A stretch of DNA of 64,000 nucleotides. Source: Eledone cirrhosa. Lineage: Eukaryota. Shown here piece after piece: positions 1 to 64,000 of this stretch. The stretch covers positions 155,124,001 through 155,188,000 of the forward strand of contig OZ024742.1 in the NCBI GenBank assembly GCA_964016885.1, read 5' to 3'. The position numbers were made by a program, and so were the translations under genes. The notes below the pieces were generated by a model. It was given only the letters and a program-made list of their open reading frames with translations. It was not told the origin of the DNA and did not search any database. Positions within the stretch are counted from its first letter, which is position 1. Every line of letters begins with the position of its first letter.

Positions 1-305
1 CTGCTAGAATCGTAGCTGAGCAGCTACGGCATATCTCGTGTCTTTCACATATCAAATCTGGTGCAGCAAATCCCTTTGATGGCAACAAAATAGGTTCCAA
101 TAGAAGCATCATCGTACCAATGACTGTGTTACTTGGTGTGGCGAAGTGTGCCTCACAACAAGGAACGGATTATGTACAACATTAATTCCATTAAAACAAC
201 TCATATTGACCTGATGAGCGCCGATATGTGATTTGCAATACATTTCAGCTCATAATATGACTGGCAAACTGGCATTTATGGATTTTTTTCAGAAAACGAA
301 TATTC

Positions 306-322
306 ACACACACACACACACA

Positions 323-389
<67 letters not shown>

Positions 390-433
390 ACACACACACA
401 CACACGCACATACACACGCACACACACACACAT

Positions 434-510
<77 letters not shown>
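306..510. repeat. (CA)n followed by (TA)n compound microsatellite
   Basis: Seen directly; it explains the HTHT/YIYI ORFs. Confidence 0.95.
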
Positions 511-607
511 ACAAGGTTCAATGAATTCATCAATAAGTAAAGTGAGAGAAAGAGAGAGAGAGAGAGACAGAAATAGCGAGAGAGAAATATAGATACATAT
601 ATATACA

Positions 608-744
<137 letters not shown>

Positions 745-1257
745 TACATATGTACTTATATTTCATCATAGGTACATATACAATGTATACATATATACAT
801 ATATACAAATATATATAAATATGTACATACATATGTATATATATATGTACATACATATGTATATATATACACACATAAATACACACATATATATATATAC
901 ATACAAGGAGAGAGAAAAAGAGAAGATAATGTGTAGGTTAAAGTCATACGTTGGCCAGTTGTGAAATGACAAACACAATTTAGATGGATAAATTCAATCT
1001 AGACAAACGTTTGAAATATTGATGAAGGCAATTCCAGAATAGTCAGTGTAGTATTTCTCATTGTCAAAGTAATTATATGCGCTGAATAACAACCGACCAT
1101 TATTTAGATACTTACCTACACCCGATCACATTCATACATGGTAATATCTGCTAATCTTACTCAAGCATACACTCACCACCCCAATGGCATAATTAGGACC
1201 TGCCACAATTTCTCCTCTCCTCTTGTCAATACTATCACAGACACTTCCTTCTTTCTC

Positions 1258-1443
1258 GTGGATTGGCAGTATCGGTAGAGGGTCGGACGCCATGCTTTCC
1301 AGCATAGTTACGTCCCTTTACGATCTGAGTTCAAATCCTGCCGAGGTTGACTTTGCCTTTCATCCTTACGGGGTCGATAAAATAAAGTACCAGTAATGCA
1401 CTGGATAATTGCTGGCCTTGTGCCTAAAGTAGAAACAATTAAT
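1258..1443 (+). mobile_element. tRNA-derived SINE (main family of this window)
   Basis: A-box-like TGGCAGTATCGGTAGA, B-box-like GAGTTCAAATCC, central GACTTTGCCTTTCATCCTTACGGGGTCGATAAAATAAAGTACCAG, 3' end GTGCCTAAAGTAGAAACAATT. About 10 related copies occur in the window. Confidence 0.9.
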
Positions 1444-1510
1444 GTAATATGCAGCAAAGTTAACTACATGTATATGTTCGAATGCATAAATATTTTGATG
1501 AATAAACTGA

Positions 1511-2426
<916 letters not shown>

Positions 2427-4094
2427 AAATGTAGGAGGTGAGTTTTATTGTAGTACAATAAAGCAATGCAGATATCTGATAAGAACACTCTACAGTTTGT
2501 AGGACTGGCGCATACATAATATATAAGAACAAAATATGGTTAAAATAGTTCCATGTATTTTATTATGCGCATTTCAAAAACAAATATCATCATGCAATAA
2601 TATTTGTGTTTTCATCAGATAAAACAGGAAGACATGATATGAAGGTTAACAAACACTTGTGGATAGTTCAGTTTTAAATCAACATATGAGAAGTAGTTTT
2701 AGATTGATGTGTGATATTGGGAAAACTATTTTATTTAGAGGGGGTGGGGGTTGGAAAGGATGAAAAAAATAGGAGGAGATGAGAGTAAAAAGTGGAGAGG
2801 GAAGAGTATAATGAGGAAGGATGAGATAGGAGGAGAGATGGGTGATAGAGAGAGAGAGAGATAGCTTTTATATCTGAGAAAGATATATTGTTTTACATAG
2901 AGAGGTTGAAAACCGTTGGAAGATAATGTATAAATTAAAAGAATTTGAAAATTAACGAAGAGAAAAATAATGTAAAGTTAAGGTTTGTATATTGAGGGGT
3001 TTGATAATATGTGCGAGGAAAAAGAAAATGTTAATATGTATTGAGAATAATATTTAAGAGTTTAATAATATGTGCGATGTTAAGAAAATGTTGATATCCA
3101 TTATTAAAAGGAATAACAGGTTATTTAAGTAAGGAAATATTGTGAGATGAGCATGAATGAGTTAGATGAAAGGGAGAAAAGAATAATGAATTGAGGATGA
3201 ATAATCTAACGTCAAAAAAATGTATATGTTTACGAAGGATTTTTACAAGGTGATATAGAGTAAGAATGTATTGAATTATGTAATAATTGATTCTATGTTA
3301 AGCAAGAGTGAGAAAAGGTACAGATTAGGGGTTAGACATTAAAAGAAGAAGAGAAGAAAGGGAAGTGATAAATAGGAGCGATGTAGAATGAGTAACAAGT
3401 ATTATAGAATGTATAATAACCTTTGAAATAAGGTAGAAAGATGGGTATATTTTTAAAAGAAGTGTATATATATATATATGTGAGCATTTGAGAAAAAGAT
3501 TATAAATTCTTAAAGCCTATTTCACGAAAACTTTCAGTGGAGATGGTCACGTTTGGAATTCGATCCTCAGCATAGCTCAACTCGATAACCAAGATTCTCA
3601 CAGATTAATATGCCAAAAAGGGAATGTAAAACAGGCTAGTTACCATCATCCGTGATTATGAAAAATAAAACGCACATGAGGAAAGACAGGGCTGGTGACG
3701 TCAGAATGAGACGAATGTTTGTTTACAAGAAACAACAGTAAAAAAACATTTCGAAAAAACTCTACAATAAGGAGTTCAGCAAAAAGCAATATTATCGCGG
3801 TTTTTATAAAAAAATACCGGGATTAGTCACAGATAATTTAAGCACTCTAGGAAAGAAATCCGAGTATAAATATATAATGAAAGGTATAGAAAACATTGTT
3901 TCGAAGAGCCAACAGTATTCCATAATATATCAGTGACTATAGCGTCAAAATGGGAAAAATAGTTAACGTAAGATGTGGGAAAAATAATTCAAACTCATCT
4001 CAAAGAGAATCAGGATATAGTTTCATCCACAGAATTTAGCGAAATCCAGGGAAAAATCAATTGAGCATTAACTCATGATAAAATAAAGTTTAAA

Positions 4095-4762
4095 ATATTC
4101 ATCCTTCAATTTGTAAAAACTTCAAATGCTCTCTATAAGATCTTTCTTTATCTTATTACGAAGCATTTCCCCCTACACATAAATATAGTAACATTTTTAA
4201 TAGAAATACTATTCAAATGTCTTACTCTACGGCTCCTAACCTTGCACATAACATCACAGCTTCAAATTGAGCTAAACTACCTAGCCGTAGGAACACGTGC
4301 AACCCTGTAGTTAGTACTAACTGTAATTGTAGGAATCAGGTTGATTGCCCCCTATCCGGGAAATGCCTCTCTAGTAACATTGTCTACAAATGTAAGGTTG
4401 TAACACCCACGTCCCGTAGGGCCTACATAGGGTTAACCACCAATAGATTCAAGCAGCGTCTTTACATGCATACCCATTCTTTTCGTTACCCTCTAAGAAG
4501 GAATATAACGTCACTTTCAGCTTATATCTGGAGTCTAAAAGACAACCACACCCAATATAAGTTACACTGGGAGATCCTAGCTAGGGCTAGATCGTATAAC
4601 GGAAATAAAAGACCATGTGACCTCTGCGCCGCTGAGGCCCTGGAAATACTCTACGCCACAGACCACATCTTAAACAAAAAATCTGAGGCAATTTCGGCTT
4701 GTAAACATAAATTGCAGAAAACTTTCCTGTATTACAGCCCCACGTTATACCCTAACGGATAG
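4095..4762 (+). pseudogene. Penelope-like retroelement, C-terminal linker plus GIY-YIG endonuclease (Neptune-like), disrupted
   Basis: Manual translation upstream of ORF 4466: KYSNIFNRNTIQMSYSTAPNL..N*..NCNCRNQVDCPLSGKCLSSNIVYKCKV..RAYIGLTTNRFKQRLYMHTHSF..CDLC..E..ILNKKSE..ACKH. This shows the IVY/YIG motif, conserved R/H/E/N residues and a Cys-rich linker. In-frame TGA at 4268. Confidence 0.9.
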
Positions 4763-5750
4763 TACGATCTATACGTGAATATTTTACGTCTCGATGTGGG
4801 AGCTAAGTATATGTTTTGTTTATACATTTACTTATTTGCATAGGTAAGTATATATTATCCGTATGTTTTGTGAAGGTACGTATACATTCTCGTACGTATA
4901 TCTGATTGTTATGGCGTATAATTTTTTTTTTTTTAATATATTCTGGTACATATGGTTCGGCTATGTGTATACAGGAGTTTTGCGTCTGTGTGAGTATGCA
5001 GGTTCGTACGTATGTAGGGCGTGTGTATATGTGTACTTCATGTTTTGGTTGACTTACGTCTCCGAACATTCGTGTATTTACATGTGGGTGGGTGTGCGCG
5101 CTTGTTATATACGTATTTATTTATTTATATACGTTTATATAATTATTTATGTATTGGTATGCACGCTTATACACACACACATATTTATATGTGCGTGGTT
5201 TTGTTAACCTATGGTAAATGTTTGCGTATGCTTGTGTATGTACGTATTTGTTTGCGTGTATGTATTTATTTATTTCCGTTACTTCTGTATTGTATTTATT
5301 TACTTTGTTCTTAACTCTGTAGGGGAGATTCATTCGGTCTCCTAGTTAGAATTTTAGTCTACGACTTCTGCTATACCATTTACGTGGTTTTGTCTTTGCG
5401 TGCTATTGTTCTCCACGCCCCACATATGAAGTATTATCTTCGTTTTCTTCGTTCATTGCCAGAGAACGTCTCTATGCACCACCTAAGAGAACATTAGTCT
5501 ACGACCTCTTTTATACCATAAACTGGTTCTGTCTTTGCGCGTAATTGTTTTTCACCGCTCCTATTAATGACGTATCGTATTCGTTTTTTTCCCGTTCTTT
5601 GCCAGGGAACGTTTCCACGAACCAAAGTATCGTCTTTCTGTCTTCCTCCGGTTGCAACGTTTTTTGAAATATCCAGTTCTGCGTTTACAGATTGACTTTG
5701 TTAGTTTCAGAAGATCCCGTTAAGGGTGTAAACTTTAATCTGTTATTTTA

Positions 5751-5756
<6 letters not shown>
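4763..5756 (+). mobile_element. 3' tail (pseudo-LTR) of the PLE, with decayed hammerhead remnant and AATAAA, ending in (TA)n
   Basis: CAGAAGATCCCGTTAAGGGTG..TTTAATCTGTTATTTTAATAAAT at 5708-5756 matches 35421-35490 with a ~20 bp deletion. There is a diverged ~141 bp internal tandem duplication (starts ~5353 and ~5494). Confidence 0.7.
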
Positions 5757-5789
<33 letters not shown>

Positions 5790-6185
5790 TACATGCATTT
5801 TTATTTATGTGTTTATTTACAAGGAAGGAATTATAGCGGAGAATGTCAAAACAATCATTTCGTATTTTCTGAGATTCTTCTAAATATCTCTTCGGCTGCC
5901 CTAACTAAAACAAATCTTTGAATTTCAAGCTTAAAAGACACATCAATTCACATATACAGTGATTGACACACACTCATAGATATATAACTGTATATAATCG
6001 CACATACATTCACATGAAATACACTATTTACTTCATAGTGTCTGTATTCTCTGTATTTTAATGCACTGACAAATTTATATATTCACATAGAATATATATG
6101 GTCATATATACCTATACAAACAAACAACCACATACAGACATACCGATACATATATATCTATATACATATATATATATATATATAT

Positions 6186-6690
<505 letters not shown>

Positions 6691-6763
6691 ATGTATATAT
6701 ATATATATGTATATATGTATATGTATATATATATATATGTATATATATGTATGAATATATATA

Positions 6764-6826
<63 letters not shown>

Positions 6827-9300
6827 ATATATATATAAATATGTATATAGATATATTAATATACACGCAAGCGTCCACACCCCTTCACACACATATATGC
6901 ACATAAGTGTGTTTGTGTGTATATATATATATATGTGTGTGTATGTGTGTGTTTGTACGTATGTATGTATATATGTGTGTGTGTGTAATTGTGTATGTAT
7001 GTGTGTATATAAAATATATGAAATATATAGATATTTACGTTTGACTATTTGTGGTAAACATTATTTCCAATTCACCTGTCGACAAGCCGTGTACTTGTTT
7101 ACGCTTACAGTGTACCATAATAAGGACATATACCCTATCTAAGTCGGTACAATACGGGATTATATTTTCATTGAATTTGTTGATTTTGTTGCCGCTGATT
7201 ATACATTGTAACTTTTTATCTTGTTGATGTTACATCTGTTATTATTTTATGTTGATATTGTTAATGTATGATTAGGTACGCTCTGTTAACGGAAGAAGAA
7301 TGTACTATGTGTTGAAAGAAAATATAACACATTTTAAGTGCATAATATAGAAAGAATTTTCCTGAGTAATACAAGTCTCCATTATTTTGCAGAGATTTTG
7401 CCAGGCTACGTCAGATCGTAATGATAGCGACATATTTCCCATATCTTTCAAGTATATATCAACATTTTCAATACAAGCTGTAGCACCTACATTTTTAAGA
7501 TCAGTTTTAAAAAGTTAGTTTTATTGTCATACAAAAGCCTGGCTGTGATGATTTTAGTTAGAAAGTTTAGTTTGTCTTTCATTTAATGTTAACTTGGTGG
7601 AAACAATTCAAAAATTAAACAGGAAGTTATATAGAAAATCCCACGTGTAAAATTATTACAAGACAATAACAATCTACATAGCATATCTGTAAGAGCGCAC
7701 TTTATCAAAGATCGAATATTTGCTATAATTAATATATACTAGTCAACAACAAACATTGTCTGAAAATCACTTATTTTTAAATATTTGCGGAGTACATAAA
7801 AAAGCGCCATGAAACATATGGAACACCCTTCGTTCAATCTGCATGGATCTACACATGGATTGTTTAAATTATATTTTTCTAACTCGATTATTATCCCTAG
7901 ATGGTTTTATTGTTACACACTGGACATAAAACAATTTGAAAAACATTTATTTTCAGTACTAAGCTGGTTACTCAGTATCCCATTACAGGAACTGGGTACT
8001 CGTGCCTGGCAATTTAAATAAAATCTGAAAGAAATTGTACGAACTCAATGCCACAAAATCTTCCTTTTGGTAAAATGATATACATAATGGCTTACGTTAT
8101 TTAGATACAGCAAATTACGTCCTGTATTTAAATTCTAGAGGGTTCAACTTTACTATTCATCCTTTTTGAAGTGGATCTCGGCGTTTCCAAAGATGTAATA
8201 TCGTGTTTTGAATAGGTTTTATCATTATTATTATTATATATTTTCAATTGTTTACTACGTGCCTTTTACTCTAGCAGCTGGTACATATATTCGTTCGCTG
8301 TTGATTGTCTTCTTGGTTCTGTGATGCTGGTTGAAGGATGTGGTGTTTCCTTTTTTATCTTGTTTTACTGTTGTTCTTTTTAGTTAAGACAAAATGATTA
8401 TTATGAAATAATAGACATAAGTAGTTTTTCGAGGGCGTGATCGCATTCAAAATAGCGAACATATTAATATTGTGCTCATATACAATTGAATCTTACAACC
8501 CAACTTGTCTTCTATATGTTATATTGTCTATGAGAGGTGATTACTTCATCGCCTCAATCCTAAAGAGAAACTTATGCCGGTGATGAAAACATTCGTAGCA
8601 AAATAAGAGAAAACAAAACCAGCGGACATCATCAAGGAAACATTGTGTTTTGGAACCACAGGATAAATCAACTTATTTCAGTTTAATGTTTCTTCGAACC
8701 CTTATAACTAGATACTTGCCGGCATATTCTTTACTATAATTCTGGGTTTTAGATTTTCTTCATTCTAGTGTTGATAAGATCTAGAATATTCCTATGTTTA
8801 TACACACAGATCAATGCTGTTAGAGATATGTTGTTCCATTCTAACCGGGCCGATTATCTATATGATGAGAGTTTAGTTTAAGGGCAATGATTTAACAATT
8901 TATTCCATGTAATTCTTTAGCTTTTACTTAGCTTTTATTATATCGGCAAATAATGGCACATTTTTGATTGTCTGTCTTTTTGCTAATATTCTTCATAAAT
9001 TTTGCGTCGTAAATATAAACTCAGTACATCACCGTTATTTTTTAAGTTTCCAGTAAAAATCAACGTCTTGCGAGTCCTTGCTTCCATCTCGCTAAGTTCT
9101 TGCGAATACCAATTCAGTAGGTCAAATTGCGGTGTTAGTATGGGCGCGGAAAATCTATTATGCTTAATATAAGCTGAGAGTTCTGAAGACAGTATTCTCT
9201 TTACTATCCTTTTATGTATGAATGTATGTATGTATGTATGTATGTATGTATGTATGTATGTATGTATGTATGTATGTATGTATGTATGTATGCATGTATG

Positions 9301-9706
9301 TCAGAGTTTACCTTCTCCTAGAATTCTGCCTTGACAAAGGCTAAGGGGTCATCTCTCCCTGATGGTATCCAATGATGGTATCCAATGATGTTGACTTGTT
9401 CTTCTTTTTGGTAAATATCATCTTGGTTAAGAGAGAGGGTCTAGCTTTGTGCAGTGCCTTTGCTCACTATAAAAGCTTCACGGCAGAGTCATTGCTTTAT
9501 ATCTGGAAATCTCTCTGCACTTGTCGTCACATGGTACCATGAGCCCAACACTATGTGTCAATAATTGTCACAAGTGTAGTGTCTGTACCAGAGTTTTCAA
9601 CTCGCTGGCTGGACTAAAAAGTCACACTCGTTCAGCGCATCGGTAGGGGTTCTCCTACACGGATATAAAGTAGTGGCCGTACTCGAAAACGAGTTGGCAG
9701 CTACCA
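9301..9706 (+). mobile_element. Non-autonomous RTE-like element with (TATG)n tail and inverted 5' segment
   Basis: 9358-9706 is about 90% similar by eye to 10006-10338; 9301-9359 is the reverse complement of ~9933-9990; flanked by (TATG)n. Confidence 0.7.
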
Positions 9707-9800
9707 TGTATGTATGTATGTATGTATGTATGTATGTATGTATGTATGTATGTATGTATGTATGTATGTATGTATGTATGTATGTATGTATGTATGTATG

Positions 9801-10338
9801 CATGCGACTAAACTGGCAACCCCACCAAGGTTTCTTGGTGAGGAGGGTGACTTTGGACATCCTGCTGGACTAAAAATAAAACCTGTCAAAGGGCAAAGAG
9901 CTCTTAAGAGTCAATGGCCATCCAAAATCACCGGGAGAGATGACCCCTTAGCCTTTGTCAAGGCAGAATTCTAGGAGAAGGAAAACTCTGATATAACACC
10001 TGCAACCCTGATGGTATCCAATGATGTTGACTTGTTCTTCTTTTTGATAAATATAATCTTGGTTAAGAGAGTAGGACTGGCTTTGCGCAGAGCCTTTCAC
10101 TATAAAAGCTTCATGGCACAGGCATTGCTTTTTATCTGCAGATCCCTCAGAACTTGTCGTCACATGGTACCATGGGCCCAGCACTATGTGTCAATAATTG
10201 ACACAAGTGTAGTGTTTGTACCAGAGTTTTCAAGTCGCTGGCTGGACTAAAAAGTCACACTCGTTCAGCGCATCGGTAGGGGTTCTCCTACATGGATATA
10301 AAATAGTGGGCGTACTCGAAAACGAGTTGGCAGCCACC
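9801..10338 (+). mobile_element. Non-autonomous RTE-like element with (TATG)n tail
   Basis: Contains CTAGGAGAAGGAAAACTCTGA, which I recall from RTE-clade 5' UTRs (not database-checked). Ends ACTCGAAAACGAGTTGGCAGCCACC(ATGT)n. Confidence 0.65.
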
Positions 10339-10380
10339 ATGTATGCATGTATGTATGTATGTATGTATGTATGTATGTAT

Positions 10381-10725
10381 GTTAGAAATAGTCGGGCTGG
10401 GCAACCTATCGCGCGGTTAAACCACTGGGAGTGAAGGGCCTCTAGCCTTTGTCAGGGCATTCTTCTAGGAGAAGGCAACTCATGAAAATGGGACAACTCC
10501 GATATAAAACCTGCGGCTCAGTAGTTACCGTTGATGTTGCTCTTTTCTTCTTTTAGGGTTATAGCAACTTTCGCTCAGAGAGTGTGATTGGCTCAGTGCA
10601 CAGTCATTCCTCACTTTAAAAAAATATGTTCACCACAGGCATTGCACGATGGAATTAATTAATACTTATTAATAATGATATATCTTGCAATGCCATACTC
10701 GATAACGAAGGGGCAGCCATCATAT
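10381..10725 (+). mobile_element. Related (TATG)-tailed element, second subfamily
   Basis: CTAGGAGAAGGCAACTC motif; its 3' ~200 bp recurs at 11651-11850; ends ACTCGATAACGAAGGGGCAGCCAT. Confidence 0.6.
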
Positions 10726-10931
10726 ATGTATGTTATCTCTTTCTCTTAATTTCCAGTATATTTTTTGACCAGCCACATTCCTGGTGGCAAGGTTGTAAAA
10801 GAAAAGAAATTGTCATCTCTTGAATCGCAAGAATGTTTTGCTATCGCAGCCATTTGTAGACTATCAATTAGGGAGCTGCGCTCTTTGTCCGCAAATCCAA
10901 GTTCAGTCATACTTTGTTCCAAACGGGTTGG

Positions 10932-10967
<36 letters not shown>

Positions 10968-11249
10968 TGTATGTATGTATGTATGTATGTATGTTGGTAT
11001 TTGTATGTATGTATGTATGTGTGTTCTTCTGGTTTTATAATTTCACAAATTTTTACCAATAGAGAGAGAGTCGGTTTCTAACATAAACACAAGACTCTCT
11101 TATTGGAATTTACACAGCATCAACTAGGTAGATATGTACGTATGTATGCATGTGTAGATATGTATGTTATCGTATGTGTGGATGTGGATGTTTTGTGTTG
11201 TATGTGTGAATGTGTATATGCTTTGCATCTGTACATGTGTATATGCAGT

Positions 11250-11635
11250 TATTAGATGCAACATTTTTAGAATGTTTTACATATTTTTACTGTTCCATTA
11301 ATGGATTGTACTTGTAATTTCCTAACTAGTTATGTTCTTTCTGTTACTAACATACCCCAATAATCACAGGCACAAATATGAAGGTGTTATCAGGGTGGAG
11401 TATCGGTAGATTTCTCATCAGTTCTGCATAATTATTCTCCTTTTCACTCATCTTTGATATTATATTGCCATCTGCTGGGCAGCTAATTTCCACTACTGTG
11501 CACGTTTTCTTCTCCCTGTCCCATATCATAATATCTGGTCTGTTATGCCTGCACTTTATTGGGGTTTTTACTGGAACATTCCACCAGTATTCTTTCATAT
11601 TATGTACATGGATGTCTTCCACATTGCTGTAGCTT
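11250..11635 (-). pseudogene. R4/Dong-like non-LTR retrotransposon, restriction-like endonuclease fragment
   Basis: ORF 11347-11622: EYWWNVPVKTPIKCRHNRPDIMIWDREKKTCTVVEISCPADGNI..KENNYAEL..FVPVIIG matches the RLE signature RPD...E...P...K..KY..L. Confidence 0.85.
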
Positions 11636-11650
11636 TTAATGTATGTATGT

Positions 11651-11850
11651 AGTTACCGAGGATGTTGATCTTTTCTTCATTTCGGGTTATAGCTACTGTT
11701 GCTCAGAGAGTGGTATTGGCTCAGTGCACAGTATTTCGTCACTTTAAAACATATCTTCACGCACAGGCATTGCACGATCGAATTAAATAATTATTATTAA
11801 TAATGATAGCTCGTGCAATGACCATACTCGATAACGAGGGGGCAGCCATT
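11651..11850 (+). mobile_element. 3' fragment of the 10381-10725 element family
   Basis: Direct similarity to 10523-10720. Confidence 0.65.
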
Positions 11851-11867
11851 TTGTACGTATGTGTGTA

Positions 11868-11937
<70 letters not shown>

Positions 11938-13370
11938 CGATGACTGCATGGATATATTTATGTATGTATGAATGCATTCATGATGTTATACGTATGTATG
12001 TTTGTATGCATAAATAAATTCATATGTATGTTCTTGAGTGTGCGTATGTGACATAGAGAATGAGAGAGGACGAGAGCAAGAGACAGATGGAGAGAGAAAG
12101 CCGTTTATAAATGTCGACAGAGAAAATGAGGTGAACATATTCACGGGGAATTTCAACTCATTTATTTGAGTAATTACTGTTAAGCACTGACAACATATAT
12201 TCGTATATTCATACGGCAATCCGACAACAGATGCAGAGTCTACAATGTAAAATTGCAATCAAAAATATTAAAGAGATTATTTTCCAAATATAAATGAATT
12301 TTGTTTCTATACTATATTTAAATGATACTTTCTTCTGTAGCTAGAACAATAAGGAATAGTGAGTGGACGATAAAACAACTGTTAAATATATAAATAAATT
12401 GAGACGGATACATCAACCGACTAATTAAAATATAAACGACACCATTCTGTTTTAGGAACCACAATAATTAGACAATGGTTATCGTGGAAGTGACCGTGAA
12501 GTGATATTGATGCAGTCCTACAATCAGAGTAGGAAGAGAACATGTATAGACAAATAGTGGCCTGTTTGTATATCACATATAACAAATATATTTTCTGTTT
12601 ATGACCAGTATTACTGGAGTTACACACATATGTGTATTGAGAGAATGCATTGAAGTATTTCAGATTTAAAATCACAAGTTCAACATTGCTTTTCATTTTT
12701 CACGTTCAAGGGAATAAATTAACAATAAATTAACGGTGTCAGTATAATAGACTTTTCCATTTCTTCCACAAACCGTGTGTCAATAATGATACATAGGATT
12801 GAAAAGATATGTACCAACATAAATGGAGTAATATATGCCTGAATATGGATTCGGTGGCATGGAAGACCGATCTATTAACGCTAATGATGATCGAAATATC
12901 AATGACAAGAAAAACAGTTATACGTTCTTGAAATTTAAAGTATTAATGACTACACGAAGTACAACGCGAAAAGCAAACAAACAAACCAATATTTATATAT
13001 GCGTATATATATATATATATATATCTATATATATATATAATCATTATTAGCATTAAAGGAAAACAAGTAGGTCAAATAAATAACAAAGGTTAATAGTAAG
13101 GTCTTAGCCATATTTCGATGAATATGGAGGCGTTCGTTCAATTAATTATAAATTCATTGGCTATTTATTTTCTTCTTACTGGTAATATTGTATTTTCCTT
13201 CTTTTGTTGTTTTATGTTGTGTATTTATTACGTTATCGGCTTTACAACAGGAAATTATTCTTCACACTGCCTCTCTCTCTTTCATGTATCTCTGCGGAAC
13301 AGTAATTTAGTTCACCCACAAAAACATCACACACACACCCACACAATGCACACACACACATACACATATA

Positions 13371-13453
<83 letters not shown>

Positions 13454-13692
13454 ATATATACGTATATATACATGCATACACACATATACAGATGTATGTA
13501 TACATATATCCACACAGTTGCACATATATAGACGTACTTAAGCTTGTGTATGCATATGTGTGTGTTTCTGTTTGTATAAATGCATTTAGTAAGAAGGAAA
13601 ATGTTAGGCAGGTACATATGTCTATAAATTCAATTTGAAATAGCTCCATGATAAATATATAAAAGCAGAGTGACATCAACACATAGAACTAT

Positions 13693-13723
<31 letters not shown>

Positions 13724-13834
13724 AAGGGAAAGAGAGGGGAAGAGATTCGGGGAGAGAGAGAGACAGTGTGAGAGCTAGGTGAATAGAAAAAGGATGGGTG
13801 CATATATATATATATACATATATATATACATACA

Positions 13835-13954
<120 letters not shown>

Positions 13955-14434
13955 TAGATTTATAGAGAGATTGAGAAGTGAAAGAGTGTGTGTTAATGAG
14001 AGATAGAGGTAGATAAATAAATTGTTCTAGATACAGAGAAATGTATGCGTGGAGACAGAAAAATAGTTATAAATTTTCGTGTGTGTACTTTTTATTGATA
14101 TTCTGAAGAGGAAAACAATTATTATTGCCTCTATTATTGGGAGAGGATTTTGGCAGATGCTAGCTATTGTGAATCAACTTTTGTTCGATAAATGCAAAGT
14201 AGTACTATTAAGAAGCTGGCTTCTACTAACTTATGACCTTGCAGAGCCGTGGAGAGCAATCAAAGTTGATTTACCTGGTTATAAATGAAAAGAAAAATTA
14301 AATAAAGCAAAATAATTTGAACAGGAGGAGACCTAGGAATAATAAAAAAACAACAACACGATATCGTATAATGAAGGAAATAAAACATATGTGTCGGAAG
14401 ATGGAAGAGAGAAAGACTAAGGAAAGTATAAGTG

Positions 14435-14479
<45 letters not shown>

Positions 14480-14575
14480 AGAGATATATAGAGAGAGAGG
14501 GGAGTGAGTTCGAGAAACAAGTACTGTAAATTGTTGATGGAGTTTGGAAGTGAAATCAAATTGCACTTGAGTGAG

Positions 14576-14659
<84 letters not shown>

Positions 14660-15597
14660 GTTGTGTACGTCTGTGCGCGTGTACGTGTGTGCGTGTACAT
14701 GTGAGCTTTTGTGTGTGTGTACGTATCTATCTATATCTATATATATGTATATATATTCTCATAGAAATTGTTTTATGCATTTAAAACAAGATTTTGCCAA
14801 ATAATTTTGTTTGAGATGAGACAGATATTACATTTACTGTAAGTAATGGTGAGTATATGCAATGGTTCACGGCTCTCCTGACGGCCACACCATGTAGTGG
14901 AATAGCTGCATTATGAAACCACCACAATTGCAGTTATTTATGAGCCAACCTTATATTCTACACATAAACGCTTAGCTATTCCTTATATACACTTACTTAC
15001 AAACACACATAAACGTACATGCCCAGGCATCACACATATACCACGGACCACACATAGAGATAACATGAAACATTGCTGCATATGCAGTTAAAAGTTGCTC
15101 ATGTTAGCGAGTCCCAGATTGTAACACAGAAATGGAACGAGATGAAAGGTAACATAATACAGAACAGCTGTAATTCAATTTAACTAATATTTCATGATAT
15201 TTCATATTGAAGATCTTTCTTTACCGACTGTAGCTTTGTTGAGGAGCTGTGATCCTCTATACAGAAACACATTATTGGAGAGGTCCGGAATGCATCGATC
15301 CATTACAAAAATAAACTAGTCAAGCCATATAGTAGAATCAATTCACTATGTTTCCAGCGAATAAACACTAATTACCCTACAACAATTCGTTTACCTTCTT
15401 GCGGACATTTTTCGAAACCAAAGACTAGTATCCCTCGAAACACATCTCAATATAAATGACAGACAAATATGATCATGTAGAGCAATGCCTCTAAAAATAT
15501 TGTCATTGTTGGAATGTATTACATAAAATTCTTACTTTATCATAATTGCGCTAGATCTAAACAACACTAATAAAACCAATATATGTTAGGAATATAA

Positions 15598-15797
15598 GGA
15601 TGTTTGCAATGGACACAAGGAAAATCGATTAAATCAATACCAGTGGATTACAGGTGCTTTATGTTATCGATCCCATAAGGATGAACAGCAAAGCTGACCT
15701 CGGCGTGATTTGAACTCAGATCGTAAATACACATAACTCTATGCTGCAAAGCATAGTGTCCGACGCTCTACCGATACTGCCAATCCACCGCCTTAGC
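15598..15797 (-). mobile_element. tRNA-derived SINE, full length, with 11-bp TSD
   Basis: Reverse complement of the 1258 family; TAGGAATATAA at 15587-15597 and 15798-15808. Confidence 0.9.
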
Positions 15798-17131
15798 TAG
15801 GAATATAATGAGATGGATTTGCAACTTTTGTCTTTTCTATGTCTCTATGAATGTAAAACTGATATTTACATATACGAGATTAATAGTGCATTATAATCTA
15901 ATTTGAACATCGTACATCAAACTAACCTGCATTATTCCTAAAGAAATACAACGCTAAGAATGAAATGGGCTACAAAAATGTTGAACAAATCTAAATCAGA
16001 GAAATAAAATAGATTTTGAAATGTCTCCTTTCATTAGATAAAACGCCCTCATAACATGATTTTCCGTTGTTTACGGACACCGTTTTCAGTCAAAAGCATT
16101 CTCCATCCTCTTGTAACATTGTTATGCAACATAGAGAATTGCAATAGATGCCTTCAGGACAAAGCCTATATTGATACATGAAACGAAAATCCGTATATTT
16201 GATTACATTATTTGATTTTATTCGTTCCGGTTCATCCTTTGTTTTAAGGAACAGTTGTTTTAAAGCTTGATTGGTATACACTTAGAATTGAATAAGTATA
16301 AATAATGAAAGTCGATATTTTACTGTATGATCTAATCGGTACTAAAATACAAACTATTCTATTTTTATATGATTTTCTATTGGGAATGCAATGTTTTAAA
16401 TGTAATTTGTTTCTTGATCATTAAATAGTGACTATAATACTTGATAAAATAGGAACAATAAACAAAACATGTTTTTTCTTTTGCTTTCGTTTTTCTTCCT
16501 TAATTTATCTATCTACTGTCTTATCGCGTCTTTTACTGTTTCTTCGTTTTCGTCTTCTTTATGTTCATTTCATTTCTCTTCGTTTTAAGTATATTTGCAC
16601 TGATGTGTTACTTAAAATGAGATCGATTATTCGAGGTGGGACCAAAGGAATAACATTTAAAATGCATATGAATTTGATTCAACTCGCCTCTTGTTTGAGT
16701 GTTTTAACATAGAAAGGAAAACTAATCTTTATCCAAATCTCAGAATCCATGTAGTTTTCTTTTAGTATTCAATTTAATAATAAAGTCTCTACCACTATGC
16801 CAATTCACAAATCTCATGAGTTGTAATGTGTAATGTTTAAACTCTGCCGATACCTCAACTCATTTAACATAAACCACCAATGCTAATTCACATTTGATGT
16901 AATGATCCGTTGGAATTGATATAAAAGCATTATTGTAATCGTTGTTTTAGACTTCTACGAAAAATATTGGAACTACCAAAATCAAGGTACGCAATACTCC
17001 CCTCACTCAAATATGATTGAATTTAGATAATTCCGATCGCTTGGCTGGGTGGCTAGATGTCATCTCATTCTTAAGGAAGCGTTCTTCAAACCAACCCTCT
17101 CATATACCTACATATTATTACTAAAGATTCA

Positions 17132-17287
17132 TCGGACGCCATGCTTTCCAGCATAATTACGTCCCTTTGCGGTCTGAGTTTAACCTCCCGCCGAGGTTAA
17201 CTTTACCTTTCATCCTTACGGGGTCGATAAAATAAAGTACCAGTAATACACTGGTTAATTGCTGGCCTTGTGCCAAAAGTAGAAACA
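17132..17287 (+). mobile_element. 5'-truncated SINE with 18-bp TSD
   Basis: ATTATTACTAAAGATTCA at 17114-17131 and 17288-17305; body close to the 1258 copy. Confidence 0.92.
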
Positions 17288-17340
17288 ATTATTACTAAAG
17301 ATTCAAAGTATACAGAAATACATTCTGCTTTCTCCCCAAA

Positions 17341-17510
17341 GGGGATCTTCTGAATCTTAGAAGATCCCGCTTCAGGCTGTTAGAAGAAATCGTTTGCTTA
17401 AACATTTAACCTGTGCAACTAATAAATATTTCCTCTACGGGTTAATATACATATGTATAAAATGCTTATCGAGTCCTCTCTGGATTTTGGTCTTTCTAAA
17501 TATTAGTTCT
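17341..17510 (+). mobile_element. Decayed PLE tail end (family of 5708 and 35355)
   Basis: AGAAGATCCCG..TTTGCTTAAACATTTAACCTGT..AATAAATATT..CTCTACGG is similar to 35422-35560, with a short 5' inversion GGGATCTTCT. Confidence 0.55.
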
Positions 17511-18138
17511 AACACGTCTGTGTCTCTGCGTGAGTGTATGTGCGTGTCGTCTATGTATGTGTATATGTGTGTATATGTATATATTTTGCTAAAACCTGAA
17601 GATAGGCAAGACGAATTCAGAGAATATGTACGCGCATAACACATTTAAGGCAATCTTTTTTTTTCTACGGCTTCCGTTGTCATTTTTATATTCAGTTTTC
17701 AGAACTACAACCTCCAGGTGTATTACACAATTTCATTTATATAATTCATTTGTTTCTAATAGTTGCTGTGTAATGAAGGGAAATAAAATAGAGCAAATAA
17801 TATAAACACATTGAAAAGGTAAAAAAGTAATAGAAAAAGCGTAACTGTTTTATTTGAAACACAAATGTCAAAGATTGAGCGAAGGATAATGGAAAAAATT
17901 ATAAATGTGTTAATGTACTCTGGTTAGATTTCCGATGTGTCATAAGCAAGTGTAGCCTAAAGATTTAATCCGAATATTTTGCATTAATAGAACAAAATGA
18001 ATAAATACTATAAAACTATGCAGTAAAAGAAATCAACGAACAAACGTGAAATAATATAGATTATGAAATTGAAGGTATATACGCGTGTTTATGAACATGT
18101 TTACTCGTTTGCTTTCATGCATCTATAATCATACTCAC

Positions 18139-18214
<76 letters not shown>

Positions 18215-19142
18215 ATTTCCCCACATATTTGATTAAACATATTCCCCAGTTCTTCTTCGTCTTACTCACGGGTGTCTTTCTAATTCATCTATATTTGATT
18301 CTAAGGACTGATGAAAATCTAAACATTGAGTTTCGAAGAGGCCTTCTATACTGTAGCAATCATTAAAATTAATTGCTTACACTGCATTGCATCATACGAT
18401 GCATATTTATAAAATATATGCATATTTATGACTTGAACTATAATATACCCCGCCAATATTTAATGATATATTCAGAAATTTAAAAAATATTGTGTTTTGT
18501 GCATGTGTGTTGTGCATATTGATATTATACGTAAATATATATATATATATGTAGATATGATACGTCAAATCATAATTGAGAATATGCAGAGAAACTGAAG
18601 ACAGATTGTGTTACACTCTCGTCTGTAATCTGTAAAGTAATCCATGATACTTTTAAAAAATACAATATTATATATAAACTATATTAAGGCAAAATATAAG
18701 GAAAACGAAAAAGGAGAAAATTAGCGATGGATCTATAAACCTTACATAACGATGCAAGTATTTGAACCAAAAGTATTGAGAATTGAGCATTTTAAAAGAA
18801 GTGAATCTAGAAATAAGCAAGAACATTATTTCATCAAGAGTCACGAAATTTAGTACATATATTATGTAATATGTATTCATTATTTTTTCAAAGTAATCCG
18901 ACTTATTTTATAAACGGGTTAAACAAATATATTCAGGACACAGACACGCACTCCTCTCTTTATTATATTATGATTATGCAATATACACATGACGATGTCA
19001 CCAGGATCGAGCCTAACCTAATCACTGAAATGATGATAGTATTTGCAGGAATAACAGTGTGAAGGAATTTCTCTTGTCCAGTCTCCTGCCATTTTAATCA
19101 ATAATGCACACACCCACACACATACGCACACTCACACGCACA

Positions 19143-19187
<45 letters not shown>

Positions 19188-19202
19188 ACACACACACACC
19201 AC

Positions 19203-19235
<33 letters not shown>

Positions 19236-19440
19236 GATATAGATATATATGTATATATATATACATATATACACATATATATATATACATATATATATAT
19301 ACATATAAATACATATATATACATATATATACATATATATACATATACATATATATACATATATATACATATATATACACATATATGTATATACATATAT
19401 ATACATATATATACCATTATATATATATACATATATATAC

Positions 19441-19523
<83 letters not shown>

Positions 19524-20017
19524 GATACGTTCGTGTGTGGGAATGTATGTGTGTGGTTGCGTATGTTATATTTATTTCAGACGGAAAGCTAAATTGTCTC
19601 ACAGCTTCGTGTTTTCGTCAATCATATTATCGTACCAATAATTCACACCACTTTTCCTTCCAAAATAGCTACATTCCGAAAAGGTTGTTACATTACCTGA
19701 GGCTATTCGTATGCTTTTGCTTTTCAATAGTCATTTTGAGAAGCACTTACACACATGCCCCCTTCCACACCTATATAAATATATGAATATATATATATAG
19801 AGAGAGATAGAAATGTATTGTTAGACCTTCACACTTACGTGTGTGTATGCGATTCAGTGCATTATATATATATACGCACACACACACACACGAACGCACG
19901 CACACACATAGACACATATCATACACACATACATACCTACATATATCTAGCTATCCATCTCTCTCTCACTCTACCCCCTCTCTCTCTATATATATATGTT
20001 TATATAATTACAGAGAG

Positions 20018-20066
<49 letters not shown>

Positions 20067-20092
20067 GAGAGAGAGAGTGAGAGAGAGAGAGA

Positions 20093-20129
<37 letters not shown>

Positions 20130-20530
20130 TGAATCGTCAATACAAAACGCATACATTTTTAGACTGATTTTCATATAATATCCTTTTCCATACATTTTCT
20201 ACTTTTGATAATATCTTCATTTCTATTCTGTGGAGCTGTATCTTGCTAAGGGCTATCTTTACAGTGAAGATCAATCACGGCATAAAGCATTGCTCTAACA
20301 ACCAGGAAAAAAGAATTGAAAAGCAACAAATATCTAATATTTCTAATAATGATCATAATAATAATAATTCCACGAATAATTGTAATATGTATGTGCGTGT
20401 ATATACATATATATATGTGTGTGTTTGTGAGTGCGTGTCTGTATGTCTGTTTGCATGTGTGACTGATATGTGCAATTAGAGAAATGTGACCTATAATTAG
20501 TTGTGCGTATATATATGCATATATAGATGC

Positions 20531-20651
<121 letters not shown>

Positions 20652-22129
20652 CATACATACATTGCGTAAGCTTTTCGTTTTCGCCATTATAACCGATATA
20701 CGATGCTGGATCTATTCTAAGTGTAAACTACCTTTCACCAACAAAGAATACCCCTCTTGTCTTTCAATTCGCTTCCAACGATTTGTATCACAATGGAATT
20801 TACTTCAAATGCATGGTTTTCCGCTTTTGATTTTAAGTCTTTCAATGCTGTAATTCGATAGTAGTGAAATTAAAGACTTTTGACGTACGTTTCTTTAGCC
20901 ATACAAAGCTTTACAATCAATACCATACTATGTATTCTCAAATTTTAACACAGGACTCACAACGTCGAGGAAATCAAAGTAGTTTCAAGACTAAGTATGT
21001 TATTTTTTTCTTTTCACAAAAGCATGAATATCACATCAACAGCACATTCACATTCATAGATATGTAAGCAATCGATACATTATTTAAATAGCTTTGGAAA
21101 TCTTTGGAAATCTCTCACTATAAACAGCATTGCTGCATATTTGATTTCGAACGCAGCCTACATCCAGACATCAATATGGTGTAAGCTTATATAAAATAGA
21201 TATACAAATTGCCATCTTGATTAATGGGTTACCTAGGCAGATCATACTCTTACTTATTTTATCCTACCTAAAGGAATTACTTATAGAAATCTAGTGTAGA
21301 GAAATATTCTCCAAAACATATTTCATCTAATGCATCTCGAATCTTCATTAGCTACATCCACTAGTTGATAGAAAGTCCCCCCAAAATTGTTAACCTTTGT
21401 TTAAAAGAGAGGACCACATATAACGTAGTCTTAGGTACACTGAACTATAGCGGACACAGTGTTGCTTCAAACACCTTTAATCATAGGGCCATCCGATTAT
21501 TGCTGAACATCTGCTAAATAATAACAAAACGTCGTTCTTAAACAGGAAACGGCAAGTCTCAATGCTTTTGAATGAACCACAAGTTACAGCAGCCATATCC
21601 CTCTCAAATCACACCGTACCTTTTTACAAATAAGATTCTGTACACGGTATGTGAATATAAAACAGGTTGAACACATTTGATTGTAGATGTTTTATATCAG
21701 GGATGCAAGGTGGGTGAACTACAAATATATTCTAATATATTGCGAGCAACATCCTATTTATAGAAATCAAGCATAATATCTTCCTCCACTACTTCACTTA
21801 CAATATAAAAAATAAACAAAAACAAAACTATCATTTCTTATTAAATTAGAAGTAGTTGAATTACTTTTAAATAAGTTGATGCCACGTCCTAGGCTGTTCA
21901 ATTCCTAAATATAATTTAATTCGTTTTGCAAATTAATTCAATATTGTTGTAAGCACATGGGTTAACGTTTCCAGCATTCAAGGATTCTACAAGTTGAATG
22001 CCCGCAGATATATTAACATTAAACTTAAGTATTATAGATATAGGTTAAATTTAAGATCTATTAAAGGATTTAATGATGGAGATAGCCACAAACAACCTCC
22101 GCTAATATCTTCATTGTTTTCTGTTATGA

Positions 22130-22320
22130 GGGCGGTGGTTCGCTAGAGCAATTAGAGTGTCGGACAAATGCTTAGACCCTTAAGATCTCAGGGCAAATTC
22201 CTTCAATGTCACCTTGTGTATTTCATCCTTCCGAATTCGCTAAAATAAAATACCAGACAGGTAGTGGGTGATATTATCGTATTTCTCCATCACCTCAAAT
22301 TGCTGTCCTAAATTAGAAAT
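22130..22320 (+). mobile_element. Old, degenerate SINE copy
   Basis: GGCGGTGG..GTGTCGGAC..TTTCATCCTTCCG..TAAAATAAAATACCAG..CCTAAATTAGAAA. Confidence 0.6.
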
Positions 22321-23742
22321 CCTTGTTCTCTGTTATCTTTCAGTAAAGAGAGTTCCCACCCATTGGATGTTTCATTCTTACTCTATATTTCTCTCGTTGG
22401 GTGCGGACACTTTCTTTCTAAAGTTAGCTGTAAATGTATCTGGCCATTCCTTTACTTCTTGAATTGAATTGATATGATATTTCGGGTAAAAAAACCCATA
22501 CAAGCATTATGACAAAAACAGTGTTTTCAATTTAGAGAAATCTAAAGCTGGGTGGCTCATATACATAAGCTGATGGTTTGGTGTCTTGCCCGGTAATTTA
22601 GATTAGTGATTTGGTTTGCCGGTAGACCTATACTGAGCAATATTTACATTTTTACCAATAGCTGAGGTTAAGAAGTTTGCTTCCCAAATGCACTGGATAT
22701 TTGGACAGATTTTTCCGACTGTAACTACATGTGAAACAATTTCTCGAGAATCATAATTAAACGGGACGTTTTTCTTGGCGGCGAATTAACAGTAATTAGA
22801 ACTGAGAGGAATATATCTTGCTCCTGCTAATGCAAATGTTCTCACTCAATGCCGATTATATTACCAGTCAATTCTTGATTGTCTATACTGTTAAAATGCC
22901 AGCTAGACATATGATGGTAAATGTTCGATTTTATGCGTTCTCTGTTTATGTGTGCATCTCATGTTGGCTATATTTCCTGTGTTCGTGATTAATATGCTCC
23001 AATCTCAAGCTGAAAAAAAAAAAGAAAAAAACAACACGGGTACGGCTCTTCGGGAGTTTAACAAAGCGCTTAAAAAAATATATACTATATACACGTAGTT
23101 TCATTCCATTTTATCAAGTTTACGATAGAAAATATGTCGTATTTCATCTATGCCACACTCCTATGTTTGCAAATTACTTGATTAATTAATTTGCACGCAG
23201 AAAAGCAAACATTGAACAAAAACATAACACAAAAATAAAACATAGAAAATAAAATAAGTTCATGAACTTAAGAAACATCGAGTATTTTTAATTTTCCAAG
23301 TGAAATTCTTGGCAAACTGATAATCAAAAAAGGAGGATTAACCCTATTAAATTCGGGCGCATGATCATGAGAACCAGCTCCGAGATTGTAAGCAACAAAA
23401 TATAATTAATATTCGTGTAAATGTAAAATAAAATCGGATTAACCATTTTGGTCTTCGAAACTTATCTAAACGTATTTTTCTCTATTCCCCAAAATATATT
23501 AATATGTTCTGTGACACTTATTTCTAAGAGATCCTTTATATATATGGGTGCTAAATATGGCATGTATTTTTAAATTTCCAAATATTATACAACGAAATCT
23601 TTTCCGTACATGTATACATGTAGGTATGTATGTGTGTACGTATCTATGTATGTATATGTGTATGAATTTGTGTATTTATGAGTTAAGCATTATTCCAAGT
23701 AACCTTGACAGTACATTCTGACGATGTATATAAGAGTGTATG

Positions 23743-23801
<59 letters not shown>

Positions 23802-24804
23802 GAGTGTATGTGTGTGTAGATAGATAGATAGATAGATAAATATGTACGTATGTAGGTACGTGTCAGTCGCTCTTGTTGGAGTCGTAGGAGCACCATCATG
23901 GGCCAGATAAATATCTACATAACACGAATACGCCAAAGTACTAGACTGCTCCTTTTTGTATCGCACAGGAAATGATGATGAGAAAAATCTTTCGACTATT
24001 TAATATATTTGGCCATTCCACGCTTTACTGAATGTGTGAGATACAATGGGACATGTTTGTGAAAGTGTTAAAATCATAATTTCTTACATTTTGCAAAATC
24101 ATTTATATAATTACATAGGAGTTCAATGTTATTGCATACATAATGGTAAATAAAGCACAACAACAGCTTTGGTCAGGTTATCTGTATCGATAATGCAGGG
24201 TATTTAAGTTAAAATAACTTCCTCACGAAGTATAATGTTATTCTGAATGATAAACTTCGTTGGATATGTGTTTCTTCTTAGAGTGTATGAACATATAAGC
24301 AAAAGAAAACAATCTTTGATGTGATATTTTTAATGTCCTCTATTTTGATTGAAAACCATATTGTTTTCACAGCATTTATAATTATATTCCAATTCACACA
24401 GCCTTATACACCGTGGTTCCTTCTCAAAAGATTGATATTACTAAACTCTGTTTTGGTTTATAAATTGCTGTTACAAATTATATAAAATTGTTTCTTTATC
24501 AATATTCCATATATTTTAGAAGCTTCTGTTTTCGTTTCAGCGTAAAAAAATATGACGAAAAAAAACAAAAAAAACATTATCCATGTTAAATATATTTTAC
24601 AAAATAAAAGTTTGCTTGAAAGTTAATAAAAAATATATGAAGTCATGTATTCTTTCAATGTTTGTTTGGTATAACACTCAAGACAATATTGAAACATGTT
24701 TTCATTTCCTCTCAGTATATTTTTACATCGCATACAGAAAATGATATAATATATAATATTTTATATATATATATATACGTGTGTTTGTGTGTGTGTGCAT
24801 AAAT

Positions 24805-27800
24805 ATATAATAATAATAATAATGTCATTTGTTGGCCACAAGGTCCGACATATAGGGGACAGTACAAAAGACTGGGACAGTGGGGGTTTACATATACAAC
24901 GTGTAAGCAATATAAATATACATAACAACATAACAAAAATACAAAGAAAATTCCCCAATAGTGGGGATAACCACCCATGGTTCACTCATGTACCCCACAA
25001 ATCCTAAACGAGCCGACGCTTCGAGAGCACCCGGGAATGGCATGATCAGAGTAGGCTCACTCACACGGGCCATTCTCGCCACATTCTCCCACCTTTCAGC
25101 AAATGTACAAGGGTCAGCACTTCCCTCTCCACCCTCATCTTCCTTTCCAAGTGAAACTAGAAAAAGTTGATGAGGGATTTGCCGAAGAGAAAAGTGTCTG
25201 TCTTCAGTCCTTTCATCCTGGTCCACCATACAACCTCTTTCGCTACTGCCACCAGACTGAGGAACATTGCCTGCCCTTCCTGGCCAAAAGAAGGCGGTGG
25301 GTCGATCTTCACTATGGACATTGCTGACAGCCGGATCCGTTCTACACGCGACAATAGCAGTTCGACATAACTCCACAAGTCAGTAATGCACGGACACTGG
25401 ACGAGTGCGTGCAGAATGGTTTCGTCGCTCTGCGCGCATCTCGGGCAGGTCCGTCTGACAGCGCCTCCGTGCCTGTAGAGTTTATCTCGAAACGGCAGTG
25501 CCCCCCCCCCCCCGGTTGAACTGCCAAGCGAGGGATTTTTGGAAATTATCCATCGTCCCCGGCTAGAAATTGCTCCGGAACAGACTGGTTAGTTCGGCTT
25601 TGTCGACGCCCAGATCCTCTCCCGGTGCGTCGTTGCACTTGCCCATACTAATCCTCCATAGAACTCGAGAGAGGAAGTTCCACTGAGCACATTGCCCGCC
25701 TGGTTGAGAGCAGTGAGTATCTGGCAACATTACAGATGCCAGTCAGGCAGTCTCGGTCTCTTCTTCACCCAGGACAGCAGCTCAGTAAAAGAGACGAGCT
25801 GCGGAAAAGCCCGTCTTACAAACGGCGATCACACCTGTTCACCGTTTAGGCAGAATACCTGGAGATACCGCCACCTCAGAACGTGTCTGCACATCATTAG
25901 CCACGGCATGCCCAGCCCTCCACGTAGAGGGTGTTGGCAGCAGATGGACCGCCTCACCAACGGAACCTGTCCCCTCCACAAGAATTTGAAGAGGAGCCAT
26001 TCCAAGTTGGCGAGGTGCAAACGGGGGCATAGGACGACAGTCAGACAGTAATAGATGACGGACGATGTACGCGTTCGCCACCTCCGCCCGACCTTTGAGT
26101 GATAGCTTCATCCCAGCCCATTTCTGGGTGAGACTGGCTACCCTGTCCGTCACTTCGTCCCAATGTTTATCCACCTGGAGGTCTGGCCCGAAACAAACCC
26201 CGAGCAACTATACCGTTCCATCCGTCCAGCCCCCAATGACGCTGTTGGACGACATGGACGTGCCTCTCCAGATGGCGAGTTGCAAGCCCTCCGACTTTTC
26301 CGGGTTAAGTTTTGCTCTCGTCAAACTTTCATATTCCTCCAATAAGTTGCCGACCACCTCGATTTCTGAAATGTTGAACACCATCACTGCGATGTCGTCC
26401 GCATAAGCTGACGCAGCCTTTTCGCGTCCTGGTTCGAGCGGGATGCCCTGCAACAGCTCCATCTTCCGCAGTAAAGGCTCGAGAGTCAATACGTACAGAA
26501 GGGAGGAGAGAGCCCTCCCTTGACGAACCGATCGCGAGATCTGAAACGATTCCGAGAGGTGGCCATTAATTTGACCACTGATCAGATGCCGCTGTGCATT
26601 GTAGCGACCCAGCTTTGAAGACGGGGCCGAAGCCAGCTGCCTTGAATGCTTTCGAATGCTTTCGATATATCTAAAATGATCAAAGCCCTACCGAAGCCAG
26701 GTTTACACCCTACCCTCTCCATGTTGTATCGCATCAGGTGGAGATTGTTGCGCCTCCCCAACCAAATCCTCTACGACAAGCACCTTGTGCAAAATCTTAA
26801 ACTCTTTGTTGAGCAGAGTTATGGGACTTAAATTGTCTAATGTGTCCATCTTGTTCTCGTCTTTCCTTATCAGCATCGCTAGGCCCCGGTTCACAGAACT
26901 GGGAATACACCCGTTCTGCTACCAGTTGCAGTAGAGCGCTTCGAGGAGATCGTAGAACATGTCTGGCATATTTACGTAAAGCTCGTAGCGTAGACTATCC
27001 ACACCGGGTGACTTGTGCTTCATGCGACCGACAAGGGCATACTGAATCTCGGCTGAAGTAATCGACCTTTCGCAGCGCTCGACGTTGGCCGTCGAGAGTT
27101 GCGGCAAGCCATCGAGGTAAGGACTGAAGTCCCCACCAGTTATGGTGTTTGTATTTGTGTTGTTGCTGGCGGTTTTGCCAGTGTTGGTGTTGGTTGTGGT
27201 CCTCGCCCCGGCGTCGGCAGCAGTGGAGCCCTTCGACCCCTTGCATCTTTCAGCAGTTGAGGGCAGAAGGATTGCAAATGAGCTTTTCCCCGACAAACGA
27301 AACAATGCGGCCCTTTACCCTCATTCATCATGTGAATTACCGTCCCGTTCTGAAGACGGATGTGGCCGGGGATTGTTTTGACATTCTCCGGCCTCATCTG
27401 GAGAAGTATCACCATGTCAAGCCTGGACTAGTCCTCTCTGGCAATTCTTGTTACTTCTATCGGGACGGTATCCGTCCCCTCCACAATCACACATCACAGA
27501 AGCCACCACATATCAAGTCCTGGTGGGATTTTGGAAATGCTGAGACAGGCTGTTCTTTTTCCCATGTGGGAGGTGTACATTATGACCTTGCTGGTTTTGC
27601 AAAGTGTCATCGCATGTTTCATAGCGAAGGCTTCTGACTTAAACAGCACCGAAATGGTGCCGTGTTGTCTGCCTCTCGCTATGTCTTCAGTGTGATCCCT
27701 GATGCACGTCAGTGCGACTTCGACATCTACTTGTGGAATTCAAGCTGCCCTCTTGGTTTCTGCTGAGATGCACCGTTCTGCGCTCCACTGCTTTAATAGC

Positions 27801-28349
27801 TTCTACAGGGACAGTTAAGTTAGCCCAGGTTTGCTCTTTCCTGATGAGTTTCCAGGCCTAGGCCAACTTTTCATCTTTGTTCGAGAGGTCCATGCTGAAG
27901 CATGGCCACTTTTTGGTGTTCTTCTTGTTGTCATTGGTGTTGATGTTGTTGTTGTCGTTGTTCTTTGTTGGTTTTGTTGTTGTTATCAACGTTGCTGTTG
28001 GTTATATCTTTGGTGCCGCCGTTGTTGTTGTGCTCGGTGCAGTTGGTATTGTTGCTGTTGTTGTTGTCGCTATTTGTTTTCTTGTTAGTGGTGTTAATAT
28101 TGTTATTGCATTTGTTGTCATTTTTTCTGTTGTCTGTATTTTGGTTGTCGCTGTTACTATTATAGTTGGTGTAGTCATTTTTTTCAAGATCAGTGTTCTT
28201 ACGTTATTTTCAATACTGTCTTTGTTTACGTTGTTTTTGGTGGTGTTTGTTGTATCAATTTCTGTAAATTTCGCCGTAACGCTGCTCTCAACTTTTACCT
28301 CGTAATCATACGAGAGCAGACATACCACAGTGGGGCGTGTCTCAATCAT
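24805..28349 (-). mobile_element. Decayed L1/Tx1-like LINE: ORF1 (CCHC knuckle) joined to RT by an internal deletion, (ATT)n tail
   Basis: ORF1 remnant CFVCRGKAHLQSFC. RT motifs KSPGVDSL.YELY, SPITLLN.EFKIL, SVRQG..SPLLY and AYADDI (YADD at 26394-26405), KLNPEKS; C-terminal RDKLYRH region. Many stops and frameshifts. Confidence 0.9.
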
Positions 28350-28597
28350 GTTTTTTTTCGATAATTTTTTTTAAATGTAAAAAGTTCAAATATTTGGGCC
28401 AGAAGGCCGAAATATTATACTTTCACTTTCACAGGGCAAAGTTCAAGAGCTTATATGCCTTACACAACACTAAAATTAAACAATAAATAAGTGTTGACAG
28501 GTAAATAAAGAGGCTTACGAGGGTGAGCAAAAAGACGTCCGCTCAGACCAATAATAATAATAATAATAACAATAATAATAATAATAATAATAATAAT

Positions 28598-28786
28598 AAT
28601 TGTTTCTTATATAGACACAAGGACAGCAATTTTGGGTGAGGTGACTGGTACTTTATTTTATCGACCCCGTAAGGATGAAAGGCAAAGTTAACCTCGGCGG
28701 GATTTGAACTCAGATCATAAAGGACCGTAACTCTATGCGTCAAAGCATGGCGTCCGGCCCTCTACCGATACTGCCAATCCACCGCT
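28598..28786 (-). mobile_element. tRNA-derived SINE flanked by (AAT)n on both sides
   Basis: Reverse complement of the 1258 family. Confidence 0.9.
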
Positions 28787-28788
28787 AA

Positions 28789-28843
<55 letters not shown>

Positions 28844-29149
28844 GTTCTTCTGGAAACAAATATGCACTGGTGGTTTTAAAGAAATAATCAGGATATCAAA
28901 CACACAACAAGATCATGGACAAAATGCAAACTGAAAATAATGTGGGAAATGTAAACCACTTGGTAAATGGGTGTATGAGCGTTGCTCAAAATGTATCCCA
29001 CCGGCTTCATGATAAGGTCTATCTATATATAAGAACTGGTATGAAGTAATGCAGGAGGATTGTAAAGCAACCATATTCTGAGTTTATGCTTGTCAGAGTG
29101 AGATAATAATTGAGCATCGCCAAACTTGTCACACTTAATCCCTATCATA

Positions 29150-29790
29150 TTTGATTACAACTTACCAAATAATAACGAACTATATTTCCTCTACTCCGCC
29201 ACACGCATCATGTTTGTCTTCTTTCAAATTTACGGCGATCTTTTCATTCGACCGTGTAAAACCTTTCAGCAAATAAACCTGCCACTTTTTTCAACTTCAC
29301 TTTGAAACATTTCTGTCGAACTTATTGTCTCGGCCTATGAGCAAATGCTCCCCCTCCCTGTGTTAGTCTCTCTACATTTTCGTTATAATTCACTACACTG
29401 TCCCAAACATCTTCCAAAAATGTTTATCTTTCTTCCATATCAGAAATCATTTCTTGATGATGTTCTCCAAATATTTCCTCGAAAAAGTTCTTCAATTCGA
29501 TTGAAAAGACATATTTGTAGAAATTCCTAACCTGTAGTACCATATATTCTACATTAGGCATTATAATGCCACATCACTTTGTCTCAGTTATTCATGTTCT
29601 GTTAGCCATACCCTCACTTCTAACCAGTAATGCCCATTCAATATTTCTGAGTGTTGCATAATTTCTAAGAACATTTCTCATTGTCCTGTTTAATTTTTCC
29701 CAGTTCTTCTCGTGGATTTTTGCAAATCCCTTCATATTCTCTTCACCCACCCTGCATGCTTTTTTCCTTTCATATCATCAACTACCTCCA
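29150..29790 (-). pseudogene. Possible heavily decayed Gypsy/Ginger-type integrase fragment
   Basis: Manual minus-strand translation EKLNRTMRNVLRNYATLRNIEWALLV..ANRT resembles the integrase ER.NRT.K..L...W motif; many stops. Confidence 0.35.
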
Positions 29791-30178
29791 ACTTGTATCA
29801 GTAACGGAATTTGCTTCATATATATATATATAATTAGGTATGTATGCATGTATGTATACTTTTTTTATTATCTTGTGAAACCCAATTAATTTTCAATCAG
29901 GTGATACATGACATTAATCTATTATATATTTCATGAAAACTTTATCATAAACTGGTTCTACCCATCAGATTAATTTAGATTTTGCCTTGTATGTATGCAA
30001 ATAAGTACTGTCTAGTTCTCTCTTGCAGGATGTTTTGTGTTATTTACAATAGGAGTAAATAACAGTAAGAGTTTGAATTACTTTATTGCATATCATATAT
30101 TTGTAAATATTTGTTTTCATTTGATAGAAGCATATCAACTATTGTATTCTGAAGTCACAGAGAGAGGGAGAGAGAGGG

Positions 30179-30344
<166 letters not shown>

Positions 30345-32400
30345 GCAATTTAAGTATTTCTGAACTCCAGGTCAACGACTAAAAGAAAATCAAACAAGTT
30401 ATAGATTCCTGAACTCTTATGTCTGGAAATATATGGGACAAATTACATAATGTGAAAGACGTTTTCCGTATGTAATATGTTTTGCAAAACAAAATTAGAA
30501 GGTCGAGATGTGTGGGCTAGAAAAACGGTAGAACAATTCCAGCTGTCTCTGAGGCGCAGATACTTCTATACTAATAGAAATGTCAAAGTGAGTAGAATGT
30601 AGCTATATGTACAAAAGGCTGATATTTGCTGGTAAGTACCCCCATTACAAATGATTCGGCGTGTTGTTCCAGTGTTGACCTTACATGTTCTTCCAATCGT
30701 AATAACGAAAAAATGAATTTTGATGATAAAACAGTTGCTATGATATGGCGACGAGATGGTTGTTATACTTGATCAGCGATTGGAATGTAGTTTCCAGTCC
30801 TAAATTGGATATTTCATAAGGCAACTTCAAATAACCTTGAATTAGGAACGTTATAGTTCTCGGATTTTGTATCGATCGGAACAATAAAAGTATGATATAG
30901 AACCTAACGATGTTGTTATTTCTCCGAAAAATATTCCTAAGGATGTATTTATTTATTTGGTTTTTAATATTTATATACATATTATAGTTATTGATTGGTA
31001 AACGTTGTAAAAGAAACATATATCATCGCTGTACGTGGTTCCGAATCTTGTATCAATTACCCACTTTGTGTATTAGTAATTCCATTTAGCTACGCAAAGG
31101 AACGTAACATAATCTTTTTCCCCTTTGCTGAATATTTTCCAACATTTGAAAGACATACTCGAAACCTATTAACTAATATAGTTATCTCCGTCGTGAAAGA
31201 GATAAACACACAGTGAGTCTAATATGAAAAAAATAATAATAAGGAAGCGGGTAATATCCAATTTCCGTTTAACCTCAAAATAATATATATGGGCTTTTAG
31301 TTCTGGAAAAAATAAAGCAATTATTATGAATGCTCTCAAAGCCGGTGGATTAGGGAAATCTAAAAAAACGCCGAAAAAAAAAGTTTTTTCCATACTTAGC
31401 TACGCTTCGTTACATTTGATTTCGAATCCCATGCTCGATAAATCTAACTATGGTATATTATCAATCGATTATGTACTCACCCACAATGTGAGGTTTGTGT
31501 CTTTCTCAGAAATTAATGTTATGTAAACTAATCTGGAGAATTGTTTGCATAGTGAATTGGTAAAGCGCATACATGATTCGTAATAATCATTTTCGTCAAT
31601 GTAACATGGAAGGTGAAATGTGGACAAGGGCAATATATAATCTTTAAAGACTTTGCACAACTCATCATGGAATTCAATATGCTTCAGCATATAGCATTAA
31701 GTGTCAACTAACTGAAGACATTTATTTATGGTTGTATTTCAATTACTTCAAAAATTTACAATTATCAGCTTGGAAGGTAGGAAGGGCATTTCAAGAGAGA
31801 AGCGATTCCTAAAATGTTTACTACCAATATTTCCATGGATTCCAATTCTCTGAAAGATATGTCAACATTACAAGCTTCTAGATCCCATGTACTAAGGTTG
31901 TGTACCACAGGAGCTCCATTGTAGTTTTAATCTATATTGAGATTTAAATCATTTTACTATCCAGAAATATTTAAATATTGAAATAACTCAATCAACCTCC
32001 AAAAGAAACACTGTACTGTTTGCAAGTGGCAATATGAAATCAATCACAGAGTAATTGTTTAGGAGGTGGAATGAAGATGTTTACAATTATGAGGACAACA
32101 TGTAAGTAAAAAAAAATTAGGTGAGACGTTATAATCGAAGCCATTCCAATGCACGAGCTAAATAAAAATGTAAAATCTTCTGAAATGTTCTTATAGCATA
32201 TTGAGAATAATTTAAATAAATATAAATGTTAGAAATTGTAGCCAAATATTTCTAAATGTAGCGCATATAATCAACCAAAAACAAATGTCTTCAGACATGT
32301 AAACATAAGGAACTTGAAGGACTCACAGATACATACATGTTTACACACATGTACAAACACTTGCACGAAAACAATTCATACAAATTTCCCAGACGCATTC

Positions 32401-32444
<44 letters not shown>

Positions 32445-33094
32445 GTAGGTCCCGGATTGAGTCGGGGATAACCACAGTAAGTAAGGTACTCAATACATGG
32501 CAGAGTAAAATATATTTATTGTATAGAAGGAGCTTCTACAGGACTAGTACTGTTTAATTCAGATGAAATCTTCAGGAAGCTGGGTGTCATATTAAGTTCT
32601 GGTATTTATACATTTAGGTAGTGGTAAGGGAGGGGTGGTGGCTGGGGGTGGATTTTGGGGGAAGGATGGTATTTAGATACACAGGACCACAACTTTGGGG
32701 AGTGGTCAATTAGCCAGAGTGCTTTTGTAAAATAAAAGAAAAAGAAAGAGTAAATAAATAAGTAAATAAATAAATAAATGAATAAATAAATAAATAAATA
32801 AATAAATAAATGAATAAATAGATAAATGAATAAATAAATAAAATAAACAAAAACCCCAAGAATAGTAATTCAACAGATATATAGTAGGGAAATTTTTTTA
32901 GGTGGGTTGGTATTAGAAGATAAACAAGACCGAATCTTGGCACAGATTGAGGTGAGTGGTCAAGTTAACATACAAGCTACAGGTGGCCAGAGTGTTTTTG
33001 TAGAATGGAAAGAATAAAATATATGTACATACTCACAACCACATACATAAACACTTACACACACACATATATATGTCTACATCTATATACACAT

Positions 33095-33149
<55 letters not shown>

Positions 33150-33201
33150 AGAAAAAAGCACATACACACAAATATACACACACACGCATACACATACACA
33201 T

Positions 33202-33242
<41 letters not shown>

Positions 33243-33259
33243 TATCTACACATATACAC

Positions 33260-33733
33260 GGCTTCCGTGATTGTGGTAAAGTTCCTGGCGAAGTTAATCG
33301 CGTCAATCAGCAGGCTCTCTGATATGGAGGCGTAGTAGTCCTCGATGTCTAGCTGCAGGAAACGGGTGTTGCTTTTGTCGGGCAAGTCCCGGAACCATGT
33401 GATTGCCTCTGATGTCCTATTCCAGAGTGGGAGGGGTGAGGCAGCACGTAGTCTAGGTAGAATCCTGTCCAAGATCTTCTTACTGACAGATCAGACTTGG
33501 TCGGGTTAATCAGCCGGACCGACGGTTTATTATCAGAGTTGTTCTTGTGGTCTTTCAGGGTGAAGTGTGGGGACTTTACCCTCAGAGGTTCTGTCCGGTC
33601 TTCAAGTTTAAGGGAAGTGGCGATCTTCTTTCCGGCTAAGTTTGTTTCAGTCAAAGTAGTGTCATCAACTTTTTTGTACTTTGCTTTGATGACATTATCA
33701 GCAAGCTTGTTGTAGGTGTCGGGAATAACCGCA
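33260..33733 (-). pseudogene. PLE reverse transcriptase N-terminal fragment (frameshifted)
   Basis: HFTLKDHKNNSDNKPSVRLINPTKSDL / [42 protein letters not shown], typical of Neptune-type PLE RT motifs. Confidence 0.9.
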
Positions 33734-33811
33734 TATGTGTTTATGTGTATGTATTTGTATGTGTGTGTATGTATGCGTGTGTGCATATATATGTGTGTGT
33801 GTATATATATA

Positions 33812-33902
<91 letters not shown>

Positions 33903-34202
33903 GTATGTGTATGTATGTATGTATATATATATACATGTATATGTGTGTATGTATGTATGTGTGTGTGTGTGTATGTGTGTGTATGTATGCATGTGTGTAT
34001 ATGTATGTATATGTATGTATAGTATAGTTTATACTGAGAGACATACATGTATGTGTATGTATATGTGTGTATGTACGCATGTATATGTGTAGATATGTAT
34101 ATGTATATATATATATATGTGTGTGCATGCATATGTATATGTGTGTGTATGTGTATGCGTGTGTGTGTATATTTGTGTGTATGTGCTTTTTTCTTGTGTG
34201 TG

Positions 34203-34257
<55 letters not shown>

Positions 34258-34540
34258 ATGTGTATGTGCGTATAGATGTACACATATATATATGTGTGTG
34301 TAAGTGTTTATGTATGTGGTTGTGAGTATGTAAATATATTTTATTCTTTCCATTCTACAAAAACACTCTGGCCACCGTAGCTTGTATGTTAACTTGACCA
34401 CTCACCTCAGTCTGTGCCATGATTCGGTCTTGTTTATCTTCTAATACCAACCCACCTAAAAAAATGTCCCTACTATATATCTGTTGAATTACTATTCTTG
34501 GGGTTTTTGTTAATTTTTATTTATTTATTCATTTATCTAT

Positions 34541-34571
<31 letters not shown>

Positions 34572-34766
34572 CTTATTTACTTATTTATTTACTTTTTATT
34601 TTTGTTTTATTTTACAAAAGCACTCGGGCTAATTGACCACTCTAAAAAGTTGTGGTCCTGTGTATCTAAATACCATCCTACCCCAAAAATTCGACCCCCC
34701 CCCCTGCCACCACCCCTCCCTTACCACTACCTAAATGTATAAATACCAGAACTTAACATGACACCC

Positions 34767-34817
34767 AGCTTCCTGAAGATTTCATCTGAATGAAACAGTA
34801 CTAGTCTTGTAGAAGCT
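34767..34817 (+). ncRNA. Type I hammerhead ribozyme in PLE tail
   Basis: AGCTTC-CTGAAGA-T TTC ATCT GAA T-GAAA-CAG TACTAGTC TTG-TA-GAAGCT; 6-bp stem I; predicted cleavage after GUA at 34811. The mirror copy at 32531-32581 (-) has GAAA changed to TAAA. Confidence 0.8.
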
Positions 34818-34828
34818 CCTTCTATACA

Positions 34829-34860
<32 letters not shown>

Positions 34861-35354
34861 TCATACATACACATACTTTCACACACACACATAAATCTTC
34901 ATACACCACAGACATACCCATCCACATTTCACAAACCACACCCATACACAGAAGTAATACATTATAAAGATGAAATACAAATCTATCAACACAGACATAT
35001 AGCAGCCATGACAAATCGGGCCTCTGCAACTAGGCTCTGACGTGCGCACGCCGGAATACCGGCCACCAAACCTCGGCTACATTAAAAGTGTTTTCTTTTT
35101 ATTTTACATTTTCCAAATACCGTTTCAGTCTTCACTCTTTCATTCTCCCTCCTCCCTCCTCTCTCTCTTTCATGCTAACCCCCTCCCTCTAATTTTGTAA
35201 CTTGCAAAAGAAGATTTCCGTCCAAATATTTGAAACTCTCGTGAAACCCTCTTGTATTGAAGCTTGAATCTAATAATACTTTGCCCTGTTGCATCACTGT
35301 ATGTTTTGTTATTCCTGAATTATATAAATATATATATATATAAATATGTATATA

Positions 35355-35572
35355 TATTTATTAAAATAACAGATTAATGTTTAAGCAAAGAATCGCTGCT
35401 TTCACTCTTAACAAAATCTTGTGAAGATCCCGTTAAGGGTGAAAGCAGCGATTCTTTGCTTAAAGTTTAATCTGTTATTTTAATAAATATTCGCTCTACG
35501 GTTCTTATATATTTGACATATATTTTTCCTATGGAGCCCTCTTTGGATGTTAGCCTTCAAATTTATTATTAT

Positions 35573-35575
<3 letters not shown>
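35355..35575 (+). mobile_element. Short fold-back PLE tail end with decayed hammerhead
   Basis: Arms ~35355-35412 and ~35432-35490; GTGAAGA-TCCC-GTTAA-GGGT-GAAA at 35421-35444, followed by AATAAA. Confidence 0.65.
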
Positions 35576-35615
<40 letters not shown>

Positions 35616-35813
35616 AGTAACATTAAGAAATATGCTGATGTTACGTAAATCGTTATGGGGTCGATAAAATAAAGTAACTGTAATGCACTGGTTAATCGCT
35701 GGCCTTGTGCCAAAAATAAAAACAATTGTTATATTGAATCTCCATCGTAACTAAACAGCAAATGTAGAGAGCTTACTCCTGCTTCCTCCTGTTTTTACTA
35801 ACAACTCTTACTG

Positions 35814-35904
<91 letters not shown>

Positions 35905-35948
35905 ACATATATATATATATTCGTATATATATATATTCGTATATATAC

Positions 35949-36251
35949 ACATTCCAACCAGGTTTGATGGTCTTTATTCTCTCTCGTTCACGATTTCACC
36001 GAACTTATATTCATGGAAATTTGGGACTTGACTCGTTCTTCCTCACATTTCGTTGCTTCACCATCTTTGTTGGTTTATACTCTCGCTGTCCCCTTTATTT
36101 ACGTGTCCCAATGACCTTTTTTAGCCGTTGCTCGCACCAACCGGAGGTATATGGTCTTTAAAGCGAAGTTACCTGTGATGGTTGGAAGATCACTGATGAA
36201 GGACCACTTTATTCATATGTAACCCATTTGCAACCACGCAGCACGTTTATT

Positions 36252-36254
<3 letters not shown>
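35949..36254 (+). mobile_element. Repeat fragment between microsatellites (family of 47992-48663), probably a PLE tail
   Basis: Similar to the reverse complement of 47992-48293. Confidence 0.7.
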
Positions 36255-36322
<68 letters not shown>

Positions 36323-38230
36323 ACGGAGATATTATATGTGATGGATTATGGGAACTAATGTAAATAGAAAATCTTCCAATTCTTTTATAGCTAAGTTTCA
36401 AATTTAACAGAAAAAATCAATACCTTACATAATGCTTATTTCTTTGGGTGCCTTTATACGAATGAAACTAAAAGCATACAAATAAAGTAAAATAATTATA
36501 TAAAACACATAATATACAGTAAGACTCAGAACGGAAAATTGAAATCTATTTCCAGCAATTTATATTAATGTAAATTAATGTTTTTTTTTTCTTTACGATT
36601 TACATTTCCACGTTGTTTAACGTTTTGTTGAGTGGGCATAGAAATGAGCCAATATAATTAACAGACACCATGTGAAATGTACTGTTAGATTTTTAACTAA
36701 TTCTTAATAAGATGCAAATGTATTCTTCGGATCACAAAAAACAATTTAGAATAGATTCAAGAAACATAATATAACGTTTAAAATAGTTATATTGTAGATT
36801 TAAAAATAATAACAATAACTACCAATGATTATATAGTCAAATTGTACGTTATGTTACATTGACATTAAAAGAAGTTTGTATATTTATTTTTTGAGGATTA
36901 GTTATAAGGTCCTAGATTTATTCAAATTCGGAAATAAGATTTGCCATGTACATATATTTTCAAGACAATAACCGACAATGATTTCGAAGTTAGACATACC
37001 ATGCAGCACTATTTTAACTAATCATGATTAGATATATGATGTTATTTCATTAGGTTTTTCTGTTTATTCCTAACGCTATTTGATGCTTACTACTCAGCTT
37101 CATATACTATCACGAAAGATTTGAATATTGTATATGATCAAAGACTTTCCAATAGTCACTAGAATCCAACATTGATTAAACGACAATGGCGACCAGGAAA
37201 GGAATTCACTAATAATAAATCTCTCACAGAGAGGTGAGAGAAAATCTTTGGGAGGGATATTATGGACACGTCACATTATTACTTAAAACACATATAAATG
37301 CAAAGGAACAAACTAATGTGTATCAATGTGCTGGATGTTCGAATAGCAAATGACATATACTCTTAGCCGGAGTCTTAAAGAATTGGCAAGTACTAGAAGG
37401 AAAATACAAGAAAACTAATGACAGGAATGTACATATATCATCTGGCAGTTCTAAAGATCCCTAAACTGCAATACGTGAAATGTATTAGAGAGAAAAATCC
37501 ATATACAATACATTTATTTCTGTCACATACTGTACTGACCGTGACGACAAAATGGGATGAGACACTTGTGAGTCTGTAACATTAGTTACCAATTTTAATT
37601 TTTTTCATATTCTTAAAATCTATTCCAGGAAAAAGAAACAGCAAAACCTTTTACTAGTGCAACTCTCCAATCGAGCAATTGAGCAAGTAAACGAGATGCA
37701 TGTTTATGATCGAAATGCAATTCCATATTTAAACAAACTATGCGTACATTGTTTCTGTCATGGAAGTACTCTCCACCTGATGTAGAATTTACAACATATA
37801 CCTAATTAAAAGAGTATTGTGGCACTGAAGAGAGCTTCAGATACATGTCCAATAATAGAATCACCAGCCATGTTGAAAGAGTTTACCATATTGTTTCCGA
37901 CTCGTATATAGCAGATGGTCAGATCTGATGGAACAAATTAACCTGAAATAAATCATGGCTACACATTCTAAAATCTCTAGAGCATTTCGTGAGCTTGACA
38001 TACAGTGCATAAGATGATAGAGATCTTTAATATGAAATGTGTTGCCAACTATTTAAATTTGCAACCCAATTTCAATCAACGTTGGGAATAATTTATGCAG
38101 ATGTTTCTTTCATACTGACATAAACCTGTTCCGAAACAGTACATATCTAATAATATACGTAAATATACATAAATATAATGTCTGTCAAACTAGCAAGATA
38201 TTTCTCTCTATCACTGTCGCTCTCTTTCTC

Positions 38231-38345
<115 letters not shown>

Positions 38346-38543
38346 GAAGGTAAATTGATTTAATATTATCAAGAAACTCATATTACTTTGTTTGTCTGCT
38401 AATGTAGAGAATGGTTTTGAAGTTAATTGTGAAAAGTATGATCTTCATAAAACCTTTATTGGACCTTTTTACGCCATAGAAATCCATTACATATTATATA
38501 TCCATGCATATATGTGTGTATGCACCCACACCCAGATCTGTAA

Positions 38544-38581
<38 letters not shown>

Positions 38582-39407
38582 GGGAGGTACGTATATCTGT
38601 ATGTGTAATTCACTGTTTGTGTATATGTGAGAGTGTCTGTGTATGCGTGCATATATGTGAACAATAAATACATCTCTTTAATTTGAGCTAAAGCTATAGT
38701 TGAAGTAGTAGAAAAAATATCATAAAAAATGAATTCAGTAAAAATAAAAGACATATTGCCAATGTAAGGTGATATGATAAGATGATTCAAGAGTGCTAGC
38801 AAAAATAGATCTTTCCAACAAAACGCTTCGAACAAATATATCTTATGAAACGATCGAGTCAATGAATTGTTCCATAGAAAATATGTAGACAGCTAATTTG
38901 TCAGGAAGAACCACGAATGTTATTTGTATGTCTAGCATTTGGCTCTTCTTATCATGTACGTTTCATCACTATATATATATATATATATATATTTATTTAT
39001 ATATTATATATACAAATTTGTTTGCGCGTATATATATATATATACATATGGAGAGATAGAAAAAGATAATATGTGTGTGTATCCTCATATGTTTCAAACG
39101 TTAACGTGTTTAAGCATGTGAGCGCATAGAATCTGAGAATAGATTCATTTGGTGTTAAATAGATCGGATTTCTTCGCTTGAAAAGTGTACAACAAAATGA
39201 GAACAAACAACTGCTGTATACATGCGGCAACAAAATAAAATTAAGCTAAAGATATTCTTCCAATAAAATGCAATGATGATGATGATTGTGATGATGATGA
39301 GCAAGACCGTCATCTTAAAGAAACAAACATTTTCAGTTGAGTATCACAGAAGCAACTCCATAACTCAACAAATAAATGAGGAAAACCATGCAATTGCCTA
39401 GGTTACA

Positions 39408-39408
<1 letters not shown>

Positions 39409-39438
<30 letters not shown>

Positions 39439-39507
39439 CTTCTTCTTCTTCTTCTTCTTCTTCTTCTTCTTCTTCTTCTTCTTCTTCTTCTTCTTCTTCT
39501 TCTTCTT
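39409..39507. repeat. (CTT)n, about 33 units
   Basis: Seen directly; gives the poly-L/E/R ORFs. Confidence 0.97.
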
Positions 39508-40005
39508 GGAGGCCATGGTGAAAGAGATAGTATGGTGGACACGTTTGAAAGGGCTGAAGACGAGCACTTACCTCTTCGGTGATGACCTGATTAACTTTTT
39601 CAAATTTCATTTGAAAAGGCAAATCAGGGTAGAGAGGGAAGGGTTCTCTTCCCAGCATTTCGTTGAAAGATGGGTGAGAGAAGCACGAATAGTCCAAGTG
39701 AATGGGCCTACTATGTGTATGCGCCTGTAAATTAAAGGTGGACAACTGGGAGAGGGCACTTGCCCTGGTGGTCAGCGTCACCGTAGCTTTTTTAATAGGT
39801 TTTCTCCACGAATGTCCATCGGAAGTCTCCCCCCTATTGGGGAATTTTTTATTGTTTCTTTTTTTGTTACATCCTCTGTTTTTTTTTTTACACACAGAAA
39901 TACCCATTTGTACCGTCCTGTATTGTCGTGTATTGTCCTTAATGTCTTACATTGTGTAAAACCTTGTGGTTAATAAAGAAAGCATTATTATTATTATTAT
40001 TATTA
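39508..40005 (+). mobile_element. 3' end of the L1/Tx1-like LINE family with AATAAA and (ATT)n tail
   Basis: KEIVWWTRLKGLKTSTYLFGDDLINFFKFHLKRQIRVERE matches KEVVWWTRMKGLKTDTFLFGKSLINFF of the 25157-25378 copy. Confidence 0.88.
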
Positions 40006-40240
40006 AAATAAATAAGATATAAAGAAGTTATTTAATGCTTTTCTACATATATAGCATTTTAAACGCTTTCTTCCACAGGATAATACATTTTATCATAAAA
40101 AGAAAATACCAGCCCTATCCCGTGTACACAACTATTCCCTTATAATTATTTTTTTCCCTTTCTATCAAATACATAATCACCCAGAGTCATCGATAATCAA
40201 AAATTAATATATAAAACACAAATATATATATATATATATA

Positions 40241-43200
40241 TGAATATAGACATAGAATATTCGAAAATATTCTGTATGTTTACAATAAACATTTTGAAGA
40301 CCTAATCGCTATAGAATAGAATACGTCACGTATTACAATTAGATTCTCGATAAAAGCAAGGGAAGTAAGTCTACGCGTTTCATTCCAGTTCCTGTACACA
40401 GCTAAGTATTCTATAAGTCTCTAGCTGTGTCATTCTCGATAAAAGCACTGGATATGTAGTCCTGATGAATTCTAACAAGAATGAAACGCGTAGACTTACT
40501 TCCCTTGCTTTTATCGAGAATCTAATTGTAATACGTGACGTATTCTATTCTATAGCGATTAGGTCTTCAAAATGTTTATTGTAAACATACAGAATATTTT
40601 CGAATATTCTATGTCTATATTCACATATATATCGCTATTTCAGAGCATTTATTCCAATTTCTAATTTCTGCCGGACCGGCAACCGCTCTTTCAAACCAGT
40701 TCCTGTACACAGCTAAGTATTCTATAAGTCTCTAGCTGTGTCATTCTCGATAAAAGCACTGGATATGTAGTCCTGATGAATTCTAACAAGAATGAAACGC
40801 GTAGACTTACTTCCCTTGCTTTTATCGAGAATCTAATTGTAATACGTGACGTATTCTATTCTATAGCGATTAGGTCTTCAAAATGTTTATTGTAAACATA
40901 CAGAATATTTTCGAATATTCTATGTCTATATTCACATATATATCGCTATTTCAGAGCATTTATTCCAATTTCTAATTTCTGCCGGACCGGCAACCGCTCT
41001 TTCAAACCAGTTCCTGTACACAGCTAAGTATTCTATAAGTCTCTAGCTGTGTCATTCTCGATAAAAGCACTGGATATGTAGTCCTGATGAATTCTAACAA
41101 GAATGAAACGCGTAGACTTACTTCCCTTGCTTTTATCGAGAATCTAATTGTAATACGTGACGTATTCTATTCTATAGCGATTAGGTCTTCAAAATGTTTA
41201 TTGTAAACATACAGAATATTTTCGAATATTCTATGTCTATATTCACATATATATCGCTATTTCAGAGCATTTATTCCAATTTCTAATTTCTGCCGGACCG
41301 GCAACCGCTCTTTCAAACCAGTTCCTGTACACAGCTAAGTATTCTATAAGTCTCTAGCTGTGTCATTCTCGATAAAAGCACTGGATATGTAGTCCTGATG
41401 AATTCTAACAAGAATGAAACGCGTAGACTTACTTCCCTTGCTTTTATCGAGAATCTAATTGTAATACGTGACGTATTCTATTCTATAGCGATTAGGTCTT
41501 CAAAATGTTTATTGTAAACATACAGAATATTTTCGAATATTCTATGTCTATATTCACATATATATCGCTATTTCAGAGCATTTATTCCAATTTCTAATTT
41601 CTGCCGGACCGGCAACCGCTCTTTCAAACCAGTTCCTGTACACAGCTAAGTATTCTATAAGTCTCTAGCTGTGTCATTCTCGATAAAAGCACTGGATATG
41701 TAGTCCTGATGAATTCTAACAAGAATGAAACGCGTAGACTTACTTCCCTTGCTTTTATCGAGAATCTAATTGTAATACGTGACGTATTCTATTCTATAGC
41801 GATTAGGTCTTCAAAATGTTTATTGTAAACATACAGAATATTTTCGAATATTCTATGTCTATATTCACATATATATCGCTATTTCAGAGCATTTATTCCA
41901 ATTTCTAATTTCTGCCGGACCGGCAACCGCTCTTTCAAACCAGTTCCTGTACACAGCTAAGTATTCTATAAGTCTCTAGCTGTGTCATTCTCGATAAAAG
42001 CACTGGATATGTAGTCCTAATGAATTCTAACAAGAATGAAACGCGTAGACTTACTTCCCTTGCTTTTATCGAGAATCTAATTGTAATACGTGACGTATTC
42101 TATTCTATAGCGATTAGGTCTTCAAAATGTTTATTGTAAACATACAGAATATTTTCGAATATTCTATGTCTATATTCACATATATATCGCTATTTCAGAG
42201 CATTTATTCCAATTTCTAATTTCTGCCGGACCGGCAACCGCTCTTTCAAACCAGTTCCTGTACACAGCTAAGTATTCTATAAGTCTCTAGCTGTGTCATT
42301 CTCGATAAAAGCACTGGATATGTAGTCCTGATGAATTCTAACAAGAATGAAACGCGTAGACTTACTTCCCTTGCTTTTATCGAGAATCTAATTGTAATAC
42401 GTGACGTATTCTATTCTATAGCGATTAGGTCTTCAAAATGTTTATTGTAAACATACAGAATATTTTCGAATATTCTATGTCTATATTCACATATATATCG
42501 CTATTTCAGAGCATTTATTCCAATTTCTAATTTCTGCCGGACCGGCAACCGCTCTTTCAAACCAGTTCCTGTACACAGCTAAGTATTCTATAAGTCTCTA
42601 GCTGTGTCATTCTCGATAAAAGCACTGGATATGTAGTCCTGATGAATTCTAACAAGAATGAAACGCGTAGACTTACTTCCCTTGCTTTTATCGAGAATCT
42701 AATTGTAATACGTGACGTATTCTATTCTATAGCGATTAGGTCTTCAAAATGTTTATTGTAAACATACAGAATATTTTCGAATATTCTATGTCTATATTCA
42801 CATATATATCGCTATTTCAGAGCATTTATTCCAATTTCTAATTTCTGCCGGACCGGCAACCGCTCTTTCAAACCAGTTCCTGTACACAGCTAAGTATTCT
42901 ATAAGTCTCTAGCTGTGTCATTCTCGATAAAAGCACTGGATATGTAGTCCTGATGAATTCTAACAAGAATGAAACGCGTAGACTTACTTCCCTTGCTTTT
43001 ATCGAGAATCTAATTGTAATACGTGACGTATTCTATTCTATAGCGATTAGGTCTTCAAAATGTTTATTGTAAACATACAGAATATTTTCGAATATTCTAT
43101 GTCTATATTCACATATATATCGCTATTTCAGAGCATTTATTCCAATTTCTAATTTCTGCCGGACCGGCAACCGCTCTTTCAAACCAGTTCCTGTACACAG

Positions 43201-43451
43201 CTAAGTATTCTATAAGTCTCTAGCTGTGTCATTCTCGATAAAAGCACTGGATATGTAGTCCTGATGAATTCTAACAAGAATGAAACGCGTAGACTTACTT
43301 CCCTTGCTTTTATCGAGAATCTAATTGTAATACGTGACGTATTCTATTCTATAGCGATTAGGTCTTCAAAATGTTTATTGTAAACATACAGAATATTTTC
43401 GAATATTCTATGTCTATATTCACATATATATCGCTATTTCAGAGCATTTAT

Positions 43452-43457
<6 letters not shown>
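40241..43457 (+). mobile_element. Retrozyme-like element: ~9.9 tandem 311-bp units each with a minimal type I hammerhead, preceded by a 145-bp inverted segment, inserted in (TA)n
   Basis: Unit starts at 40385, 40696, 41007, 41318, 41629, 41940, 42251, 42562, 42873, 43184 (last unit partial, to 43457). 40241-40385 is the reverse complement of 40479-40623. Confidence 0.9.
40456..40499 (+). ncRNA. Minimal type I hammerhead ribozyme (first of 10; repeats every 311 bp)
   Basis: GT AGTC-CTGATGA-ATTC TAACAA GAAT-GAAA-CGCG-TA-GACT T AC: full canonical core, 4-bp stem II, palindromic CGCG stem III, cleavage triplet GUA (cut after 40492). Confidence 0.9.
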
Positions 43458-43482
<25 letters not shown>

Positions 43483-43865
43483 CATTTATACATATATAGA
43501 TACATATATACATACATAATAAATACATTCATACATACACATATAATACATACTTTCATACATACGTATTCCATGCATACATGCGTATATATTATATAGG
43601 GTTCTCACAGAACGTTTATCTTCATCACACGGTACAGACACATTCGTACATGGTAACGGATGATTTATTTTCATATTTCAAACAGAACATTGTGATTCGG
43701 CCTCAAAATATACATATTTTCATGCGGTTCTACCCACGCCCTCGTCTGGCCCAATCCATTACCTGCAACTTCTGCGAATGGAAAATTTTAGAATTGATCT
43801 ATATGTACACATATGCATATATCTGTGCCTGTGTGTGTGTGTAAGTGTGTGTGTGTTTATATATA

Positions 43866-43905
<40 letters not shown>

Positions 43906-44519
43906 GAAAGGTATAGAAAACATATATACATACATATATATATATATATATTATCAAGGTATGTGCGAGAACTAAAAATGAATCATATATTTGTGGCAAT
44001 CATATTATAGTTTTAGAGAAGCCATGATCACACTAGTAATTGTTTTCGCAATTACTATTCAATATGGAACGATAAGACAAAGCCGTATATTTTTGTTATA
44101 CCCATGTATTTATTCGTGCATACACCTTGTCGCTCTTTGCACTCTACCTTTTTTTTCACTTTCTCTTGCATGCGCAAAGAAGACAACATAAAATAAACTA
44201 ATAAATAAATAAATATATAAACAGACTAAATAAAGATGGCGTAGAAAATACAATGCAACGCGAGGAAACAATAGCACCACTGAAGCTGTTGCAGATGTGC
44301 AACGAAAGAACTTTGATAAACTATATATATGTGTTTTGTGTCTATATAGTATCTGTATTACGTTTGCCCGTTGGTCAGTCAATGGCAACATTGAGGACCG
44401 AATACATTAGATTACCGATATAAAAGACACAGAAGCGAAAAGCGAAAACCAACCAAACAGTGAGTGTGTTCTGTTATTAATTCTGGCAATATTACACAAA
44501 TATGACCCTCCCCAAGTAT

Positions 44520-44560
<41 letters not shown>

Positions 44561-44563
<3 letters not shown>

Positions 44564-44620
44564 AAAATGTATGACCCAGACGGCAGAGCCGAAGCCGTTT
44601 CGACGACTATTTCTGGACTA
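44561..44620 (-). mobile_element. Short PLE-tail fragment (hammerhead 3' half) in (TA)n
   Basis: GGGAAAATGTATGACCCAGACGGCAGAGCCGAAGCCGTTTCGACGACTATTTCTGGACTA is similar to 48941-48999. Confidence 0.75.
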
Positions 44621-44699
44621 TTATATATATATACACATATATATATATATATACACACACAAACACACGCACACACACATATACACACACATACACATA

Positions 44700-44789
<90 letters not shown>

Positions 44790-45458
44790 TATACATATTT
44801 ATATATAGAGATATGTATTTGTATGTTCAAATATGTGAGCAGGGGTTATCTTTGTTTGCGCATGGATCTATTAATAAAAGAAAAACCAAAGAAAACGTTG
44901 GTTAATTTTTCAATCCTTCCAGATCTGTCACATTTTAGTCTCCATTTATTTATAAGTTACGTTAAATTTATATTGCTATATCATTATATTTTGAAAAATA
45001 TTTATATATGAACATTTATATTTGTTTTAAACCGTTTACAAACAATGGATGCGCTAAATTCTGATAAGTATAGGTTTTTTTTAATATATATTCATTTCTT
45101 TTCATCCTTTGTGAAACAGCGGTGTTTGAAGTTTCATAAGCAATATCTATCTGAAGGATAATATCTTACATGTTTTTATAATCATTCTAGATTTAAGGAT
45201 GACTGTATTTTTAATATAAAATGGTGACATATATACATTTTTTTAATGGGTTCAATTTTGGATATTACATATGTAAAATGCCTATTTATCTCTCCATGAC
45301 GCTCCTGAATTCTTCTTTACAAAGTTATTTTTTCACAAACATACATAAACTTCAACCTGCTCATGCAACCGTAATCTACAAAATTGGTTCTACAAAAAAA
45401 AAATTCTCGATATTTTTTTTCGATTCAACAAAAATTAATACCTGTTTAATTTTAATTA

Positions 45459-45588
<130 letters not shown>

Positions 45589-45908
45589 CAGATACGAAGA
45601 ATGCACATGTACACACACACATACAGAGACTCTCTGTCTATATATATACATATATATATTTATATATATATAAAACCAAAGATTAATATGGTTCGTTGAT
45701 TATTCAACGAATACAATTTTACAATAGATTAGAAGCACTCATCAGTAAATTTTCCTGGAGTATGTACTATTATTCAAAATATTAATAAATGAAGAATATT
45801 CTCATAATCGGAATATATATTTTATTATACATATTTCGAGGTACAATGGTGTTTAAGTTCGTTTTCATCAGACAAAATATAAGCTACAGTTTTGATTATT
45901 CAATACCA

Positions 45909-45983
<75 letters not shown>

Positions 45984-46828
45984 TAAACAAATAATGAATA
46001 AACAATTCCTTATATTAAACAAAAAAAGTTCATTATTTAACGATCGTTTCTAGGATATATATGTGTTAGAGTTGGCATGCATATTCAACAGATCTATGTA
46101 CAAAATTATACAAAATTATACAAACTATCAAGATTAAATATACATACCAACACATATATACGCCGTCTTCAGAAATAATGAAATATATTTATTGATAATA
46201 ACAACAATTCAAACTTTCAGGTCCGTTTGGGAACAAAATTGACCAATGAAAATACAAAAGGTTTAATGCCGTTCGGTGTGTGTATATACATGTAATAACC
46301 CTTACACATATTTTACAAAAATGTATGCACAACCTGTATACTCATACAAAAAGGATGGATGCAAATACAAAATTTCAAGGTTAATGTCTCTGTAAGTTTA
46401 TAATGCACAGATAAGATGCGTATAGATACATAAATATGAAAAAAGTGTATACACATATTTTCATACTAACACATATCCGTACAATCACACATACACGCGC
46501 GTATATGCATAAACATACACATAAACTACAAACATACAAACAGACACACACCACCACTCACATATATATATGTGGATATAAAATCCTAAGCACATGGATA
46601 TTAATTCACTCACATAAACACTGGCACACACATTTAGATAAAGATACAGAAATTAGGTGGGAGGGGGGGGAGAGGTCAGTATTCAACGGTTTGGGCTGCC
46701 TGCTTAATATAGATGTATCTATAAACTAAGAAAATAAAAAATAAAAAATAATAATAAATAATAAATAAACATTAAAAAGGAAAGAAAAGAAAAAGAAAAA
46801 AGAAAAAAGAAAAAAGAAATATATCAAG

Positions 46829-46881
<53 letters not shown>

Positions 46882-47100
46882 ACATATATATATCCATATA
46901 TATATATACACACATATATATATACATACACATACATACACACACACAACACATATATATATACACATACACATATACAAAGACATACATACATATACAC
47001 ACATCCACACTTAGAACATAACATACACACACATATATAAACATATACATATACACACATAGATACAAATACACACATACATATAAATACACATATATAT

Positions 47101-47163
<63 letters not shown>

Positions 47164-47456
47164 CACTCATACATAGGCATATAATCACACATACTATATA
47201 GACACACATATATATACACACATACATACACATATACCTACACTTACATACATATATACATACAGATATACACATATATACCTATATATACACACAAATA
47301 CATACAGACATATATACATACATACAGACAAATACTTACGCATCTATATATCGGTATATACATACAAACACCACTACACTCTCACACAACTCAGACATAC
47401 AAAGAAAAAGGTATATACCCATACACATATACATATACAAATAGAGAAACATATAC

Positions 47457-47487
<31 letters not shown>

Positions 47488-47717
47488 TATACACATATAT
47501 ATATATATATATACATACATATACCTATACACATACACACATACACATACAAACACATACATACATGTACACACACATAGATATATATACACACACATAC
47601 ACACATACACATACATATATAGTCATACACACACATACACCTACACATATACAAAGATATATATACACACACACACACACATACACACACACACATATAT
47701 ATAACAAAAAAATGAAG

Positions 47718-47798
<81 letters not shown>

Positions 47799-47895
47799 CA
47801 TACACATACATACACACATACATAGACATATATGTACATACATACATATACATAGATTGGATTGGACACTACCGTAAACTCTTGGTAGATTTATC

Positions 47896-47932
<37 letters not shown>

Positions 47933-47955
47933 GATTTGAATAATCACAACCGTAG

Positions 47956-47991
<36 letters not shown>

Positions 47992-47996
<5 letters not shown>

Positions 47997-48663
47997 ATAA
48001 ACGTGGTTGCTAATGGGTTACATATGAATAAAGTTAGTCCTTCATCAGTGATCTTCCAACCATCATTGGTATTTCATCGCTTTAAAGACCATATACCTCC
48101 GGTTGGTGCCAGCAACGGCTGAAAAAAATCGTTGGGACACGTAGATAAATGGGACACGAGAGTGTAAACAAACAAAGATGGTGAAGCAACGAAAAGTGAG
48201 TAAGAGGGAGTCAAGTCCCAAATTTCCATGAATATAAATTCGGTGAAATCGTGAACGAGAGAGTATAAAGACCAACAAACCTGGTTGGAATGTGAGCAAG
48301 GAAGGAATTCCGGGAGGAAGACGGGATCTAGTCCGTGAATTCGGTGAACGTAAGTTCTGTGAAATCGTAGACGAGAGAGAGAAAAAAAGCGACCTGCCTG
48401 ACCAAGGGTGCGAAAGAAAAGAAAAGAATTACGCACAGGTCAAACGGGAAGAAGGAGGAGGAGGAGAGGTAGTAACAGAGAATGAGTGAGTGAAGGGTGA
48501 GGAAGACGCTACACTTTTCGTTGCTTCACCATATTTGTTTGTTTACACTCTTGTGTCCCCTTTATTTACGTGTCCCAACGACTTTTTTTAGCCGTTGCTC
48601 GCACCAACCGGAGGTATATGGTCTTTAAAGCGATGAAATACCAATGATGGTTGGAAGATCACT
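47992..48663 (-). mobile_element. PLE-tail-like repeat with terminal inversion, in (TA)n
   Basis: 48513-48663 is the reverse complement of ~48047-48199; same family as 35949-36254. Confidence 0.7.
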
Positions 48664-48664
48664 T

Positions 48665-48755
<91 letters not shown>

Positions 48756-48879
48756 TTACATATATATATATATATATACATGTATATATATGAGTGTTGG
48801 TACGTGTTCCTGTGTATTCATTTAGTCACATAAAACACAAACCCCCACCGCACACACACACACACACACACACACACGG

Positions 48880-48940
<61 letters not shown>

Positions 48941-48942
<2 letters not shown>

Positions 48943-50361
48943 AAAAAGTATGACCCCGACGGCAGAGCTCAAGTCGTTTCGACAGCTATTTCTGGACTAC
49001 ATTAAAATGTTTAGCCTGGTGAATAAGTAGCCGAACTTGTCAAGGGGGTACTTCCTTATATGGGAAGATTGTAGTTGTCAAATGGATTGGTTAAAATTTG
49101 TTGTAAACACAAATAAGTCTGTCATGGCAATTGGTGGGAGGTTGGGGTGGTTGAACTGAGTGAGTGGAGCGGTCAAGCGTTGAAAGTGATATGTATACAC
49201 CAGACTCTAAGGATAGTCTGTGAAGTGGAGGAGGGAGGTTATAGAATAGGTAAATCGAATGATAGTAGGAGACATTAAAAGATAATAGAAAAAAAATATA
49301 TATATATATATTTATAAAATTAGATAGTGAGAAATGAATAACAAAATCACAATGCTATCTTACAATTACAGCTTAATAAGTTGAGAATAGAAAAACCATG
49401 TAGAAATTGAGTAGTACCAAAACTGATACAAAATTAACGGGGTTTAACACGTATGCTATAAGTAGTTAGTAAAACGTATTCGGTCAATTCTATCTTAAAA
49501 TTACAGCGGTGGGGGAACTAATGCTACTTTGGCCCGGTGGGCTGCATCGGGGTAGACGAAAGGGGAAAAGCAGACGAGGAAGAAATAGGGGGTGGAAAGA
49601 GGGTGATCTCATGAGAAAGGGGCAAGATGAAGACAAAGAGGAAAATAAAAGAAGAGATACATCTACCTATGTAAGCTGGGGTTTCCCCTAACTTATTCGG
49701 CAAGTGAGGGGGTATCAGCCCTTTTCTACCCGGGTCGTTATGGGGCTTGGGTGCGAGGTAAGTCCTACGCAATATGTGTTTGCATGCGGTTACCAGTTCG
49801 TCTTCTCTTGTTTAGGAGTTGGTCCTTCGAAAACACCATTTGTAATGAGACATGAGAGACGAAGTGGTAATTGCATGAAAACACAGATTGCGTAGGACTT
49901 ACCCCGCACTCAAACCCCATAACGACCCGGGTGGGTAGAAAAGGGCTGATACCCCCCGCACCACACACACACTTGCCGAATAATTTAGGGAAAACCCCAG
50001 CTTACATAGGTAGATGTATCTCTTTTCTTTTCTTTTCCTCTTTGCCTTCTTCATCCCCCTGTCTCATCCTATCACTTCCTTCCACCCTCTATTTTCTTCC
50101 TCGTCTGCTTTTCCCCTTTCGCCTATCCGATGCTGCACATCGGGTTTCGGTAGCATCAGTTCCCCCACTCCTGTAATTTTAAGATAGAATTGGCCAAATA
50201 CGTTTTACTAACTACTTATAGCAGACGTGTTAAACCCCTTTAATTTTGTATCAGTTTTGGTACTACTCAATTTCTACAAGTTTTTTTCTATTCTCAACTT
50301 ATTAACCTGTAATTGTAAGATAGCATTGTAATTTTTTTATTCATTTCTCACTATCTAATTT

Positions 50362-50450
<89 letters not shown>

Positions 50451-50901
50451 GTCTATTATCTTTTGATGTCTCCTACTCTCATTCGATTTACATATTCTAT
50501 AATCTCGCTCCTCCACTTCATACACTATCCTTAGAATCTGCTGTATACATATCACTTTCAACGCTTGACCGCTCCACTCACTCCCCTATTGTTCTACAGG
50601 CAAGTTCAGCCACCCCTACCTCCCACCAAAATGCCATGATAGACTTATTTGTGTTTACAACAAATTTTAATCAATCCTCTTGGCAACTACAATCTTCCCA
50701 TATAAGGAAGTATCCCCTTGACATGTTCGGCTACTTATTCACCAGGCTAAACATTCTAATTTAGTCCAGAAATAGCCGTCGAAACGGCTTGAGCTCTGCC
50801 GTCGGGTTCATACTTTTTCCTATTTCCCACTCTACTACCCTAAATATTGAGTACTCTGGTGCGTTATGGTCCATCTGGTTCCTTACCACAATTCCTTTGT
50901 T
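48941..50901. mobile_element. Large fold-back PLE remnant (arms ~48941-49812 and ~49847-50820, plus tail to ~50901)
   Basis: The arms are diverged reverse complements with a ~34 nt spacer. On the minus strand the centre encodes DQLLNKR..ELVTACKHILRR (frameshifted), like ILNKKSEAISACKH at the end of the 4095-4762 GIY-YIG domain. Confidence 0.88.
50714..50807 (+). ncRNA. Non-canonical type I hammerhead candidate (U3-A8 core, enlarged stem II); mirror copy 48954-49047 (-)
   Basis: CCCC-TTGACA(T/A)-G TT CGGCTA..39 nt..TAGCCG T C-GAAA-CGGC TTGAGCTCT GCCG-TC-GGG(T/G). Confidence 0.6.
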
Positions 50902-51344
50902 ATATATATATATATATATATATATAAATGTAAGTCCAAAGAATCATTAGATAAAATATATATATATATACCCTTTGAATGTTATATGTATATATAAATA
51001 GTTTTCTTAATTTCAATGTTAAGTAAATGTCAGTTGTGCATTTGCAACACCAAAATCAACAAACGCGGGTATATTAAATATATTAACGTTAAAAGATATT
51101 CATTTTTGTTGGAGCACGTAAAATATATTGGTTATATATATGTCTATAATTAAATATTACGTGGCCAATGACATTAACACCGACATTTTGGAAGTAATCG
51201 AGATGCCTGTTTTTGATCGAAATTCCATATTTAAACACACTATGCGTACATTCTTTTCTGTCATGGAAGCACTCTCCACCTGATGTAGAATTTACAACTT
51301 ATATTTCGATCTCTCATCATTCAAAACTCTGCATTGAAACTATA

Positions 51345-51511
51345 GGTAGAGAGAGGGCCGCCATGCTTTACAGCATAGAGTGACGACCCATTACAGTCTG
51401 AGTGGTACGCCGAGTTTGACTTTACCTTTCATTCATACGGAGTCGATAACATAAAGCACCAGTAATGCACTGGGATAACTGCTGGCCTTGTGCTAAAAGT
51501 AGAAACAATTA
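51345..51511 (+). mobile_element. SINE copy (diverged)
   Basis: Similar to the 1258 family through GTAGAAACAATT. Confidence 0.85.
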
Positions 51512-54500
51512 TACAAAACTGAAATTTTACTGATAAATCAAAATGAATATATTGGTTAATGCTACGCGTGTGTGAAATGAACAGTGAAGCTAGTGAATAT
51601 GTGTAGAATGTTAATTTATATATAATGGCAACTTGACTTAGCTACGCTAAAATAGTCCCAGTTTTCATTTCAAGCTAGTGGGTTAATTCAACACTATGAG
51701 GGATTTACTATTGATTCTAGTGAATGCTTCCATGCATAATTCTGAAAAAATTCAGCTGGGAGTAATGTTGTGTTTTATGACTTCTGAATTACACAATGGA
51801 AGATATTCATGCATTAAACATTAAGAATATATATCTTGACCTTTATCATTCATTATCAATATTTTTCCACGTAACATTAATGTTTATGGGCAACACTGAA
51901 ATTCTGCCCATTCTATTGGATGACTTATAACCAGATATGTGTGTCTAGAGAATGTCACCAGCACCACGCTTCTCTATAGTGAACACATTTATATAATAAT
52001 AAATAGGAACTGAAATAAATGAAGATTTTTGCATTTAACATGAACAACAATAAAATGTACGAGTTGTTTGCTGGGGAGTGCATATTTCTTTCGTATTAAT
52101 ATGTCAGATTTATATAGCACACGCCCCATGACTATACACTTAGAAAGAAATGACTGACATATATATATACATTTAGGCCTCTTTTTTCTCGTAGCTAAAG
52201 TCTCGATACTCAACTTCATCAAAAATATCTACCAATTTCATTTAGTTTGTAACAAATCCAACGTAAATATAAATAGTTTAGTTTTTGGTTTAACTAATGG
52301 TTACTAGACTGCTTATTCCAAATGAAAATGTCAGTGTTATAGTTAAACATAAACATCTGATAAAAACGCAAGCCACAAGGAGATGAAGAGAAACTGCGTG
52401 TAATCAAGGGAAAATAGCGAAATGCAAGATAATTAGTTCTAATGACATATTCTCTTAATTGATAAATAGTTGCTGCAATTTGAGTATTGGCATTCACCCA
52501 CTTGATGTCAACGCTTTGAAAACAACTATTCACAATCAACAAAATAGAACACTTGAATAACTGAATGAATTGAATGCTAATTATATATAGCACGACCGCA
52601 GACAATAATAGCTAATTGTAGGTAATTAGAAGAAGTGAAGGTAGTTTTACTATGTACAGATTAAATCATCTGCAAAAGAGATTTAAAAAAAAATAATAAC
52701 CCCAGAAAATTACTTTGATAAAGGCACCAAATATATTCCCTTTCAGCGGTATTTCACAATAATATTATTTAAGGAATATATATTTCTCTAAACTAGCTTT
52801 CCTTGTTGTTTATTACTGACCATTACATTTCATTTATTTATTCTTTTCATTTACTTGTGTATGAGAATGCTGCTCTCTCAGGTTTTTCTTCATTCACCTG
52901 ATCGAGATAAGAGATCAGTTATCAGATTACGGAGTTCCCCGCGAGGATTTTGACAACTTAGGCTCCTATACTATTGGTAATACCGCAGGTGGCTATAATG
53001 GGCGACGCAAAAATGAACGGTTTGCATGAAGACACTTATGATCTTGATAAGATAAATAAGGACAAATGGAAGTCTGTGTTTCGCGTTTTTTTGATTTTCG
53101 AAGCTTCGACTATTATCAGAGAAAGTGCGAGAGACATACTATCACTCAGAGTTTTACTATTTCAGTCAAGCATATTCGCATACTCCCACTTAGAGTGTTA
53201 CTATTTCAGTCATTGGGCAGCGGTCTGACAGTATTTTCAAGAGTTACTGACTATAAAATCCACTAATTTTATTCTTGATCTTATTTTATCGTTATTTTAT
53301 TTTGTCGAACTATTATGTTAGATAAGCGGCACAAACCGGGATAAATAGAAACAACTTCTTAATAAATATTGAAGCTCCAGGAATGTTTGAAATTAGAAAA
53401 TTTTAAAAAGCGGCAGTTTCAAGCGCAGTAAGTAATTTTAATAGCAGTAAATCCCCAAAGAATATAGACGAGATAATTGGGTAAATTACACTTAGAGATG
53501 AAGAATTGTAGCCACCTATGACCACATGTTTCAATCTCTAAATGTAATCTACCCACATTTCTCAGTAAATATCTATAGTGATCGTATGTTATGATGTTTT
53601 CTGTAGTTGGGAATCTCACTGTTTCAAATTCCCATCTATATATATGTAAGATGTTAAACCGTAGACATACAAATACACATACATATATATGTTTATTAAC
53701 AAGTTACGTGTGAAATACCCATAACATATTCCTGGGAAACATGTAATATATTAATTATATCTATATTTATATAACTGGAAGAATTACCTGCAGTAGGATT
53801 TAACTCGGAATGATGTCACTGCGAAAACTAGATTCGACGGCTTTTAAATTATCAACACATATATGTAAGAAACAAATAAATATTTACTTCTTAAATATAA
53901 GCTTAAGTTCACCAATGATTTTTTTGATGAGATGTGAAACGATACCACACATCTGGCTAATTTCTTGGATGCTGTGTCCGCTGTACAACAATCCAACTTT
54001 GGTTTTCCACCGACATATGCACTCACATATTGTTGATGTATGGTTTGAATATGTGAGATTCCATACCAATCAGAAAACATCATAACCACGATTGAGAACA
54101 TCATGAACAACAAAATCAATTCTAAATGCAATCTACAAGACAACAAAACAACTTGAAATAAGAACTGCAGCAACATCAACTGCAACAACAAATTAGCAGT
54201 GAGTGCAACGTATATTGACACATTAGACAAATTAATGGAACTACGACAAATCTCTTAAGAACTGAAATTAGGATTAAGTAAATTTTAAATCAACTGAACC
54301 AAACAAGAATAACAACATCAACTATGGCAATATACCACCGCCACCAGCCAAATCGGCAACAGTTCTAACGATAATAAGAGCAACAACAATAAGAGTAAAA
54401 AATAGCAATGACAAAAACAATCACTGCAGAAATGGTATGTGCATCATAGCACAACGAAAACGAGGGAAGAAACAAACTGTCAGATATAATGTTTGCTACA

Positions 54501-55480
54501 ACTAAGCAAGCTATAATGTGATCAGTCTATCATGTCTGTCAATTTTCAGTTAAGTGATGTGTCATTCTAACACTTATTCGAGAAAGAGCAAGTGAAACAA
54601 CAACACATACACGTTTAATGGAAAAACAATGAATGTGAATAAGAATTAATAATAATAATGATGAAAACAATAACAATACACAACAATTAACAAAATATAA
54701 TGTGGAAGTTAACAACAATAATAACAAGAACAACATCGGGAAATGTTTCCACAACTCCATATCCAAAGAAATAAAAATTAGAAAATACATGATCGTACTA
54801 ACAAAGCCTTAACAATAATAAGCAGCGTACAGCGTTGAGTCCACGCAAAAGGGCAATGATATTCTATCCATCCGATAGCTTTAATGCCCGCGACATCATA
54901 TTTAGGAAGTTACGTCCGTATTTTCATTGGAATTTTCGTGAAAGAATAGAAATAGTTCCTTTTGGATCTCTTTCGCTTATATATATATAAACATTCTTTT
55001 TTTAATTTTACATCAACTATTCGGGTAGATACATGCACTCATTAAGCTTTTACAGACGATCACATCATAAACATCATGAACAATACAAGGGCGAATTTCG
55101 TCGAACATCTTTGAACGTCCCTTCATTTTATCGACCCATGAAAGTATTTGAAGTCATAGCATACAAACCGGATGAAATATCGCATCTAATTTTTAGACAG
55201 AAATATGCCTGAAATACATCGGCTGCATGAGCTACAGATTTCTCCATATATCTGTGGCCATCTATCTGTATGGAATATCTATATATACTTCATATTTTAC
55301 AGTCTAGGCAAAACGGGATATGTTTGTGTCTTCTAGCATTTAAGTTGCATCATTTCGTCCAAAACTAACGGACTTTGTTCTTAACACAATTCAACACCAA
55401 GAATAATAACAGATATTAAAACAACCTACACCGCCACCATAATAAACATCACCGCCATCACTGCCATTAAAGTCACCATC

Positions 55481-55504
55481 ACTACTACTACTACTATTAC
55501 TACA

Positions 55505-55553
<49 letters not shown>

Positions 55554-55700
55554 ATAATAATAATAATAATGCTACTACTACTGCTACTACTATTACTACT
55601 ACTAATTCTGCTGCTGCTGTTGCTGCTGCTGCTACTACTACTACTACTACTGCTACTACTACTACTACTGCTGCTGTTTCTGCTGCTGCAACTCTTACTG
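55481..55700. repeat. (CTA)n/(ATA)n/(CTG)n compound trinucleotide repeat
   Basis: Seen directly; gives the poly-S/V ORFs. Confidence 0.92.
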
Positions 55701-57299
55701 CTGCTTCCACCACCACTAACACATCTAACACCATACACATGAAAAGTATATCCATAAAACATGTCTTGAAGTTAAAGGATACGTATTAGAAGGATTCTCA
55801 TCTGAGGTGTTTCCGTGGTGTTTCTGTCAATATAACAGAACCTACGGAAGCACTATGACTAAGTAATTGGATAATGTCTGTTCATGACTCAAGACCTATT
55901 TAGAGTGATATATACTTTATTTCATTTTAGCTTCGGTGAGCGTTCTTTGAAAATTTCGAGGAATATATCCTATTGTCAATAATGGTAAGGCTCCGTGTTA
56001 TCTCTACTTTTATTTGTATTATTTGTTTTATAAAAGATATTTACGTAACCATGGAGCCGTGATGAGTACATATATATATATGTGTACTCATATAACCATA
56101 TTCATACAAACATATTCAAAGCCGATCTCTCGGATTTTTACGAAGTGCAGGGTTGATAAATCTCATGTAAAGAATTGTGTGCTAATTTGTGGAAGGCGCT
56201 ATAAGCTAGATTATAAAACAGAGTGAAAAACCGTTAGAGACGAAAAAAAAGTGGCCGTCGGCCGCGATGAAAATTCAAAAGCCATATATCCCAGATACGG
56301 TATCTGATAGATATGGAATTTGATTCCTCCTATTTTGGTTTCACTTCAATGTATCACCAAACTTTCCCGTCTCTTAGTTTTATTACCAGATGGTTATTTC
56401 GTTGTTGTTTGTCAGCAATTGTGTGACCTTTTCAGTGATTATATTTGAAACTTTGTGACTCCTCGTTGTTCTGTTTTACACCATCAATATGGAAATTTAT
56501 AACATCAATATGCCTAACTATGATTATGTATGTGCTTTATAGTGTCATTATCATCTTTAAAGCACAACAAATACCCACGCCTTTCAAATTCCAATTTAAA
56601 AGAAATTTTCAGAGTGAAGTTATTGTTTGATGAAAGCATAATTCTAAAAGCGCTGTCTGTCACTTGAAACGTTCGAATAAAAACATGATAAAAAACATGA
56701 ATAAAAACATGATAAAAATATGAAATTCCGACCGAATAAAATGTATAAAAATTACTTCCGAACTTCAAAATTAAAAATGATAAGAAGCTCACTAGATGGT
56801 TATGATGACATGCAATTATCAAAAATATATGCTACATTTAACTAATTTAAAATATATCGGAGAATCTCACGTTTCATTTTGTATCAATGAACATTTGATT
56901 ATATCAGAATTTCTCTAATGTTAATAGTGATAAGATATGCCACAGTTATTTGAGATTATGAACAATAATCAGCATCAATTTTCATAAACAATTTTCATAA
57001 ACCGAGGCACTTATACGACAAATCTTAATTTATATGAGGTTTATTTAGGTTACACATCTTTACACGCCTTTACACACGTACGAACAGGCACACGCTCATG
57101 CAGCTACACATATAGAGTCCCCCATATATATATGCATATATAGTTATGAGGGGAAAATTAATATATAACCCAGAGGCCCCATGCAAGAAAGGTAGAGATT
57201 CCTTCTGAAGAAAAATATGTGGTGAAGAAAAAAGTACAATGAAGATGCAATGTTGTTAAAATACATCCGAACGAAATATTGTCCATCCATTACCCGAAA

Positions 57300-58270
57300 A
57301 ACATACAGCATCAATAATGATATCTTTCAGATTTTGATAGGCTAACGTTAACATAAGAAAGCACCAGTCGTTTGACATAAGCAGAATCAAGTTTGCACCC
57401 TAAATACAAAGATACTCACTTAGCAATATCTACTGACCGATTTCATGCCAGAACAAATGTATAAACTGTATACAACCTGCCAGAACCTCTTCCTGGTGAA
57501 TTATGCTCACAATAACTAAATCATCACATATGAGCAAACAGCTGGGAAGGAAGGAGTTGCTGGAGTGTTGTCCAGCTCCCACTAAACCAGACTGCTACGT
57601 CAGAGGTGCCACGATATAGGAGGAATTTGGTTACAGTCTAGTTAGTCTACAGGAAATCATACGATTCTATTCTCCACAAATGGATGCGAGAGGACGCTCG
57701 ACTTGCTTAACAATTAAATGTGACAAACCTATCTACTCACTGTGGAATAAACAACCAGGATATCACCCACATCATAAGCAGCTGCCCAATGATACCACCA
57801 CGATGATATCTACCTATGTAGTGACCGATACACTATTTAATACAATCCGCAAAAAGGATACACAAAAAAATTGCAGTGATGTGGATGATATATGCATAAA
57901 TAATATGAAGGGGAGCTGGTGGAATTTTCTTGTGAAAACTCCAATAATATGTAAAACATAACAGACCAGGCATAGCTGTATGGGACAGAGAAAAGTAGGT
58001 ATGCACATTAGGGGAAATTAGCTGGCCCAGCATAGATATAAAGACTCGTGAAAAGATGCTGAACTAATGGGGAAACCCCATATACTCTATCCTTAGATTT
58101 GTACTTGTAATTATTTCTGCTCTGTGATACATTAATAAATGCTTCATTCTGAACCACGAGAAGCTGAGCTTTACAGAATAAAAAAAAAGTACGACTATTT
58201 AGGATGTTGGAATCACCTTCAATTAATGGAGTTCTAGAAATATGTAAAGCATTTGAAAGATTCAGAATTT
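57300..58270 (+). pseudogene. Decayed R4/Dong-like non-LTR fragment
   Basis: WWNFLVKTPIICK..RPGIAVWDREK..GEISWP parallels the 11347-11622 RLE fragment. Confidence 0.65.
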
Positions 58271-58282
58271 GGTGGAAATTTA

Positions 58283-58838
58283 TGAAATAATTATTTCATT
58301 TATTGGCCACAAGGGCCGACATATAGGGGACAATACAAAATACTGGGACAGTGGGATTTTACAGACAAATCGAGTAAACAATATGAATAACAATAAAAAT
58401 ACAAGAACAATTCCCAATAGGTGAGGGGGGGGGGGCACACAGGGTTCGCTCAGGTACACCACCAATCCTGAACGATCTGTGCCTGTAGAGTTTATCTCGA
58501 ACCGGCAGTGCCCCCCGGCGAGGGATTTTTGAAATTATACATTTTCCCCGGCTCGAAAGTCCTCTGGAACAGACTGGATATTTCAACTTCGTCGACACCT
58601 AGATCCTCTCCTAGTGCGTCGTCGCACTTATCCACCACTAATCCTCTATAGAACTCGAGATTGGAAGTTCCACTGACCTCATTGCCAGTCTGGTAGAGGT
58701 CAGTGAGTGCCTGGCAACACTCCAGATGCCAGTCACCCAGTCTCGGTCTCTTCTTGACAGAGGACTGCAGCTCAGTCAAAGAGACGTGTTGCGGAAAAGT
58801 CCGCCTGACAAACGGCTTCCACACCTCTTCACCGTTTA
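58283..58838 (-). mobile_element. L1/Tx1-like LINE 3' fragment with internal deletion
   Basis: Similar to 24820-25010 joined to 25468-25847 (about 450 bp missing); LPVRDKLYRH. Confidence 0.88.
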
Positions 58839-58857
58839 ACTACTACTACTGATAATA

Positions 58858-59225
58858 ATAATTGTTTCCACTTTTGGCGTACGGTCACCAATTATTACAT
58901 TGCATTAAGGGTACTTTACACCCGTAAGGCTGAAATGAAAAGTTACACTCGGCGGGATTTGAAATCTGAATGTAATGGGCCATAGCCCTATGCTGCAAAC
59001 CATGGTGTCTGACGCTCTACCGATATCATAATAATAATTGTTTCTACCTTTGGCACAATGCCAGCAATTACCCATTACAATACTGGTACTTTATTTTATC
59101 GACCCCGTAAGGATGAAAGGCAAAGTTAACCTTGGCGGGATTTGAACTCAGACCATAATGGGCCTAACTCTTTGCTACAAAGCATGACGTCTGACCCTCT
59201 ACCGATACTGCCTATCCATCACCTG
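58858..59225 (-). mobile_element. Two SINE copies in tandem (~58858-59026 and ~59030-59225)
   Basis: Each is a reverse complement of the 1258 family with an (ATT) tail. Confidence 0.85.
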
Positions 59226-59623
59226 GCTACCATTACTACTAGTAGTAATACATTCATACACTTGTTTGCATTGAATGATAACATCTTCCCATCTCTCACG
59301 ACCAAGAATAACTGCCTTAGCTCTTCAACAGATATTTTCGTCTATGTCACGCTGTAATGACTTGAGAAGTCTGACACGTTCGCGTTTCACATTATTGGGC
59401 TACCACAATACATTCAAACATGTGTTTCTTCCTCATCTTCCTCGTCTATAATTCAATCTCACCATCAGAAACGTTACTATTTTTTTATCTACTATACCAA
59501 TCGGTAAAGAATTATATAGCTTTATTGAATTGCATCGTTCCCAAGTTTTACCTTACATTTCCTATATACATATATATGCATCTGTGTCCACATGTATTTG
59601 TACGCGTGCACACACACACACAC

Positions 59624-59682
<59 letters not shown>

Positions 59683-60262
59683 AGTGAAAAATAGTTTAAT
59701 TAGGAATAAGTTTCGCGCCAATTCGTGTTGCAAAAATGATTGTGGTCAAAACAATTTTGATTGGTCGGTAGAGGTCACGTGTATGTTAAAAATTGATTTT
59801 GCGCCTAATGTAGGTTTGTCGAAGAGTGTCCTTTTTCACCTGATTGAGAAGTCACTGAAAAATAAGTCTTTTAATAAAAATATATGTGTGTGTGTGTAGT
59901 AAAGAGGTTCATTGTTGTGATAATGGTCAGTAGGGATGTTTGTGTCAAGTGCAGTCATGTTGAAGGGTCAACAGTTCAGGTGCCTATTAAGACAAATATG
60001 TGTGTGTGTATGTGTAGCATATTAATTCGAGGTAGAGGGATCGGACAGTAGGAATGTGTCTGTACGTGTGTGGGGGTATTTTAACATGTTGAATTATATT
60101 TTTCAGCTCTTGTCTTATACGGAGAAGTGTATCTGTGTGTGTGTGTGTGTATATATATGTCTCTTTGCATGTTAGTGTACGCGTGTGTATGTGTGTGTGT
60201 ATATGTGTGTGTATATGTGTGTATAATGTTTCACTGGGAACAATTTGTCAATTTTCCTTTCA

Positions 60263-60301
<39 letters not shown>

Positions 60302-60890
60302 CCATACTAAGAGTGGGAAATGAAATTTCGTTTTCATTTTTTTCAACCTATATATATATATATATATACATATACATAAGTATATGTGTATGTTTTACAC
60401 CCGATCTTTTATGTAGCGGGTCTAATTGGGAATAGCTGTTCAATTCAAACACACATACATCTAATTAATCTCCCATAATTTCATTGATACATTCACATAA
60501 ATCTTTGATATCTTTTGATGTAGCTTTCGTGAGTATTTAGAGTAAAACAATTAAAATAATTAAAATTCTAAGAGAGAAATCGGTTTAGATACTAATCCCA
60601 TTTACTGATTAATTATGACTTAAATGCATTAATTAATTGAATTTCATATTCCCTAGTGCATACAGTACGCTGACTATTGCATTTGGTGAAATTCGAATAT
60701 TTTCGATTTCTTTAAACCTAATATGTATATATTGATGTTAATATATATATATATATTTATATATACAAATGGAAAAAAATGAAATTTCATTTCTCACTCT
60801 TAGTACCGCTGATACTTAAATATAAGTATGTATACGTACATACATATATGTATTCAGACGTACAGTAGTATGTATATACATACATACATG

Positions 60891-60991
<101 letters not shown>

Positions 60992-60992
60992 T

Positions 60993-61057
<65 letters not shown>

Positions 61058-61060
61058 ACG

Positions 61061-61268
61061 TATGGGTTTAACGAACATTTATTATAATGCTGAGTTTGTT
61101 TGTAAACAAACAGCCCGAATTATTAGCCGTACAGTGTTCGACAACACTGACAAAGGAACATCGTTCTATTGTCAGTGTTGAATAAAATGACGACGATGGT
61201 TACTGAACACTGCTAATAATTCGGCCTGTTAGTTTACAAACAAACCGTAAATGTTCGGTAAACCCATA
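61061..61268. mobile_element. ~205-bp hairpin MITE-like element
   Basis: Termini TATGGGTTTAACGAACATTTA / TAAATGTTCGGTAAACCCATA, with nested internal inverted repeats. Confidence 0.75.
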
Positions 61269-61269
61269 C

Positions 61270-61306
<37 letters not shown>

Positions 61307-61358
61307 TATAGAAAGGATAAAAAGGACGATTGATTATTCCTTCTTTGCATTTATTGAT

Positions 61359-61445
61359 AGGTGACGCGCGTTTCGCCACTGATCAGCTCAAGGTTCGATC
61401 CATATCGATCCTACCCGACTCAATAATCCGCAGCTCGACGGACCC
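61359..61445 (-). ncRNA. Hammerhead-like motif with variant core CCGUCGA and enlarged stem II, followed by AATAAA
   Basis: Minus strand GGGT-CCGTCGA-GCTGC..50 nt..GTGGC-GAAA-CGCGCG-TC-ACCT-ATCAATAAA. Confidence 0.5.
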
Positions 61446-62734
61446 TCTTAAAATGCTATAAGAAAATGAAATACATGCAAAGTGGTAAACTAAGAGATTA
61501 AAGAGTTTGACAAAATGAGTTGTTTTGATTGGTGGGAAGGATCAAGGCGATGTACTGGCCTGTAGTGTATATGGGGGTGGGTGTGATGATGAGATGTTGG
61601 TGACGGTCGGTGGATGAGGTGGGCTGTGGTGTGGTGGTGGTGGGTTGGCCTTGGCGTGTAGAGTGGGGGTGGATGTGATGATATGGTGGTGTTATGGCTG
61701 CTTAGTGGGATAGGCTGTGGTATGAGGTTAGTGGATTGTCAGTAGATGGGTTGGCGTGTGTGTGGGGGTGTGGTATTGGTACCGTTGTCTATGGCAGCGG
61801 CGTTTGTGGTGGTGTGGTGGATGTATTGGTGGCGTCAAGGTCCTTACCTAGATACATAGCTAGACGCTCTTCGTCTGACAGATACTTTGTATATACGTAT
61901 ACGCACACACGTATATGTATATATGTGCACATATATTGTTGTATAAACACACACAACACAAAACACATACGCACATCCTTGCCCACACATATCGACACAC
62001 GCTCACACACAGCCATATGTATATGTACACACATGTATGTGCGTGCGCGCATGCGGACAGGAATATGGAGAGTGGGGGGAGTATCGGTGGGGGTGGCGAA
62101 CGACAGAGATGGGGGGAAGGTGAGAGGCAATGTAGAAGGTGTTTTACATATATACATACACATACATATACCCATACACACATATGGGGATGGGCACATG
62201 GACTCACACTCACGTATACAAAATATACACATACACACTCACACACACGTATACTCACACACACATATATAAATATATATACACATATATATATATATAT
62301 ATATATACAAACACATGTACAGACAACACGCAGATATACGCGCACGTATGCGAGCTCACATATGCACATACATGAGATCACCTACACATACAGTCACATT
62401 CACCCATATACATATATGTAGACGTACACATATACACACATACATACACATACGTATAGACACACACATATACACTTACGCATACACATACACATATATA
62501 TACAGATATATATACACACACATGCACACATGTATACACATGTGTTCACATACACACACACACACACACATACATATAATTATGCGTACACGCACGCACA
62601 CTTATACGTCTGTATGTGTAAACATACTTACACAGACACACACTATATATACATTATATATGTATATGTGCATGTGTGTATATACATACTACTGCACGGC
62701 TGTATACATATATGTGTGTACGTATACATACTTA

Positions 62735-62818
<84 letters not shown>

Positions 62819-62923
62819 CATCAATAGGCATATTCTCTTGTCTTGAATTATCTGAGATCTGCCTTGTTCTGTTCCCTTCTATATTTTATTGGCTGTATTG
62901 CATTTTTCAGGAGATTATGAATG

Positions 62924-62961
<38 letters not shown>

Positions 62962-63689
62962 GGAGGGGAGTACGTCTGTGTATGTGTGTGCAAAACGTGA
63001 ATGGGAGCAACAAAGCAAACAACTTATTACTGTGATGATATTGTAGGAAAAGTGTCTTTACATTTCGGACACTCGTCCTTCATCAGTTGAAAATATGAAA
63101 AATAAACGCTATATTTGTTGATGCTTTCTTCTACAAGTCCAAGCATAAATGGCAACATTCTTTCTACCTGATTTTCTGATTTCGTGGATGTCATACTAAT
63201 CAATGCTAATCATTTGATTTATATTGCTTTGAACAAAATGGCTGCATTTTAATGGTGTTACAATGTCACCATTTAGTGATTAAACTCTATAATATACTTT
63301 ATTTTCGATGTAATGACTTCTCCCCTCTCTTGAAAACAACAAACGAAGAGTTAAAAGGCTCACGGGAAATTCATGTTGGATATCATTTAGACAATAAATA
63401 TACAATTATGAACACAGCGACAGCACCAGCCAAAGAAAGTATTCAGAATCATGAAATATAATTATATTTAAATAATTAAATTAAAAAGTTCAAAGCATAT
63501 GCTAACGGAGATAATGACAATGGTGGTGAGTAGATGGACGAATGGCTATATTGAATAAAACATAATCTCTCTCTAGATGTGACGACATTCAAACAAGAAA
63601 TGCATTTTCTTTATTTGACCTTTAAAAGTAAGTCGTTGCTCTGTTCTTTATTTTAATTGAATTTATGTTAGTTATATGGAAAAAAAAAT

Positions 63690-63911
63690 GGCGGTGGGTT
63701 GACACTATCAGTAGAGCTTCAGACACCATTCCTTGCAGCATAGATTTATGGCCCTTTACATTCTGAGTTAATATCCCACCAAGGTTAGCTTTGCCTTTCA
63801 TCCTTACGGGGTTGATAAAATGAACTAACAGTAATGCATTGGGGTCGATTTAATCGACTTTCCCCTCCTCTTTAAATAGATGGATTTGTGCCTAAAATAG
63901 AAACAATTATT
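63690..63911 (+). mobile_element. SINE copy; another head starts at ~63927
   Basis: GGCGGTGG..TTTGCCTTTCATCCTTACGGGGTTGATAAAA..GTGCCTAAAATAGAAACAATT. Confidence 0.85.
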
Positions 63912-64000
63912 CATAGGGAAAAACAGCGCGGTGGCTTGGCAATATCGGTGAAGCATCGGACAGCATGCATCGTAGCAGATAGTTACAGGCCTTTACTTTC

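Follow-up and report, generated by a model that had tools for sequence, protein, structure and literature searches.

An insertion of tandem 311-bp units is described here that is very probably a young, non-autonomous, hammerhead-bearing retroelement, a non-LTR retrozyme mobilised by Penelope-like element (PLE) machinery. It lies in a 64,000-nucleotide stretch of DNA, the window, and represents what we judge to be a new, very young family within this known class. How retrozymes re-enter the genome, and how PLE insertions acquire an inversion and a tail at one end, are stated as unsolved in the accessible portions of the retrozyme and PLE papers. The footprints of the present family connect retrozymes with PLE machinery and with a circular monomer, a step that until now has largely been taken for granted, and they yield three testable statements, namely that PLE machinery is used, that a single monomer is recopied, and that each strand uses one priming site.

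Structure of the insertion

Repeat analysis of the window defined a tandem array at 40385-43457 on the forward strand, with a period of 311 bp, 9.88 units and 99% matches, in agreement with an initial annotation that had described about 9.9 nearly identical units without an ORF. The bounds which that annotation gave for the array are exact, but the insertion is larger, as an inverted arm and the (TA)n ends had been overlooked. The inverted arm (40232-40385, reverse strand) is a 154-bp partial copy of 0.5 unit, 99.4% identical to the array and joined to it 5'-to-5' at 40385. Numbering the monomer from the base following the ribozyme cut, this arm runs from about position 298 via the cut site to about 140 (the short end), and the main arm stops at position 166 (the long end). 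The last 26 bp of the main arm (43432-43457, forward strand; monomer positions 141-166) form a PLE-type tail that is present at the right end only. Both outer ends abut (TA)n, the left target tract (40222-40241) overlapping the short outer end such that the exact junction is not placeable there, and the right tract occupying 43456-43482. Insertions of the family are flanked by (TA)n rather than by LTRs. The link to PLEs is supported most strongly by the overlooked inverted arm, tail and (TA)n target.

The array contains ten GAAACGCGUA sites, with predicted cuts after 40492, 40803 and onward to 43291 (40492 + 311n), and one monomer between two predicted cuts (40493-40803, forward strand) corresponds to the predicted circular RNA. 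The ten hammerheads claimed initially do lie at the expected cuts, but only nine of the ten cores are intact. The sole variant within the array, G>A at 42019, converts CUGAUGA to CUAAUGA (G5) and breaks the core of the sixth hammerhead (42013-42051, forward strand). Coding potential was absent from all frames of the array, in which the longest stop-free stretch is 59 aa, and the unit lacks the RT plus GIY-YIG ORF of an autonomous PLE. Its GC content is 35% (108 of 311 bases).

The hammerhead ribozyme and RNA folding

The first hammerhead (40458-40496, forward strand; predicted cut after GUA at 40492) recurs every 311 bp and is composed of stem I AGUC/GACU, core CUGAUGA, stem II AUUC/GAAU with loop UAACAA, GAAA and a palindromic CGCG. 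It is enclosed by an extended stem I (40432-40521, forward strand) whose 16-bp distal helix pairs 40432-40447 with 40506-40521. The CUGANGA core, GAAA, NUH and covarying stems I and II identify it, from its sequence, as a putative type I hammerhead. The description of it as minimal was not borne out: minimal PLE hammerheads (Cervera 2014) are without helix III bases and have a helix II of 7-8 bp, whereas here a CGCG helix III is combined with a helix II of 4-5 bp, as in the canonical metazoan type. It is more aptly described as a type I motif of canonical type whose palindromic helix III is weak. An Rfam scan of the array returned nothing at gathering score; the best match was Hammerhead_HH9, which reached 17.8 bits where 52 are required (E 0.21), and the HH9 model does not describe a short dimeric helix III.

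The proposal that this hammerhead acts as a dimer through its palindromic stem III fared better. The best predicted fold of the dimer RNA is a double hammerhead (z -7.0), with a predicted CGCG duplex of -9.5 kcal/mol, and in the circular monomer the predicted pair probabilities are 0.76-0.99 for stems I and II and 0 for helix III. The monomer is also predicted to be stably self-paired, both as a linear molecule (z -4.1) and as a circle (-67.2 kcal/mol, z -3.8), and the long-end site (160-171) is 83% unpaired in the predicted circular fold. Weak palindromic helices III that require a dimer are known in metazoan motifs (PMC4209133, PMC7229834, sections available).

Covariation was evaluated over 22 sequences comprising 15 young types and seven copies of a sister family. 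Of the stem cells in this alignment, 94.3% are paired, with both sides changed in 15 of 24 pairs; none of 500 shuffles reached the observed value and slid partners were 40-48% paired. Most of the double changes divide the young from the sister family, so that the number of independent events is small. At the first pair of stem II, A-U or U.U stands in place of G-C, and this pair is unpaired in 14 of the 22 aligned sequences, a weakness that may make cleavage slower. Ribozyme activity is not to be assumed, as in vitro cleavage was obtained with only one of nine Xenopus retrozyme dimers (bioRxiv 10.64898/2026.07.22.740005, accessible text). The unit also has a conserved UUCUAUAAG hairpin loop, which is a candidate promoter or binding site only; a promoter scan of the unit gave nothing above shuffles, its models being bacterial and irrelevant to a mollusc host.

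Family size and age

A search of the 3.0-Gb genome with the core motif pattern returned 14,378 matches (7,538 + 6,840 per strand) versus one for the reversed control, and one of the 100 core matches listed came from another element. The genome survey suggested by the initial annotation therefore describes a dispersed family and not a single locus. The tandem 311-bp organisation, the hammerhead in each unit, the dispersal and the covarying stems uphold the identification as a retrozyme. Short ends running into (TA)n numbered 1,230 (606 + 624) and long ends 721 on the forward strand, each with controls of 0; the reverse-strand long-end count of 2,375 is inflated by a variable gap in the pattern. 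From these searches we estimate that young insertions number roughly 1,200-1,500 in the genome. The family is young, given that many units are identical across chromosomes, and because it is both young and large every insertion preserves the unblurred trace of a single event.

An older sister retrozyme family has a unit of about 322 bp that is 66-82% identical to the 311-bp unit, with other ribozyme stems in the corresponding place and with ends at the same two positions (copies at L041:6830-7663, L036:3473-3820, L067:6950-7267, L073:319-652, L068:6880-7572 and L022:754-983). It must be very abundant, since it turned up by chance in three of ten fetched 9-kb PLE loci. A third tandem hammerhead family (L001, L007:4040-4515, L145 and others) has a unit of about 466-475 bp, a UAACAA loop, a palindromic CUAG helix III, inverted arms and (TA)n ends. 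Further hammerhead families unrelated to the 311-bp unit were seen at L032:4880, L030:4731, L062, L070, L071, L160 and L165, some of them as tiny inverted pairs.

Insertion ends and target sites

Most insertions of the family have two arms. Of the 15 unselected family loci met first along contig C1, 11 were two-armed and outward-facing, three were single-armed and one was cut by a gap. In two-armed insertions the tandem arms are joined 5'-to-5', and one outer end lies in the internal AUAUAUAU tract (about 131-140) with the other at 164-171, leaving a tail of 26-31 bp at one end only. The exact base of the short end is masked by the target repeat, being read as 131 in 45 of 81 cases and as 140 in 36. 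End pairing on C1 up to 113.4 Mb, using 54 long and 47 short ends and accepting pairs within 20 kb, produced 37 outward pairs with a median insert of 2.4 kb, every one of which combined a long with a short end (37/37; P 7e-12 if ends were independent). A further 27 C1 ends remained unpaired because exact patterns miss imperfect targets. The strict rule of one long and one short priming site is part of the value of this family. In L1 twin priming two target nicks prime two cDNAs and generate an inversion, as proposed here for retrozyme insertions; L1 primes first at its poly(A) 3' end and then at variable internal sites, whereas the retrozyme sites are both fixed and internal.

Arms exceed one unit in 45 of 56 cases, reaching a maximum of 16.4 units, and 19 of the 28 complete loci are multimeric in both arms. 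Across loci we counted 67 different 5'-5' junctions, and overlaps of 0-5 nt occurred at the inner junctions in 47 of 69 rows. Of 134 inner ends, counted once two duplicate rows were dropped, 5 fall within 10 nt of the predicted cut site versus 9 expected, and the ends show no clustering (P 0.67). A target duplication of about 15 bp was read at L041, the sole locus in a non-repetitive target; duplications in (TA)n are unreadable. Non-LTR retrozymes that have such duplications have ones of more than 4 bp. The inner junctions of L030, L037 and L041 at 251/14 sit in the 16-bp palindromic distal stem, which suggests fold-back or strand switching across the hairpin. A single case, at L025:1479-1905, shows a 5'-to-5' join between a retrozyme minus arm and the final ~110 bp of PLE-A, and this join is either a two-template chimera, which would tie the retrozyme directly to PLE-A, or one insertion nested in another.

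An inverted 5'-truncated copy, a 30-40-bp tail at one end and a bias for (TA)n are described as marks of PLEs (PMC8557442, PMC3846280, sections available), and the retrozyme insertions carry this inverted-copy-plus-tail signature. A (TA)n target is typical of the Hydra and Naiad clades. The anole PLE protein, in purified form, is reported in the available part of PMC11167929 to nick both strands and to extend them, with two internal starts defining the tail.

Penelope-like elements and the mobilising partner

The PLE fragments present in the window pointed to three families whose long ORFs are intact. PLE-A, with an intact ORF of 713 aa and 65,452 first-look candidates, is represented by fragments at 4136-5819 (forward strand) and 35321-35490. 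PLE-B, which like PLE-C has an intact ORF of 758 aa, is represented by a reverse transcriptase fragment at 33083-34401 (reverse strand) and by a pLTR hammerhead ending in (TA)n at 34772-34815 (forward strand). All three families have RW[RK], DKT and CxCx5C, the motifs by which the Hydra clade is described; Atlas placed PLE-A in a PLE-like cluster and confirmed nothing more. Their insertions are also found in (TA)n with one long and one short end, in 7 of 7 end pairs for PLE-A and in 4 of 5 for PLE-B/C, the exception joining two adjacent insertions. Twelve PLE-C mini-insertions (L171-L182), tight pairs picked among the 100 matches listed, have two short arms and combine a long with a short end in all 12. 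These arms halt shortly before the ribozyme core, a few bases on its 5' side and some 30 nt below a TATA-like box, which suggests run-off at a transcription start with uncut RNA as the template.

The PLE-C hammerhead has 3,782 exact copies in the genome and agrees with the commonest type of retrozyme in 26 of 28 nt across the core and stem II, with a score of 40 that does not exceed shuffles (maxima 42 and 37). For PLE-B, too, the resemblance is confined to the ribozyme core and stem II. None of the three Hydra families that were compared, out of a larger number in this genome, has the retrozyme body in its sequence. PLE-A has no sequence in common with the retrozyme and no canonical hammerhead core; it has a CAGAAGA look-alike about 55 nt before the short end, and its tandem copies pass from the long end into the ORF. 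Identity of PLE-C pLTRs within versus between loci was mixed, with no clear pattern. A block on contig C14 was considered as a longer partner element and rejected, being a DNA-amplified array interrupted by (TA)n. As no partner homology extends beyond the core and stem II, the partner is named at the level of the clade, and a Hydra-clade PLE is the likely mobilising element.

Sequence variants and the nature of the template

Variant counts left out L001 (a small contig with an irregular last unit) and L032 (another element), used the refetched loci L042-L045 in place of L009, L011, L016 and L017, and set L018 and L019 aside as a control; many of L076-L135 were fetched in part only. The 73 loci with at least two full units fall into 33 sequence types. 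Of these types, 23 occur once, and each is fixed throughout its units, some in long arrays (L012, with 11.3 + 4.1 units). In the 33 loci with full units in both arms, fixed variants were present in both in every case. Across the 55 loci with at least three units, 306 of 342 units match the locus consensus, and none of the 45 private changes is a minor variant shared between units. The unequal-crossover type of pattern that the initial annotation had weighed against its own reading was thus not seen. Some template mixing or gene conversion does happen, as L045 has one unit of another subtype and single units of L042 and L043 differ at position 89.

Because variants are fixed in all units and both arms, arms are multimeric and there is no preferred inner stop, the template is probably one unit long, has no 5' end and is recopied from both primers, that is, a circle. 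A fixed 5' end leaves a visible mark, as can be seen in the 12 selected PLE-C pairs, whose arms stop at a fixed point. Self-closing 340-nt contigs (one from each of runs X4, X5 and X6, with one variant each and depths of 14-34) were also considered as circles and set aside, as a DNA tandem gives the same loop.

A full cycle, in which a retrozyme circle is rolled into (TA)n by a PLE enzyme, is accordingly the reading that we favour as the probable one; it adds a presumed cleavage, circle and enzyme to the observed anatomy, end rule, variant pattern and covariation. The array would be transcribed, and adjacent hammerheads would pair via CGCG and release 311-nt monomers that are then ligated to circles. 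The RT-endonuclease of a PLE, most likely of the Hydra clade, would nick both (TA)n strands, and each nick would prime within that one RNA at an internal site of its own, either the AUAUAUAU tract (about 131-140) or a site 26-31 nt further 3' (164-171), with one priming site of each kind used per event. Both enzymes would circle the template a variable number of times, and the two cDNAs would be joined at their far ends with a 0-5-nt overlap. PLE-driven rolling-circle copying, put forward in the initial annotation, gains support from the end rule (37/37), the tail, the (TA)n target and the variant pattern. Several points run against the cycle, besides the weak first pair of stem II, the poor in vitro cleavage of Xenopus dimers, the missing PLE with a shared body and the occasional mixed units described above. 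In the available text of PMC11167929 the anole PLE used uncleaved RNA in vitro, with the hammerhead dispensable, and its starts were non-homologous to the target and did not differ between strands; moreover, homogeneous parent arrays also yield homogeneous daughters through a linear transcript.

The last of these points leads to the strongest competing explanation, though an unlikely one, in which the same PLE enzyme and priming sites act on a long, uncleaved, linear array transcript and the hammerhead is a passenger. Unprocessed RNA is the main substrate of the anole PLE (PMC11167929, as far as available), PLE-C mini-insertions run across the cut site and end at a constant 5' point as expected for uncut linear RNA, and PLE-A makes seamless tandems without a recognisable hammerhead core. 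A linear template nevertheless predicts that a new mutation will appear in one unit only and that arms will only shorten; the unique types are instead fixed in all units (23 of 33), shared minor variants are absent from the 55 loci, and compensatory change preserves the ribozyme stems.

Multimers could also form without a circle if the reverse transcriptase jumped between cleaved linear monomers, for which the rare foreign-subtype unit inside the L045 array and the only recurrent indel among the types, 3 nt from the cut site, can be cited. We consider this improbable: a pool of 33 types should give mosaics and a foreign-subtype unit was found in one of 55 loci, inner ends show no excess at the cut site, and the unit-unit junctions are exact. 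Slightly less probable still is that short PLE-type insertions were later lengthened as DNA by unequal crossover, slippage or a small DNA circle, in the manner of a satellite. Local tandem amplification was proposed by Li et al. for Xenopus retrozymes (bioRxiv 10.64898/2026.07.22.740005, accessible text), and it has clearly occurred at L018/L019 (contig C14, 25205000-25224800), a retrozyme block of at least 20 kb with (TA)n interruptions and DNA-amplified higher-order repeats. This block contains six minor variants, each common to 2-12 of 36 units, so DNA-level growth would have been visible in the ordinary loci, where such variants are expected under this explanation and none was found; both arms are, in addition, multimeric in most complete loci. 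An assembly artefact, named initially as a refuting outcome, has a negligible probability: identical units can be miscounted and two arms (L003, L010) run into assembly gaps, but the distinct 5'-5' junctions, locus-specific variants and private base in unit 6 are against it, as are six other inverted-forward joins in public run X1, which is perhaps not independent of the assembly.

A-to-G changes

Relative to the commonest type, from which polarity was taken, the fixed changes, read on the RNA strand, comprise 11 A>G sites and three T>C sites (binomial P 0.012, for a bias spotted after the fact). The corresponding ratio for private changes is 3:6 (Fisher P 0.04 versus fixed changes). A-to-I editing has a 5' neighbour preference, against which the A>G sites were compared; a 5' G precedes none of them and a 5' U precedes seven. 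Sites 89, 277 and 21 recur on several backgrounds. The bias tentatively fits A-to-I editing of the RNA intermediate, and the host group is known for heavy RNA editing. It also fits selection tolerating G.U pairs, recombination between types, or wrong polarity. We consider it possible, if rather doubtful, that a dimeric Hydra-clade enzyme, priming each target strand at one of two fixed sites of a single 311-nt circle, rolls out two multimer arms and that A-to-I edits of that circle become fixed genomic variants. Such edits would be inherited because each generation passes through a single RNA molecule, and if this is true RNA editing drives the inherited diversity of a retrozyme family.

Relation to known elements

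Retrozyme circles and cleavage were demonstrated in coral, mussel and axolotl, with rolling-circle copying by PLEs offered as a hypothesis (PMC7229834, sections available). A comparison of 35 genomes, none molluscan, reported co-occurrence of retrozymes with PLEs and pLTR similarity, with little evidence on the life cycle in its accessible text (bioRxiv 10.64898/2026.07.22.740005), and the available part of a review (PMC7761336) has no information on retrozyme insertion ends. Among the open-literature papers listed by our searches, none dealt with retrozymes in cephalopods, with retrozyme insertions that have two arms or with the editing of retrozymes in animals.

The present family resembles metazoan non-LTR retrozymes, as characterised in the same sections of PMC7229834, in its non-coding tandem unit within the range of 150-450 bp, a single type I hammerhead in each unit, GC content below 50%, self-paired fold and thousands of copies, and it shares with axolotl motifs the weak palindromic helix III and a U.U at the base of helix II. 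It differs from the non-LTR retrozymes described there in its cephalopod-like host, two-armed inverted layout, tail and (TA)n target; circles and cleavage of those earlier retrozymes are experimental, whereas the present family is known from sequence and predicted folds. Likeness to Hydra-clade EN+ PLEs extends to the inverted 5'-truncated copy, one-end tail of about 30 bp and (TA)n target (PMC8557442, PMC3846280), and to an internal RT start and a hammerhead near the ends (the same sources and PMC11167929, all in their available parts). Unlike those PLEs, the family has no ORF, a 311-bp unit in place of 3-5 kb and arms that are often many units long; compared with the local Hydra families it has no common body sequence and a tail of 26-31 bp versus about 65-90 bp. 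Non-autonomous Chlamys elements such as MRC1 are likewise non-coding PLE parasites inserted as multiple head-to-tail copies, and are described in the available text of PMC8557442 as having a partner-like 3' end and mostly no canonical hammerheads. The 311-bp family, by contrast, has a conserved hammerhead and no partner homology was found for it.

The family supplies several reagents, including a 311-nt RNA with mapped starts, a (TA)n target and intact Hydra ORFs of 713 and 758 aa, and an enzyme that writes multimers of small circles into DNA would serve as a tool.

Other features of the window and genome

Decayed LINE-type fragments with RVT_1 and zf-RVT matches are located in the window at 25157-27637, 39380-39730 and 58492-58839. 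Elsewhere in the genome, molluscan haemocyanin domains gave 39 matches, at seven per gene. Seven units may point to an octopod, and a comparison of one haemocyanin piece with solved structures narrowed the host no further than the molluscs. Five haemocyanin genes with seven domain matches each lie on C1 (173.75-173.91 Mb) and C26 (21.93-22.02 Mb), and the two on C26 face each other, with an extra decayed match.
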